From: an uncultured Solirubrobacterales bacterium
GTDB taxonomy: Bacteria; Actinomycetota; Thermoleophilia; Solirubrobacterales; 70-9
Assembly (NCBI GenBank): GCA_963699225.1
Contig: OY969423.1
Coordinates: forward strand, 2,032,740 to 2,096,739
Reading direction: 5' to 3'
Length of the DNA: 64,000 bases
This document shows, in pieces, positions 1 through 64,000 of the stretch. The position numbers were made by a program, and so were the translations under genes. Positions within the stretch are counted from its first letter, which is position 1. Every line of letters begins with the position of its first letter. Under the pieces are notes generated by a model. The model worked only from the letters and a program-made list of their open reading frames with translations. It searched no databases and was not told the DNA's origin.

Positions 1-1
1 C

Positions 2-274
2 TTTACCTACTGGGACTATCGCGCCGGGATGTTCCACCGCGACCTCGGGATGCGGATCGACCTGATCCTGGCCGGTGCCCCGGTCGCCGACCGCGTGCGC
101 GCCGCCTGGGTCGACCGCCAAGCGCGCAAGGGCAAGGGCCCGAGCGACCACGCTCCGGTGATCGTCGACCTCGACGAGGCCCCGGATGGCGACATCGGGC
201 CCGTCGTGCCGCCGCCCTCGGCTCCGGTCACCAAGCGCGGCGCCGTCAAGCTGCCACAGTCGCAGCACAAGTAG
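2..274 (+). CDS. xthA: exodeoxyribonuclease III family (EEP) protein, C-terminal fragment; 5' end outside window
   Basis: The frame is open from the window edge. It reads FTYWDYRAGMFHRDLGMRIDLIL...KGPSDHAPVIVDL, which are C-terminal ExoIII/APE-type motifs (RID, SDHAP). Stop at 272-274. Confidence 0.8.
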   Translation, partial: FTYWDYRAGMFHRDLGMRIDLILAGAPVADRVRAAWVDRQARKGKGPSDHAPVIVDLDEAPDGDIGPVVPPPSAPVTKRGAVKLPQSQHK

Positions 275-314
275 CGATGCGAAGCGACCCCGTTACCGAG
301 AGGAGCAAGTAGCC

Positions 315-863
315 ATGACGACGTACACGGTCGACCTGTTCTCAACCCTGGACGGCTTCGGCTCTGGTCGCGTTGCCTACTGGGGCAAGGAGGGTCCCGA
401 GTTGGTCGAGCAGCGGGCCCAGACCTATGGCAACAAGGATCAGACGCTGGTCTTCGGGGCGAACACCTACCGCCTGTTTCAGAAGTTCGCTCCAGCGGAA
501 GACGATCCGAGCCATACGCCGCTGAACAAGGCGCAAAAGATCGTCATCTCCCGGACGCTGGAGGAGCCGCTGACTTGGGAGAACACAACGCTCATCGCCG
601 ATGACGCCCTCGAGGCCGTTCCACGCCTGAAGGCGGAGTCACCTGTCCCGCTCCGCTCCCACGGCAGCCTCGCAATGAACCACGCACTCCTAGCCGCCGG
701 CCTGGTCGATCGGCTCGAGGTGATGGTGTTCCCCGTCATAGCCGGGGCCTCAGGATCCGATCCGATCTTCGCCGACCTGCCCGATATCGACCTGGAGCTC
801 GTCGACTCACAGGTGTTTGACGGACGCATGCAGCAGCTCGTCTACGTGCCGACTGTCCGCTAG
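315..863 (+). CDS. dihydrofolate reductase-like (RibD C-terminal domain family) protein
   Basis: ATG 315 is preceded by GAGAGGAG. MTTYTVDLFSTLDGF...LRSHGSLAMNHALLAAGLVDRLEVMVFPVIAG fits the RibD_C/DHFR-like pattern (GS..L...L...GLVD...L.V.P...G). Confidence 0.7.
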   Translation: MTTYTVDLFSTLDGFGSGRVAYWGKEGPELVEQRAQTYGNKDQTLVFGANTYRLFQKFAPAEDDPSHTPLNKAQKIVISRTLEEPLTWENTTLIADDALEAVPRLKAESPVPLRSHGSLAMNHALLAAGLVDRLEVMVFPVIAGASGSDPIFADLPDIDLELVDSQVFDGRMQQLVYVPTVR

Positions 864-945
864 GGCAATCAGCCGACTTTCATCCCCACCTCTCTGCTCT
901 CTGCGCGATACGGTCTCCGGCGTGCCGGGGCCGAACGCACTCAAG

Positions 946-2874
946 GTGGCGCTGCTGGGTGCGATGGCGGCACTGGCCGGCCTCTGTGGCAGCGACCCGG
1001 CCAAAGCGGCCTGGAGCGGAGCCGAACAGGTGAAAAGCTACCTCTCGCAGCGCAACGTCAACGCCAGCCTGCTCGACGACGGCACCGCGCAACTCGGCTT
1101 CACCGCGACCACCGCGCCCGGCGGCGCGGGAATGTACGTGTTGAGCCGGCCCCCGGAAGCGGCCGCCTGGACGCCGACCTTCCTTGGCACCGGGCCGCCC
1201 AACGCGAGCTTCGCCTTCGGCCGCGACGGCTCGGCGGCGGTCGTCTTCGAGGGCGCCCAGGAGGGAGGCAAAGACACGGTTTGGGGCATTTATCGCAAAG
1301 CCAGCGGCAGCTGGGGGGCGGTGACCAAGCTCGCGGTCGTGCAGCGCATCGACGCCGGACCGGTGGCGGCGATCGATGACGAAGGCGATGCGGCGGCGAT
1401 CTGGATCGACCGCAGCACCAGCGGCCTGATCGCTCCCGACCGGGTGATGCAGTCGAGCACCTCGACCGGCACCTGGCCGGCGTCGCCGCAACAGCTGGCC
1501 CCGATCGCCGCTCCCGATCCGCAGATCCCCGATGGCGGCGGCGGCTTTGTCTTCGCCAATTGCGGCCCGGGCGTGTTGGGGGCCGCCGTCTTGCCCGACG
1601 GCACGCCGATCGCGGCTTGGGACTCGCCCTACGGCTCTTTCAAGTCGCACGGCACCGAACCGACCCCGTCCGATCAGGAGTGGGCGGTCTGCGGGGTGCA
1701 GATGGCGAAGGCGGGCGGCCCGGTCGTCAACGTGACGCCGCGGCCCGCGATCGGCTGGAACGAGACGCCGTCGAGCGCGATCCCCGACTGGAAGCTGACG
1801 CGGATGAACGTCGACCCGGTGACGGGGGAGGTCGCGCTGATGGCGGTTGGCCTCGATGACGCGCTGAAAACGACCTGTGCTGGCAGCGTTGACTACTGCC
1901 GCCGCACCGATACGCAGCTGCGGATCTCGCTCGGTGGCTCAGGCGGGGTGCCCCACCCGGGAACCCTGCTCGGCTCCAACATCAACGGCATCGCGGCCCT
2001 GCGCAACGGCTTCGTCGCGGTCGCGAGCCAGAACGGCTCGAATCCGCTCGCGGCCGGTGTCGGCGGCTCGATCCCGAGCCTCACCCCGCTTACGCCCGAC
2101 AAGCCGCTCTTCGCCAGCTCCGCGATCGCCCTGGGCCCCGCCGGCGAGGCCCAGCTGCTCACCGCCACCAGCATCCCGACGGGGCTCTGGGGCTACAGCG
2201 CCGGGGCGGGGCAGCAGTTCGGCAGCGGCGTCCAAATCACCACCAATCAGATCCAGACGGTCTCGGCCTCGGTCGATTGCCGCGGCAACGCCTTCGCAGG
2301 CATGGCGACCGGCTCGACCGCCGGCTACCAGGTCCACGTCGCGACCAACCCGTCGGGGGCGTCGAGCGGCATCGGCTGTATCGTTCCTGGCGGCGAAGAA
2401 CCCGGTCCCGAAGAACCCGACCCCAAAGGCCCCGGTCCCTCGGATCCCGGTGCGTTGGGCCCCCCGAACGTCGGCGCCCAGGACCCGCCCCACACCGACC
2501 CCGTGCCCAACACGCTCGGCAACCTCGGCCTGCTCACAGTCCTCCCCGATGGCAAAACCGTGAAGCTCACGGTCGCCTGTTCGGTGGCGGCTGTCACCGG
2601 CTGCTCCGGCACGGTCGGTATCGCCCCCCTGGACGGCGCCCGCATCTCAGCCAGGCCAAAGAAGTCGGTGAGCTACGGCAGCACCAGGTTCGCCGGCATC
2701 GCCCCCGGCGCGAAGAAAACGGTCACGGTCAAGCTCAACGCCAAGGGCAAAGCGGCGCTACGCAAGGCTGGCTCGCTGCGAGTTCTAATCACGGTCGCGA
2801 TCAGCGACGCCCGCAAGGTCACCCGCACCCAGAGCTTGACGAAGAAGCTGAAGCTGCCGCCGAAACGCGGCTGA
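946..2874 (+). CDS. secreted hypothetical protein (large, Gly/Pro-rich linker, beta-rich C-terminal tail)
   Basis: ORF 817-2874. In-frame GTG 946 and ATG 964 precede a signal-like segment, VALLGAMAALAGLCGSDPAKA. The C-terminal tail (KTVKLTVACS...KKTVTVKLNAKGKAAL...) resembles the tails of the 11574-13250 and 32607-33629 products. The start is uncertain. Confidence 0.55.
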   Translation: MALLGAMAALAGLCGSDPAKAAWSGAEQVKSYLSQRNVNASLLDDGTAQLGFTATTAPGGAGMYVLSRPPEAAAWTPTFLGTGPPNASFAFGRDGSAAVVFEGAQEGGKDTVWGIYRKASGSWGAVTKLAVVQRIDAGPVAAIDDEGDAAAIWIDRSTSGLIAPDRVMQSSTSTGTWPASPQQLAPIAAPDPQIPDGGGGFVFANCGPGVLGAAVLPDGTPIAAWDSPYGSFKSHGTEPTPSDQEWAVCGVQMAKAGGPVVNVTPRPAIGWNETPSSAIPDWKLTRMNVDPVTGEVALMAVGLDDALKTTCAGSVDYCRRTDTQLRISLGGSGGVPHPGTLLGSNINGIAALRNGFVAVASQNGSNPLAAGVGGSIPSLTPLTPDKPLFASSAIALGPAGEAQLLTATSIPTGLWGYSAGAGQQFGSGVQITTNQIQTVSASVDCRGNAFAGMATGSTAGYQVHVATNPSGASSGIGCIVPGGEEPGPEEPDPKGPGPSDPGALGPPNVGAQDPPHTDPVPNTLGNLGLLTVLPDGKTVKLTVACSVAAVTGCSGTVGIAPLDGARISARPKKSVSYGSTRFAGIAPGAKKTVTVKLNAKGKAALRKAGSLRVLITVAISDARKVTRTQSLTKKLKLPPKRG

Positions 2875-2986
2875 GCCGCGTCGCCTTGCCACGCTTCCCA
2901 AAGAAGCTTTGGTTGCAGCCCGGCTATCCCAAGTAAAACGCCTAAACCTTTGGTAGCGTCGTTTCCATCCCAAGGATCCCAGGGAC

Positions 2987-4189
2987 ATGAGCGGCGCCTT
3001 CACGAACAACAAAGCGGGCAGGGCCGGGCAGTTCACGCCCGTGCCTTCTGAGTCTGGCGCCTACTCGACGTTCTCGCCGAAGCCCCTTCCACCAGATCCT
3101 CCGCTTGCCATCGATGCGGAGATGCAACGCCTGCTGGATCGGGCGAATCAGGCCTTGGGTCGACTCGACGGCATCACCCTCCTTCTGCCCGACGCTGATC
3201 AGTTCCTCTACAGCTACATCCGCAAGGAGGCGGTGCTTTCCTCGCAGATCGAGGGCACCCAGTCCTCTCTCTCGGATCTGCTCCTCTTTGAGCACGATGT
3301 TGCGCCGGGTGTCCCGGAAGAGGACGTGCGCGAGACCACCAATTACCTCGCCGCGCTCAACCTGGGCCTAAGAACCATGGAGGAGGGCCTTCCTCTCAGT
3401 TTGCGCCTCCTGAAGCAGATTCATGGCGAGCTCTTGCGCGGCACTCGCGGCGGCGCGACTGGCCCGGGCGAGTTCCGTCGAATTCAAAACTGGCTCGGCG
3501 GATCCGAGCCCACGGCGGCTCGCTACGTCCCTCCACCCCCAAACGAGGTGCCGTCCGCCATGGCCGACCTCGAGAAGTTTCTGCACGGCGAGCCCGTGGC
3601 CATGCCCATCCTGATTAGAGCCGCGCTGGCCCACGCCCAGTTCGAGACGATCCACCCATTCCTCGATGGCAACGGTCGACTAGGCCGACTCCTTGTGACG
3701 CTCCTGCTCTGCAGCGAGACCGCTGATGGCGAAGCCCGCGTCCTCTCGCGGCCTCTGCTCTATCTGAGCCTTCACCTGAAGAGCCACCGCGACACCTATT
3801 ACGAACGGCTTCAGGCGATCCGGACCGACGGCGATTGGGAGGGCTGGCTCCGCTTCTTCCTGGAGGGAGTGATCTCAGTCGCCGACCTTGCGAGCGAAAC
3901 CACCAAGCGGATCGTCGAGCTGATCGAGCGAGACAGGAAGCGGATCAGCACCCTCGGCCGCGCGATGGGCTCAGCCCTGCTCGTCTTTGACCACGCTGTC
4001 AGAGAGGTCGTCCTACGAATCCCCGAAACCGCCGAGCAGCTGCCGGTCTCCGAACCGACAGTCGCCACGGCCATCAGCCAACTAGAGCGAATCGGCATCC
4101 TCCGCGAGCTCACCGGCCGCCCCCGCAACAAGATCTTCGCCTACGACGAGTACCTGAAGATCTTGAGCGAGGGGACGGAGCCGCTGTAG
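2987..4189 (+). CDS. Fic family protein (AMPylase-type fold with N-terminal inhibitory helix and C-terminal wHTH-like tail)
   Basis: Fic motif HPFLDGNGRLGRLL (HPFx[DE]GNGR). An inhibitory-helix-like SSQIEG ([ST]xxxE[GN]) lies upstream. 400 aa, with visibly lower GC3 than the core genes. Confidence 0.9.
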   Translation: MSGAFTNNKAGRAGQFTPVPSESGAYSTFSPKPLPPDPPLAIDAEMQRLLDRANQALGRLDGITLLLPDADQFLYSYIRKEAVLSSQIEGTQSSLSDLLLFEHDVAPGVPEEDVRETTNYLAALNLGLRTMEEGLPLSLRLLKQIHGELLRGTRGGATGPGEFRRIQNWLGGSEPTAARYVPPPPNEVPSAMADLEKFLHGEPVAMPILIRAALAHAQFETIHPFLDGNGRLGRLLVTLLLCSETADGEARVLSRPLLYLSLHLKSHRDTYYERLQAIRTDGDWEGWLRFFLEGVISVADLASETTKRIVELIERDRKRISTLGRAMGSALLVFDHAVREVVLRIPETAEQLPVSEPTVATAISQLERIGILRELTGRPRNKIFAYDEYLKILSEGTEPL

Positions 4190-4315
4190 GGCACTGCGCC
4201 GTCGGTGCCGGTAGGCCACTGCGTGTCACGGAAACAAATAGTTCCGAAACAGGATTAGGATCGTCCCTTAACGCTCGGCGGGGAAGCAACCGAGTTAATG
4301 CGAGAGGGAGATCAG

Positions 4316-4618
4316 ATGACCCCAAGTTCTAGACAGGCCACTGTAGTTGCCGTTCTCTATCTCCTCTTGGTGGGAGTGATCGCGGTGGTCGCACTCCACG
4401 AGTACCGGATCGATGACTTCCTCAAGGTTTGGGCTGTACTCGGAACCCTAGTCGGAGTTCTAACGGGCGCCGTCCCGTCCTACTTCTTCGCTGTCTCTGC
4501 GGGGGACGCCAAAGAAAAGCAGGCGAAGGCTGAGGAAAGAGCACAGACGATCCTAGGGGTCGCGGATTCAGACGCTCTTAAAAGGGCGAAAGAACTGCGC
4601 TCCGATCTCTTCAAATAG
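4316..4618 (+). CDS. small membrane protein (two predicted TM helices plus charged helical tail)
   Basis: ATG 4316 follows GAGGGAG with a 6-nt spacer. Hydrophobic segments VVAVLYLLLVGVIAVVAL and VWAVLGTLVGVLTGAVPSYFFAV. The gene ends 30 nt before the KAP NTPase gene. Confidence 0.55.
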   Translation: MTPSSRQATVVAVLYLLLVGVIAVVALHEYRIDDFLKVWAVLGTLVGVLTGAVPSYFFAVSAGDAKEKQAKAEERAQTILGVADSDALKRAKELRSDLFK

Positions 4619-4647
4619 ACCACCGCCCACCAAGCCAACTTCGCACC

Positions 4648-7134
4648 GTGGCGCCTGAGCCAGTGCATTCCGCCTCATCAATTGTGGCTTCGGATCTAAT
4701 TCCGGATCGTGCTCTGCGTGCCGGGGATCCTGATGAATTCGACTACGCCCCTCTTGCAAGTCGGGTTGCAGAGCTTTGCGACGCAGCCGAGACTCCAGTC
4801 AATATCGCTCTCTTCTCTCCTTGGGGCTCGGGTAAGTCGAGCCTCTACTCCCTAATCGAGAGACGGCTGGCTGCACTAGGAGGGCACTCTCGGCTTATCC
4901 GCTACGACGCCTGGCGCTACGGCGGGGATGGACTGCGCCGTAACTTCATCGCCCACGTAGCCCGGGAGTTGCACCTTCCTCACGAGGACCCTCACTACTC
5001 GGAATTCAACCGCGGCCTCTATGAGAATCAGCGACGGGTTTCGCTAACTCTGCCCGGACTTTGGAGTGCACTGCGAAACGCCCGTCTCTGGCCGCTGGTT
5101 GCCTTGGCAGTGTTCCTCGCGGCCGTTGGTGCCCTGCTCGGCGTCGACTCGGTTCTGATCGGCGCTTTGATCTCCACCTTCCTGTTGCTGATCACCGCCC
5201 TGGTCGACGCCGGCAAGGTCGAAATCGAGCAATCCAAGCCCTCCGAGGACGAGGAGTTCTTCTCGCGCTTTACCCGCCTGGTCGAATGGGCGACGGACGA
5301 GAGTGCCCCAGTTCGCGGCGCCCGGGTTCGGGCTGCCGAGCGTTGGGATCGCCTCCGCCAAACCGTGGCCGAGCACGTCGGTCTCTACCGATTGTTGTTT
5401 TGGTGGTCAGAGAAGGTCGAGGCCCGGCCCTATCCGCTGCCCAAGCCAAGGCGCCTGGTGTTCTTCATCGATGAGCTCGACCGCTGCAGTCGCGCCGACA
5501 TCGTCAAGACCCTGAAAGCCCTGCGCACCTTTCTGGACGCAGATCGTTGCGCCTTCATCGTCGCCGCCGATCGTCGTGTGATCGAACAGGCGCTCGGAGA
5601 GGTTGAACAGTCAACCCCATCTGAACCCGAAGTTCCCTACTACTCGAGTGCCGGTGCCTACCTCGACAAGATCTTTCAACACCAGTTGGCCCTTCCGCCG
5701 CTTCAGGGCTCACGCTTGACCAGCTTTGCCGGTGTGCTGGTCGAAAAGCAAATCGCCAGAAGTAAAGATGGGCCTGGCTTTTGGCGTGAGTTGCAGGAGG
5801 CCGGCGAGGGCGACATTCTCGATGACGCTCTCTATGCACTGATCCCCTCTCATGTGCGCAGTCCCCGGCGGGTCAAGGTGCTGCTCAACAACTTCGTAGT
5901 TACGGCCAAGCTCGCAGAAGCGCGCGGCGTTTACGTTCCCGCTCGGGCTCCCGAGGTCGCAAAGCTCGTTGCCCTCCGCACCGAGTTCCCGGTTTTCGCC
6001 GCGGTCCTTTTTCGCGAGCCCCGCCTCGCCAGCTACTGGACTGAGGCCGCGGTTCCTCCCGACCACCGCATTGAACAGGTCCAGAGGTTGATGGCGGAGA
6101 TCGCCGATTCACCTGGCCCCGCTGCCTACATCGACGGTCTCGACCAGACCGGATCAGGGAGCACTTCCGAAGAGCTTTCAACTCGCCATTTCGAAGAGCT
6201 TCGCCGCTACCTCGAGCGCACCGCAGATACCAGCGACCCCGGCCGGGATCTGCTTTATCTAGAGGCGCCGGGGAAGATCTACAACCTCGATCCTGAATTT
6301 GGCGAGCGCCTCGAGCGCGACGCCCCTGATGTGCCGCTCGAGGTGCTTGATTCGCTCTCCGAACAGAACGAGGAGACCAAGCGCAGCGCCGCGCGACTCC
6401 TATCCGACATGGTTCAGACCCTTAGGGGCCCGGAGCGCTCACGGGTGATGACGGTGCTGATGGGTCTCGCCGAGCAGCTCGATCCTCTCGGTACGACCGC
6501 GTGGTATCTCGCCAAGGCGCTGAAGACCTACCGCAGGGCCGAGGAGCTAGACGCCGACCATCTAGTCGGAGCCCTTCGAATCGCCCTTGACGAGGCGCCG
6601 ACGCCGATACCTGGGCGCGAGCTCGTCACTCGGCTCTTCGCCGACCCCCGACTGCTCGAAACGCCCGCCCGGATCGAAAGCGTGGCAAAAATGGCCAGCC
6701 GCCTCTCCGACGCAGAAATCGAACAGCTGTGGACCGCAATCGCGAGCGTCGTCGTGGAGAGTCCTTCAGTTCTAGTGGTGCCTCTGGAAAGGCTCGACGA
6801 AGGGACCGCGCTCGCTCTGATCAATTCCGACCAGATCTGGGGTGCCATACGAGCCGCTGAGGCTGACTACCCCGCTGAGAGGGTTGCTGAGATTTGCGAT
6901 CAGCTGCAACTCGCTGGCCTTTCCGGACCTTCGAAGCCAGAGCTTGCCTTCCGAATCCAGGGCCACCTGCTCGACTGTGAATCGGGGCTTGCTTATCAGG
7001 TGGTGAACCGGTATGCCGACGAGGTCTTCGATGGTCAGGGGGACGACCAGCGGGTCAATGCGCGTGTCCTGCATGCCTGGCGGCACGCCCCGGCTGAGCA
7101 TTGGGAGGAATGGAATGGACGCCTCCGTGTCTGA
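4648..7134 (+). CDS. KAP-family P-loop NTPase with membrane insert (Tmn-like)
   Basis: Walker A SPWGSGKSS (about nt 4816-4839). Two hydrophobic helices, LWPLVALAVFLAAVGALLGV and VLIGALISTFLLLITALV (about 5085-5205), are inserted before Walker B LVFFIDELDRC (about 5455-5487). That insert position is the KAP hallmark. A long helical C-terminal region follows. GTG start. Confidence 0.85.
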   Translation: MAPEPVHSASSIVASDLIPDRALRAGDPDEFDYAPLASRVAELCDAAETPVNIALFSPWGSGKSSLYSLIERRLAALGGHSRLIRYDAWRYGGDGLRRNFIAHVARELHLPHEDPHYSEFNRGLYENQRRVSLTLPGLWSALRNARLWPLVALAVFLAAVGALLGVDSVLIGALISTFLLLITALVDAGKVEIEQSKPSEDEEFFSRFTRLVEWATDESAPVRGARVRAAERWDRLRQTVAEHVGLYRLLFWWSEKVEARPYPLPKPRRLVFFIDELDRCSRADIVKTLKALRTFLDADRCAFIVAADRRVIEQALGEVEQSTPSEPEVPYYSSAGAYLDKIFQHQLALPPLQGSRLTSFAGVLVEKQIARSKDGPGFWRELQEAGEGDILDDALYALIPSHVRSPRRVKVLLNNFVVTAKLAEARGVYVPARAPEVAKLVALRTEFPVFAAVLFREPRLASYWTEAAVPPDHRIEQVQRLMAEIADSPGPAAYIDGLDQTGSGSTSEELSTRHFEELRRYLERTADTSDPGRDLLYLEAPGKIYNLDPEFGERLERDAPDVPLEVLDSLSEQNEETKRSAARLLSDMVQTLRGPERSRVMTVLMGLAEQLDPLGTTAWYLAKALKTYRRAEELDADHLVGALRIALDEAPTPIPGRELVTRLFADPRLLETPARIESVAKMASRLSDAEIEQLWTAIASVVVESPSVLVVPLERLDEGTALALINSDQIWGAIRAAEADYPAERVAEICDQLQLAGLSGPSKPELAFRIQGHLLDCESGLAYQVVNRYADEVFDGQGDDQRVNARVLHAWRHAPAEHWEEWNGRLRV

Positions 7135-8323
7135 GCCCGAAATCGCGATCGCCGATCAGGCCGGAGAGGTGGTGGTGACGATGTTGGCCGGGTTTGACGC
7201 GGCACCGACCGAGGTGCAGTTCGAGGTGCCGCATTTCTGCGAACGGCTGGCGCCGATGCTCGTGCCGTCCTCGGCAGAGTCACTGCAGGAGGGGGTCGTC
7301 CATCGCATCGAAGAGATGCTCGCCGCCGATGAGTGGTCGGCGAGCGATGAGGCATGTGAACGTCACGTACGGCTCTACCGTGTCGCCATGGCCCTGCGCT
7401 CGGTCGAGTCGATCGCCGAGTCGCTTGAAGACGCGCTTCGAAACGACGCAGCGCGGATCCCGACCGAGGGATGGACGCTAGAAATTCTGCGCCGCGCCCG
7501 ACAGCTCGGTGCCGAGGCCCCCAACGCAGCCCGTCAGGCGATCATTGATCAGTTGCCGGCGCGCGATTGGGAGGCCCCCGAGCAGGCCGCCGCCGTGGCT
7601 CGTGCGCGGGCAGAGCTAATCCTCGCCCTCGGCGATGAGGCCGGGGTCTGGCCCTTGAGCCCCGTCGACGCCCGCGCTGCCTTTGAAACCCAAGAGAACC
7701 GCGACGCCCGCGCGGCTCTAATCGCCTGGCTTCGCGCCAAACCTTCGCCGAAGATGGTTCGCACACCCCTGGTCAGCAACGGAGTAAGACACGATGAGCT
7801 TGTCGATGCAGTCGCGACTTGGGCAAGGAAGCAGCCCGAATCATTTCGCACCGAGATCGCCGTGGCCCTGATCTCCCACAAGGTCCGCCGCCGCCGCTCT
7901 CTGAAAGCCGTGGCCGCTGGCGGAATAGATGAGCGCAAGCTCGCTAACTATGCCGGCAAGCGCCTGCGACCGATGCGCCGGGTCGAGGACCGTCGTCCGG
8001 TCGCCGAAACTCTCTCCGGACATATCTTCAAAGACGAGGGGGCTCGCGCCCAGATAGTGCGCCTGATCGCCTTCCTCTTGAGACCCGGAGAACCGAAGGC
8101 GAATATGGAGATCGTTAACGAGCTTCTGTCGGCGCTCGGACAGAAGCTACTCGTTGACCCCGAACCCCTTAGCACCGCGATTCGCCGTGCCCAGAAGCGC
8201 TGGAAGCTGAAGTTGACCGAGAATCAAGGCACGCGCTTGGTCGCACTCGGTGTCAAGATCGAAAAAGGCTGGTTCGGTGAACGGATAGCCAAGCGAGTTT
8301 GGAAACGCTTGCCAAAGCTCTGA
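7115..8323 (+). CDS. hypothetical alpha-helical protein, overlaps the KAP NTPase gene by 20 nt
   Basis: In-frame ATG 7115 (MDASVSEPEIAIADQ...) lies within ORF 7013-8323. It overlaps the 3' end of the KAP gene, suggesting co-translation. No motif recognised. Confidence 0.6.
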   Translation: MDASVSEPEIAIADQAGEVVVTMLAGFDAAPTEVQFEVPHFCERLAPMLVPSSAESLQEGVVHRIEEMLAADEWSASDEACERHVRLYRVAMALRSVESIAESLEDALRNDAARIPTEGWTLEILRRARQLGAEAPNAARQAIIDQLPARDWEAPEQAAAVARARAELILALGDEAGVWPLSPVDARAAFETQENRDARAALIAWLRAKPSPKMVRTPLVSNGVRHDELVDAVATWARKQPESFRTEIAVALISHKVRRRRSLKAVAAGGIDERKLANYAGKRLRPMRRVEDRRPVAETLSGHIFKDEGARAQIVRLIAFLLRPGEPKANMEIVNELLSALGQKLLVDPEPLSTAIRRAQKRWKLKLTENQGTRLVALGVKIEKGWFGERIAKRVWKRLPKL

Positions 8324-8456
8324 TGGAAAATGGAATCGCTACCGATAAAACGGGGCTTCCTCGGAGCAGGCGTCTGATCCCAAGTAGGCGCATGTGGTGG
8401 GCAGTCTTAAGAACCAGAAAGTGTCTACTTGAGGGCAGGATGATTTCTGCACATTT

Positions 8457-8485
8457 TTGATGGGGTAGTGTCCCGTTACTAAACT
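8457..8485 (+). promoter_or_regulatory. candidate sigma70-type promoter for the 8548-10067 gene pair
   Basis: TTGATG (8457-8462), a 17-nt spacer, then TAAACT (8480-8485) in an AT-richer intergenic stretch. It is followed by an inverted repeat, CTCCAAGT/ACTTGGAG (8497-8517), flanked by direct GAGTTCTC copies. Confidence 0.45.
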
Positions 8486-8547
8486 CTTGCTGAGTTCTCC
8501 AAGTCTTATACTTGGAGTTCTCGGTTGGTGTTCGCCTCCGCCCCATC

Positions 8548-9033
8548 ATGCTGCCAATGGCCCTCAGTGACACTGCTGCGATCTCAATGGTCGGAATCGT
8601 CGTCTCCGGCGTCGTTGGGCCCGGAGTCGCCGCGCACTGGGCGCGAACGAGGCAGCGCGACGATCATCAACATGCTCGCGCCCAGAAGGAACTCGATGAT
8701 CTAACTTCGCTGCTCGACGCAGCTGCCGTCACGCTCGCCCCCGGTGTGACGCGGCTGCGACAGGCGAGGTCCGAAGCCGACCCCGACATCGCAATGTGGG
8801 CGACCGAGGTGCACGCGACCTATGAGCGTCTGCTTTTGAGGGTCCCGGTCGGTGACCCTGTCGCCACCAGTTACATGACTGCGCGGGATCGTCTCACCGC
8901 CGTCGCCGCAACTTTCGACGCCTCAGCTTCAGAGGTCGAAGAGAACGAGGCAATCGGATCTTTCGAGGAGGCTCGACTGTCCTACCTAAATGCGGCCCGC
9001 GCTTGCCTCACGAAGAAGGGAGGGGCGATATGA
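8548..9033 (+). CDS. hypothetical protein with N-terminal TM helix
   Basis: ORF 8512-9033. In-frame ATGs at 8548 and 8557. TM-like AAISMVGIVVSGVVGPGVAA. The stop overlaps the next start (ATGA at 9030-9033). The start is uncertain. Confidence 0.5.
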   Translation: MLPMALSDTAAISMVGIVVSGVVGPGVAAHWARTRQRDDHQHARAQKELDDLTSLLDAAAVTLAPGVTRLRQARSEADPDIAMWATEVHATYERLLLRVPVGDPVATSYMTARDRLTAVAATFDASASEVEENEAIGSFEEARLSYLNAARACLTKKGGAI

Positions 9034-10067
9034 CTGTGACGCTTTCGGACCTGCAGATCAGTGATGCCGTTGTGCACGACGTGCCACGGCCAGAAACCGG
9101 CGAGCCGCTGACCCTCACTGATAGCCCGGTGGCGCTTGACACCGAGCTCGAGAACTATTTTCGCGACAAGCTCAAGGAGTCGCTGCTTGGCCGTGGCATT
9201 CGAATCCAAGCCGATCCTGGACTGCCTCCCGTCGTTAGGGACAGCGTCGGAGCAATTCTCTCCGATCCAACCCGGCATGTTTCTGCTTCGCAGGCGATGG
9301 CGGTACATCTTTTCGAACTACAGAAGAAGACCAATTCACCGGGCCTACTGACTGTCATCAGAGCGCGAGCTGCCAACCAAGACTTGATCGCTGTACTGAA
9401 GCTCGAGCGCGAGGTAGGGGTTCACGTTCTGATTGACGATGAAGGTCCCAAGCGTGTAATCAATTTGGAGTTCCTCCGCGATCTCACCCTTACGCGCAAG
9501 ACCCGCGTCTTCAAGGCGGCTGTCGTAGAGCTCGTTGATCACTCCAATCCTCTGACTATGCAGGGTCTCGCCTCCGACGATCAGCGAAGCCGAACGGAGG
9601 GACGAGGTTTGGCACGCTTTTTCCTTTATGACTTTCTCGGATGCCAGCTCAGCGCGAGTGCCGAGAAAGCGACCCAAGACTTCTGGAATGCGGCGCAGAC
9701 GTTTATCAACGAGGATGTCCTCTCGCCCGAGCGCAAGGGTCGATATCAGGTCGCGGTCCAGGCCTTCCTAGAGGAGCCCGAAGAAGACCTTCGTCCCGAA
9801 ACGTTCGTTCAACGGGCGATCGACGCCAACGACCAGCCGAAGCTGCGACAGAGGATTGTCGATCAGGGGCTGAACCCGCAGTCCACCGTGCCCAAGGACA
9901 CCGGACTGATCGCCAGAAAGATCATGGGATTTCGCGTCACGTTTGGACACGGAATGTCTCTCGTTGGCGGCCGCGACGATCTCAATGAGCGGGTTGACCT
10001 TCCAAGCCAGAATGGCTCGGGTCACACCGTAATCCGCGATTCGATTAAGAGCTTCTCCGGGCGCTGA
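9030..10067 (+). CDS. nucleoid-associated protein NdpA/YejK-like (NA37 family)
   Basis: MTVTLSDLQISDAVVHDVP at the N-terminus, DLIAVLKLEREVGVHV centrally, and RFFLYDFLGC matching the family signature (YFRDFIGC / FFMDFLGA in Pseudomonas and E. coli NdpA/YejK as I recall them). About 345 aa, as in that family. Confidence 0.65.
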   Translation: MTVTLSDLQISDAVVHDVPRPETGEPLTLTDSPVALDTELENYFRDKLKESLLGRGIRIQADPGLPPVVRDSVGAILSDPTRHVSASQAMAVHLFELQKKTNSPGLLTVIRARAANQDLIAVLKLEREVGVHVLIDDEGPKRVINLEFLRDLTLTRKTRVFKAAVVELVDHSNPLTMQGLASDDQRSRTEGRGLARFFLYDFLGCQLSASAEKATQDFWNAAQTFINEDVLSPERKGRYQVAVQAFLEEPEEDLRPETFVQRAIDANDQPKLRQRIVDQGLNPQSTVPKDTGLIARKIMGFRVTFGHGMSLVGGRDDLNERVDLPSQNGSGHTVIRDSIKSFSGR

Positions 10068-10259
10068 CCGTATTCCTAGTAGTCGTGGATCTGCCTCACC
10101 GCATCTTTGCCTGCTGAGGCTGCTGTGCTGGCCAAAATGAGCGGAAATCGACGAATCCTCAAGATTTGAGCCACTAGTGGCTCAAATGGAGTGCGATACG
10201 GCGAGATCGCCTGGGATTCCGAAACGGAGAAGGCTCCGACTAGCAGGGCCTTCTTGAAG

Positions 10260-10332
10260 TGGAGCTAGGCGGATTCGAACCGCCGACCTCCTGGGTGCGA
10301 TCCAGGCGCTCTGCCAGCTGAGCTATAGCCCC
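10260..10332 (-). tRNA. tRNA-Ala (anticodon CGC)
   Basis: The reverse complement is GGGGCTATAGCTCAGCTGGCAGAGCGCCTGGATCGCACCCAGGAGGTCGGCGGTTCGAATCCGCCTAGCTCCA. It folds as a cloverleaf with a G3:U70 pair and anticodon loop AUCGCAC. CCA is not encoded. Confidence 0.92.
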
Positions 10333-10420
10333 GAGTGCGTGGGTGGGAGGTTCATCCCAGCGCCCTCGCAAGGCGAAGGATAACCGCATAGGCTTTAGGT
10401 TCCCGCTTTGGGAGTCAGCC

Positions 10421-11380
10421 ATGGGCATCCTTGACGAGGCAATCCGAGAGCACCTGGAACTGAAGCGCCAGCACGGCGCGGGCGATTCCGAGCTGCAGCA
10501 GCTCGAGGACGAGGCGTTCGGTCAGGCGGACCGGCCGGGCGACGAGCAGGCGGCGGATCCGATGGCGGAGGCGCCTACGCAGTTCATGGAGCAGCCGGAG
10601 ATCGCCGAGGACGAGAGCGCTCGCCGTGAGCCGACGATCGCCGACCTGCAGGAGCCCCCGCCGCTTCCCGAGCCGAAACAGACTGCGGTCGTCGAGGATC
10701 TCGCCGAGCCGGAGCCCGCGCTCGTCGATGAGGCCCCCGCCGAGGAGGAGCAGCCGGCGATGGAGCACGAGATCATCGCCGATGCCGTCGAGGCCTCCGG
10801 GCCCAGCGCCGAGGAACGCCAGACGATCGCCGAACAGCCGACCGAGATGTTCGACGTCGAGGAGGAGCTGGGCGGACCGCCGAGCCCGACCGACGAGGAG
10901 CTGGTCGAAGAGGAGATCGCCGAGCCTCGCCTGGCGCCCACCGACCCGCTTGCCGGCCTCGCCGAGACCGAAGAGGCTGAGGTCAGCGTCCAGGGTCCAG
11001 CGCCCGACGACGATGACGAGTACGACGATGAGGACGACGCCTTCTGGAACGAGCAGCGCCTCTCCGATGAACTCGACCAGGCGCTCGAGGCGCCGCGCGA
11101 TGCCGAGCCCGAGCCGGCGGCGGAGGTCGAGATCGAGACGGAGCCCGAGCCAGAGATCGAGGAGCCGGCCGAGCCCGACGCGGAGTCCGAGTCCGAGGAA
11201 TACGAGGCACTGCCGGAGACTGCCGAAGAGTCCGCTCCCGTCGCGGAATCCGAGCCCGAGTCTGCCCACCACGAGGAGGACGTGCTCGAGGAGACGCCGG
11301 ACTTCCTCGAGGAGACCCCCGAGGACGACCAGCTCTGGTTCGAGCAGAAGCCGCCCAAGGACTTCGACTTCGACGACTGA
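10421..11380 (+). CDS. extremely acidic (Asp/Glu/Pro/Ala-rich) hypothetical protein
   Basis: ATG 10421 (MGILDEAIREHLELKRQHG...). 319 aa, ending ...DDQLWFEQKPPKDFDFDD. It has structured-looking N- and C-terminal ends and a low-complexity acidic middle. All other frames here carry long shadow ORFs. Confidence 0.65.
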   Translation: MGILDEAIREHLELKRQHGAGDSELQQLEDEAFGQADRPGDEQAADPMAEAPTQFMEQPEIAEDESARREPTIADLQEPPPLPEPKQTAVVEDLAEPEPALVDEAPAEEEQPAMEHEIIADAVEASGPSAEERQTIAEQPTEMFDVEEELGGPPSPTDEELVEEEIAEPRLAPTDPLAGLAETEEAEVSVQGPAPDDDDEYDDEDDAFWNEQRLSDELDQALEAPRDAEPEPAAEVEIETEPEPEIEEPAEPDAESESEEYEALPETAEESAPVAESEPESAHHEEDVLEETPDFLEETPEDDQLWFEQKPPKDFDFDD

Positions 11381-11432
11381 GCGGTCTGTCGCTCCGTCTG
11401 TTTCGCCTCGACCCACCTAAACTCTCACCTGC

Positions 11433-11505
11433 GGGGCCATAGCTCAGCTGGCAGAGCGCCGCCTTTGCAAGGCGGAGGTCGCCGGTTCGATCCCGGCTGG
11501 CTCCA
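11433..11505 (+). tRNA. tRNA-Ala (anticodon TGC)
   Basis: GGGGCCATAGCTCAGCTGGCAGAGCGCCGCCTTTGCAAGGCGGAGGTCGCCGGTTCGATCCCGGCTGGCTCCA. Cloverleaf fold, G3:U70 pair, anticodon loop UUUGCAA. Confidence 0.92.
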
Positions 11506-11573
11506 TCGACGAGGGGCTGTGGCGCAACTTTCGTCCGGCCGGTTAGGAAGTTCACGCTGACCGCCGTGTTTCG

Positions 11574-13250
11574 GTGTTGAATGAGGCAGTGCGTCTCGTC
11601 CGATCGCTCGCGGGGGCTGTGCTTTTGCCGATCGTCCTTGCGGTCGCGCTCTTCGCTGCACCCGCCGCTGCGGCGCCGCTGCCGGTGCTGGTGGGCCAAG
11701 TCGGCAGCGGGTCCAACACAGGGTTTGCCACCTCGGCGGGCGGGTGCATCTGCACCGTGGCGCAGATGCACGAGGCCAGTCCGGCCAGCAAGTCCTACGT
11801 GTTCCCCTACGACGGGGTGATCGTGTCCAGCGGCACCTACGTTGGTAGCTCCGTCGAAGCCGGCGACACAGACACCGTGCAGGTCCAGACGGTGCATAAG
11901 ACCGGCGCGACGACGGGCACCGTCGTCAGCGAGGGCACCGCCCACCACCTCCTCGGGTTGCCAACGAGCACCGTGGATCGGTTCTACGACAGGTTGCCGG
12001 CTCACGCGGGCGACGTCCTTGCCGCGCGCTTCCACGACAGTGGCTTCATTGAATCGACGCCCTTCTTCTTCAAGGCCACCGCCGGCGGAGATGAAGTCGA
12101 GGTGTCCACCCCCACGGCAGCCGGCGGCAGCCTCTCGGGATCCTCACTGGTGGCCGAACGCCGGGTCAACCTCGAAGCCGTGCTCGAGCCCGACGAAGAC
12201 CACGACGGCTACGGGGACGCATCGCAGGACCTCTGCCCGGGCTCGCCGATAGCGACCTCGGCCTGCTCGGGCTTGCTCTTCGGCACTGCCCTGGAGGGCG
12301 AACGCTCGGTTCCGCCAGCCGCCTGCTCTCCCTCCTGTCTATACGTGCAGACCGCCCTCGGCGGCGTCTCCACGGCGACATCCTCACCCGGGGTGATCGT
12401 TCGCTGGCGGGTGCTGAACGGCAGCAGCGGCGCCTACCGAATCAATGTGCTGACCGATAACCCCGGAGGGAGCGGCGGGGCATTCCACGCCTACCACGTG
12501 CTCGGCTTCAGCGAAACCGGGACCGTGACCGCGCCCACCAACTCGGCGTTCTCGCAGATCTCGGGCTTTCCGACCCGGATGCCGATCCCGGCTGGCGCCT
12601 ATGTCGGCCTGACGGTGCCGGGTGGCAGTGTCCCCGGCTTCCAATCGAGCGTCGGCGGCCAGGCGAAATATTCGCGCACGGAAGCGCCATTCCCCGGCAT
12701 CACCGGTGTCGTCGGCGAATCCCACAACGGCGCGATCCTCTACGACGCCGACATCGAGCCCGACGTCGATGGCGACGGTTACGGCGACGTCACTCAGGAC
12801 TCGTGCCCGACCTCAGCCTCGATCCACGAAGGACCGTGCCCGGCGACCGGCGCCGGAAAAGCTCCAATCGTGTCGACGCATGGCGACCGGGCTCACCTTC
12901 CGAAGATCGGGTCGCTGGCGGTAAAGCCGAAGAGCTTCCACGCCAAGCCGCTCGGACGGGTCACGGCGGGAGGCAAATGGGGGACGAAGGTGAAGCTCTC
13001 GCTCTCCTCAGCGGCGACCGTGACGCTCGCGATCGAAGCTCGACAGGGCCGGCGCTTCCACGTCGTCACCCGGCTGACCAAGAAAGCAGCCGCGGGGCGC
13101 ACTTCGGTCGCCTTCAGTGGCCAGTACCGCCAAGCCGGCAAGCTCACCGACCTTCAGCCCGGCACCTACCGCCTCAGCGCGAGCGCCAAGACCAGCGCGG
13201 GCACCGGACCGGTCAAGCGCACGACCTTCACCGTCCTTCCCCCGGCCTGA
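11574..13250 (+). CDS. secreted protein with two beta-rich modules, each ending in an EPDxDxDGYGDxxQDxCP motif, plus a C-terminal Ig-like tail
   Basis: Signal-like LLPIVLAVALFAAPAAAAP. Motifs LEPDEDHDGYGDASQDLCP and IEPDVDGDGYGDVTQDSCP. The tail reads ...KVKLSLSSAATVTLAIEAR...GTYRLSASAKT. Paralogous to 32607-33629. Several starts are possible (GTG 11574, TTG 11577, GTG 11589). Confidence 0.7.
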   Translation: MLNEAVRLVRSLAGAVLLPIVLAVALFAAPAAAAPLPVLVGQVGSGSNTGFATSAGGCICTVAQMHEASPASKSYVFPYDGVIVSSGTYVGSSVEAGDTDTVQVQTVHKTGATTGTVVSEGTAHHLLGLPTSTVDRFYDRLPAHAGDVLAARFHDSGFIESTPFFFKATAGGDEVEVSTPTAAGGSLSGSSLVAERRVNLEAVLEPDEDHDGYGDASQDLCPGSPIATSACSGLLFGTALEGERSVPPAACSPSCLYVQTALGGVSTATSSPGVIVRWRVLNGSSGAYRINVLTDNPGGSGGAFHAYHVLGFSETGTVTAPTNSAFSQISGFPTRMPIPAGAYVGLTVPGGSVPGFQSSVGGQAKYSRTEAPFPGITGVVGESHNGAILYDADIEPDVDGDGYGDVTQDSCPTSASIHEGPCPATGAGKAPIVSTHGDRAHLPKIGSLAVKPKSFHAKPLGRVTAGGKWGTKVKLSLSSAATVTLAIEARQGRRFHVVTRLTKKAAAGRTSVAFSGQYRQAGKLTDLQPGTYRLSASAKTSAGTGPVKRTTFTVLPPA

Positions 13251-13264
13251 AGCGCCCTGCCGTT

Positions 13265-13372
13265 CTAAGCGGCCCTTGCGAGAACCTCCGAAGCGGTGGC
13301 AGTTGGCTTGCCGTCAGTGTCGATCTCTTCGACACTGGGAGCCTCATACGGCTCGGGACGGATCTCGCTCAT
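13265..13372 (-). CDS. candidate 35-aa peptide (RiPP-leader-like), unannotated small ORF
   Basis: GGAGGAGAG is immediately upstream of ATG 13372. The product is MSEIRPEPYEAPSVEEIDTDGKPTATASEVLARAA, with stop TAG at 13265-13267. It is divergent from the PqqD-family gene. It is too short for the ORF track, and support is weak. Confidence 0.3.
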   Translation of the reverse strand: MSEIRPEPYEAPSVEEIDTDGKPTATASEVLARAA

Positions 13373-13472
13373 CTCTCCTCCAGAAGTAGATCGCCAGTGG
13401 CGTGAGTCTAGCCGTATCGCTCTTAACCTCGAATCCATAGAGGCCGCTCATCCGGTCATAGGGTATGGACCG

Positions 13473-13763
13473 ATGAGCGAAACCAAGACGATCGAGGCCG
13501 AGACCACACTGCGCCGCACCGAGCGCGCGGTGCACGGCGACCGGCCCGACGAGACCGTGTTGCTCGACGTCGATGCCGGCACCGCGGTGCGGCTCAACTC
13601 GACCGGCGCCTGGATCTGGGAGCAGCTCGAGCAGCCGCGCCAGGTCAGCGAGCTGGCCAGTGGCCTGGCCCAGCGCTTCGAAATCGACGAGGGGCGGGCG
13701 CTCGGCGACGTCGTTGCCTTCGCCCGCGAGATGGCGCGGCGCGACCTGCTCGCCGCCAGCTAG
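13473..13763 (+). CDS. PqqD-family protein (stand-alone RiPP recognition element-like)
   Basis: MSETKTIEAE...VLLDVDAGTAVRLNSTGAWIWEQLEQPRQVSELASGLAQRFEIDEGRALGDVVAFAREMARRDLL fits the PqqD/RRE pattern (LN..A..IW..L.....V.EL...L...). Confidence 0.75.
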   Translation: MSETKTIEAETTLRRTERAVHGDRPDETVLLDVDAGTAVRLNSTGAWIWEQLEQPRQVSELASGLAQRFEIDEGRALGDVVAFAREMARRDLLAAS

Positions 13764-14752
13764 CCGGCCAGCGCCCGCTCGGGCAGGTTCTGGTCGGCGT
13801 GGTAACTCGAACGCACCAGCGGACCTGAGGCGACCGACTCGAAGCCGAGGTCGTAGGCCGCCTTCTCCAGCGCCGCGAACTCCTCCGGGTGCCAGTAGCG
13901 CACCACCGGCAGGTGGTTTTCGGTCGGGCGCAGGTACTGGCCTACGGTCAGCACCTGGACGCGATGCTCACGCAGCAGGCCGAAGGTCTCGACCATCTCC
14001 TCGAAGCTCTCGCCCAGCCCGACCATCAGCCCCGACTTGGTGACGACATCGGCGCCGCCCATCTCCTTGGCCATCTTCAGCACCCGCGCCGAGCGCAGGA
14101 ATTTGGAGCCGCGCCGCGCCACTGGGTAGAGCCGGGGCACGGTCTCGACGTTGTGGTTGAAGACGTCGGGCTTCTCGTGGATCACCTTGGCCAGCGGCAT
14201 CTCCTGGCCGCGGAAGTCGGGGGTGAGGATCTCGACCTTGCAGCCGGGCGCCTGCATGCGGATCGAGCGGATCACGCCGACGAAGGCGCTCGCACCGTAG
14301 TCGGGCAGGTCGTCGCGGTCGACCGAGGTGACGACGGCGTGGCGCAGTCCCATCTTCTTCACTTGGTTGGCGACCCGCAGCGGCTCCAGCGGGTCGTTCC
14401 AGGTCGGCACGCCCGTCTTCACGTTGCAGAAGCCGCAGCGGCGGGTGCAGACGTCGCCGAGGATCATGAAGGTCGCCGTGCCGCGCTCCCAGCACTCGCC
14501 GACGTTGGGGCAGTTGGCCTCCTCGCAGACCGTGTGCAGGTTGTCGCTGCCGATCATCGCCTTAAGCCGGCGGTAGGTCGGCCCGCCCGGAGCCGGCACC
14601 TTCAGCCAGGGCGGCTTGCGGGCGCGGCGGAAGGGAACGGTGCCGTCGCTCTCGGCCGCGATCCCGCCCGGCTTGGCACGGGAGCGCGTTACGTGGACTC
14701 GCTCCTCCGTGGGAGCGTTGCGCTCCGCGGGCTCTGTCGTCGACTCGCTCAT
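13760..14752 (-). CDS. lipA: lipoyl synthase
   Basis: CEEANCPNVGECW and CTRRCGFCNV (radical SAM CxxxCxxC plus the auxiliary cluster motif). 330 aa. Overlaps lipB by 4 nt. Confidence 0.95.
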   Translation of the reverse strand: MSESTTEPAERNAPTEERVHVTRSRAKPGGIAAESDGTVPFRRARKPPWLKVPAPGGPTYRRLKAMIGSDNLHTVCEEANCPNVGECWERGTATFMILGDVCTRRCGFCNVKTGVPTWNDPLEPLRVANQVKKMGLRHAVVTSVDRDDLPDYGASAFVGVIRSIRMQAPGCKVEILTPDFRGQEMPLAKVIHEKPDVFNHNVETVPRLYPVARRGSKFLRSARVLKMAKEMGGADVVTKSGLMVGLGESFEEMVETFGLLREHRVQVLTVGQYLRPTENHLPVVRYWHPEEFAALEKAAYDLGFESVASGPLVRSSYHADQNLPERALAG

Positions 14753-15522
14753 GCGACTCCGAGCCTAGCGTTGTCGAGGCCCAGCTCGGCCGGACTTGCT
14801 TCCCGGGGGGCGCGCTCATAGACCTCGGCGTAGCGCTCGGCGACCGTGTCGGCAAAGGGCGCCAGCTCCTGCTCGCTGCCGAGCTCGCGGCTCAGCGAGC
14901 TGACCTGACAGCCCTCGATACCGCAGGGCACGACCCACTCGAACGGCTGCAGGTCATTGCTGACGTTCACCGAGAGCCCGTGGGTGGTGATGCCGCGGCT
15001 GACGTGGACGCCGATCGAGCCGATCTTGCGCGCCTCTGGCGGTGGCGGGCCGATCCCGTCCATGGTCTGCACGCTCTCCACCGCTGGGCCACCCGGTGGT
15101 GTGCCCTCGGTCCAGACCCCGGTCAGGCCCTCGATCGTCTGCGCACCTACCCCGTGCTTGCCCAGCGCCGAGATCGCCACCCGCTCGAGCCGCCGCACGT
15201 ACTCGTGGACGTCGTCGCCGTAGGCGCGCAGGTCGACGATCGGGTAGGCGACCAGCTGCCCGGGCCCGTGGTAAGTGACGCGGCCGCCGCGATCGGTGTC
15301 GTGCACCGCGATCCCCTGCATCTCGTACCACTCGGCCGCCATCGGCAGCTCCTCAGGCGTGGAGCGGCGGCCGCGGGTGTAGGTGGGAGGGTGCTCGAGC
15401 AGCAGCAGGACGTCGGGAATCGAGCCGTCCTCGCGCGCGTCGCGCAGCCAGCGCTGGGCGACCAGCGCCTCGTCGTAGGTGACGAGGCCGCAGCGGATTA
15501 CGAGGACTTCTGCGCTCATCAC
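14749..15522 (-). CDS. lipB: lipoyl(octanoyl) transferase
   Basis: LLLLEHPPTYTRGRR...RGGRVTYHGPGQLVAYPI...KIGSIGVHVSRGITTHGLS are typical LipB motifs. Confidence 0.9.
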   Translation of the reverse strand: MMSAEVLVIRCGLVTYDEALVAQRWLRDAREDGSIPDVLLLLEHPPTYTRGRRSTPEELPMAAEWYEMQGIAVHDTDRGGRVTYHGPGQLVAYPIVDLRAYGDDVHEYVRRLERVAISALGKHGVGAQTIEGLTGVWTEGTPPGGPAVESVQTMDGIGPPPPEARKIGSIGVHVSRGITTHGLSVNVSNDLQPFEWVVPCGIEGCQVSSLSRELGSEQELAPFADTVAERYAEVYERAPREASPAELGLDNARLGVA

Positions 15523-15534
15523 CGAAATCGTTGC

Positions 15535-17190
15535 ATGACGCCGCTCTATCCTTTGGCGTCCTCCCTAATGGTCCAGTCAAAGGCCCTCCGACCAGACTGG
15601 CTTCCCGCCGTCGCCCTCAGCTCCCTGCTCGCCCTGGCGATGCTGGTCTGGAACCCGCAGGTCGGCGACCTCGCCGCCCAGGTCTTCCGTACCGAACTCT
15701 TCCAGCACGCCGGCCTGGCGATCTGGAACGGCAGCTGGTACGGCGGCCACTACACGCTCACCTACAGCTTCCTCTTCCCACCGCTCGCCTCGCTGTTGGG
15801 GCCGCAGCTGGTCGGGACGATCTCGGTCGTCGCTTCCTCCTATTTCTTCGACCGCCTCGTGCGCGACCGCTGGGGCGCCCCCGCCCGCTGGGCGACCCTC
15901 TGGTTCGCCGCCGGCGTGGTCACGCTGCTCGCCGACGGCCAGCTCACCTTCGCTCTCGGCGTCGCTTTTGGCTTGGCTGCGCTGCGCTGCCTGCAGATCC
16001 GCCGCGACAAGCTCGCTTTCGCCGCAGCCGCAGCCTGCGCCCTCTCCAGCCCGGTCGCCGCCGCCTTCCTCGCCGGGATCGTCCTGGTCGGGGTGCTGGA
16101 GCGCGGCAGGCCGGTCAACCGGGTCGCCGCCGGCGCGGCCGCGATCGCGCTCGGCCTCGTCCTCCTGCCCAACCTCGCCTTCCCCGAATCGGGCCAGTTC
16201 CCCTTCGCCTTCTCCTCCTACGTCGCAATCCCGCTCTTCTGCGGCGGCGCGCTCTTCGTAACGCGCGGGCTCGGCGATCAGGAGCGCCAGCTGCGCTGGG
16301 CCCTGATCGGCTACGTCGCGGCGGCGACCGTGTTGCTGCTGGCGCCAAACCCGATGGGCGGCAACGCCGTCCGCCTCGGCGCCCTCTTCGGCGGCCCGGT
16401 GCTGGCCGCGGTGATGCTCGCTCGACGGCCTCGCCTCGGCGCCTTCTCAGTCGTCGTCCTCTCGTTGGCGATGGCCGGCGGTCTCTACTGGCAGGTGACT
16501 GCCAGCGTTAGTCAGATCGCCCGTAGCGTCGGCGACCCCTCGACCTCGCGCGAGTACTTCCAGCCAGCCGCCCACTGGCTGCGCGCTCATGGCGGCACCG
16601 GCGTGCGGGTCGAGGTGCCACCGACCGCGAACCACTGGGAGTCGGCTTACTTGGCGACCCAGTTCGAGCTTGCGCGCGGCTGGCTGCGCCAGCTCGACAC
16701 CACTCGCGACGACGTCTTCTACGACAACGAAAGCCAGCTGACCCCCGCGGCGTACGAGCACTGGCTGCACCGCAACGCGATCTCCTACGTCGCCCTGCCC
16801 GATGCCCCGCTCGACTACTCCTCGGTCGCCGAGCGCCGCCTGATCCTCAGCGCGCCGAGCTACCTCCATCTGCGCTGGAGCTCACCCCACTGGCGGATCT
16901 ACGCGGTGCGAAATCCCGAGCCCCTGGTCGAGCCGATGGCCGGCGCCGCGGCTCACACGCTCTGGGTCGGGCGGCAGAGCTTCGGCCTCGACGTCACCCG
17001 TCCCGGCGACTTCCTCGTCCGCGTCAACTTCACCCCCTACTGGTCGATTGCCCGCGGCGCCGGATGCCTGCTGCGCCATGGCGAGTGGACGATCGCACGC
17101 GCCTCGCACCCCGGCATCCTCAGGGTCTCGGCCGACTTCTCCCTCGGCCGGGCCTGGAACGCGGTTACGGGCGCGAAGAAGACCTGTTGA
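15535..17190 (+). CDS. polytopic integral membrane protein (possible GT-C-type glycosyltransferase; function not established)
   Basis: In-frame ATG 15535 within ORF 14980-17190. The upstream part of that ORF is antisense to lipB. There are at least 9 hydrophobic segments followed by a soluble C-terminal domain. Confidence 0.55.
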   Translation: MTPLYPLASSLMVQSKALRPDWLPAVALSSLLALAMLVWNPQVGDLAAQVFRTELFQHAGLAIWNGSWYGGHYTLTYSFLFPPLASLLGPQLVGTISVVASSYFFDRLVRDRWGAPARWATLWFAAGVVTLLADGQLTFALGVAFGLAALRCLQIRRDKLAFAAAAACALSSPVAAAFLAGIVLVGVLERGRPVNRVAAGAAAIALGLVLLPNLAFPESGQFPFAFSSYVAIPLFCGGALFVTRGLGDQERQLRWALIGYVAAATVLLLAPNPMGGNAVRLGALFGGPVLAAVMLARRPRLGAFSVVVLSLAMAGGLYWQVTASVSQIARSVGDPSTSREYFQPAAHWLRAHGGTGVRVEVPPTANHWESAYLATQFELARGWLRQLDTTRDDVFYDNESQLTPAAYEHWLHRNAISYVALPDAPLDYSSVAERRLILSAPSYLHLRWSSPHWRIYAVRNPEPLVEPMAGAAAHTLWVGRQSFGLDVTRPGDFLVRVNFTPYWSIARGAGCLLRHGEWTIARASHPGILRVSADFSLGRAWNAVTGAKKTC

Positions 17191-17233
17191 GCGACACCGT
17201 CTTGGCACCGAGGCCGCTGCTAGGTTGCCGCTG

Positions 17234-17872
17234 ATGAAGAAGCTCGCTCCTGCGATTCTCGCTGCCCTGGCCCTGCTCGTCGCGCTCTTGGCCACCGGCC
17301 CCGGCGCGACGGCCGCGCCGACGAGCTGCCCCAGCTTCCGCGTCCTCCACGACGACCGCATTGGTCCCGCCGTTCTGCCAGCCGGCAGCTACACGATCAC
17401 GATCGATTCGACCTCGGGACTTGCCTGCGGAGCGGCGGCGAAACTCTTCACCCGCTTTCTCGAGGACTACGACGGGGTTCTTCCCAGGCCATGGAGAGTG
17501 AGCGCCGAAGGGAGCGGCAAGGCGTCGTTCAAGCCCGGCGACGCTGCCGGCTTCTCGGTCTCGCGCAGCAGCGGAAGTGGCGAAGGGAGCTCTTTGCTCG
17601 GTGCTCTCTGCAATGGCACCTTCACGGTCAACGCCAGCACCCGGGTCGGCCCGCTGTTCTTCCCCAAGGCCGGCTACCTGCTCTACATCCCGCCGCGATC
17701 GGGGATCAGCTGCCGCCGCGCCTCCATCCTCTTCACCCGCTTCCTCGGTGCCGGCGGCGCCTTGCCGCAACCCTGGCGAACGATTGCCCAGACGGCGACC
17801 TTCTACAAGCCGGCCAACCCGACGCGCTCGGCTTTCCGCGTTGAGCCGCTGAGCGGCGCCGGTCCCCGCTAG
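17234..17872 (+). CDS. secreted protein with an internal two-fold repeat
   Basis: MKKLAPAILAALALLVALLATGPGATAAP is a signal peptide. Repeat 1 is SCPSFRVLHDDRIGPAVLPAGSYTITIDS..CGAAAKLFTRFLEDYDGVLPRPWRV. Repeat 2 is LCNGTFTVNASTRVGPLFFPKAGYLLYIPP..SCRRASILFTRFLGAGGALPQPWRT. Confidence 0.65.
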   Translation: MKKLAPAILAALALLVALLATGPGATAAPTSCPSFRVLHDDRIGPAVLPAGSYTITIDSTSGLACGAAAKLFTRFLEDYDGVLPRPWRVSAEGSGKASFKPGDAAGFSVSRSSGSGEGSSLLGALCNGTFTVNASTRVGPLFFPKAGYLLYIPPRSGISCRRASILFTRFLGAGGALPQPWRTIAQTATFYKPANPTRSAFRVEPLSGAGPR

Positions 17873-19182
17873 AGCGCCAGCGAGAGCGGCTCTTCGAGCA
17901 GCGAGCGCACGCGGGCGAGGAATTCGGCGGCGGGGGCGCCGTAGAGGATGCGGTGGTCGCAGGCGAGGTTGACCCGCATCAGGTGCGCGGTGGTGGTCTG
18001 GCCGTCGCGAACGACGGGGCGCTCGCTGATCGCGCCGACGGCGAGGATTGCCGCCTGCGGAGGGTTGATCACGGCGGCGAAGCTGTCGATGCCGAACATC
18101 CCCAGGTTGGAGACGGTGAAGGTCGCCCCCGAGAGCTCCGGCGGCGTGATCTGCCCGTCCCGCACCCGCTGTGCCAACGCCCGCGAATCGCCGGCGATCT
18201 GCCGCAGGTTCTTCTGGTCGGCATCGAAGATCGTCGGCACCACGAGCGCATCCCGAGCCGCCACCGCCACCCCGATGTTCACCCGCGAATAGAGCTCGAA
18301 GCGCCCATCCCGATAAGCCCCATTGGCCCGAGGATGATCCCGCAGCGCCAACGCACAAGCCTTGACCACCATGTCGTTGAACGAAGGAACGACGTCGCCT
18401 TCTTTGGCTCCGGCTTTGATTTGGGACCGAGCCGCAACCAACCGACTCATATCGATCTCTGCCTCCAAATAGAAGTGCGGCGCCGTCGCCTTCGACTCCG
18501 ACATCCGCCTGGCGACCGTCGACTGCAGCTTCGACGGGTCTTCGTAGCTGACGGTCCCCTTGGCTGTTTCGGGAGCAGGAGCTGCTGGTGCGGAAGTGCT
18601 GGCTGGGGACGGAGCGGTCGCAGGTTCAAATCCTGTCTCCCCGGTAGGTGTGCCACCAGCTTTCTCGACATCGGCCTTGACGATCCGACCACCTGGCCCG
18701 GAGCCCTGAAGCTGTGCCAAGTCGAGACCCTTCTCCTTGGCAATCCGTCGAGCCACCGGTGACGCCTTCGGGCGCTCGCCGCCTCCGTTGGAAGCCGGTG
18801 GTGCATTGATCGCAGCTTCCGCGGGTGGCGCCGTAGGGGGTACCGCCCCTGAGGAAGCTTTAGCTACCGGAGGGGGCGGTGGGTCCCCTGCGGCGACAGG
18901 ACCCGCGGCAGTGCGGTCGGTCCCTCCACCGTCCCGATCGGACGCATCTGCATCCCCGACTGTCGCAATGGGGGTTCCGATCGCAACGGTCTCACCCTCC
19001 CGGACCAGAATCTCGCTAAGCGTCCCCGCCACGTCGCTTTCGTAAGCCATATTCGCCTTGTCGGTCTCGATCTCGACGAGCTCATCTCCCACGGCCACCT
19101 CGTCCCCAACCTGCTTCAGCCACTGCAGGATCGTTCCCTCCTCCATCGAGTCGGACAGCCTCGGCATCACGATCTCGGCCAT
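17869..19182 (-). CDS. dihydrolipoamide acyltransferase (E2 of a 2-oxoacid dehydrogenase complex)
   Basis: N-terminal lipoyl domain (VEIETDKANMAYE). E3-binding segment (ASPVARRIAKEKGLDL). Catalytic domain with the DHRILYG motif. Confidence 0.92.
   Translation of the reverse strand: MAEIVMPRLSDSMEEGTILQWLKQVGDEVAVGDELVEIETDKANMAYESDVAGTLSEILVREGETVAIGTPIATVGDADASDRDGGGTDRTAAGPVAAGDPPPPPVAKASSGAVPPTAPPAEAAINAPPASNGGGERPKASPVARRIAKEKGLDLAQLQGSGPGGRIVKADVEKAGGTPTGETGFEPATAPSPASTSAPAAPAPETAKGTVSYEDPSKLQSTVARRMSESKATAPHFYLEAEIDMSRLVAARSQIKAGAKEGDVVPSFNDMVVKACALALRDHPRANGAYRDGRFELYSRVNIGVAVAARDALVVPTIFDADQKNLRQIAGDSRALAQRVRDGQITPPELSGATFTVSNLGMFGIDSFAAVINPPQAAILAVGAISERPVVRDGQTTTAHLMRVNLACDHRILYGAPAAEFLARVRSLLEEPLSLAL
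18819..18908 (-). repeat. family-2 90-nt imperfect palindromic repeat, translated in frame within the E2 linker
   Basis: 81/90 nt identical to 54119-54208 (hand alignment). Terminal inverted repeat CCGCGGGT...ACCCGCGG. Encodes [29 protein letters not shown]. Confidence 0.8.
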
Positions 19183-20171
19183 CAGATCGACCCCTCCAAA
19201 GCAGCCAGTGCCGCCTTAACGACGTGCTCCTCATGAGGAATGGCAGCCTGCTCCAGCCGCCTCGAGTACGGCATGTGCACGTCGGCCCCGGTCACCCGTT
19301 GCACCGGCGCGTCGAGGTGGTCGAAGGCCTGCTCGGTGATCAGCGTCGCCAGGTTGGCGCCGACGCCGCCGTGCGGCCAGCCCTCCTCGACGATCACCGC
19401 CCGGTTCGTTTTGCGCACCGAGGCGAGGATCGTGTCGAGGTCGAGCGGGCGCAGCGTGCGCGGGTCGATCACCTCGGCCTCGACGCCGTGCTTGTCCGCC
19501 AGCGTCTGGGCCGCCTCCGCGGCCGTGTGGGCCATTTTGAGGATGCCGATGATCGTCACGTCGCCGCCCTCGCGGCGCACCGCGGCCTCGCCGAAGCGCA
19601 GCACCTCACCGTCGCCCTCGGGCACCTCACCGCGCGCCCCGTAGAGGCTCTCGTGCTCGATGAAGATCACCGGGTTGTCGTCACGGATCGCCGTCTTCAG
19701 CAGCGCCTTGCCGTCAGCCGGGGTCGAGGGGCAGGCGACGAGCAACCCGGGCACCTGCAGGAAGAGGGCCTCGAAGCTGTGCGAGTGGGTGGGGCCGAGC
19801 TGGTGGCCGCCGCCACCGGGCATCCGCACCACCATCGGCACCCGCGCCTGGCCGTTGAACATGTAGGGGATCGCGGCGGCGTGGTTGATGATCTGGTCGA
19901 GCGCGAGCAGCGAGAAGTTGACCGTCATCAGCTCGACGATCGGCCGCAGGCCGCCCATCGCCGCGCCGACCCCGGCGCCGACGATCGTGTTCTCGGAGAT
20001 CGGCGTGTCGCGCACGCGGCGCTCGCCGAACTCGTCGAGCAGGCCCTCGGTCACCTTGAAGGCGCCCTGGAAGACGGCGACGTCCTCGCCCATCACCAGC
20101 ACCGCCTCGTCGCGGCGCATCTCCTCCGCCATCGCGTCGCGCAGCGCCTCGCGCATTCGCAGCTCCGCCAT
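19182..20171 (-). CDS. 2-oxoacid dehydrogenase E1 component beta subunit
   Basis: 329 aa. The transketolase-like pyrimidine-binding and C-terminal domains are typical of PdhB/BkdB. Start and stop overlap the neighbouring genes by 1 nt. Confidence 0.93.
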   Translation of the reverse strand: MAELRMREALRDAMAEEMRRDEAVLVMGEDVAVFQGAFKVTEGLLDEFGERRVRDTPISENTIVGAGVGAAMGGLRPIVELMTVNFSLLALDQIINHAAAIPYMFNGQARVPMVVRMPGGGGHQLGPTHSHSFEALFLQVPGLLVACPSTPADGKALLKTAIRDDNPVIFIEHESLYGARGEVPEGDGEVLRFGEAAVRREGGDVTIIGILKMAHTAAEAAQTLADKHGVEAEVIDPRTLRPLDLDTILASVRKTNRAVIVEEGWPHGGVGANLATLITEQAFDHLDAPVQRVTGADVHMPYSRRLEQAAIPHEEHVVKAALAALEGSI

Positions 20172-21358
20172 CAGTCCGCCGCCTCCTCGACCTCTTCGGC
20201 GACCTCGGGCTCGGTGCCCTCCTGGGCATCGCCGTGGGTCGCCGGGTTGGGGCGCGACCCGCCGTCCTGTTGCTCCGCGTAGGCGGCTCCCGCCTCGGCC
20301 AGCTCGCGGGCGGCGTCGGGCATCTTGCTCTCGTGCTCGCCGCGGTGCGGCTCGGGGCTGCGCTCGTCGACCGCGTACCAGGCGTCGCTGTCGAGCACGT
20401 AGAGGTTCTCGTAGAGGGTGTCGAGCGGCGGCTCCTCCGAGGCCTCGGCGAACTCGACCGCCGCCAGCACCGTCTGCTCGGCCTTGTCGCGCACCTCCTG
20501 CAGCTCACGCTCGCCGAGCACGCCTGCCTCGATGCAGCGCCGCGCGAAGCTCTCGATCGGATCCTTCTGGCGCCACTCCTCGACCTCGTCGCGCTCGCGG
20601 TAGACCTCGGGGTCGGCGGCGGAGTGGCCGCGGTAGCGGTAGGTGAAGGCCTCGATCAGGGTCGGGCGACGCTCCTCGCGTGCCAGCCGCACGCCCTCGG
20701 CGACGCCCTCGCGCACCGCCAGCACGTCCATGCCGTCGATCCGCCGGCCGGAGATGCCATAGCCCTCGGCCTTCTTCGAGAGGTCGGTCTGGGCCGAGTG
20801 GCGCTCGACCGAGGTGCCCATCCCGTAGAGGTTGTTCTCGACCAGGAAGAGGATCGGCAGGCTCCAGAGCGCCGCCAGGTTCATCGTCTCGCCGAAGTTG
20901 CCGGCGTTGGAGGCGCCGTCGCCGAACATGCAGACGGTGACCGCGTCTTCGCCCTTGAAGTCCGAGGAGAGCGCCAGCCCGGCCGCGATCGGCAGGTTGC
21001 CGCCGACGATCCCGTAGCCGCCCATGAAGCGCCGCTCGGCGTCGAAGATGTGCATCGAGCCGCCGCGCCCGCCGCTGGTCCCGTCGACGCGGCCGAAGAG
21101 CTCGGCCATCACCCGCTTGGGGTCGGTGCCGCGGGCGATCGCGTGCCCGTGGGTGCGGTAGGTGCCGATCAGGTAGTCCTCCTCGCGCATCACCGAGGTG
21201 GTGCCGACGATCGTCGCCTCCTCGCCGATCGCCAGGTGCAGGAAGCCACCGGCTTTGGCCCGCTGGTACTGGCGCCCCGCCTCCTCCTCGAAGCGGCGGA
21301 TCAGCGCCATGCGGGCGAGGAGCTCGTAGGAGGTGGTGGCGTCAGGCAAATCTGCCAT
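20171..21358 (-). CDS. 2-oxoacid dehydrogenase E1 component alpha subunit (TPP-binding), with an acidic C-terminal extension
   Basis: GDGASNAGNFGETMNLAALWSLPILFLVENNLYGM is the TPP motif (GDG...NN). ATG 21358 (MADLPDATTSYEL) is preferred over 21409 because it avoids overlapping the upstream gene and follows AAGGTGG. Confidence 0.9.
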   Translation of the reverse strand: MADLPDATTSYELLARMALIRRFEEEAGRQYQRAKAGGFLHLAIGEEATIVGTTSVMREEDYLIGTYRTHGHAIARGTDPKRVMAELFGRVDGTSGGRGGSMHIFDAERRFMGGYGIVGGNLPIAAGLALSSDFKGEDAVTVCMFGDGASNAGNFGETMNLAALWSLPILFLVENNLYGMGTSVERHSAQTDLSKKAEGYGISGRRIDGMDVLAVREGVAEGVRLAREERRPTLIEAFTYRYRGHSAADPEVYRERDEVEEWRQKDPIESFARRCIEAGVLGERELQEVRDKAEQTVLAAVEFAEASEEPPLDTLYENLYVLDSDAWYAVDERSPEPHRGEHESKMPDAARELAEAGAAYAEQQDGGSRPNPATHGDAQEGTEPEVAEEVEEAAD

Positions 21359-21368
21359 TGAGGCCACC

Positions 21369-21965
21369 TTAGCTAGCTGCGGCGACCGCCTCCTCGACTC
21401 GGTCGTCACCCCAGAAGACTTGGTCGCCGACGACCAGCGCTGGGACCCCGCTGACGCCTCGCTCGGCCGCGCCGTCCGTCGCCTCGCGCAGGGCGTTCTT
21501 CACGTGTTGGGTCTCGACCGCCTTGAGCAGCGCCTTGGGGTGCAGCTCGCAGCCGGCGGCGGCGATCAACACGTTGTCGGGCTCGCTCAGGTCGCGCCCG
21601 GCGACGAAGGCCTGGCGGAAGGCGGCGAGGGCGAAGGAGACGGTGCGGCCGGTCTGCTTGGCGAAAGTTGCCGCCCGCATCGCCATCAGCATGTTGCCGG
21701 GCCAGGGCTCTGGCCAGACCAACGCTGGCAGCCCGTACTCGGCGCCGCGCCGCTCGACCTCGGCCATCCCCGCCTCGCGCTCGGCGCCGTTGCCCCAGGA
21801 GTCGCGCTCGAAGTGTCGGAACAGGCCACCGAGCAGGATCGGCTGCCACTCCGGCTGCTCCAGCCCCGCTTCGGTGAAGAGCGCGCTAACCCGCTCCGCG
21901 GTCAGGTACGCGTAGGGCGAACCGAGGTCGAAGTAAAAAGTGACGCGGGGGCGCGACTCAGCCAC
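21369..21965 (-). CDS. 2-hydroxychromene-2-carboxylate isomerase / DsbA-like thioredoxin-fold protein
   Basis: RVTFYFDLGSPYAYLTAERV...GVSGVPALVVGDQVFWGDDRV matches the HCCA isomerase family pattern. Confidence 0.8.
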   Translation of the reverse strand: MAESRPRVTFYFDLGSPYAYLTAERVSALFTEAGLEQPEWQPILLGGLFRHFERDSWGNGAEREAGMAEVERRGAEYGLPALVWPEPWPGNMLMAMRAATFAKQTGRTVSFALAAFRQAFVAGRDLSEPDNVLIAAAGCELHPKALLKAVETQHVKNALREATDGAAERGVSGVPALVVGDQVFWGDDRVEEAVAAAS

Positions 21966-22012
21966 ACGTCGACTCTATGGGCAGCGACGAGAGGCGCTGC
22001 GTGACGTGCGTC

Positions 22013-23380
22013 TCAGGCGTGAATCGCTCCACCAGCGACGGCTCGCGCCGCTTCTGGAATCGCCTCGGAGATCGTCGGGTGGGGGTGGACGATCTGGGCC
22101 AGCTCTTGGTAACCGCCCTCCAGCGCCATCGTCGCGATCAGCTCGGCGATCATGTCGCAGGCGCGGTTGCCGACGATGTGGGCGCCGAGGATCTCGCCGT
22201 ACTTGGAGTCGACGACGAGCTTGACCAGGCCATCTTTGTCGTCGTAGACAGTGGCCCCGCCGACGCCGCCCAGCTTCTGCTTGCCGACCTTGACGTCAAA
22301 ACCGGCCTCCTTGGCTGCCGCCTCGGTGAGGCCGACGCTGGCGACCTGCGGGTGGCAGAAGGTGGCGCCGGCGACGAGGTTCTGGTCGACCGGGTGGGCG
22401 GGCTCGCCGGCGGCGTGCTCGGCCGCGACGACGCCCTCCTCGGAAGCCTTGTGGGCGAGAGCCTTGGCGTTGACCAGGTCGCCGATCGCATAGACCTTCG
22501 GGTTCGAGGTGCGCTGGTACTCGTCGACCTTGACCTTGCCTTTGTCGGTCAGCTCAACTCCGGCGCCCTCGAGCCCAAGGCCCTCGACGTCGGGAGCGCG
22601 GCCGCCGGCGATGCAGAGGTAGTCGACCTCGATCTTCTCCTCGCCGTAGCTGAGCTTGACCGAGCCATCGCTCGCCTCGACGTCGCTGACCGGAGTGCCG
22701 GTGGAGATCGTGATGTTCTGCTTCTTGAAGGCACGCTCGACCACGCGGGCCATGTCCTTGTCCTCGGCGGGGAGGATCTGGTCGAGCATCTCGATCAGCA
22801 CCACCTCGGTGCCGAAGCGGCCGTAGGCGGAAGCGATCTCACAGCCCGAGGCGCCGGCGCCGGCGACGGCGATCTTCTGCGGCTGCTCGGGCAGCGACCA
22901 GGCGCCCCAGGTGTCGACGACGCGCCCGCCGAACTCGACCCCGGGGATCGGCAGCGCGACCGAGCCGGTGGCGAGCACGACCGCGCCCGCCTCGTAGACC
23001 TCGTCGCCGACCTTGACGTTGCCCTCGGGGGTCAGCGAGCCTGAGCCCTCGATCAGCGTGATCTTGTTCTTGTCCCAGAGCATCTTGACCCCGCTGGAGA
23101 GCGACTCTGAGACCGAGGCGCGGCGCTTGCCCAGCGCCTCCCAGTCGATCGAGACGTCCTTGGCGACGATGCCGAGCTTTGCTCCCTCACGGGCCTGCTC
23201 GTAGATCTCCGCCGTGCGCAGCACGGTCTTGGCCGGGATGCAGGCGTAATTGAGGCAGCGGCCACCGGCCTTGTCGCGCTCGACGACAGCCGTTTTCTTG
23301 CCCAGCTGGGCGGCGCGGATCGCGGCCACATAGCCGCCCGGGCCCCCGCCGATGACGATCACGTCGTAAGAATCTGCCAC
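22013..23380 (-). CDS. lpdA: dihydrolipoyl dehydrogenase (E3)
   Basis: GTG 23380 gives VADSYDVIVIGGGPGGYVAAIRAAQLG (FAD GxGxxG) and the redox-active GGRCLNYACIPAK. 455 aa. The upstream part of ORF 22013-23611 is not coding. Confidence 0.92.
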   Translation of the reverse strand: MADSYDVIVIGGGPGGYVAAIRAAQLGKKTAVVERDKAGGRCLNYACIPAKTVLRTAEIYEQAREGAKLGIVAKDVSIDWEALGKRRASVSESLSSGVKMLWDKNKITLIEGSGSLTPEGNVKVGDEVYEAGAVVLATGSVALPIPGVEFGGRVVDTWGAWSLPEQPQKIAVAGAGASGCEIASAYGRFGTEVVLIEMLDQILPAEDKDMARVVERAFKKQNITISTGTPVSDVEASDGSVKLSYGEEKIEVDYLCIAGGRAPDVEGLGLEGAGVELTDKGKVKVDEYQRTSNPKVYAIGDLVNAKALAHKASEEGVVAAEHAAGEPAHPVDQNLVAGATFCHPQVASVGLTEAAAKEAGFDVKVGKQKLGGVGGATVYDDKDGLVKLVVDSKYGEILGAHIVGNRACDMIAELIATMALEGGYQELAQIVHPHPTISEAIPEAARAVAGGAIHA

Positions 23381-23409
23381 TGGTTCCCAGCCTATAGAAC
23401 AGGCGCTGC

Positions 23410-23847
23410 CTACTCGCGCGTCGGCATCTGGATCCGCGCCATCGCCTTGACCATGAAGTAGAAGAAGGTGCCGGTGACGGCGAGCAGGCCGAGGGTGGCG
23501 AGGATCTGGCCAACCGTCGCCGCCTGCAGGGCGAGGCCGTAGACGGCGCTGAAGATGAGGAAGACAAGGATCAGCTGGAAGCCGAGCACGGCCCAGTAGC
23601 GGGCGCGCCACATGCCGTAGGCCATCAAGCCCAGCAGCAGCGACGGCGCCAGGACCTGGACGAAGGGCGGTTTCTCGCCGTTCACCTTGGTGCCCGCGAG
23701 GTAGCCGATCACGATCGAGAGCACGATCAGGGCGGAGATGACCGCCCCGATCGTCACCACCAGCGGCCGCTCGCCCTTATCCAGCGGCTCGAGCGCTTCG
23801 CGGGCCTCCTGGTTGCGCTCCTCGGCGCGGGCGTAGCCGCGCTCCAT
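23410..23847 (-). CDS. small integral membrane protein
   Basis: ATG 23847 (MERGYARAEERNQ...). An alternative GTG at 23907 overlaps the thiE stop. Three to four hydrophobic helices. Confidence 0.5.
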   Translation of the reverse strand: MERGYARAEERNQEAREALEPLDKGERPLVVTIGAVISALIVLSIVIGYLAGTKVNGEKPPFVQVLAPSLLLGLMAYGMWRARYWAVLGFQLILVFLIFSAVYGLALQAATVGQILATLGLLAVTGTFFYFMVKAMARIQMPTRE

Positions 23848-23899
23848 CCGCTCGCGCGGGGTCGGCGAGGCGCCGCGCTGCTTGCGCTTGCGCGGGTGC

Positions 23900-24673
23900 T
23901 CAGGCACCGGGCGCCTCCTCGCCGAGGGGGGCGAAGGCGGCGCGCAGCGCTTCGGCGGCAGCCGCGGGATCGGTGGCGTCGCGGACCGCGCGCACGACAC
24001 AGAGCCGCCGCGCCCCGGCCTCGACCACCTGGGAGACGTTCGAGGCGTCGATGCCGCCGATCGCGAAGAACGGGTGGGGAGCGTTGGCGGCGGCGTGGGA
24101 GATCAGCTCCAGCCCCACCGCGGGTCGGCCCTGCTTCGTCGGCGTCTCCCAGATCGGCCCCACGCTGATGTAGTCCGGTGACGCGCCTGACCGGCGCATA
24201 TCTGCGTCCTCGGTCGCTTGCGTGCGGAGCACGCCGCGCTCCCTGTGTCCTTGATCTGCTTGGTCAGGCGCGTCACCGGAAGCCGCAATTTGCTCTTTTG
24301 AATGCGTGGATAGACCGACTATGGCGTCGGGGCCAAGGAGCGCTCGTGCTTCAGCGACGGTCGTGTCGTCCTGTCCCAAATGGACCCCGTCGGCGTCGCA
24401 GGCGCGCGCCAGGTCGGGGTCGTCGTTGACGATGAAGAGGGCGCTGTTGTTGTCGCAGAGGCGGCGGAAGGTCTGCGCGGCGAGCTCGATCTCGCGCCGT
24501 GGCAAAGACTTCTCGCGCAGCTGCACGATGTCGACACCGCCGCGCAAAGCCGCCGCCAGTAGCGGCTCGGGATCCTCGCCGCGGGGGCGCGCCTCGCAAC
24601 AGAGATAGAGCCGCGCCGTGCGCAGCCGCTCGCGTCGCAGCGGTCCCTCGGCCTCGGGTGGTGCCAGGCTCAT
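23900..24673 (-). CDS. thiE: thiamine-phosphate synthase carrying an in-frame ~29-aa repeat-derived insert
   Basis: ATG 24673. LYLCCEARP...GGVDIVQLREK...GVHLGQDD...IVGLSTHS...PDYISVGPIWETPTKQ...FFAIGGI are ThiE motifs. The insert is encoded by 24174-24280. Confidence 0.85.
   Translation of the reverse strand: MSLAPPEAEGPLRRERLRTARLYLCCEARPRGEDPEPLLAAALRGGVDIVQLREKSLPRREIELAAQTFRRLCDNNSALFIVNDDPDLARACDADGVHLGQDDTTVAEARALLGPDAIVGLSTHSKEQIAASGDAPDQADQGHRERGVLRTQATEDADMRRSGASPDYISVGPIWETPTKQGRPAVGLELISHAAANAPHPFFAIGGIDASNVSQVVEAGARRLCVVRAVRDATDPAAAAEALRAAFAPLGEEAPGA
24174..24280 (-). repeat. family-1 element: 69-nt conserved core (SD+ATG) closed by a perfect 19-bp inverted repeat, inside thiE
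   Basis: Arms at 24174-24192 and 24262-24280 are perfectly complementary. The core 24194-24262 is 62/69 identical to 30942-31010 (hand count). Confidence 0.85.
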
Positions 24674-24704
24674 CGTCCCATTATCGCTTGCTTGCCTCCC
24701 AGGC

Positions 24705-24806
24705 CGGGTAGCATCGGAAGGGTACGGGAGCCGAAGAGGCTGAGAGGGTGGCAACGAGGCCACCGACCGTCTGAACCTGATCCGGGTAATGCCGGCGGAG
24801 GCAATG
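24705..24806 (+). promoter_or_regulatory. TPP (THI-box) riboswitch upstream of thiO
   Basis: ACGGGAGCC...GGCUGAGAGGGUGGC...ACCGUCUGAACCUGAUCCGGGUAAUGCCGGCGGAGG matches the conserved THI-element core (CUGAGA, ACCUGAUC.GG.UAAU.CC.GCG.AGG). The GGAGG at its 3' end is the thiO SD. The boundaries are approximate. Confidence 0.85.
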
Positions 24807-24807
24807 C

Positions 24808-26924
<2,117 letters not shown>

Positions 26925-26969
26925 CCGCAAGTCCGAGTCCCCCGGCGCCCGTCTACCATGAGCGACCAC

Positions 26970-27043
26970 GCCCCCGTAGCTCAGTTGGTTAGAGCGGCGG
27001 CCTTTTAAGCCGCGCGGCGCGGGTTCGAATCCCGCCGGGGGCA
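26970..27043 (+). tRNA. tRNA-Lys (anticodon TTT)
   Basis: GCCCCCGTAGCTCAGTTGGTTAGAGCGGCGGCCTTTTAAGCCGCGCGGCGCGGGTTCGAATCCCGCCGGGGGCA. Cloverleaf fold with anticodon loop CUUUUAA. Confidence 0.92.
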
Positions 27044-27186
27044 CTTTGGCCCAACGCGGAACGCCGGATGGGTGTCTGCTCCGGACAAGGGTCGGTCACC
27101 CGAAGGGATCGCCTGGCCGGAGCGTCTTCCGATCCTCATAGCTTGATATAGGGTGCCGCTCATAGCTGACCTCAAAGGGGACTGGA

Positions 27187-27702
27187 ATGAGTCGAAGGGT
27201 GTCGTGTCTTGTCGTGGCTGGGCTTGTCCTGATGGCTGCTCTTGCCGCGGCCGTTGCCGCTGGCGAGCCAATTACACCCAAGCTCGGTCTTTACTACGGT
27301 CGGGTGGTGGGGCCTGAAAAAGACGGAGAAGTTGAGGTTCACGAAACCGAAGTCAAAGTGGTGAAGGTTGGTAAGCGCCAAGGTGCACAGGTCAGCGTAA
27401 GCCCTTTCTCGCCGGCAAGCTGCACCGGCGATCAGGTGCCAGTTGAGTTTTCAGTGCTGGAAAAATCCGCCCTTCCAATCGAGAACGCGAAGTTCAAGCT
27501 CGACCACACAACGCACCCGAGTCTCGCCGGGGGTCACGGGACCGGAACCATGAGAACCGTACTCACCGGGACTTTTACGTCCCCCACGAAGGTGGTTGTG
27601 AAAGTGTCCGTGAACTTCTCTTACAGCATCCAGTATCCGGGACAGCCTGAAATAGAAGGTACGTGTACGGGCAAGCAGACCAGCATCGGCAAGCATCAAT
27701 AG
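27187..27702 (+). CDS. secreted hypothetical protein (lower-GC gene next to tRNA-Lys)
   Basis: Signal peptide MSRRVSCLVVAGLVLMAALAAAVAAGEP. Beta-rich, 171 aa. It has noticeably more A/T at third codon positions than its neighbours. Confidence 0.6.
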   Translation: MSRRVSCLVVAGLVLMAALAAAVAAGEPITPKLGLYYGRVVGPEKDGEVEVHETEVKVVKVGKRQGAQVSVSPFSPASCTGDQVPVEFSVLEKSALPIENAKFKLDHTTHPSLAGGHGTGTMRTVLTGTFTSPTKVVVKVSVNFSYSIQYPGQPEIEGTCTGKQTSIGKHQ

Positions 27703-27747
27703 CTTCCTGCCCCAGGCCGAGCTGAGCGACTCAGCGAGGCGAAGGCT

Positions 27748-28458
27748 TTGACGGGTCCAAACGGGACGACGGGGGCGAAGCGCGACGAGCTGCTGCTGCG
27801 CACGCCCTGCGACGTCGAGGAGCAGGACGATCTTCGCCTCGGGCGCATCCACAACGAGGTCGAGCGTGGCTTCGACGCGCTGCGCGACATCGAGGATGGA
27901 GTGACGATCTTCGGCTCGGCGCGGATCAGTGAGGGCCACCGCTGGTACGGGCTCTGCCGTGAGATCTCCGCTTGCCTGGTCGATCACGGCTTCTCGATCA
28001 TCACTGGCGGCGGGCCCGGCCTGATGGAGGCGGCCAACCGCGGCGCCGCGGAGGCCGGCGGCCTCTCGGTCGGCCTCAACATCGAGCTGCCGCACGAGCA
28101 GCACACGAATCCCTACGTCAACCGCAGCCTCAACTTCCACTACTTCTTCGCCCGCAAGCTGATGTTCGTTCGTTACGCGCGTGCCTTCGTGATCATGCCC
28201 GGCGGCTTCGGCACGCTCGACGAGATGTTCGAGTGCCTGACCCTGATCCAGACCAACCGGATCAAGCACTTCCCGACGATCCTGGTCGACTCAACGCACT
28301 GGGCGCCTCTGCTCGAGTGGATCGACGACAGCCTCGAGGACGACGGCATGATCGGCCCCGAGGACAAGGAGCTGCTCGTCATCGCCGACACCCCCGACGA
28401 GGTCTGCGACCACGTGCAGCGGGCGAGCTCGAAGCAGAAAGAATTGGCGGCGAGCTAA
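27748..28458 (+). CDS. LOG family protein (TIGR00730-type; cytokinin riboside 5'-monophosphate phosphoribohydrolase-like)
   Basis: IFGSARI...ITGGGPGLMEAANRGA...PGGFGTLDEMFE are LOG motifs (GGGxGxM, PGGxGTxxE). TTG start. Confidence 0.85.
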   Translation: MTGPNGTTGAKRDELLLRTPCDVEEQDDLRLGRIHNEVERGFDALRDIEDGVTIFGSARISEGHRWYGLCREISACLVDHGFSIITGGGPGLMEAANRGAAEAGGLSVGLNIELPHEQHTNPYVNRSLNFHYFFARKLMFVRYARAFVIMPGGFGTLDEMFECLTLIQTNRIKHFPTILVDSTHWAPLLEWIDDSLEDDGMIGPEDKELLVIADTPDEVCDHVQRASSKQKELAAS

Positions 28459-28461
28459 AAC

Positions 28462-28491
28462 GCAAATGACCCGCCGAGGCGGGTCATTTGC
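28462..28491 (-). terminator. intrinsic terminator hairpin, functional orientation minus (purF-purN-purH transcript or a 3' RNA)
   Basis: GCAAATGACCCGCC-GA-GGCGGGTCATTTGC forms a perfect 14-bp arm pair. On the minus strand it is followed by GUUUU. On the plus strand no U-tract follows. Confidence 0.6.
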
Positions 28492-28714
28492 GAAACGGGG
28501 GCTGCCGTCGAAATAACGAACGACCCCACCCTCACGTATTCAGATCTTAGCGCCCCGAGCGGGAGTCGAACCCGCCAGCCCCCGTTTCGTGAGGACGAGG
28601 CCCGCATCCGGCGGCCGGGGCGTCGCCGCTCTCGCGGCGGACCCGACGCTATGCAGGCTCATCGCACGTATTGCGCGCTAAATCGAAGGAATAGCGCGCG
28701 AGCTGAGCTGAGAG

Positions 28715-30331
28715 CTAGTGGCGGAAGTGCCGGTGCTTGGTGAAGACCATCGTCACGCCGGCCTCCTCGCAGGCCGCAATTACCTCGGCGTCGCGCTTCG
28801 AGCCGCCCGGCTGGATCACCGCGGTAGAGCCGGCCTGCAGAGCTAGCTCGGGCCCGTCGGCGAAGGGGAAGAAGGCGTCTGAGGCGACGGCGGAGTCCGC
28901 CAGCAGGGCGTCCGCATCCTCGCCGCGAGCGTCGCGGCACTTCTCGACTGCGAGGCGGACCGAGTCGACGCGGCTCATCTGGCCGGCGCCGATGCCGAGC
29001 GTGGCGCCGTCCTTGGCGATCACGATCGCGTTGGAGCGGACGTGGCGGACGACGGTCCAGGCGAAGCACATGTCGTCCCACTGCTGATCGCCCGGCTGTG
29101 ACTTGGTGACAACCTCCATGATCTCGCGCGGCTCGGGGTCGCCGTCGCGGTCCTGGATCAAGAGGCCGCCCATCACCCGTTTGACGTCGCGTTCGCCCGG
29201 TTCGCGCTGGCGGCGCTCCTCCTCGCAGAGGATGCGGATCGCCTCCTTCTGCTGCAGGACAGCGAGGGCGCCGTGCTCGTAGTCGGGCGCGATCAGCACC
29301 TCGACGAAGTTCTCGTGCAGTCGTTTGGCGAGCTCCTCGGAGACCGGCCGGTTGAAGGCGATGACGCCACCGAAGGCCGACATCGGGTCGCAGGCCAGCG
29401 CCTTCTCGTAGGCCTCAAGCGCCTCCTTGCCGATCGCCACCCCGCAGGGGTTGTTGTGCTTGACGATCGTGCAGGCGGGCTGCTCGAAGTCGTCAACCAG
29501 GCGACGGGCCGAGTCGAGGTCGAGCACGTTGTTGAAGGAGAGGGCGCGGCCGTGCAGCTTGGCGACGCGCGAGAGCACGTGGCTGCGCACGCCGGCTTCG
29601 GAGTAAAGCGCGGCCCGCTGGTGCGGGTTCTCGCCGTAGGAGAGGTCGAGCACCTTCTCGTAAGCGACGGCGAGGTGTTCGGGGTAGTCCTCGTACTCGG
29701 TCGAGAACCAGCGGCTGATCGCGGCGTCGTAGCGCGCGGTCTGGGCAAAGGCCTCGTTGGCGAGCCAGTGCCGCGTCGTCGCTGAGACCTCGCCGCCGGA
29801 CTCCTCCAGCTCAGCCAGCACCGCGTCGTAGGACTCGGGCTTGACCACGACCGCGACCCCGTTGTGATTCTTGGCCGCGGCGCGGATCATCGTCGGCCCG
29901 CCGATGTCGATGTTCTCGACCACAACGCCTGGCTCGACGTCCTGGATCGCGACGGTCTGCTCGAAGGGGTAGAGGTTGACGCAGACCAGGTCGATCGGCA
30001 CGATCGCCTCGCGTTCGAGCGTGGCCATGTGCTCGGGGTCGTCGCGGCGGGCGAGCAGCGCCGCGTGCAGCCGCGGGTGCAGGGTCTTGACCCGGCCGCC
30101 GAGGATCTCTTCCTGGCCGGTGAACTCGGCGACGTCGGTCACCTCGAGCCCAGCCTCGCGCAGCGCTGCCGCGGTGCCCCCGGTGGAGAGGATCTCAACC
30201 CCGAGGGCGGCCAGGCCGCGGGCGAAGTCGGCGACCCCGGTCTTGTCGGATACCGAGACGAGCGCCCGGCGCACCCTGATCGCGCCGTCGTTGACGGTCT
30301 CGGATCGGGTGTCTGCGGCGGCCTCAGTCAT
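28715..30331 (-). CDS. purH: bifunctional AICAR formyltransferase / IMP cyclohydrolase
   Basis: RRALVSVSDKTG...ILSTGGTA...GGRVKTLHP...IVKHNNPCGVA...VIQPGGSKRD are PurH motifs. 538 aa. Confidence 0.95.
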   Translation of the reverse strand: MTEAAADTRSETVNDGAIRVRRALVSVSDKTGVADFARGLAALGVEILSTGGTAAALREAGLEVTDVAEFTGQEEILGGRVKTLHPRLHAALLARRDDPEHMATLEREAIVPIDLVCVNLYPFEQTVAIQDVEPGVVVENIDIGGPTMIRAAAKNHNGVAVVVKPESYDAVLAELEESGGEVSATTRHWLANEAFAQTARYDAAISRWFSTEYEDYPEHLAVAYEKVLDLSYGENPHQRAALYSEAGVRSHVLSRVAKLHGRALSFNNVLDLDSARRLVDDFEQPACTIVKHNNPCGVAIGKEALEAYEKALACDPMSAFGGVIAFNRPVSEELAKRLHENFVEVLIAPDYEHGALAVLQQKEAIRILCEEERRQREPGERDVKRVMGGLLIQDRDGDPEPREIMEVVTKSQPGDQQWDDMCFAWTVVRHVRSNAIVIAKDGATLGIGAGQMSRVDSVRLAVEKCRDARGEDADALLADSAVASDAFFPFADGPELALQAGSTAVIQPGGSKRDAEVIAACEEAGVTMVFTKHRHFRH

Positions 30332-30947
30332 CGACTACGACCCGGCGCGGGTCGTCAGCGTCGATCCTAACCTTGCCCGCCGCGATCATGCGGATCGCCT
30401 CCGAGTAGAGCTGGTGCTCGACGGTGTGGATCGCCAGCTCGAGCGCCTCGCGGTCGCGATCGGGCGGCACGTCGACCTCGCGCTGCAGGATCGTCGGCCC
30501 GGTGTCGACGCCCTCGTCGACGAAGTGGACGGTGACGCCGGTGACGTTGGCGCCCGCCGCCAGCGCCTGTCCGATCGCGTCGAGGCCGGGGAAGGCGGGC
30601 AGCAGGGCGGGGTGGACGTTGACGACACGGTTGCGGAAGCGCCCGACGAAGGCCGGGCTGAGCAGCTGCATGTAACCGGCGAGGACGATCAGATCGGCGC
30701 CCCGCTCCTCGACCCAGTCGGCCATTGCGGCGTCGCGCTCGGCCCGATCGGCGAAGTCCTCGCGGGGGAAGAGCCCGACCGCGATCCGCGCCGCCCGGGC
30801 CCGTTCGATCGCCGGCGCCCCGGGCTTGTCGGAGCCGACCCCGACCACCTCGATCCCCTCGCGCATGTGCAGTCGGTCGAGGATCGCCTGCAGATTCGAT
30901 CCGGTCCCGCTGGCCAGGACCACCAGGCGGAATGTGGCGCTACGCAT
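30324..30947 (-). CDS. purN: phosphoribosylglycinamide formyltransferase
   Basis: ATG 30947 gives MRSATFRLVVLASGTGSNLQAILD...NVHPALLPAFPG...VHFVDEGVDTGP. The SD and ATG lie inside the family-1 repeat core. Confidence 0.9.
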   Translation of the reverse strand: MRSATFRLVVLASGTGSNLQAILDRLHMREGIEVVGVGSDKPGAPAIERARAARIAVGLFPREDFADRAERDAAMADWVEERGADLIVLAGYMQLLSPAFVGRFRNRVVNVHPALLPAFPGLDAIGQALAAGANVTGVTVHFVDEGVDTGPTILQREVDVPPDRDREALELAIHTVEHQLYSEAIRMIAAGKVRIDADDPRRVVVDD

Positions 30948-31026
30948 CTCGGCGTCCTCGGTCGCTCGCGTGCAGAGCACGCCACGCTCCCTGCGTCCTT
31001 GATCTGCTTGACCACATTCCGCCTGG
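30923..31026 (-). repeat. family-1 element copy filling the purF-purN spacer (core 30942-31010, arms 30923-30937 / 31012-31026)
   Basis: The perfect 15-bp arms, CCAGGCGGAATGTGG / CCACATTCCGCCTGG, differ in sequence from the thiE copy. The core is 62/69 identical to the thiE copy. Confidence 0.85.
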
Positions 31027-31034
31027 GAGTGAGG

Positions 31035-32483
31035 TCATTGACCCACTGCGGGAACGACTGCAACATCCTCCAACGCAAACTTTCCATTCGCGTCTTCGGG
31101 ATCGCCGAGCGGGTAGCGGCCGCTGAAGCAGGCATCGCAGTGGTCCTCGGGTGGAGTGCCGATCGCCTCGTAGACGCCGTCCATCGAGAGGTAGGCGAGC
31201 GAGTCGGCGTCGAGCTCGTCGGCGATTTCCTGGATCGAGCGCTTGTGGGCGATCATCTCCTCGCGGGTCGACATGTCGACGCCGTAGTGGCAGGGGTTGC
31301 GGATCGGCGGCGCCGAGATCCGCAGGTGGACCTCGCGGGCGCCGGCGTCGCGCAGCATGCCGACGATCTGGCGGGTCGTGTTGCCGCGCACGATCGAGTC
31401 GTCGACGACGACGATGCGCTGGCCGGAGACGATCTCGGGCAGCGGGTTGAACTTCAGCCGCAGGCCGTGCTTGCGCAGCTCCTGGCCGGGCTGGATGAAG
31501 GTCCGCGCCACGTAGCGGTTCTTGATCAGGCCGTCGTCGCGGGGCAGCCCCGAGGCGCGGGCGAAGCCGGCGGCGGCTGGGTTGCCGGAGTCGGGCACCG
31601 AGATCACCAGGTCGGCCTCGACCGGCGACTCGCGATGGAGGATCTCGCCCATCCGGCCGCGCACCTGCTGCAGCACTTTGCCCTCGAGCCGGCTGTCGGG
31701 GCGGGAGAAGTAGATGTGCTCGAAGACGCACATCGCCGGCCGCTCGGCCTTGACCACCTGGCGCGTCTCCAGCCCGCGCTCGGTTAGCGAGACCATCTCG
31801 CCGGGGTGCACTTCGCGCATCAGCTCGGCGCCGATGATGTCGAAGGCGCAGCTCTCCGAGGCGACGACGAAGCGGTCGTCGAGGCGGCCGAGCGAGAGCG
31901 GCCGCACCCCGTGCGGGTCGCGGAAGGCGACGATCGCGCGCTTGGTCATCACCACGGTCGAGTAGGCGCCCTCCAACCGCGGCATCACGTCCGTGACCGC
32001 GTCCTCGATCAACTTGCCGTCATGGGAGGAAAGCAGCGCCGCGATGATCTCCGAGTCCGAGGTGCCGCGGAAGGCGATGCCGCGCTCCTTCAGCTCGCCC
32101 CAGAGCTCGACCGCGTTGGTCAGGTTGCCGTTGTGGGCGAGCGCCAGCTCGCGGCCGTCGTCGCGCCAGACCGGCTGCGCGTTCTCCCAGGAGCCGCCGC
32201 CGGTGGTCGAATAGCGCACGTGGCCGATCGCCATGTCGCCCTCCAGCGCCTTCAGCTTCTCCTCGTCGAAGACCTGCGAGACCAGGCCCGAGTCGCGCAT
32301 CGTGGTGATGTGGCCGCCAACGCAGGTGGCGATCCCGGCCGACTCCTGGCCGCGGTGCTGCAGTGCGTAGAGGCTGAAGTAGGCCAGGCGCGAGACGTCG
32401 TGCCCGGGTGCGTATACGCCGAACACCCCGCATTCCTCGCGCGGGCTGTCGCGGTCTATGAACTGCCCCTGGGGCGGAGTCAA
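31035..32483 (-). CDS. purF: amidophosphoribosyltransferase
   Basis: ECGVFGVYAP (N-terminal nucleophile Cys after a short propeptide). SESCAFD. The PRPP loop VVVDDSIVRGNTT. TTG 32483 follows GAGGAAAG. The ORF is open to 32552, so the start is uncertain. Confidence 0.9.
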   Translation of the reverse strand: MTPPQGQFIDRDSPREECGVFGVYAPGHDVSRLAYFSLYALQHRGQESAGIATCVGGHITTMRDSGLVSQVFDEEKLKALEGDMAIGHVRYSTTGGGSWENAQPVWRDDGRELALAHNGNLTNAVELWGELKERGIAFRGTSDSEIIAALLSSHDGKLIEDAVTDVMPRLEGAYSTVVMTKRAIVAFRDPHGVRPLSLGRLDDRFVVASESCAFDIIGAELMREVHPGEMVSLTERGLETRQVVKAERPAMCVFEHIYFSRPDSRLEGKVLQQVRGRMGEILHRESPVEADLVISVPDSGNPAAAGFARASGLPRDDGLIKNRYVARTFIQPGQELRKHGLRLKFNPLPEIVSGQRIVVVDDSIVRGNTTRQIVGMLRDAGAREVHLRISAPPIRNPCHYGVDMSTREEMIAHKRSIQEIADELDADSLAYLSMDGVYEAIGTPPEDHCDACFSGRYPLGDPEDANGKFALEDVAVVPAVGQ

Positions 32484-32606
32484 GCGCGCTTTCCTCGCGG
32501 TTGGGGAAGGACGTGACGCGCAGGCGGACTGCCTACCCCGGCAGGGTAGCAACGGCGGGCGGCCGGTAAGCCGCGACAGAAAGCTCGCGATTTGCGGCCG
32601 TTCCGG

Positions 32607-33629
32607 CTAAGAGGTCCTGGTGGAGTGGACCCGGTCGCGGCCGTGGAGGCGGATCGTGATCGTGTGATCGGTCACCCTGCCGGCGAGGTCGGTTGTCCGC
32701 GCCGTGATCGTTCCCTTCACCACTTGTTTCGGCGAGGTATCGCCGAGGTGGCGAATCACAGATTTGGGCAGCTTGACGTTGTAGGGCGTGACTTCCCCCG
32801 GTTTCACCAGCGTCGTGCCACCGCTGAGACCGACGATTACCCCGGTGCTGATGTGGTCGCCGGGTTTGTCGGTCGTCTTCGAGGCCAGGGCGCCGCCCTT
32901 GTGGCGTGGTTTCCAGCCAACCTGGCCGAAGATCTGGACCGAGGAAGCTTCGCTGGCGCTGACCAGGACGAGGACCGAGCGCTTGAGCACGATCGGGAAG
33001 GTGTCGAGCAAGATCGTCGGGCAGGGTCCCTGGTAGGCGGCACTCTGCGGGCAGCCGTCCTGGCTCTCGTCGCCGTAGCCATCTCCGTCGCGGTCGGGCT
33101 CGATCACGGCGACTAGCGGCACGCGTTCGTCCACGCCTGCATGAAAGAGATGCGTGGAGCCGACGCCGACACTGCCATTGAAGGACCAGGTGTGGTCGGC
33201 GGTGTTGCCAGTAGCGCACCTCAGTGCGCTTTCTTCACCTACCGCGACTGGCCCGAACCGGTCGCCTGCTCGGACCGGGATCCGCGTGGAGAAGACATTC
33301 GAGCCGGGTTTGACGCTCTCCTCATTGCTCTCGCCGATTACCTGAAAAGTGCCTGCCTCGCCCGTTGGTCGAAAGGCCGCCATCACCTCCGGGACCGGTG
33401 TGGGGAGAGCGGAATTGACCTTCCAGGCCGTCACAACGCCGCTGGCCGGTGCTGACAGCGGCAGTGGACCTTCCGAGGAACGCGCCTCCGGGACCAGCGT
33501 GAACGGGCCGCTCGCGGCGTTACCCGCGCATTCGTCGCCGACTTCGGTCGCTGCTGAGACAGGGGACGCACCGACCAGCGCTATGGCCAGGAGCATTCCC
33601 ACAAGAGCAACTGTGCCCAACGATCGCAT
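32607..33629 (-). CDS. secreted protein, paralog of 11574-13250 (one beta-rich module plus the EPDRDGDGYGDESQDGCP motif plus an Ig-like tail)
   Basis: ATG 33629 follows GGAGGGA. Signal peptide MRSLGTVALVGMLLAIALVGASPVSAA. The motif IEPDRDGDGYGDESQDGCPQSAAYQGPCP parallels the 11574 product. Confidence 0.7.
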   Translation of the reverse strand: MRSLGTVALVGMLLAIALVGASPVSAATEVGDECAGNAASGPFTLVPEARSSEGPLPLSAPASGVVTAWKVNSALPTPVPEVMAAFRPTGEAGTFQVIGESNEESVKPGSNVFSTRIPVRAGDRFGPVAVGEESALRCATGNTADHTWSFNGSVGVGSTHLFHAGVDERVPLVAVIEPDRDGDGYGDESQDGCPQSAAYQGPCPTILLDTFPIVLKRSVLVLVSASEASSVQIFGQVGWKPRHKGGALASKTTDKPGDHISTGVIVGLSGGTTLVKPGEVTPYNVKLPKSVIRHLGDTSPKQVVKGTITARTTDLAGRVTDHTITIRLHGRDRVHSTRTS

Positions 33630-33672
33630 GCTTCCCTCCAGGTTCGACGACGACCGCCGGGAGGTTAGAGGC

Positions 33673-34305
33673 CTAAGGCGACGCCGACGAGCCTTCGAGC
33701 AGCCGGTCCAGCGCATGTCCGAGGCCACCGATCGCCGAGTCGAGCGGCTCCTGGCTGCCGGCGGCACGAGCCCGCAGCAGAGCACCCTCGACTGTGGAGA
33801 CCACGAGCCCGGCGAAGGCCTCGGCATCTTTGGCCCGCACTCCTTCGTCGCGCAGGGCGGCGGCGATCGGCCGTTCCCAACTCTGGAAGGCCGCGGTCGC
33901 AACTGCGGCGAGCTCCGGGTCTTCGGGTCGGGCCAGGGCGACGGCGGCGACCGGGCAGCCGATTCGCTCCGGGTAGTCGGCGACGCGACGGCGGAAGACG
34001 TCGCCGAAGAGTGCGAGGGTCTGCTTCAGGCCGCGCTCCTCGAGCGAGCGTTCGATCAGATCGCGGATAGTCGCGCCTTCGAGTTCGGCCGCCTCGCGGG
34101 CGAGCTGCACCTTGCCGCCCGGGAAGTGGTGGTAGATCGAGCCGCGCGGGGCCTCGCCGCGCTCGGCGACGTCGCGCAGCTCCATGCCGGCGTAGCCCTT
34201 CTCGGCAAGTAGTTGACGGGCGCCTTTGAGCAGCAGGGCGCGACCGTCGCGGCGCTTGCCCTCTCGCGGCTCTCCATCGGCGATCCTCGCTATGCCCACG
34301 GTCAT
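33673..34305 (-). CDS. TetR family transcriptional regulator
   Basis: N-terminal HTH LLLKGARQLLAEKGYAGMELRDVAERGEAPRGSIYHHFPGGKVQL. Divergent from the MFS gene. Confidence 0.85.
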   Translation of the reverse strand: MTVGIARIADGEPREGKRRDGRALLLKGARQLLAEKGYAGMELRDVAERGEAPRGSIYHHFPGGKVQLAREAAELEGATIRDLIERSLEERGLKQTLALFGDVFRRRVADYPERIGCPVAAVALARPEDPELAAVATAAFQSWERPIAAALRDEGVRAKDAEAFAGLVVSTVEGALLRARAAGSQEPLDSAIGGLGHALDRLLEGSSASP

Positions 34306-34342
34306 AGTCTATAGTCCGCGCCGATGTATGACCGTGGTCATA
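34291..34342. promoter_or_regulatory. paired TetR-type operator palindromes in the TetR/MFS divergent region
   Basis: TATGCCCACGGTCATA (34291-34306) and TATGACCGTGGTCATA (34327-34342). Each is a near-perfect 16-bp palindrome. The reverse complement of one matches the other at 15/16 positions. They overlap both start codons. Confidence 0.55.
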
Positions 34343-35793
34343 AAGGGATCGTGGTGGTCGCTTGCGCCGGCGCTTTCCTTGCCTTCCTCGACGCCACGAT
34401 CGTCAACATCGCCTTCCCGGATATCTCGAGCTCCTTCGCGGGCTCGGGGCGAGACGCGCTCTCCTGGGTGCTCGACGGCTACTTCGTCGTCATCGCAGCG
34501 CTGCTGGTGCCGGCGGGCGGGCTGGCCGACCGCTTCGGCCACAAGCGGATCTTCTTGCTCGGCGTCAGCGGCTTCACAGCCGCCAGCTTGCTTTGCGCTT
34601 TGGCTCCATCGCTCGGCTTCCTGATCGCCTTCCGGGTGATCCAGGGCGTTGGCGCGGCAATGGTCATGCCGACCTCACTGGCGCTTGTCCTCGATGCCTT
34701 TCCCTCCGAGCGCCGCGCCGCGGGCGTTGGCATCTGGGGCGCCGCCGCGGCGGCCGCGGCGGCGGTCGGCCCAACCCTGGGCGGTGCCCTGGTCGAGCTC
34801 TACGACTGGCGCCTGGTCTTCCTCGTCAACCTGCCGCTGGGAGCCGCCGTGGTGTGGTTCGGCGCCAAGGCTCTGCGCGAGCGCCCGCAGCTCGACAGCC
34901 GCCTGCCCGATCTGCTCGGGGCGCTGATGCTGGCCCTCAGCCTTGCCCTGGTCACGCTGGCGATCGTCGAGGGCAATGACTGGGGCTGGACCGCGACCGC
35001 GACGCTCGGCTGTTTCGTCGCTTCCGGCCTCCTGCTCGGCGGGATGATCTGGCGCAGCCGCAGCCACCCACGCCCGATCATCGAGCCGGAGCTCTTCCGC
35101 CACGGCTCCTTTCGCGTCGGCAATCTCGGCACCCTGCTCTTCGCCGCCGCCTTCTTCTCGCTGATCCTCGGCAACGTCGTCTTCCTCACCTCGATCTGGG
35201 GCTACACGGTGCTGCAGGCCGGTGCCGCGACGCTGCCTGGGCCGACCCTCTCGACCGTCGTCGCCGGCCCCGCCGGCAAGCTCGCGGACCGCTTCGGCCA
35301 CCGCGCCGTGATCGTCCCCGGCACCCTCTTCTTCGCCGCTGGCGTGATGGTGCTGCGCTCGGCGGGCGCCACTCCCGACTGGCTCGGCCTCTGGCTGCCC
35401 GGCGCCTGCCTCACCGGCATCGGCATCGGCCTCGCCTTCCCAACCCTCGGCGCCGCCTCGGTGCGCGACATCCCAGGCGACCGTTTCGCCACCGCCAGCG
35501 CCGTCAACGCCGCCTTCCGTCAGGTCGGCGCCGTGCTCGGCACCGCGATCCTCGTCGCCATCGTCGGCGAACCGGCGACGCTGCAGGCCGCTCTCGACGT
35601 CTCCAACGACGCCTACCTCTTCTCGGCTATCGCCGCCCTCGTTTCAGGTGCCGCCGTGCTCGGCCTGCGAGCTCAGCGAAAGCCAGGCGCTCTCGGCGGC
35701 GCCGACGCCGACGGTGAAGCTGCGGTCGCCGGCGGCGACCTCGATCGTGCTGCCGCCGACCTCGCCGATCAGCGTCGCCCCGAGCGCGTTTAG
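34324..35793 (+). CDS. MFS transporter, DHA2 (EmrB/QacA-like, about 14 TMS) drug-efflux type
   Basis: FLAFLDATIVNIAFPDI...LVPAGGLADRFGHKRIF are DHA2 motifs. 489 aa. The 3' end overlaps convergent purL by 150 nt. Confidence 0.85.
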   Translation: MYDRGHKGIVVVACAGAFLAFLDATIVNIAFPDISSSFAGSGRDALSWVLDGYFVVIAALLVPAGGLADRFGHKRIFLLGVSGFTAASLLCALAPSLGFLIAFRVIQGVGAAMVMPTSLALVLDAFPSERRAAGVGIWGAAAAAAAAVGPTLGGALVELYDWRLVFLVNLPLGAAVVWFGAKALRERPQLDSRLPDLLGALMLALSLALVTLAIVEGNDWGWTATATLGCFVASGLLLGGMIWRSRSHPRPIIEPELFRHGSFRVGNLGTLLFAAAFFSLILGNVVFLTSIWGYTVLQAGAATLPGPTLSTVVAGPAGKLADRFGHRAVIVPGTLFFAAGVMVLRSAGATPDWLGLWLPGACLTGIGIGLAFPTLGAASVRDIPGDRFATASAVNAAFRQVGAVLGTAILVAIVGEPATLQAALDVSNDAYLFSAIAALVSGAAVLGLRAQRKPGALGGADADGEAAVAGGDLDRAAADLADQRRPERV

Positions 35794-37833
35794 CACCTCG
35801 CGGTCGCCGCTGAGCAGGAAGCCGCCGGGCCCCTCGCCGAACAGGGCCTCCTCGGGCGAGCAGCCGCGTTCGCGCAGCGGCTGCAGATCGACCCGGCAGC
35901 CGAGGCCAGCGGCGATCGCCGACTCGGCCAGGGCACAGGTGAGCCCACCGTCGCTGACGTCGTGGGCGGAAGAGAGCTTGCCGGCGCGGACCGCGTCGCG
36001 GACGGTTGCGCAGGCCGCGGTCACCGCGGTGATGTCGGACCGCGGCAGGCCAACGTCGAGCTCGCCGCGCAGCTTGGTCAGCTCGGAGCCGGCCAGCGAG
36101 GGTTCGAAGGGGCCGAGCAGGGCGATCGCATCGCCCTCGCGCAGGAAGGCGCTGCCGCAAGCCTTCGCCGGGTCGGGCAGCTCGCCGACCATGGCGACCA
36201 CCGGGGTCGGGTAGATCGGGCCTTCCGGTCCCTCGTTATAAAGCGAGACGTTGCCGCCGACGACCGGCACGCCGAGCTGCTCGCAGGCCTCGGCCAAGCC
36301 GCTGACCGCTTGGTCGAGTTGCCAGGCGGGCGCCGGTTTCTCCGGATTGCCGAAGTTGAGGCAGTTGGTCAGGCCGAGCGGCTCAGCTCCGACGCAGGCG
36401 AGGTTCTGGGCGCACTCGAGCACCGCCTCGATCGTGCCGTTGTAGGGGTCGCAGGCGACCCGGCGGCCGTTGCCGTCGATCGAGACCGCGATCGCGTTGC
36501 CGGCCTCGGGGATCTGCAGCACCGCGGCATCGGCGGACTCGGGCCGGCGCACCGTGCGCGAGCCGACCACCGAGTCGTACTGCTCGAAGGCCCAGCGCTT
36601 GGAGGCGATGCTGGGGGAGGCGAGCAGCGCGAGCAGGGTCTCCTCACTGGAGGCGTCGCCGGCGAGCGTCGCCCGGTTGCCGTACATCCACTCCTGCGGT
36701 TCGGCCGGCTCCAGGTCGTAGAGCGGGCAGCCGTCGACCAGTGCCTCGACCGGCATCTCGCCGACGACGTCGCCGTTGCGCAGGATGCGGATCTGGCCGG
36801 AATCCGTGACGACGCCGATCTCGGCCGAGCCGGTCTGCCATTTCTCGCAGACCGCGAGCACAGCGGCCACCTTGTCGGGCTCGACCACGGCGAGCATCCG
36901 CTCCTGCGACTCGGAGACCATGATCTCGAAGGGCTCCATGTCGGCCTCGCGCAGCGGCACCAGGGCTACGTCGAGGTCGATGCCGACGCCGCCGGCGGAT
37001 GCCATCTCACCGGCCGAGGAGGTCAGCCCGGCGGCGCCGAGGTCCTGCAGCGAGACCAGCAGCCCCTTCTCCAACAGCTCCAGACAGCACTCGAGCACCT
37101 TCGACTCCTCGAAGGGGTCGCCGATCTGCACCGTCGGGCGCTTCGCATCGTCGCCCTCGCCGAGCTCGGCCGAGGCCAGCACCGAGGCGCCGCCGATGCC
37201 GTCGCGCCCGGTTGAGGCGCCCATCAGCACGACCATGTTGCCGATCCCGGCGGCTGCGGCGCGGACCATGTCGGCCTTTTTGGCGATTCCCAGGCACATC
37301 GCGTTGACCAGGCAGTTGTGCTCGTAGGGAGCCTCGAAGTAGATCTCGCCACCGACGTTGGGCACGCCGATCGAGTTGCCGTAATGGCCGATTCCGCGCA
37401 CGGCGCCGTCGAGCAGGTGGCGCGAGCGGACCGAGTCGAGCTCGCCGAAGCGCAGCGAGTCGAGGATCGCGATCGGCCGCGCGCCGATCGCGAAGACGTC
37501 GCGGAGGATGCCGCCCACCCCTGTCGCCGCGCCTTGGAAGGGTTCGACCGCGCTGGGGTGGTTGTGGGACTCGACCTTGAAGGCGATCGCGCGGCCGTTG
37601 CCGATGTCGACGGCGCCGGCGTTCTCGCCTGGGCCCATCACCACCCGCTCACCCTCGGTCGGCAGCCGCCGCAGCAGCTTGCGCGAGTGCTTGTAGGCGC
37701 AGTGCTCGGACCAGAGCAGGCTGAACATCGCCAGCTCGACCGCATTGGGCTCGCGGCCGAGCTTCTCGACGATCAGCTCGAACTCGGAATCGGTCAGCCC
37801 CAGCTCGCGGTGCTTGGCGAGCTCGACCGTCAC
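35644..37833 (-). CDS. purL: phosphoribosylformylglycinamidine synthase subunit PurL
   Basis: 729 aa. EHCAYKHS...VESHNHPS...GGILRDV are typical small-PurL motifs. The operon order is purS-purQ-purL. Confidence 0.95.
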   Translation of the reverse strand: MTVELAKHRELGLTDSEFELIVEKLGREPNAVELAMFSLLWSEHCAYKHSRKLLRRLPTEGERVVMGPGENAGAVDIGNGRAIAFKVESHNHPSAVEPFQGAATGVGGILRDVFAIGARPIAILDSLRFGELDSVRSRHLLDGAVRGIGHYGNSIGVPNVGGEIYFEAPYEHNCLVNAMCLGIAKKADMVRAAAAGIGNMVVLMGASTGRDGIGGASVLASAELGEGDDAKRPTVQIGDPFEESKVLECCLELLEKGLLVSLQDLGAAGLTSSAGEMASAGGVGIDLDVALVPLREADMEPFEIMVSESQERMLAVVEPDKVAAVLAVCEKWQTGSAEIGVVTDSGQIRILRNGDVVGEMPVEALVDGCPLYDLEPAEPQEWMYGNRATLAGDASSEETLLALLASPSIASKRWAFEQYDSVVGSRTVRRPESADAAVLQIPEAGNAIAVSIDGNGRRVACDPYNGTIEAVLECAQNLACVGAEPLGLTNCLNFGNPEKPAPAWQLDQAVSGLAEACEQLGVPVVGGNVSLYNEGPEGPIYPTPVVAMVGELPDPAKACGSAFLREGDAIALLGPFEPSLAGSELTKLRGELDVGLPRSDITAVTAACATVRDAVRAGKLSSAHDVSDGGLTCALAESAIAAGLGCRVDLQPLRERGCSPEEALFGEGPGGFLLSGDREVLNALGATLIGEVGGSTIEVAAGDRSFTVGVGAAESAWLSLSSQAEHGGT

Positions 37834-38507
37834 GCCGCCGCTCCCGCCGCGGCGACGGCCTCGAAGACCCGCAGCCCGTCCGTCGATCCCGTCAACGGAT
37901 CGACCGCGTGCTCGGGGTGCGGCATAAGGCCGACCACGTTGCCGGCCTCGTTGCGCACGCCGGCGATGTCCCGCGCCGACCCGTTCGGGTTCTGCCCCGG
38001 CGCGTAGCGGTATGCGACCTGCCCGTTCGCCTCGAGCGCATCGAGCACCTCATCCGGCGCGAAGTAGCGGCCTTCGCCGTGCTTGGCCGGAATCGATAGC
38101 TGCCGAGTGGTCGGTTGACCCACCTCGGTGGTGGTCAATCGACCACTCGGCTCCTCGATCAGGTCGAGCTGGCGGCAGGTGAAGCGCATGCTCTCGTTGA
38201 GCAGCAGCGCGCCGGGCAGCAGGCCTGCCTCGCAGAGGACCTGGAAGCCGTTGCAGATGCCGAGCACCGGGCCGCCGCTCGCGGCGAACTCGGCCACTGC
38301 CTCCATCGCCGGCGAGAAGCGGGCGATCGCGCCGGCCCGCAGGTAGTCGCCGTAGGAGAAGCCGCCCGGGACGACGACGGCGTCGATCCCATCGAGGTAA
38401 CGCTCTTCGTGCCAGACCAGTCGCGCCTTGGCGCCGGTTCGCTCACAGGCATTGAGGGCGTCGCGCTCGTCGCAGGAGCCGGGGAACTGGAGCACTCCCC
38501 AGCGCAT
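37830..38507 (-). CDS. purQ: phosphoribosylformylglycinamidine synthase glutaminase subunit PurQ
   Basis: VVVPGGFSYGDYLR...GICNGFQVL (nucleophile Cys)...MPHPE. 225 aa. Confidence 0.95.
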   Translation of the reverse strand: MRWGVLQFPGSCDERDALNACERTGAKARLVWHEERYLDGIDAVVVPGGFSYGDYLRAGAIARFSPAMEAVAEFAASGGPVLGICNGFQVLCEAGLLPGALLLNESMRFTCRQLDLIEEPSGRLTTTEVGQPTTRQLSIPAKHGEGRYFAPDEVLDALEANGQVAYRYAPGQNPNGSARDIAGVRNEAGNVVGLMPHPEHAVDPLTGSTDGLRVFEAVAAAGAAA

Positions 38508-38743
38508 CAGGCGGCGCCGTCTAGCTGCTCGATCTCGTAGTCCTCGATCAGCGGGTTGGCGAGCAGCTTCTCGCAGAGCTCGCCCAGCCGCTCCGGGTCC
38601 TCGGCTTCCAGCTCGACCATGCGGCCGACCCGCACGTGCTCGATTCCCTCGAAGCCGAGCGCCGGCAGCGCCCGCTCGACCGCCTTGCCCTGTGGGTCGA
38701 GGATCCCCTCCTTCGGGCGGATCAAGACCCTCGCTCGCGGCAC
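38507..38743 (-). CDS. purS: phosphoribosylformylglycinamidine synthase subunit PurS
   Basis: 78 aa. VLIRPKEGILDPQGKAVERAL is the typical PurS signature. Confidence 0.9.
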   Translation of the reverse strand: MPRARVLIRPKEGILDPQGKAVERALPALGFEGIEHVRVGRMVELEAEDPERLGELCEKLLANPLIEDYEIEQLDGAA

Positions 38744-39591
38744 TAGAAGGACAGCTCCGTGATCCGCTCGTAGGCCTCGACGTACTTGGCCCGCGTCTGC
38801 TCGACCACGTCGGGCGGAATCTCAGGGGCCGGCGGGGTCTTGTCCCAGCCGCTCTCGGTCGCCCAGTCGCGCACGTACTGCTTGTCGAAGGAAGGCTGTG
38901 TGCTGCCCGGCTGGTAACGGTCAGCGGGCCAGAAGCGCGAGGAGTCGGGCGTCAGCACCTCGTCGGCGAGAACGATCTCGGCGCCGGCGTGGCGGCCGAA
39001 CTCGAACTTGGTGTCGGCGAGGATGATCCCGCGCTCGGCCGCGTGTTCGGATCCACGCTCGTAGACCTCGATCGAGATCCTCCGCAGCTCCTCCATCAGC
39101 GCTCGGTCGCCGACGATCTCGGCGGCGCGGTCGAAGTCGACGTTCTCGTCGTGGTCGCCGATCTCGGCCTTGGTCGCCGGGGTGAAGATCGGCTCCGGCA
39201 GCTTGTCGGACTCGAGCAGGTTGGGAGGTAGCTCGATCCCACAGACGGCGCCGCCGTTCTTGTATTCCTTCCAGCCCGAGCCAGAGAGGTAGCCGCGCAC
39301 GACGCACTCGACCGGGTACATCTCCAGCCGCCGCACCCGCATCGCCCGTTCCGCCACCTCTTCCGGCACATCGGCCGAGATGAAGTGGTTGGGGACGATG
39401 TCGCCGATCAGCTCGAACCAGAATTCGGAGATCCGGTTGAGCACCTTGCCCTTGTCGGTGATCGCCGTCGGCATCACGATGTCGTAGATCGAGATCCGGT
39501 CGGAGGCGACCATCAGCAGGTCGTCATCCCACTCGTAGATCTCGCGGACCTTGCCGGAGGAGTGGAGCTTCAAATCGGTGAGGGGTGGCAT
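38743..39591 (-). CDS. purC: SAICAR synthase
   Basis: ATG 39591 gives MPPLTDLKLHSSGKVREIYEWDDDLLMVASDRISIYD...ILADTKFEFG, which are PurC motifs. The longer ORF to 39720 is unsupported. Confidence 0.9.
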   Translation of the reverse strand: MPPLTDLKLHSSGKVREIYEWDDDLLMVASDRISIYDIVMPTAITDKGKVLNRISEFWFELIGDIVPNHFISADVPEEVAERAMRVRRLEMYPVECVVRGYLSGSGWKEYKNGGAVCGIELPPNLLESDKLPEPIFTPATKAEIGDHDENVDFDRAAEIVGDRALMEELRRISIEVYERGSEHAAERGIILADTKFEFGRHAGAEIVLADEVLTPDSSRFWPADRYQPGSTQPSFDKQYVRDWATESGWDKTPPAPEIPPDVVEQTRAKYVEAYERITELSF

Positions 39592-39636
39592 TGGCGCGAT
39601 GCTAGCGAGGAGCGCGGCGTGGCTGAACCGAGCCTT

Positions 39637-39660
39637 CATACTGGCTGGGCAGCCAGTATG
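39637..39660. promoter_or_regulatory. 24-bp near-perfect palindrome immediately upstream of the P450 start codon
   Basis: CATACTGGCTG-GG-CAGCCAGTATG (11-bp perfect arms) ends 2 nt before ATG 39663, in the purC/P450 divergent spacer. Confidence 0.4.
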
Positions 39661-39662
39661 CG

Positions 39663-41006
39663 ATGCTTGCCGCCGTGACCCTGCCGCCCGAACCAAAGAG
39701 CTCGCCCCTAGTACAGACACTCAGGTGGAGCTTCCGGCCACTGCCTTTCATGCAGGAGGCGCGGGAAAAGTACGGCGACAACTTCAGCGTCAAATTCCTC
39801 ACCTTCGAGCGGCCGATGGTGATGATCTCCGACCCGGCCGCGATCAAGGCGCTCTACATGGAGCGCTCGCACGGCTTGCCGCCGGGCCGCGACATCATCC
39901 TCACCCCGATCGTCGGGCCCCGCTCGTTGCTGGTCACCAAGGGCGCCGACCACCTCGCCCACCGCAAGCTGATGCTGCCCCCCTTCCACGGCGAGCGGAT
40001 GCGTTCCTACCAGCCGCTGGTCGAGGAGATCGTCGATCGCGAGATCGACTCCTGGCCGCTCGGCGAGGAGTTCCCGATCCACCCGCGGATGCAGGCGATC
40101 ACGCTCGAGGTCATCCTCAAGGTCGTCTTCGGCGTCGCCGACGGCCCCCGCTTCGAGCGCCTGCGCACCGTCCTCACCCAAGTGCTGGAGGAGACCGCCT
40201 CGCCAGTGGCCCAGCTGAGCGGATTGGCCTCGCGCCGCTTCGGCGGCCGCGGGCCCTGGGCCAAGTTCGAAAAGCAGCTGAAGCTGGCCGACGAGCTGCT
40301 CTACGCCGAGATCGCCGAGCACCGCGCCAGCGGCGCCTACGAGGAGCGCGAGGACATCCTCTCGCTGATGATGCAGGCCCGTTTCGACGATGGCAGCGAG
40401 ATGAGCGACTCCGACCTGCGCGACCAGCTGATGACCCTGCTGCTGGCCGGCCACGAGACCACCGCCACGGCCCTGGCCTGGACCTTCGACCTCCTCCTTC
40501 GCCACCAGGGGCCGCTGCAGCGCCTGCGTGAGTCGCTCGAGGCGGGCGAGGAGGACTACCTGCGCGCCGTGATCAGCGAGTCGCTGCGCCTGCGTCCGGT
40601 CGTTCCGCTCGCTGGCCGCCGCCTCAGCGTCGACCTCGAGACCGAGAACCTGCACCTTCCCGCCGGCACCGACGTGACGCCGGCGATCTGGCTCACACAC
40701 ACTCGCGCCGAGTCTTATCCCGAGCCCTTCGCTTTCCGTCCCGAGCGCTTCCTCGAGGACGGCCCCGACACCTACGCCTGGATCCCCTTCGGCGGCGGCA
40801 TCCGCCGCTGCATCGGCGCCGCTTTCGCCGAGTTCGAGATGCGGATCGTCCTGCGCGAGGTGTTGACCCGCTGCGAGCTGCACAAGGCCAGCCCGGCGCC
40901 GGAGAAAATCGGCCGCCGCAACATCACCCTCTCGCCGCGCGCTGGCACCCCTGTTGTCGTCACCGCACGCCACCCGGCGCGCGAGCGCGATTTGGTCGCC
41001 GCTTAG
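39663..41006 (+). CDS. cytochrome P450
   Basis: Heme-binding loop FGGGIRRCIGAAFA. I-helix LLLAGHETTA. ExxR (ESLRLRP). Confidence 0.9.
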   Translation: MLAAVTLPPEPKSSPLVQTLRWSFRPLPFMQEAREKYGDNFSVKFLTFERPMVMISDPAAIKALYMERSHGLPPGRDIILTPIVGPRSLLVTKGADHLAHRKLMLPPFHGERMRSYQPLVEEIVDREIDSWPLGEEFPIHPRMQAITLEVILKVVFGVADGPRFERLRTVLTQVLEETASPVAQLSGLASRRFGGRGPWAKFEKQLKLADELLYAEIAEHRASGAYEEREDILSLMMQARFDDGSEMSDSDLRDQLMTLLLAGHETTATALAWTFDLLLRHQGPLQRLRESLEAGEEDYLRAVISESLRLRPVVPLAGRRLSVDLETENLHLPAGTDVTPAIWLTHTRAESYPEPFAFRPERFLEDGPDTYAWIPFGGGIRRCIGAAFAEFEMRIVLREVLTRCELHKASPAPEKIGRRNITLSPRAGTPVVVTARHPARERDLVAA

Positions 41007-41305
41007 ATCTTCGCCGCCGCGTGTGCCGCAGGATGCTCCTGTGCCCAGCGCTCGATCGTGCTCGAGCCGGAGATCACTTCGCCGTCGTCGAGGACGAGGA
41101 TCGGCACCTCGTTGGTGCCGCTCAGCTCCTTCACCTCGGCCCGGTCCTCATCACGGCTGCCCCAGGTCCAGGGCATCAGCCGGTACCCGCCCATCACCTT
41201 CAGCTCGTAGGTGTAGCCGGCCGCGTCGAGCGCCTTGCCCGCCTTCGCGCACGGATGCGCAAACGCCGGCCCGGTTGTCTTCTGTCCGCAGGTGTAGAGG
41301 AGCAC
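41003..41305 (-). CDS. glutaredoxin-like / GST N-terminal domain protein
   Basis: GTG 41305 lies just after the upstream stop. The product is MLLYTCGQKTTGPAFAHPCAKAGKALDAAGYTYELKVMGG...VKELSGTNEVPILVLDDGEVISGSSTIERWAQEHP, a thioredoxin-fold pattern seen in actinobacterial GST_N-like small proteins. Confidence 0.6.
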   Translation of the reverse strand: MLLYTCGQKTTGPAFAHPCAKAGKALDAAGYTYELKVMGGYRLMPWTWGSRDEDRAEVKELSGTNEVPILVLDDGEVISGSSTIERWAQEHPAAHAAAKI

Positions 41306-41315
41306 GGCGGACAGC

Positions 41316-42770
41316 CTAGAGGGCAAGGGCTGCCAGCACCTCATCGGCAGCGCGCTCGCCGGACTGGACGGCGCCGTCCATGTAGCCACTCCAGATGGTC
41401 GCCGTCTCGGCGCCGGCCCAGTGGATCGGGCCGATCGGCGCGCGCAGGGCACGGCCGTATTCGGTCCAGCCACCGGTGGTCATCAGGCAGCCGTAACAGC
41501 CGCGCGTCCACTCCTCCTCCGCCCAGACTCGCTCGATGAAGCGCTCCGGTCGTGCCGCCTGCGCGCCGAAGAGGCGGGCGTGGCCGGAGAGGATCGCCGC
41601 GCGCCGCTCGGCCGCGGGCCGAGCGCCCCACTGCCGCGCCAGTCGCCCCTCGAGGAAGCCGAGCAGGACACCGGGGCTGCCGTCGGGCGGCGAGTTGTCG
41701 AAGACGACGCGAGCCGGCCCGCCGTCGCTCGCCGCTTGCCCTGAGAGGCCTTCCTCGCGCCAGAAGGGGCGCTCGTAGATCGCCATCGTCTTGATCACCG
41801 TGCCCTGTGGCATGCGCTGGGTCAGCTGGTCGCGCCGAGCCGGCAGCGGTGGGTCATAGGTGATCCGCCCGGCCAGGGTCGGCGGCACGGCGACGATCGC
41901 GCGGCGCGCGCGCAGGGTCAGGCCGCTCGGTCCATCAGCCACCCCGCCGGCGTGCAGGACGACGCCACCGGGGCCATGCTCGATCCGCTGCACCGGCGCC
42001 GCCAAGCGCACGCGTCCCTTGCCCAGCTGCTCGGCCATCAGCAGCGCCAGCCGTTGCGAGCCGCCGTGGAAGCGGTCCTGCTGGGCGCCCCCGTCGGTGC
42101 CGAGCAGCGTGTTGAAGCCGCTGCCCGAGCGCGTATAGAAGAGGACGTGCAGCAGCGAGACGTCGCTCGGCTCCGCTGCCCAGACGGCCTCGGTGGCGAG
42201 CTCGAAGAGCGTACGGGCGGCAGTCGTGCGGGTGTTGCGCCGCACCCAGGTGGCAAAGGTCTGGCCATCCCAGTCGAGCGCCTTCTCCGCCAGCCACGGC
42301 TCCTCCAGCGGCACGCTTCGCGCCATCCGGTCGAGCCGGGCGCGGGCCTGTTCGTAGTCGATCAGCGCCAGCGGCGAGATCGCCCGCGCGAGGTCCCGGA
42401 CCAGGCGCGGGCTGGCGTCGGTGATCGGCCCGGAGTAGGAGGTCAGCTTGCCCCCGATCTCGATCAGGTGCCGCCCTTCGTCATAGGTCGGGAAGGTCTC
42501 GACGCCTAGCTCGACCGCGAGCGCCGCGATCCGCTCCTGGGTCGGGCCGATCCACTGGCCGCCGACCTCGACCACCTTGCCCTCACCGATCTCCTCGTTG
42601 AGCAGCCTGCCGCCGACCCGGTCGCGAGCCTCGACCACGATCGGCTCCATCCCGGCAGCGAGGAGCCGACGGGCGGCGACGAGCCCGGCGAGCCCGGCGC
42701 CGACGATCGCGATGTCCGCCTCGATCCCGCTTTGCGCTCCATGCTCCACCGACAACGAGCCTAACTCCAC
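41316..42770 (-). CDS. flavin-containing amine oxidase
   Basis: DIAIVGAGLAGLVAARRLLAAGMEPIVVEARDRVGGR (FAD GxGxxG...E..R.GGR). The C-terminus reads HWAGAETATIWSGYMDGAVQSG. GTG start; position uncertain. Confidence 0.85.
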   Translation of the reverse strand: MELGSLSVEHGAQSGIEADIAIVGAGLAGLVAARRLLAAGMEPIVVEARDRVGGRLLNEEIGEGKVVEVGGQWIGPTQERIAALAVELGVETFPTYDEGRHLIEIGGKLTSYSGPITDASPRLVRDLARAISPLALIDYEQARARLDRMARSVPLEEPWLAEKALDWDGQTFATWVRRNTRTTAARTLFELATEAVWAAEPSDVSLLHVLFYTRSGSGFNTLLGTDGGAQQDRFHGGSQRLALLMAEQLGKGRVRLAAPVQRIEHGPGGVVLHAGGVADGPSGLTLRARRAIVAVPPTLAGRITYDPPLPARRDQLTQRMPQGTVIKTMAIYERPFWREEGLSGQAASDGGPARVVFDNSPPDGSPGVLLGFLEGRLARQWGARPAAERRAAILSGHARLFGAQAARPERFIERVWAEEEWTRGCYGCLMTTGGWTEYGRALRAPIGPIHWAGAETATIWSGYMDGAVQSGERAADEVLAALAL

Positions 42771-42777
42771 GGCCTAT

Positions 42778-43071
42778 ATGGGCATCAGGAACGGATGCTA
42801 CGATCGTCGCACTATCGTAGAAATAGCGACACGTGACCTGCGGAACAAAACCGCTGATCTGCTCAAGCGCGTCGAGGCGGGCGAGAGCATGGTGATTACG
42901 GTCCGGGGTAAGCCGGTCGCCGATCTGGTTCCACACAAGAGCGAGCCTCGCTGGCTTACGCCTGAGGACGTGCTCGCGATTCGCGAAATTGCTGATCGCG
43001 ATCCTACGTTTGGGGCTGACATACGCCGCCTGACCGAAGGAACGACCGACGAATTGGGCCCGATCTGGTGA
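42778..43071 (+). CDS. type II antitoxin (Phd/YefM-like) of a VapBC-type pair
   Basis: IATRDLRNKTADLLKRVEAGESMVITVRGKPVADLVP is a Phd/YefM-type N-terminus. The stop overlaps the toxin start (GTGA). The start is uncertain. Confidence 0.7.
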   Translation: MGIRNGCYDRRTIVEIATRDLRNKTADLLKRVEAGESMVITVRGKPVADLVPHKSEPRWLTPEDVLAIREIADRDPTFGADIRRLTEGTTDELGPIW

Positions 43072-43478
43072 CCTCCAAGCGCCCCTCGGTTGGTCTGATC
43101 GACACATCCGTTCTGGTTGCAGTTGAGAAGGGTCGCCCGTTGCGAGAGGAGGCGCTTCCCGAACGTTCCGCTGTCTCGATCGTCACCGTTGCCGAGCTAC
43201 GCGCCGGCGTCTTGGCTGCACCAGATATCGAAAGCCGGGATCGACGTATGACGACCCTCGAAGGGGTTGCAGGGGTCACTATTCTGCCGGTCGAAGCAAG
43301 GGTGGCCCGCGCCTGGGCGGCGATGCGCGCATACCTCGTGGCATCAGAGCGGCGAGTTGGTGTAAACGATCTATGGATAGCCGCGACGGCCGCAGCGCAC
43401 GGGATGCCGGTACTTACCCAAGATGGCGACTTCGATGCTCTCTCGGGCGTTGAAGGTCTGACCGTGATCCCGGTCTAG
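43068..43478 (+). CDS. vapC: PIN-domain toxin
   Basis: VGLIDTSVLVAVEKG...TVAELRAG...NDLWIAATAAAHGMPVLTQDGDFD carries the PIN acidic residues (D..E..D..D). 136 aa. Lower GC than the flanks. Confidence 0.85.
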   Translation: MTSKRPSVGLIDTSVLVAVEKGRPLREEALPERSAVSIVTVAELRAGVLAAPDIESRDRRMTTLEGVAGVTILPVEARVARAWAAMRAYLVASERRVGVNDLWIAATAAAHGMPVLTQDGDFDALSGVEGLTVIPV

Positions 43479-43492
43479 CCGGTCCGAGCGAC

Positions 43493-44779
43493 TCAGCCGC
43501 GCAGCGCTTCCAGCCGCTCGAAGATCTCGGGCAGATGGGTGAGGTAGGAGCTGTAGTCGAAGACGGCATCGAGGTCGAGCTCGGGAGCCGCCTTGCCGAG
43601 AAGCTCGCGGAAGTGGGTACCGCTGTCCCATGCCTGCTGGGCGTTCTCCTGGACGACGCGGTAGGCCTCGTCGCGGGTGAGGCCGGACTCGACCAGGGCG
43701 GTGAGGGCGCGCTGGCTGAAGAGGGCGCCGTGGGTGAGCTCGAGGTTCTCGCGCATGCGGTCCTCGCGCACAGTCATCCCACTGACGACCTTGGTCGCCA
43801 GGTCCTGCATGTAGTCGAGGCCGATCGTCGCGTCGGGCAGGATCACCCGCTCGGCACCGGAGTGGGAGATGTCGCGCTCGTGCCAGAGGGCGACGTTCTC
43901 GAGCCCGGTCTGGGCGTAGCCGCGCAGGACCCGGGCGAGGCCGGTGATCCGCTCGGTGCGGATCGGGTTGCGCTTGTGCGGCATCGCCGATGAGCCCTTC
44001 TGCGCCCCCGAGGCAAACGGCTCTTCGACCTCGCGCACCTCGGTCCGCTGCAGGTTGCGGACCTCGGTGGCGAAACGCTCGAGACCAGCGCCGGCGATCG
44101 CGACCCGCGAGGTGAGCACGGCGTGGCGGTCGCGGGGAATTACCTGCGTCGCCACATCCTCGCGCTGCAGGCCGAGCCGCTCCATCACCCGCGCCTCGAC
44201 CGCGGGCGGCACCGAGGCGTAGGTGCCGACCGCGCCCGAGAGCTTGCCGAAGGCGAGCTGCTCGAAGGCATCGGTCAGCCGGCCCAGGTTGCGGTCGGCC
44301 TCGAAGGCGAAGCCGGCCAATCGCAGGCCGAAGGTGGTCGGCTCGGCGTGGACGCCGTGGGTGCGGCCGACGCAGAGCGTGTCGCGGTGCTCGAGCGCCC
44401 GCTCAACCAGCGCGTCGCGGTAGGCGCGGGCACTTGCCAGCACGACCTCGCCCGCCTCGCGCAGCTGCAGAGCCAGCGCCGTGTCGAGCACGTCGGAGGA
44501 GGTCAGCCCGTAGTGGATCCAGCGCCCGTGCTCGCCCACCGAGGCGGCGACGACGTCGACGAAGGCGGCGACGTCGTGGTCGGTCACCTTCTCGCGCTCG
44601 TTGACCGCCTCGACCGTGAAGGCGGCGTTTGCCCGCGCTGCCCCGGCCGCCTCGCGCGGCACCGCGCCCTCCTCGGCCCAAGCCTCCGTCGCGGCGAGCT
44701 CAACCTCCAGCCAGCACTCGAACTTGCGCTGTGGAGACCAGACCGCGCCGATCTCAGGCCGCGTGTACCTCGGGATCAC
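43493..44779 (-). CDS. purB: adenylosuccinate lyase
   Basis: GLTSSDVLDT...GSSAMPHKRNP is the fumarate-lyase signature (SSxMPxKxN). 428 aa. Confidence 0.95.
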   Translation of the reverse strand: MIPRYTRPEIGAVWSPQRKFECWLEVELAATEAWAEEGAVPREAAGAARANAAFTVEAVNEREKVTDHDVAAFVDVVAASVGEHGRWIHYGLTSSDVLDTALALQLREAGEVVLASARAYRDALVERALEHRDTLCVGRTHGVHAEPTTFGLRLAGFAFEADRNLGRLTDAFEQLAFGKLSGAVGTYASVPPAVEARVMERLGLQREDVATQVIPRDRHAVLTSRVAIAGAGLERFATEVRNLQRTEVREVEEPFASGAQKGSSAMPHKRNPIRTERITGLARVLRGYAQTGLENVALWHERDISHSGAERVILPDATIGLDYMQDLATKVVSGMTVREDRMRENLELTHGALFSQRALTALVESGLTRDEAYRVVQENAQQAWDSGTHFRELLGKAAPELDLDAVFDYSSYLTHLPEIFERLEALRG

Positions 44780-45288
44780 GCGTTGATTATCCGGGCTGCG
44801 AGGATGCCGGCGTTTTTCGCCCCGTCGATCGCCACGCAGGCAACCGGGATCCCGGGCGGCATCTGCACGGCGGAGAGCAGCGCGTCGAGGCCACCGAGGG
44901 ATTTGCCGAGGATCGGCACGCCGACGACCGGCAGGTCGCTGTGGGCGGCGGCTACCCCCGGCAGGGCGGCGGACATGCCGGCACCGGCGATGATCACCTT
45001 CAGCCCCCGCATCCGCGCGTTGGTGCAGTACTCGCGCACCAGCTCGGGATCACGGTGAGCGCTCATCACCCGCACCTCGTAGCGAATCCCCGCCTCGTGC
45101 AGGGCCTTGCCCGCCGGCTGCATCTTCGGCTTGTCGTTCTTCGAGCCCATGATGATCCCGACCAGGGGCTCATCGACGTCAATTTCCTCGAAGGCCTCCT
45201 CGACCGCCGGCATCGCCAGCGCCTCGCCGACCTGCGGCTCGTTGGCTTCGCCTCCGGTGGGCTGGGGCTCCTCTGAAATCTCGCTCAT
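44776..45288 (-). CDS. purE: 5-(carboxyamino)imidazole ribonucleotide mutase with a ~40-aa acidic N-terminal extension
   Basis: ATG 45288 follows AGGAAGGAAGGG. VGIIMGSKNDKPKM...RVMSAHRDPE...IIAGAGMSAALPGV are PurE motifs. Confidence 0.9.
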   Translation of the reverse strand: MSEISEEPQPTGGEANEPQVGEALAMPAVEEAFEEIDVDEPLVGIIMGSKNDKPKMQPAGKALHEAGIRYEVRVMSAHRDPELVREYCTNARMRGLKVIIAGAGMSAALPGVAAAHSDLPVVGVPILGKSLGGLDALLSAVQMPPGIPVACVAIDGAKNAGILAARIINA

Positions 45289-45308
45289 CCCTTCCTTCCT
45301 ATGACTGG

Positions 45309-46583
45309 CTAGCTGGCGACGCGGTCCACCGCTCGCGCGGCGATGTCGGATCGCATTTGCATTCCCGCGAACTCGATCCGGCCCGCGGCATCGTACGCAC
45401 GATCGCGGGCCTCGGCCGGCGTCGCTCCCAATGCCGTCAGGTTGAGTACCCGGCCGCCGGCGGTGACTATCTCGCCGTCGCGCGCGGCGGTGCCGGCGTG
45501 GGTGACCTCGGCCCGCTCGGCCGCCGCCTCGAGGCCGCTGATCAAGTCGCCCTTCGAGGAGCTCTCGGGGTAGCCGGCCGAGGCGAGGACCAGGGTCACC
45601 GCCCACTCGGGGGCAAACTCGGCCTCGGCTCCGGCTAGGCCGCCCGGCTCGCGCGCGGCGAGGCAGAGGTCGACCAGGTCGGAGCGCAGCCGCGGCAGCA
45701 CCGCCTGCGTCTCGGGATCGCCGAAGCGGGTGTTGAACTCGAGCACCTTGGGGCCGTCGGCGCCGATCATCAGGCCTGCGTAGAGGACGCCGTGGAAGGG
45801 CCTCCCGCGCCGCGCCATCGCCGCCACGATCGGCCGGTGCACCGCATCGACGATCTCCTCGACCTCGGCCGGGCCGAAGCCGGGCACGGGGGAGTAGCTG
45901 CCCATGCCGCCGGTGTTGGGGCCCTCATCACCGTCGAAGATCCGCTTGTAGTCCTGGGCCGGCGCCAGCGCCACCACGTTCTCGCCATCGCAGAGGGCCA
46001 GTAGCGAGAGCTCCTCACCCTCGAGGAACTCCTCCAGCACCACGGTCGTCTCGCCAAAGCGCTGCTCGGTGAAGAAGACGTCGACAGCGGCCCGCGCCTC
46101 GTCCTCGGAGCCGCAGATGATCACTCCCTTTCCCGCAGCCAGGCCGTCGGCCTTGAGCACCGCTGGGTAAGTGGCAACAGCAATCTCGGCAAGTGCCTCC
46201 TCGTGGCTGTGCAGCAACACGTGCGCCGCGGTCGGTACCCCGGCCTCCCGCATCAGCTCCTTGGCAAACGCCTTCGAGCCCTCCAGCTCCGCCGCCGCCG
46301 CACTCGGCCCAAAGGCCGGCACGCCAGCGTCCTCAAGCGCGTCGACGACCCCGGCGACCAGCGCCGCCTCGGGCCCAACCACGACCAAGTCAACACCGCG
46401 CTCTCGGGCGACGGCGACGATCGCCCCAACGTCATCGGCCGCGATCTCGGGCAGGCACTCGGCATCGGCAGCGATGCCAGCATTCCCGGGCACACAGAGC
46501 AACTCAGGCGCATGAGCCGAGCGAGCCAGCGCCCGCACAATCGCGTGCTCCCGCCCACCCCCACCGACTACGAGGATCTTCAA
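45309..46583 (-). CDS. purD: phosphoribosylamine-glycine ligase
   Basis: MKILVVGGGGREHAI...LKADGLAAGKGV...EFNTRFGDPE are PurD ATP-grasp motifs. 424 aa. Confidence 0.95.
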   Translation of the reverse strand: MKILVVGGGGREHAIVRALARSAHAPELLCVPGNAGIAADAECLPEIAADDVGAIVAVARERGVDLVVVGPEAALVAGVVDALEDAGVPAFGPSAAAAELEGSKAFAKELMREAGVPTAAHVLLHSHEEALAEIAVATYPAVLKADGLAAGKGVIICGSEDEARAAVDVFFTEQRFGETTVVLEEFLEGEELSLLALCDGENVVALAPAQDYKRIFDGDEGPNTGGMGSYSPVPGFGPAEVEEIVDAVHRPIVAAMARRGRPFHGVLYAGLMIGADGPKVLEFNTRFGDPETQAVLPRLRSDLVDLCLAAREPGGLAGAEAEFAPEWAVTLVLASAGYPESSSKGDLISGLEAAAERAEVTHAGTAARDGEIVTAGGRVLNLTALGATPAEARDRAYDAAGRIEFAGMQMRSDIAARAVDRVAS

Positions 46584-46596
46584 GCGCTTGCCCTAC

Positions 46597-46878
46597 CTAG
46601 AGCGAGCCGGTCAGATCGTCGGTCGACATCGCCGCCAGCGTCTGGCTCGTCATCGTCCCTCGCGACCCCAGCTCAACCGAGACCTTCGCCATCACCTTCT
46701 CGTCAGGAGCCTCGACAATCGTGACGAAGTCGTACTGCCCCAACGTCGCGTACTGGGCCACCACCTTCGCCCCAATCTGCTCAACCTCTTTGTTGACCTC
46801 GGCAACCCGACCTGGGTTGTTCTTCAGGGTCCTAACTCCCTCGGCAGTGAGGTTCGTAAGCATCACAAAGGTAGGCAT
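46597..46878 (-). CDS. GYD domain-containing protein
   Basis: MPTFVMLTNLTAEG...ATLGQYDFVTIVEAPDE is typical of the GYD family. 93 aa. Confidence 0.8.
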   Translation of the reverse strand: MPTFVMLTNLTAEGVRTLKNNPGRVAEVNKEVEQIGAKVVAQYATLGQYDFVTIVEAPDEKVMAKVSVELGSRGTMTSQTLAAMSTDDLTGSL

Positions 46879-46926
46879 CGCACTCTCCTCTCGACGGGGA
46901 CTTGGCCCCTACGTTACCCGGCCCAA

Positions 46927-46992
46927 GGAGCGTCGGGGGTCCCTCCCCAGGAACTCCCGCGAAGCGGCCTGGGGAGGGACCCCCGACGCTCC
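46927..46992. repeat. perfect 23-bp inverted repeat with a 20-nt loop
   Basis: GGAGCGTCGGGGGTCCCTCCCCA (46927-46949) and TGGGGAGGGACCCCCGACGCTCC (46970-46992), between the hydrolase stop and the GYD start. Confidence 0.7.
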
Positions 46993-47011
46993 GTGAGTGG
47001 CAACCGAAGGC

Positions 47012-48616
47012 TCAGTACCCAGCCGGGTGGCGGACGACGAAGCCTTCGGGGTAAGGGGGCTCAGGATGCCAACGTGGGCCAGTGCCCTGAGCATCTCCGA
47101 CGGTGTCCCAGCGGAGGCCGGCAATCTCGGCGTAAGCGTGAGTGGCGCTGGCGTAGATGGTGATCCAGCGGCCGGGGCCGGGTTCGCCGTAGCTCTCGAG
47201 TGAGCCGGAGGTGAGCGGTGTGTCGAGCAGACCGGCGCCGTAGAGGGCAAAGCTGACCGCGCCCGAGCAGTCGTATCCGGAGGCGTACCAGCTGCCGTGC
47301 CCGCCGCCCCAGATGTAGGGGGTGGTGGCGATCGAGTTGGCGGCGGAGATCGCCGCCTTGACCGCCGCCGGCGCGTCTTCGGGGGCGCTGGCGAAGCCGT
47401 TGTCGAGCACCGCGCTCGGGCCCGGAGTTTCGAAGCCCGAGGCGAGCGGGGCGACGCGCCAGTCGACGTAGCTGGTCTTGCAGTGGCCTTCGAGGGCTTC
47501 GGCGTCGGCGAGCACCGCCTGCACGTACCAAGCGGCCTGATTGTGGGCGAAGATCCCGGCGCGGAGGCTGCCTTTCGACCAGATCAACCGTGCCAATGTC
47601 GCCGCCGAGTCGGCCGGATCAGCACGGTGGATGTGGCCGTCTTCGTCGCCGTCGACCGCGTACTTGTTCCACTCACTCGGTTCGAGTCCGAGCGGCCCGC
47701 GTTCGCGCATCTGCTTGGCGCCCATGCTGCGGCCGAAGTTCGACTCGAGCCTGGCGACCGCGGCCAGTGCCCACACCCCGCGTTGCCCCAGTTCGTAGCG
47801 AGCCGCCGCGTCCTCGAAGGCGGCGAGGTAGTCGGCGGGGATCCGATCCTGCCAGGCCGGAGCCGGTTGGCAGGCAAGCACTGGCATTTGCGGAGTGAGA
47901 GCGAAGCCGCCGCCGGTGCCGCCGCCGAGCGAGCCGTAACAACTGGCGTTGGCCAGCACCTCGGCCACGTACCAGTCGGCGTGGTTGTAGGAGAAGATCG
48001 CGTTGTACGTGTCGGTCGGCATGCCCGAGGCGTTGAGGTAGCTCGCCGCGGCGAAGATCGCGTCTTCGGGGTCGTAGGGATCGCGCACGCCGTCGCCATT
48101 GGCGTCGACTCCCCAGGTTTCCCAGGTCGAGGGCAGGAACTGCATCCAGCCAATCGCGCCGGCAGACGACGGCCCCATGTTGGTGCCGAAGGCGCTCTCG
48201 ATACCGTTGATCGAGGCGAGGATCGCGGCGCCCTGGGGGCCGAGCCCGTAGGCGTTGGCGGCGCGCTGGTAGATCGGGATCAGCACCGGCGGCACTCCCG
48301 AGCTGGCGCAGCTGGAGCTGGGGATCGACGGAACTTCGAAGACTTCTGAGGGAGTCGGGGTGGGAACCGCGCCGGCGTCGGGTCCGTTTTCCGTCGCCGG
48401 TTCAGCTGCTTCCGTTTTTTCTTCGGCCGGCGCTTCCACTGCGGTGCCGCCGCTTGGCTGCGGTGCCGGCGTTGCCGCAGGCGGGGCAAGTGTTTCGTTC
48501 TGTTCGAGCGCTGGCGCGATCGTCGCTGCCGGTTCGGGTGCGGCGGCACTCGCCTGGGTGGCGCTCAGCGCCGCGCCGACCGCCGCGACGGCGAGGGTAT
48601 TGCGCAGGCGGCCCAT
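47012..48616 (-). CDS. secreted cell-wall hydrolase: two lytic-transglycosylase-like domains plus a C-terminal NlpC/P60 domain
   Basis: Signal peptide AVAAVGAALSATQASAAAP. GAIGWMQFLPSTWETWGVDANGDGVRDPYDPEDAIFAAASYL is a transglycosylase motif. YIWGGGHGSWYASGYDCSGAVSFALY has the NlpC/P60 catalytic Cys context. Confidence 0.8.
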   Translation of the reverse strand: MGRLRNTLAVAAVGAALSATQASAAAPEPAATIAPALEQNETLAPPAATPAPQPSGGTAVEAPAEEKTEAAEPATENGPDAGAVPTPTPSEVFEVPSIPSSSCASSGVPPVLIPIYQRAANAYGLGPQGAAILASINGIESAFGTNMGPSSAGAIGWMQFLPSTWETWGVDANGDGVRDPYDPEDAIFAAASYLNASGMPTDTYNAIFSYNHADWYVAEVLANASCYGSLGGGTGGGFALTPQMPVLACQPAPAWQDRIPADYLAAFEDAAARYELGQRGVWALAAVARLESNFGRSMGAKQMRERGPLGLEPSEWNKYAVDGDEDGHIHRADPADSAATLARLIWSKGSLRAGIFAHNQAAWYVQAVLADAEALEGHCKTSYVDWRVAPLASGFETPGPSAVLDNGFASAPEDAPAAVKAAISAANSIATTPYIWGGGHGSWYASGYDCSGAVSFALYGAGLLDTPLTSGSLESYGEPGPGRWITIYASATHAYAEIAGLRWDTVGDAQGTGPRWHPEPPYPEGFVVRHPAGY

Positions 48617-49530
48617 CAGCCGAGCGAGTCCGCGACTTGCCAGACGCCGGTTTTCGGATCACGCTGCATCTCGAGCCGCAGCTCACTGGTGACGCCGACC
48701 CGCAGCAGCGAGACGCTCAGCGTGAAGGTGTCCCCTTTGTGCGGTCCGGCCACGACGTTCAGCACCTTCGCCTTCGGCACCTTGACGCCTGCCGGCTGCC
48801 GCGGCGGCCGCCGCAGGAGCTCATGGGCCAATCGTGGGGTGGCGGTTGCGTTGAAGGTTGTTTCGACCTGCGAGGTCTTGCGGCCTATCTCATAGAGGAC
48901 GAAGGCGCCGGCGAACTGGCCGGCGACCTTGGTCGCCGGCGGTCCGGCGGGCTTGACGGCGGGTGTGCTGGCGGAGTCGCCGGTGCTCGAGCCCGCCGAC
49001 TTCGCCACTTCCGCGGTCGAGCCGCTTTCGCTGGTCGACCCGCGGGTTGCCGCAGTGCTTTCCGCGCTGGCGCCTGAGTTCTTCGAGACGCTGCTCTGCG
49101 GCGCGTCGGCGAAGTCGGGCTTTGCTCCTTGCAGCACCGGCGCTGCTGGCGTTGCCGGTGGGGTGGCCTGCCGCACGATTGGCGCCGCGACCGGCGCGCT
49201 CGCCTCCGGCGCTGGGGACGTTCCACCGCCGCCACTGCCGGAAGCCCAGAGAAGGCCGAGCACCCCGGCGCCAGCCGCCAGTAGGCCCAGGACAGCAACG
49301 CCCAACGCGCGCAGCTGCGGGTCCCAATCTCCGGTGCGCTCCTCCAAGGGCCAGACGAGGCCGCGCTCGATCGCCCAGATCGCTCGCTCAAACGGCCACT
49401 TGACCACGTCGACGATCCCGCGCAGAACGTCGGCGCCGCCCCAGACCACGCGCTCCTCTACCGCGAAAGCGGCGTGGGCAATTGAAGATCGGAGGGGGGC
49501 AGGGGTATCGATACGACGGCGTCCAAGCAT
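48616..49530 (-). CDS. hypothetical membrane-anchored protein, translationally coupled to the hydrolase gene
   Basis: TGATG junction at 48614-48618. One TM helix (ALGVAVLGLLAAGAGVLGLLWA), then a Ser/Ala/Pro-rich linker and a C-terminal domain. Confidence 0.6.
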   Translation of the reverse strand: MLGRRRIDTPAPLRSSIAHAAFAVEERVVWGGADVLRGIVDVVKWPFERAIWAIERGLVWPLEERTGDWDPQLRALGVAVLGLLAAGAGVLGLLWASGSGGGGTSPAPEASAPVAAPIVRQATPPATPAAPVLQGAKPDFADAPQSSVSKNSGASAESTAATRGSTSESGSTAEVAKSAGSSTGDSASTPAVKPAGPPATKVAGQFAGAFVLYEIGRKTSQVETTFNATATPRLAHELLRRPPRQPAGVKVPKAKVLNVVAGPHKGDTFTLSVSLLRVGVTSELRLEMQRDPKTGVWQVADSLG

Positions 49531-49616
49531 GGATTGGTCAGGTTGAGAGCTTATTTCGGATTCTCCAACCTTTCCCTTAACACCAAATAATGGGCTTTAG
49601 TTCCCATCGCTGCCGT

Positions 49617-52185
<2,569 letters not shown>

Positions 52186-52199
<14 letters not shown>

Positions 52200-52491
52200 C
52201 GGCGCCTCCTTCCAGTTCTCTCAGCCTGCGTTCCAGCGCCAGCACCCGCTCCACCCCGGCCAGGTTGAGGCCTTCGGTGGTCAGCTGCTGGATCCGTCGC
52301 AGCCGCTCGACGTCTCGCTGCGAGTACAGCCGGGTGTTCTTCGGCGAGCGCTTGGGCTGGATCAGGCCGCGCGCCTCGTAGATCCGCAGTGTCTGCGGGT
52401 GCATGTGGGCGAGCTCGGCGGCGACCGAGATCATGAAGACGCCCTGGTCGGAGTCGATCGAGACTTCGATCCGTTCGCGCCGGACGCTCAT
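52186..52491 (-). CDS. hspR: MerR-family heat-shock repressor HspR
   Basis: [51 protein letters not shown] is a MerR HTH. The gene sits between dnaJ and clpB. Confidence 0.85.
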
Positions 52492-53618
52492 CGGCGGCCT
52501 GCTCTTGCCAACAGGTCAGCGCGGGGGTCACTTCCGTTGAAGGCCTCGGCCAGCTTCTCGGCTGCCTCCTCCTGCTCCTTTGTCAGCTTCTCCGGCATCT
52601 CGATCTCGAGCCGGTAGCGGATGTCGCCTTTGCCGCGCCCCTTCGGCTTCGGCGCGCCCTCGCCTTTGAGTCGCTGAATCGAGCCGTGCTTGGTGCCCGA
52701 GCCGACCTTGATCTTCTTCGTGCCCTCCAGCGTCGGCACCTCGATCGTCGCCCCGCGCAGCGCCTCGGCGATCGTGATCGGCACTGTCACCTCGAGGTTG
52801 CCGCCGTCGAGCCGCTTGAAGATCGGCGAGGCGGCGACGCGGGTGACGACGAAGAGGTCGCCGGGCGGGCCGCCGCGCTGGCCCGCCTCACCCTTGCCAG
52901 CGAGCCGGATCCGCGCCCCGTCCTTGACCCCGGCGGGGATGTTCACCTTGTAGCGCTTGGTCTGTTTGGTCAGTCCCGAGCCGCCGCAGGTGGGGCAGGG
53001 GTCCTCGATGATCTGACCCTGGCCGCCGCACTGTGGGCAGGGCTGACTGATCGAGAAGAAGCCCTGGCTCTGGGCGTCGATGCCGCGGCCTTCACAACGC
53101 GGGCAGGTGACCGGGCTGGTCCCCGGTTTGGCACCGTTGCCGTGGCAGGTCGGGCAGCGTTCGGCCTTCGGCACCGTGACCGAGACCTGGGCGCCGTTGA
53201 CGGCCTGGTCGAAGCTGAGGCTGAGCTCGGTTTCGAGGTCGCGGCCGCGCACCTGCTGTGGCTGGGCCCGGCCGCCGCCACCGCTGCGGCCGAAGAGGTT
53301 GGAGAAGATGTCGCTGACGTCGAAGCCACCGGCCGCGCCCGGTCCGCTAGGCCCGAAGGGACCGGCGCTACCCGGTCCACCGGCCCCACCGCCGAAGCCG
53401 CCGAACATGCCCCCGCCGGCGTCGTACTCCTTGCGCTTCTCGAGGTCGGAAAGCGTGTCGTAGGCGCCCTGAATCTCCTTGAAGCGCTCCTCCGCCTTGG
53501 GGTCGTCCGGGTTGCGGTCAGGGTGGTACTGGCGCGCCAGCTTGCGGTGCGCTTTCTTGATCTCCTCCTCGGAGGCCCCTTTCGGGACCCCGAGCACCTT
53601 GTAGAGATCCTCAGCCAC
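52488..53618 (-). CDS. dnaJ: molecular chaperone DnaJ
   Basis: J-domain DLYKVLGV...YHPDRNP. G/F region. Four CxxCxGxG zinc-finger repeats. Confidence 0.95.
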
Positions 53619-53621
53619 CAG

Positions 53622-54250
53622 CTACTCGCTCACCACCACACGCGCAGGCCGGATCAACTGCTCATCGAGCCGGTACCCCTTCTGCATCACCTCGACGACC
53701 GTCCCCGACTCGACCCCAACCGAGGCCACGGTCGAGAGCGCTTCGTGCAGCGTTGGATCGAACTTCTCCCCCTCCGGATCCAAGGTCTCGACCCCGTTCC
53801 GCGTCAGCGTCTCCCGCAGCCTGCGGAAGACCAGCAGAACCCCATGAGAGAGCCCATCCTCGGAATCCCCCTCCGGATCAAGACCCGCAGCCTGAATCGC
53901 CCGCTCGAGATCATCGAGAACCACCACAACCTCCCGAATCACCTCAGCCTTCCCGCGCCCCGACGCCGCCTGAACCTCCGCCGTCATCCGCTTGCGAAAG
54001 TTCTCGAAGTCAGCCTTGGTCCGCTTAGCGAGGTCGAGATACTCGTCCCGCTCCCGCTGGGCGTCCGCCAGCAGCGCGTCGAGATCGGTCTCAACGGCGT
54101 CCGCCTGTGGCGCGTCTCCCGCGGGTGGCGGTGTAGGGGGCACCGCCCCTGAGGACGCTTTAGCGACCGGAGGGGGTGGTGGGTTCCCTGCACCGACAGG
54201 ACCCGCGGGCCGATGCTCCTCAGTCCCGGACTCATGTCCCTGATCTGGCC

Positions 54251-54254
<4 letters not shown>
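53622..54254 (-). CDS. grpE: nucleotide exchange factor GrpE carrying a repeat-derived N-terminal segment
   Basis: [20 protein letters not shown]...[11 protein letters not shown] are GrpE motifs. N-terminal residues ~17-46 are encoded by the family-2 repeat. Confidence 0.92.
54119..54208 (-). repeat. family-2 90-nt imperfect palindromic repeat, translated in frame in the GrpE N-terminus
   Basis: 81/90 nt identical to 18819-18908. Encodes [29 protein letters not shown]. Confidence 0.8.
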
Positions 54255-56158
<1,904 letters not shown>

Positions 56159-56208
56159 TATTAACTACCTCCAACTCTAGTTCGTTCTGCCTAAGAAATC
56201 TAAGCGGC

Positions 56209-56237
56209 AGTATGGCAGATTTCCCACATGATGCCAA
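56209..56237 (-). promoter_or_regulatory. candidate promoter of the dnaK operon
   Basis: On the minus strand: TTGGCA (56237-56232), a 17-nt spacer, then CATACT (56214-56209), about 50 nt upstream of the dnaK start. Confidence 0.4.
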
Positions 56238-56365
56238 GCTTCTGCTTATAGTGGGTTTGCGTTTAGCAATGCCGGGCAGCCACTTGGGGTGGGCGCCTGG
56301 CGGGGAGGCGCCTCGACGACTCGACTCGCCGGCTCGCGGCGGGTCGCCAACGAAGAGGAGCCGAT

Positions 56366-57574
56366 GTGAATCACCTTCATTTGTGGAGCCGACGACCGGC
56401 GACACTGCTCGCGATCGCTGCCGCGCTGATCTTTGCCCTACTGCCGCTGGGCGCTGCGGAAGCGCATCACGGCGGTCGGGACTTCGGCCACCATCGCGGC
56501 AAGTCCCATCACCATCCGCATCACCCCGGCCATCCCGGCAAAGGTCACGGTCACGGTAAGCGCGACCTGACGGTCATGACCCAGAACATGTACCTGGGAT
56601 CAAGCCTCAACCCGGCACTCGAAGCGACGACCCCGGAAGCATTCGTCGAAGCCGTTGCGCGGATCTACGCGACCGTGCAGTACACGAACTTCCCCCAGCG
56701 CGCCGAAGCTATCGCCGACGAGGTCCAGGAATCCGAACCGGACCTGATCGGACTGCAGGAGGTCAGCAAGTGGACGACAGGCGGCCTGAATCCGCCCGCC
56801 GGCTACGACTTCCTCGCCATCCTGGAAAACGATCTCCAAGCCCGCGGGCTGCACTACACGGCGGCGTCGATTGCGCACAACGCGAAAATCGGGCCGGCGC
56901 CGCTCGCCCTGGCCGAACAGGGCTGCGTCCAGCCGGGGCCGACGATCACCTGCTCGGTTGAACTCGAAGATCGCGATGTGATCCTCGTCAACGACGACAC
57001 GCCGGGGCTGAGCTGGAGCAATCCGCAGAGCGGGCGCTACGCCACTCAACAGGCGATTGAATCGCCGGTCGGGCCCCTGTCATTCGATCGCGGCTGGGCC
57101 AGCATCGACGCGAAGCTGAAGCACCAGCCGTTCCGCTTCGTCGACACCCACCTCGAAACCGAGGAATCGCCGCTCGTGCAACAGACGCAGGCAGCTGAAT
57201 TCCTCGCCGGTCCGGGCAAGGGCGGGACGATCGTCGCCACCGGCGATTTCAACTCCGCCTCGGACGGCTCCACAACCACCTCCTACGCGCAGCTAACCGC
57301 GCCCGGCAAGTTCCGCGACAGCTGGAACGAGAAACTGCTCGGGCCCGGCGTCTCGTGCTGCCAGGAGTCGAACACCCCGCCGCTTGCACCGGGGGCGCTG
57401 AACAACCCGGTCTCGACCTTGCGGACCCGGATCGACCTGATCCTCGCTCGCGGTGCCGCTCGCTCTGACGGGGACGACGCTCACCTGATCGGGGACACCC
57501 CGTTCCAGGCGACGCCGCCCTTCTGGCCGTCTGATCACGCCGGCGTCGTCAGCGAACTGAGTCTCGGGGGCTAG
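56366..57574 (+). CDS. secreted endonuclease/exonuclease/phosphatase (EEP) family protein with a His-rich N-terminal tract
   Basis: GTG 56366 follows GAAGAGGAG. Signal peptide. LTVMTQNMYLG...PDLIGLQEV...PSDHAGVVSEL are EEP motifs. The His-rich tract is HHGGRDFGHHRGKSHHHPHHPGHPGKGHGHG (nt 56465-56554). Confidence 0.8.
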   Translation: MNHLHLWSRRPATLLAIAAALIFALLPLGAAEAHHGGRDFGHHRGKSHHHPHHPGHPGKGHGHGKRDLTVMTQNMYLGSSLNPALEATTPEAFVEAVARIYATVQYTNFPQRAEAIADEVQESEPDLIGLQEVSKWTTGGLNPPAGYDFLAILENDLQARGLHYTAASIAHNAKIGPAPLALAEQGCVQPGPTITCSVELEDRDVILVNDDTPGLSWSNPQSGRYATQQAIESPVGPLSFDRGWASIDAKLKHQPFRFVDTHLETEESPLVQQTQAAEFLAGPGKGGTIVATGDFNSASDGSTTTSYAQLTAPGKFRDSWNEKLLGPGVSCCQESNTPPLAPGALNNPVSTLRTRIDLILARGAARSDGDDAHLIGDTPFQATPPFWPSDHAGVVSELSLGG

Positions 57575-57586
57575 GAGCTGACCAGA

Positions 57587-57696
57587 GCCAATCCCGGAAG
57601 GGGTGGAGCGTCTTGCACTTTTTCGGCGCGAGCTAGCGGCGCCAGCCCAACCACGCCTCACCGAAAAAGTTAAGCGAAACCCCTTCCGGGATTGGC
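57587..57696. repeat. 110-nt nested palindrome between convergent genes (likely bidirectional terminator)
   Basis: Outer perfect 18-bp arms GCCAATCCCGGAAGGGGT / ACCCCTTCCGGGATTGGC. Inner 10-bp arms ACTTTTTCGG (57617-57626) / CCGAAAAAGT (57661-57670). Confidence 0.65.
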
Positions 57697-57701
57697 CCGG
57701 C

Positions 57702-58109
57702 TCAACCCTCGCCGGCGGTATGAGCGACGAATTCGGCGACTTCTTTCGCCTGTTGCTCGTTGAGGATGCCGCCCGGCATCCGGCCCGGGGTGGTGGTGCT
57801 GTCGACGCCGTTTTCGACCGCGTTGAGGACGCGGCCTTCCACCTGCCCCACTTCTTTACCTTTTGCCGGGCCGGATGGCGTCAGCAGTTCGTCGAGATCC
57901 GGGGCGTAGTTGCCGTCGGTGCCGGCGGCGTAGAGGGTGTGGCAGGTGCCGCAGTTGGTCTGGAACAGGCTCTGGCCGCTCTTCAGGTCCGCGGGCACGC
58001 TCTGGGCGCCACGGGCAGCGTCGCCGTCATTGCGGAAGGCGAGCCACGGGATCAAGACCGCCAGGACGACGACCACGAGGCCGAAGACGATGAACGTTTT
58101 TTTGCTCAT
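57702..58109 (-). CDS. membrane-anchored c-type cytochrome
   Basis: ATG 58109 gives MSKKTFIVFGLVVVVLAVLIPWLAF (anchor). Heme motif CGTCH. Distal PGRMPGG. 135 aa. Confidence 0.8.
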   Translation of the reverse strand: MSKKTFIVFGLVVVVLAVLIPWLAFRNDGDAARGAQSVPADLKSGQSLFQTNCGTCHTLYAAGTDGNYAPDLDELLTPSGPAKGKEVGQVEGRVLNAVENGVDSTTTPGRMPGGILNEQQAKEVAEFVAHTAGEG

Positions 58110-58771
58110 TTGCGCCCGGCACGGTACCAGGGACACATTCGGCGTAGCTCGCACTCGCCGCAGCGCGGTTTCGGCCGACAGACCTCGCGCCCGTGGCGGA
58201 TCACGTTCATGTGCAGCTCGTACGCGTCCGCGGGATCGACGATGGCCTGCATCTCGTCGTGGGCGCGTTCGAACGAGGCCTTCTCGGGAAAGAAGCCGAG
58301 TCGCCCACCGACCCGGTGCACGTGCACGTCGACCGGGATCTCGGGGATGCCCCAGGAGAACATCAGCACGCAGGCAGCGGTTTTTCGCCCGACCCCCGGC
58401 AGCGAGTCCAGGTAGGCCATCGACTCGGCCGCCGGCGCTGTCTTCGTCCAGTCGAGGCTGGGGTCTTCGCCGAGCTGCTCGAGGATCGCCTGGATTCGCG
58501 GCGCCTTCTGCTTGCCCAAGCCGCCGGGCCGGATCGCCTCCTCGACCTCGTTGACCGGTGCATCGCGCACTTCCTCCCAGAGCGGGAAGCGCTCGCGCAG
58601 GGCGGCGAAGGCGCGGTCGCGGTTGCGGTCGTTGGTGTGCTGGGAGAGCACCGTCTTGATCAACTCGGCGATCGGGTGTCCGTGCGGCTCGTTCACCGGC
58701 TGCCCGTACATCTCGCGCAACCGGTCGCGGATCGCGCGCACGCGGCGCTTCGGCGGTCGCTTCCAATCCAT
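58106..58771 (-). CDS. nth: endonuclease III
   Basis: ATG 58771. HhH-GPD (LDSLPGVGRKTAACVLMF...DVHVHRV) and the 4Fe-4S cluster loop CRPKPRCGECELRRMC. Confidence 0.88.
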   Translation of the reverse strand: MDWKRPPKRRVRAIRDRLREMYGQPVNEPHGHPIAELIKTVLSQHTNDRNRDRAFAALRERFPLWEEVRDAPVNEVEEAIRPGGLGKQKAPRIQAILEQLGEDPSLDWTKTAPAAESMAYLDSLPGVGRKTAACVLMFSWGIPEIPVDVHVHRVGGRLGFFPEKASFERAHDEMQAIVDPADAYELHMNVIRHGREVCRPKPRCGECELRRMCPWYRAGRK

Positions 58772-58829
58772 GGCGCGGACCCTAGTAGGGCTCTCACCAG
58801 GGCCTACCAGCCAGGCATATGGTTCGAGC

Positions 58830-59648
58830 GTGGCCGTGATCGAAGAGGGGGAGCTGAGGGTCGACGGCGTCAACGTCTTCTACCGGCGCGTCCCCGGCGA
58901 GGGGACGCCAACCGTCTACTGCCACGGCAATCCGACCCACGGCGAGGACTGGCTGCCTTTCCTCGAACAGGGAGGTGGTCCGGCGATCGCGATCGACATG
59001 CCTGGCTGGGGACGCTCGGACCATCCCGATCCCGCCGACTTCGACCACTCGATGTACGGGCTCTCGGCCTTTCTCGAACGCTGCCTCGAGCGGCTCGACA
59101 TCGGCCGCCGCAAGCTGGTCGTCCACGACTGGGGCTGCCTGGCCCTGATCGGCGCCCAGCGACGGCCGGAGCTGGTCGAGAAGCTCGTGGTGATCAACGC
59201 GGTGCCGCTACTGCCCGGCTTTCGCTGGCACTGGGTCGCGCAGATCTGGCGCCGCCGCGGCCTCGGCGAGCTCGCCAACGCGACCACCACCAAATCGTCG
59301 ATGGGATTGATCATGCGCCAGCTCTCAGGTGACCGCCGCGCGATGCCGCCCCGGTTCATAGACACGATCTGGGACCACCTGGACCACGGCACCAATGAGG
59401 CCACACTCGCCCTCTACCGCCACGCCGATCCCGGCCGCCTCGCCCTCGCCGGCGGGGATCTCAACCGCATCACCTGCCCTGCGCTGGTCCTGTGGGGAGC
59501 CAACGACCCCTTCCTCAAGCCGCGCTTCGCCGAGGCTTACGCGGCGGCCCTGCCTGGCGCTCAGTTCGAGCTCGTCGAGGGCGCCGGACACTGGCCCTGG
59601 ATCGACGACGTCCGCGTGATCGATCGCGTTTTGCGCTTTCTCGGCTGA
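58830..59648 (+). CDS. alpha/beta hydrolase, haloalkane dehalogenase-like
   Basis: VYCHGNPTHGEDW and VVHDWGC (nucleophile Asp context), with C-terminal GHWPW. Start either GTG 58830 or ATG 58770. The latter would overlap the nth start codon in a CCATGG. Confidence 0.75.
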   Translation: MAVIEEGELRVDGVNVFYRRVPGEGTPTVYCHGNPTHGEDWLPFLEQGGGPAIAIDMPGWGRSDHPDPADFDHSMYGLSAFLERCLERLDIGRRKLVVHDWGCLALIGAQRRPELVEKLVVINAVPLLPGFRWHWVAQIWRRRGLGELANATTTKSSMGLIMRQLSGDRRAMPPRFIDTIWDHLDHGTNEATLALYRHADPGRLALAGGDLNRITCPALVLWGANDPFLKPRFAEAYAAALPGAQFELVEGAGHWPWIDDVRVIDRVLRFLG

Positions 59649-59658
59649 TCCTCGTCCT

Positions 59659-59678
59659 TTCGCCCGTTAACGGGCGAA
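59659..59678 (+). terminator. hairpin after the hydrolase gene
   Basis: TTCGCCCGTTAACGGGCGAA is a perfect 20-nt palindrome followed by TTACAATT. Confidence 0.5.
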
Positions 59679-59695
59679 TTACAATTGGCTGTCCC

Positions 59696-60478
59696 GTGTC
59701 TCGTGCCCTCGCCCGCATCGGAACCAAGCTGCCCCAGGGGTGGGGCGACGCCGGCCGCCAGCTCGGGATCCTCGTCCTGGTCGACATCGCCTACGAGCTC
59801 GTCCGCGGCATCGCCGACGGCCAGCGCTCGGAGGCGATCGGGCACGGCCAGCAGGTGATCGACTTCGAGCGCTCCACCCACCTCCTCTTCGAGCCCAGCG
59901 TCCAGGCCTTCTTCCTGCCCACGCGCTGGGTGATCGACCTCGCCAACCAGCTCTACCTCAACGCCCAGTTCTCGATCGCCCTGGGCTTCCTGATCTGGCT
60001 TTACCTCTTCCGCAACGAGTCCTATTACTTCGTGCGCAACATGTTCGTCGTCTCGATGGGCTTCGCCCTGATCGGCTACACGCTCTTCCCGACCGCGCCG
60101 CCGCGGATGTTTCCCCACGACGGCTTCGTCGACACGATCACCGACTTCTCCAACGTCAACCACGACTCCTCGCTGGCCAAAGTCTTCATCAACCCCTACG
60201 CCGCGGTGCCGAGTATGCACTGCGCCTTCGCCGCGATGATCGGCATCACCGGGGTGCGCGTCTGCCGCCACTGGTGGTCGAGGGCGTGGTGGGCGTTTTG
60301 GCCGCTGCTGATCGCCTGGGTCGTGATCGTCACCGGCAACCACTACTGGGTCGACGTCGCGCTCGGCTGGATGGTCGCCGGCGCCTCCGCCTTGGTCGCC
60401 CAGCGCCTGCTCGCCCGCGCTCGTCCCCACGCGTGGTCCTGGGCTCGCCCTGCACAGCAGCGAGAGGCAGAGGCCTAG
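59696..60478 (+). CDS. PAP2-superfamily integral membrane protein (lipid phosphatase / inositol-phosphotransferase-like)
   Basis: GTG 59696. Multiple TM helices. PYAAVPSMHCAFA and VTGNHYWVDVALG resemble the PAP2_C/Aur1-type C2-C3 motifs (SxH ... H..D). Confidence 0.65.
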   Translation: MSRALARIGTKLPQGWGDAGRQLGILVLVDIAYELVRGIADGQRSEAIGHGQQVIDFERSTHLLFEPSVQAFFLPTRWVIDLANQLYLNAQFSIALGFLIWLYLFRNESYYFVRNMFVVSMGFALIGYTLFPTAPPRMFPHDGFVDTITDFSNVNHDSSLAKVFINPYAAVPSMHCAFAAMIGITGVRVCRHWWSRAWWAFWPLLIAWVVIVTGNHYWVDVALGWMVAGASALVAQRLLARARPHAWSWARPAQQREAEA

Positions 60479-60536
60479 CTGGACGGCGCGTTCCGGGGGT
60501 GGCATCTGGTCCCCCGCGCCCGGTAGCCTGACCCCG

Positions 60537-61202
60537 ATGGAGTCTTCGGCGCCCCCTCGGGCCCCCGGCCCACGCCGCAACGGTCGCCAGGCACGCAATG
60601 GCCAGGAGCTGCGCGCCTACGCCCGCGAGCGCCTGATCGAGTCGCGCCTTACCCCGAACGCGATCTCAATCGCCGGCCTGATCGGCAACCTGATCGCCGC
60701 CGGCCTGGTCACCCAGCGCTACTTCTTCCTCGCCGGGGTTGCCTTCATCGTCGGCTCGGTGATGGACACGCTCGACGGGCGCTACTCGCGCATGTCGGGC
60801 AAGGGCTCGCTCTTCGGCGCCTTCCTCGATTCGACCCTGGACCGGATCGAGGAGGGGATCGTGCTTGCCGCCGTGGCCGGCTACTTCGCCGCCAACGGCC
60901 AGGACTTCGCCGCGGCGATGTGCGTCGTCGCCGTGCTCGGCTCGCTGATGGTCTCCTACACGCGCGCCCGCGCCGAGGCGCTCGGGGTCGAGTGCAAGGT
61001 GGGGTTGGCCACGCGTCCCGTGCGGGTAGTCATACTCTCCATCGGCTTGGTCTTCGCCAAGGGCGCTGGGATTGGCGATTTCGAGCTGCTGGCGCCCTCG
61101 GTCTACCTGATCGCGGCGCTGACCATCATCACCACGATCCAGCGCGTATGGCACGTCCGAAACCAGCTTTCAAACGAGGGCCCGGACCCAACAGATCTGT
61201 AA
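60537..61202 (+). CDS. pgsA: CDP-alcohol phosphatidyltransferase, probable phosphatidylinositol-phosphate synthase
   Basis: DTLDGRYSRMSGKGSLFGAFLDSTLDRI matches D(x2)DG(x2)AR(x8)G(x3)D(x3)D. The gene lies directly upstream of ino1. Confidence 0.8.
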   Translation: MESSAPPRAPGPRRNGRQARNGQELRAYARERLIESRLTPNAISIAGLIGNLIAAGLVTQRYFFLAGVAFIVGSVMDTLDGRYSRMSGKGSLFGAFLDSTLDRIEEGIVLAAVAGYFAANGQDFAAAMCVVAVLGSLMVSYTRARAEALGVECKVGLATRPVRVVILSIGLVFAKGAGIGDFELLAPSVYLIAALTIITTIQRVWHVRNQLSNEGPDPTDL

Positions 61203-61263
61203 CCAGTCGCGGCCCAGGGTGTCCCTTGCCACCTAGCCCGATCGAGGAAGGACTTCGAATTAC

Positions 61264-62436
61264 ATGAGCGATAGCAACGGAGCAAATGGCAGCAACGGCG
61301 CCGGCCGCACGGACGAGAAGGTCCGCGTAGCGATCGTCGGCACCGGCAACTGCGCCAACAGCTTCATCCAGGGTGTCCAGTACTACAAGGACGCCGACCC
61401 CAGCGAGGAAGTGCCCGGCCTGATGCACGTCGACCTGGGGGGCTACCACGTCGGTGACATCGAGTTCGTCGCCGCTTTCGACATCGACTCCGAGAAGGTC
61501 GGCAAGGATCTCTCCGAGGCGATCTGGTCTGGCCAGAACGACACGATCAAGTTCGCCGAGGTGCCAAACCTTGGCGTCAAGGTCGAGCGCGGCATGACCC
61601 TCGATGGCCTCGGCAAGTACCTGAAGGAGAAGATCACCAAGGCGCCGGGGGAAACCGCTGACGTCGTCGGCATCCTCAAGGAGACCAAGGCGGACGTGCT
61701 GGTCTGTTACCTGCCGGTCGGCTCCGAGGACGCGACCAAGTGGTACGTCGAGCAGGCGCTCAAGGCGGGCGTCGGCTTCGTCAACTGCCTGCCCGTCTTC
61801 ATCGCCCGCGAGGACTACTGGGACAAGCGCTTCAAAGAGGCCGGCCTGCCGATCATCGGCGACGACATCAAGTCCCAGGTCGGGGCGACGATCGTCCACC
61901 GCCAGCTCGCCCGCCTCTTCCACGACCGGGGGGTCCGCGTCGAGCGCACCTCACAGCTCAACGTCGGCGGCAACATGGACTTCTACAACATGCTCGAGCG
62001 CGAGCGGCTCGACTCGAAGAAGATTTCCAAGACCAACGCGGTCACCTCGATCATGGGCCACGACCTGCCCGCCGAGAGCGTTCACGTCGGACCTTCCGAT
62101 TACGTCCCTTGGCTGACCGACCGCAAGTGGGCGCACATTCGGCTCGAGGGCAAAGCCTTCGGCGACGTGCCACTCAACGTCGAGCTCAAGCTCGAGGTCT
62201 GGGACTCGCCCAACTCGGCCGGCGTCGTGATCGACGCGGTGAGACTCATAAAGCTGGCGCTCAACAACGGCATCGCCGGCCAGCTCGACGGGCCCTCCAG
62301 CTACCTGATGAAGTCGCCGCACTCGCAGCGCCCCGACGATGAAGCGCGCGAACAGACCGAGGAGTTCATCGCGGCTAACCGGCGCGACAAGGGTGCTGCG
62401 CCCAAGGTCGAGAAGCCCGCAGAGGTTGAAGCGTAG
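61264..62436 (+). CDS. ino1: inositol-3-phosphate synthase
   Basis: [24 protein letters not shown]...LNVGGNMDF...SYLMKSP are typical of actinobacterial/archaeal MIPS. 390 aa. Confidence 0.9.
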
Positions 62437-62487
62437 AGGCGTCCTAGTCCCTTCGATCCCTGCAGGGATGGTGCTTATGCTGCGGCC

Positions 62488-63762
62488 GTGTCGGAAAAGC
62501 TCTCGATAGTTCAGGTCACGCCGCATCGGCGTGGCACTGAGAACGCGGTCAATCGCTACATCGAGCGAGTCTCGGCGGAGCTCGAGCGGCGTGGCCACTC
62601 GGTGCAGGTCGCCGGCGTCGGCGATCAAGTCAAAAAGCTGCTGCGGGCGTCCACCGCGGATATCGTCCACGTCCACGACCCGTTTGCGCCGCGGGTCTCC
62701 TCGACCGCCCTGCGCCACTCCTCAGCGCTCAATGTCGCCACCTTCCATGCGCCGCAGGAGCGAGTGCTCTCGACCCAGGTGGCGCGACCGTTGATCGAGA
62801 TCTTCTTTGGCCGGCTCGACGCCCGCACGGTCGCCTCCGCCGCTACGGGAGAGCTGTTGGAGCGCTACTTCCCGGCTCCCTACGAGCTGGTGGCGCCCGG
62901 AGGAGGCGATCGCGAGTGGTCGCAAGTTGCCGACGAGCTGGAGGCGATCTACCTGCGCCTGGCCGCGCGGCGCCACGATCCGGCCGGCAACGAAGCGGTG
63001 CGCCGGCGCATCGCCAAGCGGCCGCTGATCGAGGTCGACCTGCACATGCACACCGACCACTCGCCCGATTGCGCGACCCCGGTCGAGGTACTGCTGGAGA
63101 CGGCGCGGGACCGTGGCCTTGGCGCGATCGCGATCACCGACCACAACGAGGTCTCCGGGGCCCTGGAGGCCCGACGTATCGCTGAAGGTATGGACGACAT
63201 CAAGGTGATCGTCGCCGAGGAGGTGAAGACGGCCGAGCAGGGCGAGGTGATCGGGCTCTTCCTCGAGGAGAAGATTCCCAAGGGGATGACGATGGCGGAG
63301 ACGATCGCGGCGATTCGCGCCCAGGGGGGCCTGGTCTACGTGCCGCATCCCTTTGACCGCTTCCACTCGGTGCCCGATTACGAGCACCTGCTCGACATGG
63401 TCGAGGAGATCGACGTGCTCGAGGTCTTCAACCCGCGCGTCGCCCTGACTGCCTTCAACGAGGAGGCCGAACGCTTCGCCCGCAAGTACCGGATCGTGCC
63501 GGGAGCTGGTTCCGACAGCCACGTCGCCCAGGGACTGGGCAGCGTGCGCGTCCGGATCCATGATTTCGACGGGCCAGAGGAGTTCCTCGAGGCGATGCGC
63601 GACGCCGACATCACCCGCAAGCACAAGAACCTCGTCTACGTGCAGACGCTGAAGCTGCTGCAGACGGCGGGGCGGCCGAAGGCGCCCAAACGCAGCGTTC
63701 CCGACGCCAAGCCAGTGCGCGGCGGCCGTCCGCGCAAACGCCGTCCGGCGAGCAAGAGCTGA
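62488..63762 (+). CDS. fusion protein: GT4-type glycosyltransferase N-terminal half plus PHP-domain metal-dependent phosphoesterase plus a basic tail
   Basis: Residues 1-145 look like a GT-B N-domain (LSIVQVTPH...RGHSVQV...ADIVHVHDP...VATFHA...ELVAPGG) with no EX7E C-domain. This is followed by VDLHMHTDHSPDC...IAITDHNEV...YVPHPFD (PHP motifs) and a KRSVPDAKPVRGGRPRKRRPASKS tail. Confidence 0.75.
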   Translation: MSEKLSIVQVTPHRRGTENAVNRYIERVSAELERRGHSVQVAGVGDQVKKLLRASTADIVHVHDPFAPRVSSTALRHSSALNVATFHAPQERVLSTQVARPLIEIFFGRLDARTVASAATGELLERYFPAPYELVAPGGGDREWSQVADELEAIYLRLAARRHDPAGNEAVRRRIAKRPLIEVDLHMHTDHSPDCATPVEVLLETARDRGLGAIAITDHNEVSGALEARRIAEGMDDIKVIVAEEVKTAEQGEVIGLFLEEKIPKGMTMAETIAAIRAQGGLVYVPHPFDRFHSVPDYEHLLDMVEEIDVLEVFNPRVALTAFNEEAERFARKYRIVPGAGSDSHVAQGLGSVRVRIHDFDGPEEFLEAMRDADITRKHKNLVYVQTLKLLQTAGRPKAPKRSVPDAKPVRGGRPRKRRPASKS

Positions 63763-63821
63763 TGCAGTCGGGGCAGGCGAGAGGAGCCGGGGCGGCCTCG
63801 TCAAAGAGAGCGCCCAGCCCC

Positions 63822-64000
63822 ATGCCCACCACCGACGACGAGATCAAGGAGAAGTACCTCGAGCGCGCGATCCGCGAGCTCAACCAGATGACCCACGATC
63901 TCCAGGCTTGCCCCCACTGCCCGCGCGGCAAGCTGATGCCGGTGCTTGGCTCCGGCCACCCGCAGGCTGACGTCTTCATGCTCAAGCACGCTCCCGCGGC
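63822..64000 (+). CDS. uracil-DNA glycosylase superfamily (family 4/5-like) protein, N-terminal fragment; 3' end outside window
   Basis: ATG 63822 gives MPTTDDEIKEKYLERAIRELNQMTHDLQACPHCPRGKLMPVLGSGHPQADVFMLKHAP. The C..C...PV.G.G...A.(I/V)(M/F).(V/L) pattern is that of Fe-S UDGs. The frame is open to the window end. Confidence 0.55.
   Translation, partial: MPTTDDEIKEKYLERAIRELNQMTHDLQACPHCPRGKLMPVLGSGHPQADVFMLKHAPA

Follow-up and report, generated by a model that had tools for sequence, protein, structure and literature searches.

A dispersed 90-bp palindromic repeat read in frame within housekeeping genes of Solirubrobacterales, with features of a strand-specific hairpin

Two stretches of a 64,000-nt piece of Solirubrobacterales DNA (the window, taken here at its full length) belong to a dispersed 90-bp palindromic repeat of this order. 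With slightly better than even confidence, we interpret the repeat as resembling the Rickettsia palindromic elements (RPEs) and as being kept in the form of a strand-specific single-stranded hairpin. We read it as a new family of the RPE kind. Literature searches turned up no account of a repeat of this type from Solirubrobacterales or other Actinomycetota, and Rfam 15 gave no match at the gathering score and, at E ≤ 10, generic hairpin matches of 10–15 bits alone.

The two copies lie at window positions 18811–18908 and 54111–54208, are 88% identical over 98 nt, and lose similarity sharply beyond these limits; an nhmmer scan of the window for more or degenerate copies returned none besides these two. 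Their 90-nt hairpin cores occupy 18819–18908 and 54119–54208 on the plus strand. The first is located in an E2 (dihydrolipoamide acyltransferase) gene (17869–19182, minus strand), in the linker after the lipoyl domain, and the second in grpE (53622–54254, minus strand), where it forms residues ~16–46 of the N-terminal tail. Both copies are in frame in their minus-strand host genes and share orientation and reading frame. For the grpE copy, the window plus strand is the better-folding strand and is antisense to grpE. This gene is part of a dnaK–grpE–dnaJ array running from 56158 down to 52488 on the minus strand, in which the dnaK TGA stop is overlapped by the grpE GTG start (GTGA, 54251–54254). 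An exact look-up of the window GrpE protein returned no record.

Each window copy was predicted by RNA folding to form a single long imperfect hairpin. In the grpE copy, whose core runs CCGCGGGT...ACCCGCGG, the outer stem pairs 54119–54126 with 54201–54208, and its three outermost pairs covary family-wide. The middle stem pairs 54129–54140, which holds GT at 54131–54132 and a nearly invariant GTAG, with 54184–54195, which holds the partner AC at 54192–54193 and T54185 in a G–T pair. The inner stem pairs 54141–54150 with 54172–54181; position 54141 is C in the grpE copy and T in the E2 copy, and 54177 is a T paired with G. The apical stem-loop, GGA(C/A)GC–TTTA–GC(G/T)ACC, spans 54153–54168, with pair 54156/54165 being C–G in the grpE copy and A–T in the E2 copy, both changes synonymous. 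All of these elements are given on the plus strand. The plus-strand RNA folds of the two window copies reached −71.4 and −75.6 kcal/mol (z −5.8 and −6.4) and the minus-strand folds −56.2 and −64.0 kcal/mol; DNA parameters left the strand ranking unchanged, and hairpin energy z scores ranged from −5.8 to −6.9.

The window also contains a second repeat family, at 24174–24281 and 30923–31026. Its 68-nt cores (24195–24262 and 30943–31010) are 91% identical, and each is flanked by a perfect inverted repeat whose sequence differs between the copies, with fold z scores of −4 to −7. A TPP riboswitch (Rfam gathering score) is located at 24714–24820 on the plus strand, upstream of an ORF at 24808–25956.

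The two hairpin cores differ at nine positions, the number given in an earlier sequence-only reading of this DNA; in the grpE copy they are 54131, 54132, 54141, 54156, 54165, 54177, 54185, 54192, and 54193. That reading correctly described the change of core positions 13–14 from CC to GT together with that of their partners, 74–75, from GG to AC, by which pair 13/75 goes from C–G to G–C and pair 14/74 from C–G to T–A, and also the changes C59 to T and C67 to T, by which pairs 27/59 and 21/67 go from G–C to G–T. Both of its preserved double-change pairs are real, but the count was short by one, the third being 38/47 (54156/54165), from A–T to C–G; a further change at 23/63 (54141), from T–G to C–G, was absent from it. 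The nine differences thus sum to three compensated pairs, two changes of G–C to G–T, and one of T–G to C–G, and all 35 plus-strand pairs are intact despite them. When nine random substitutions were simulated on the E2 copy, zero broken pairs occurred in 0.02% of trials, with a mean of 5.4 broken; with nine random transitions only, the corresponding proportion was 3.2%. The comparison with codon positions proposed in the same reading showed five synonymous differences and four that alter the peptide. The CC to GT and GG to AC change is one case of a family-wide behaviour.

Further copies were collected by searching one genome per prokaryotic species for an exact 26-base pattern of the apical region. 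All 90 exact-pattern matches were in MAGs labelled Solirubrobacterales or near, several per genome and at most seven, and the copies come from ~50 Solirubrobacterales MAGs. Copy number by the strict pattern is low, at about 2–8 per genome. Since this exact pattern was used for ascertainment, conservation is inflated in the loop region. Profile searching of 753 kb of sequence, in 8-kb blocks around copies, recovered 110 copies, of which 18 do not match the strict pattern. One copy, in an E2-like ORF on a 1,083-bp contig (L079, DATKKG010000028.1), is filed under a 'Conexivisphaerales archaeon' MAG, which is probably a binning error.

Information in the alignment was near maximal at columns 20–106 and dropped fast beyond 17–110, indicating a unit in which the 90-nt core is bordered on either side by ~12 nt of weak conservation. 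The element has ~75% G + C and terminal inverted repeats (CCGCGGGT...ACCCGCGG) whose outer pairs covary. The stem did not extend into the flanks: true flank pairs gave −9.8 kcal/mol versus −7.7 kcal/mol for mismatched ones, and the complementarity was not contiguous with the stem.

Base pairing is preserved by compensatory change throughout the collected copies. RNAalifold predicted 34 pairs from 85 aligned copies, 12 of them with both sides changed. Under a 36-pair structure drawn from single-sequence folds, standard pairs made up 96.6% of cells, compared with 88.7% after shuffling and 44–54% when partners were slid by 1–3 columns. Cells changed on both sides numbered 204 in the 85 copies versus 58 in shuffles, and none of 500 shuffles matched the observed covariation by any measure; these cells are more numerous than the independent events behind them, the copies being related by descent and conversion. 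Several pairs were found in three or four Watson–Crick states, namely 30/93 (CG 53, GC 21, UA 1, UG 10), 31/92 (CG 46, GC 19, UA 16, UG 3), 45/77 (GC 58, UA 10, AU 9, CG 4, GU 4), and 19/107 (CG 53, GC 18, UA 9). The adjacent pairs 30/93 and 31/92 together occur in at least seven fully complementary combinations, which requires many independent events. Among the 18 off-pattern copies, the T–G at 50/72 resolves to C–G or T–A, and double changes occur at 48/74 and at 45–46/76–77, so the covariation reaches into the region that the search pattern had fixed. Orthologous grpE copies carry compensated changes at four pairs, including a series of T–A, T–G, and C–G at 31/92.

A test independent of the DNA search pattern was provided by 120 GrpE proteins, in which the residues after GPV and after PPT, 21 positions apart, have codons that contain the two sides of pair 30/93. 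The residue pairs were G/P in 108 proteins, A/A in six, D/S in one, and A/T, a wobble, in two, with three exceptions; base pairing visibly drives amino-acid replacements in GrpE. The sequence-only reading had suggested selection on secondary structure and had proposed an alignment-fold analysis of all copies on both strands. That analysis found covariation and favoured the plus strand, and the suggestion of selection is supported. Some of the compensatory changes can also arise from replication template switching (PMC8794818) or from gene conversion, neither of which requires every pair to be selected.

Nearly all copies are inside a long ORF (~95% intragenic). About 5 of 92 are intergenic or at a gene end, approximately the number expected from the coding density of a 2.5–2.9 Mb genome without gene avoidance. 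At least 16 host families were distinguished by clustering, Pfam, and sequence reading. These are the DnaX tau linker and E2 acyltransferases (17 loci each), GrpE (11 loci), the C-terminal tail of ribosomal protein S2 (nine loci), Lhr helicase and a Wzy-type membrane protein (six loci each), the C-terminal tail of ribosomal protein S5 and an unnamed membrane protein (four loci each), FtsZ and RecG (two loci each), and further the PHP domain of PolIII alpha (L023), NuoC (L076), Maf (L087), RibD (L040), PyrK–PyrD (L045), and a radical-SAM enzyme (L054). Tolerant host parts include the N-terminal tail of GrpE, the E2 and DnaX linkers, the C-terminal tails of S2 and S5, and a loop of NuoC, and the encoded peptide is Pro/Ala/Gly-rich. 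The 34-residue peptide, compared with protein representatives, gave 11 matches at E ≤ 0.001, a search with low power for counting host families.

About four-fifths of the copies are antisense to their host gene and one-fifth sense, each class yielding its own peptide, and both orientations were confirmed by host homology in DnaX, Wzy, Lhr, and E2. The codon phase at entry into the host frame is identical for both orientations, so third codon positions of the two frames share columns. Seven loci (L018, L020, L057, L069, L077, L080, and L084) have two copies 200–550 nt apart in opposite orientation; in L018 and L080, both copies are in frame within one gene. In L045 (DASUOH010000005.1), a PyrK-like ORF and PyrD are joined into a single reading frame through the element, which may have fused two neighbouring genes. 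A 283-residue protein (P0093) from a 1.46-kb contig combines a lipoyl-domain E2-like N-terminus with a GrpE C-terminus, the junction being exactly at the repeat; either the repeat has produced an assembly chimera or copies have genuinely recombined.

The element is an insertion, long kept in some genes and polymorphic in others. Of 120 close NuoC orthologues, 110 are empty (167–181 residues) and 10 filled (199–203 residues). At the DNA level, nuoC in L076 and in L092 is exactly 90 nt longer than in the empty L091, and in L093 and L094 the element ends alone remain as internally deleted remnants. In the AlphaFold model of a filled NuoC, two strands flank the insert, which is modelled as an unstructured loop (pLDDT < 50). 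The same NuoC loop holds the element in two orientations, antisense in L076 and sense in L092 and three other orthologues, and a Wzy-like gene likewise has both orientations at one site, which is not expected under random transposition. Filled and empty NuoC sites showed a clean 90-nt gain at a diverged site with no evident target-site duplication, and no transposase or partner insertion sequence was found in the 8-kb blocks around copies. A left-arm pattern designed for solo arms was too unspecific in G + C-rich DNA. From its presence and absence and its multiple sites, the element would appear to be mobile.

In GrpE, the insert is found at one position in 120 of 120 nearest homologues (77–100% identity), and the surrounding residues vary freely. 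Such retention is as compatible with an old element that has been kept and may be useful to the host as with a selfish one. Six of the homologues (P0038, P0046, P0056, P0098, P0113, and P0114) contain a further, partial copy of the insert (AGPVGAGD...), indicating that the N-terminal tail has grown through partial duplication.

The hairpin has a consistent strand polarity. With the near-fixed wobbles set aside, sporadic non-Watson–Crick pairs on the plus strand comprised 31 G–T and four A–C, a ratio of 5:0 among the sense and 26:4 among the antisense copies. The near-fixed wobbles are 33/90 (T–G in 74 of 85 copies), 40/84 (G–T in 85 of 85), and 41/81. The plus strand folded at approximately −68 kcal/mol and the minus strand at approximately −57 kcal/mol; the plus strand was the better one in all 85 copies, that is, in 16 of 16 sense and 69 of 69 antisense copies. 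Because sense and antisense copies show identical polarity, it is a property of the element and independent of host-gene direction. The sequence-only reading had suggested that the structure may act in the strand antisense to the host genes or in single-stranded DNA; the link with the antisense strand did not hold, since about one-fifth of the copies are sense with unchanged polarity and the favoured strand is the element's own. Host mRNA as the common selected form was ruled out by the same polarity in both orientation classes. A deamination bias linked to transcription would be expected to push antisense copies toward the reverse asymmetry.

GC skew of the 8-kb blocks was negative on the element plus strand at 13 of 17 sense and 55 of 75 antisense loci, with a mean of −0.015 in both, and third-position skew instead followed the coding strand. 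The skew, which would place the plus strand on the C-rich strand in both classes, is a weak signal mixed with codon-position effects; it may indicate that element orientation is linked to replication.

Conservation of the element exceeds that of its host at synonymous sites. Third-codon identity among nine grpE orthologues was 0.88 in the element and 0.54 in the grpE core, and ~0.83 in the element once the one-third of it constrained by the search pattern was removed; identical residues had identical codons in 88% of cases in the element versus 59% in the grpE core. Codon constraint also acts: in sense and antisense copies alike, columns at third codon positions are ~2.3-fold more variable, and the two classes agree column by column in their variability (correlation 0.92). 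The proposal that the constraint does not act through the peptide is thus right in that synonymous sites are conserved and replacements follow pairing, but incomplete in that the codons are constrained too. Conversely, the possibility raised in the same reading that substitutions simply track codon constraint is partly true, but leaves the synonymous conservation, the coordinated replacements, and the strand asymmetry unexplained. Peptide-only selection was rejected on the basis of the synonymous conservation, the pairing-led replacements, and the two peptides arising from the two orientations.

Copies in different genes of a genome are closer to one another than are orthologous copies across genomes. 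Core identity was 0.925 for the same genome and different genes, 0.908 for the same gene and different genomes, and 0.895 for neither. Differing columns among the 66 unconstrained ones numbered 6.8 within a genome versus 9.5 between genomes. The apical pair, A–T or C–G and synonymous, agreed in 61 of 79 same-genome comparisons versus 37.5 expected (p ≤ 5e-5). Had the copies descended purely vertically from an old burst, the order of identities should be the opposite, which points to exchange, within-lineage renewal, or a shared, changing trans factor.

Taken together, these observations show that the repeat persists where translation reads through it, in one or other of two open frames, to give an unstructured peptide in a linker, tail, or surface loop of the host protein. 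Three levels of constraint act on it: a stop-free, benign peptide; pairing into one hairpin; and the specific imperfections (G–T wobbles and bulges) that set its polarity. We propose that the relevant form would be the single-stranded plus strand, most simply as DNA exposed in replication or in mobilisation of the element, with the folded plus strand read by a putative trans-acting factor. Two observations make DNA likelier than RNA: transcription signals were missing, a promoter and terminator scan around the grpE copy having returned nothing relevant, and both orientations behave alike. Copies in the same genome may swap sequence through gene conversion or re-insertion. Pairing could be restored after mutation by selection through G–T intermediates, with a probable contribution from template switching within the hairpin, in which both arms change per event. 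Multi-base compensatory hairpin changes in a single event are documented for template switching (PMC8794818), and the adjacent CC to GT and GG to AC change in the window would fit this process.

Of the other explanations, weighed here in descending order, the one that survives best is a domesticated cis-acting hairpin, as DNA or transcript, which has a host function and is selected inside highly expressed essential genes. Examples would be a binding site for a chromosome or replication protein, oriented by replication, or an mRNA site for translation pausing or RNase III. Retention in 120 of 120 GrpE proteins, synonymous sites far more conserved than those of the host gene, G–T wobbles invariant in both orientation classes, negative local GC skew on the plus strand in both classes, and few copies in mainly housekeeping hosts are all consistent with it. 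We nevertheless regard it as unlikely: the element is dispensable in NuoC, where 110 of 120 orthologues are without it and deleted remnants exist; an mRNA role conflicts with a polarity blind to host-gene direction; the GC skew gives a weak signal that is entangled with coding-strand effects; and no promoter-like site is found beside the window copy.

The compensatory changes could also be purely mutational in origin, with in-hairpin template switching and gene conversion spreading a few haplotypes and the structure having no function. One-event multi-base changes of this type are known from hairpins (PMC8794818), the CC to GT and GG to AC change hits two adjacent pairs, evolution is concerted within genomes, and the apical pair is limited to two states, A–T and C–G, with 42 copies each. 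Switching should, however, erase imperfections, and G–T at 33/90 and 40/84, a GG bulge, and an asymmetric internal loop are kept in 74–85 of 85 copies. A strand-symmetric process does not predict the 31:4 ratio of G–T to A–C, wobble intermediates are present in the orthologous series, and several pairs have three to four Watson–Crick states in many combinations. This origin is improbable in our view.

Still more doubtful is a small structured RNA gene on the plus strand, mostly antisense to the host, which would regulate or mark host messages. It would account for the plus-strand polarity, the G–U-compatible changes, and the ~80% of copies antisense to the host, but not for the ~20% of sense copies with identical features; no Rfam family matched even at E ≤ 10, the window copy is without a promoter-like site or terminator, and conservation is weak beyond the 90-nt core. 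A protein module, i.e., a flexible Pro/Ala linker under peptide-level selection, spread through recombination and palindromic by accident, is very improbable despite the concentration of variability at third codon positions, the well-conserved peptide in GrpE, and the location in linkers and loops, because the two orientations give two dissimilar peptides with equal nucleotide conservation, synonymous sites are conserved, amino-acid changes covary according to base pairing, and some copies are intergenic.

The repeat was also compared with known systems. RPEs are palindromic repeats found in frame in unrelated genes of Rickettsia (reviewed in PMC10969869). They and the Solirubrobacterales repeat are alike in being short, in having no transposase gene of their own, in including housekeeping genes among their hosts, and in encoding a conserved peptide tolerated by the protein fold; here as there, a ~100-bp one-hairpin repeat is read through in frame and inserted in a tolerant protein part. 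The hosts differ, AT-rich Rickettsia in the one case and a high-GC order of Actinomycetota in the other, as do the lengths (~100–150 bp for RPEs and a 90-bp core here). Unlike RPEs, the Solirubrobacterales repeat is ~95% intragenic and occurs in both orientations, sometimes at one site, and it shows nucleotide conservation above that of host synonymous sites and concerted evolution within genomes. Homology to RPEs is unlikely given its ~75% G + C, and the likeness rests on described behaviour.

Like MITEs, the repeat is small and dispersed in multiple copies, ends in terminal inverted repeats, can potentially form a hairpin, is polymorphic for presence or absence, and occasionally gives in-frame fusions. 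No target-site duplication was evident at the diverged NuoC site and no cognate IS was found in the 8-kb blocks; the repeat also has no intergenic preference, and its hairpin is full-length. REP/REPIN sequences (RAYT, HUH Y1) and IS200/IS605 elements are comparable in that imperfect hairpins are recognised on one DNA strand, and strand polarity is kept in the Solirubrobacterales repeat. Many REPs are said, in work attributed to Nunvar et al. in 2010, to carry a GTAG tetranucleotide before the inner stem. In the Solirubrobacterales repeat, GTAG occupies alignment columns 32–35, 5′ of the inner stem, and together with the strand-specific hairpin this is a suggestive resemblance. REPs are nevertheless extragenic 20–40-nt units present in hundreds, whereas this repeat is ~95% intragenic with few copies per genome, which places it outside the REP/REPIN group. 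Integron attC sites are alike in acting as one folded single strand of DNA, in conserving their structure and unpaired features, and in the covariation of their arms; they differ in lying at cassette ends beside an integron integrase with poor sequence conservation, whereas the repeat is highly conserved and inside genes. Quasi-palindrome template switching (PMC8794818) is a mutational process that accounts for simultaneous multi-base changes in the arms but leaves the retained wobbles, bulges, and strand asymmetry unexplained.

A more far-reaching version of the single-stranded hairpin reading is that the repeat is more than tolerated selfish DNA, namely a maintained strand-specific signal in essential genes, served by a dedicated trans factor, homogenised among loci, and able to lie in, or flip to, either orientation at a single site, with its polarity following replication and not transcription. 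We put this forward tentatively and consider it unlikely; if true, it would represent a translated chromosome-level cis element, a kind not previously described.

In-frame palindromic repeats, hitherto a Rickettsia curiosity, are now found in free-living high-GC soil Actinomycetota, where their hosts include grpE, ftsZ, dnaX, rpsB, and rpsE. In practical terms, the repeat can cause chimeric metagenome assemblies and spurious 'domain' similarity between unrelated proteins. The case that amino-acid changes in host proteins are dictated by nucleic-acid pairing is unusually clean here, and one strand matters regardless of gene direction. The family is a tractable system for studying how such elements spread and persist, how they are homogenised by gene conversion or a trans factor, and how protein linkers are shaped at the DNA level.
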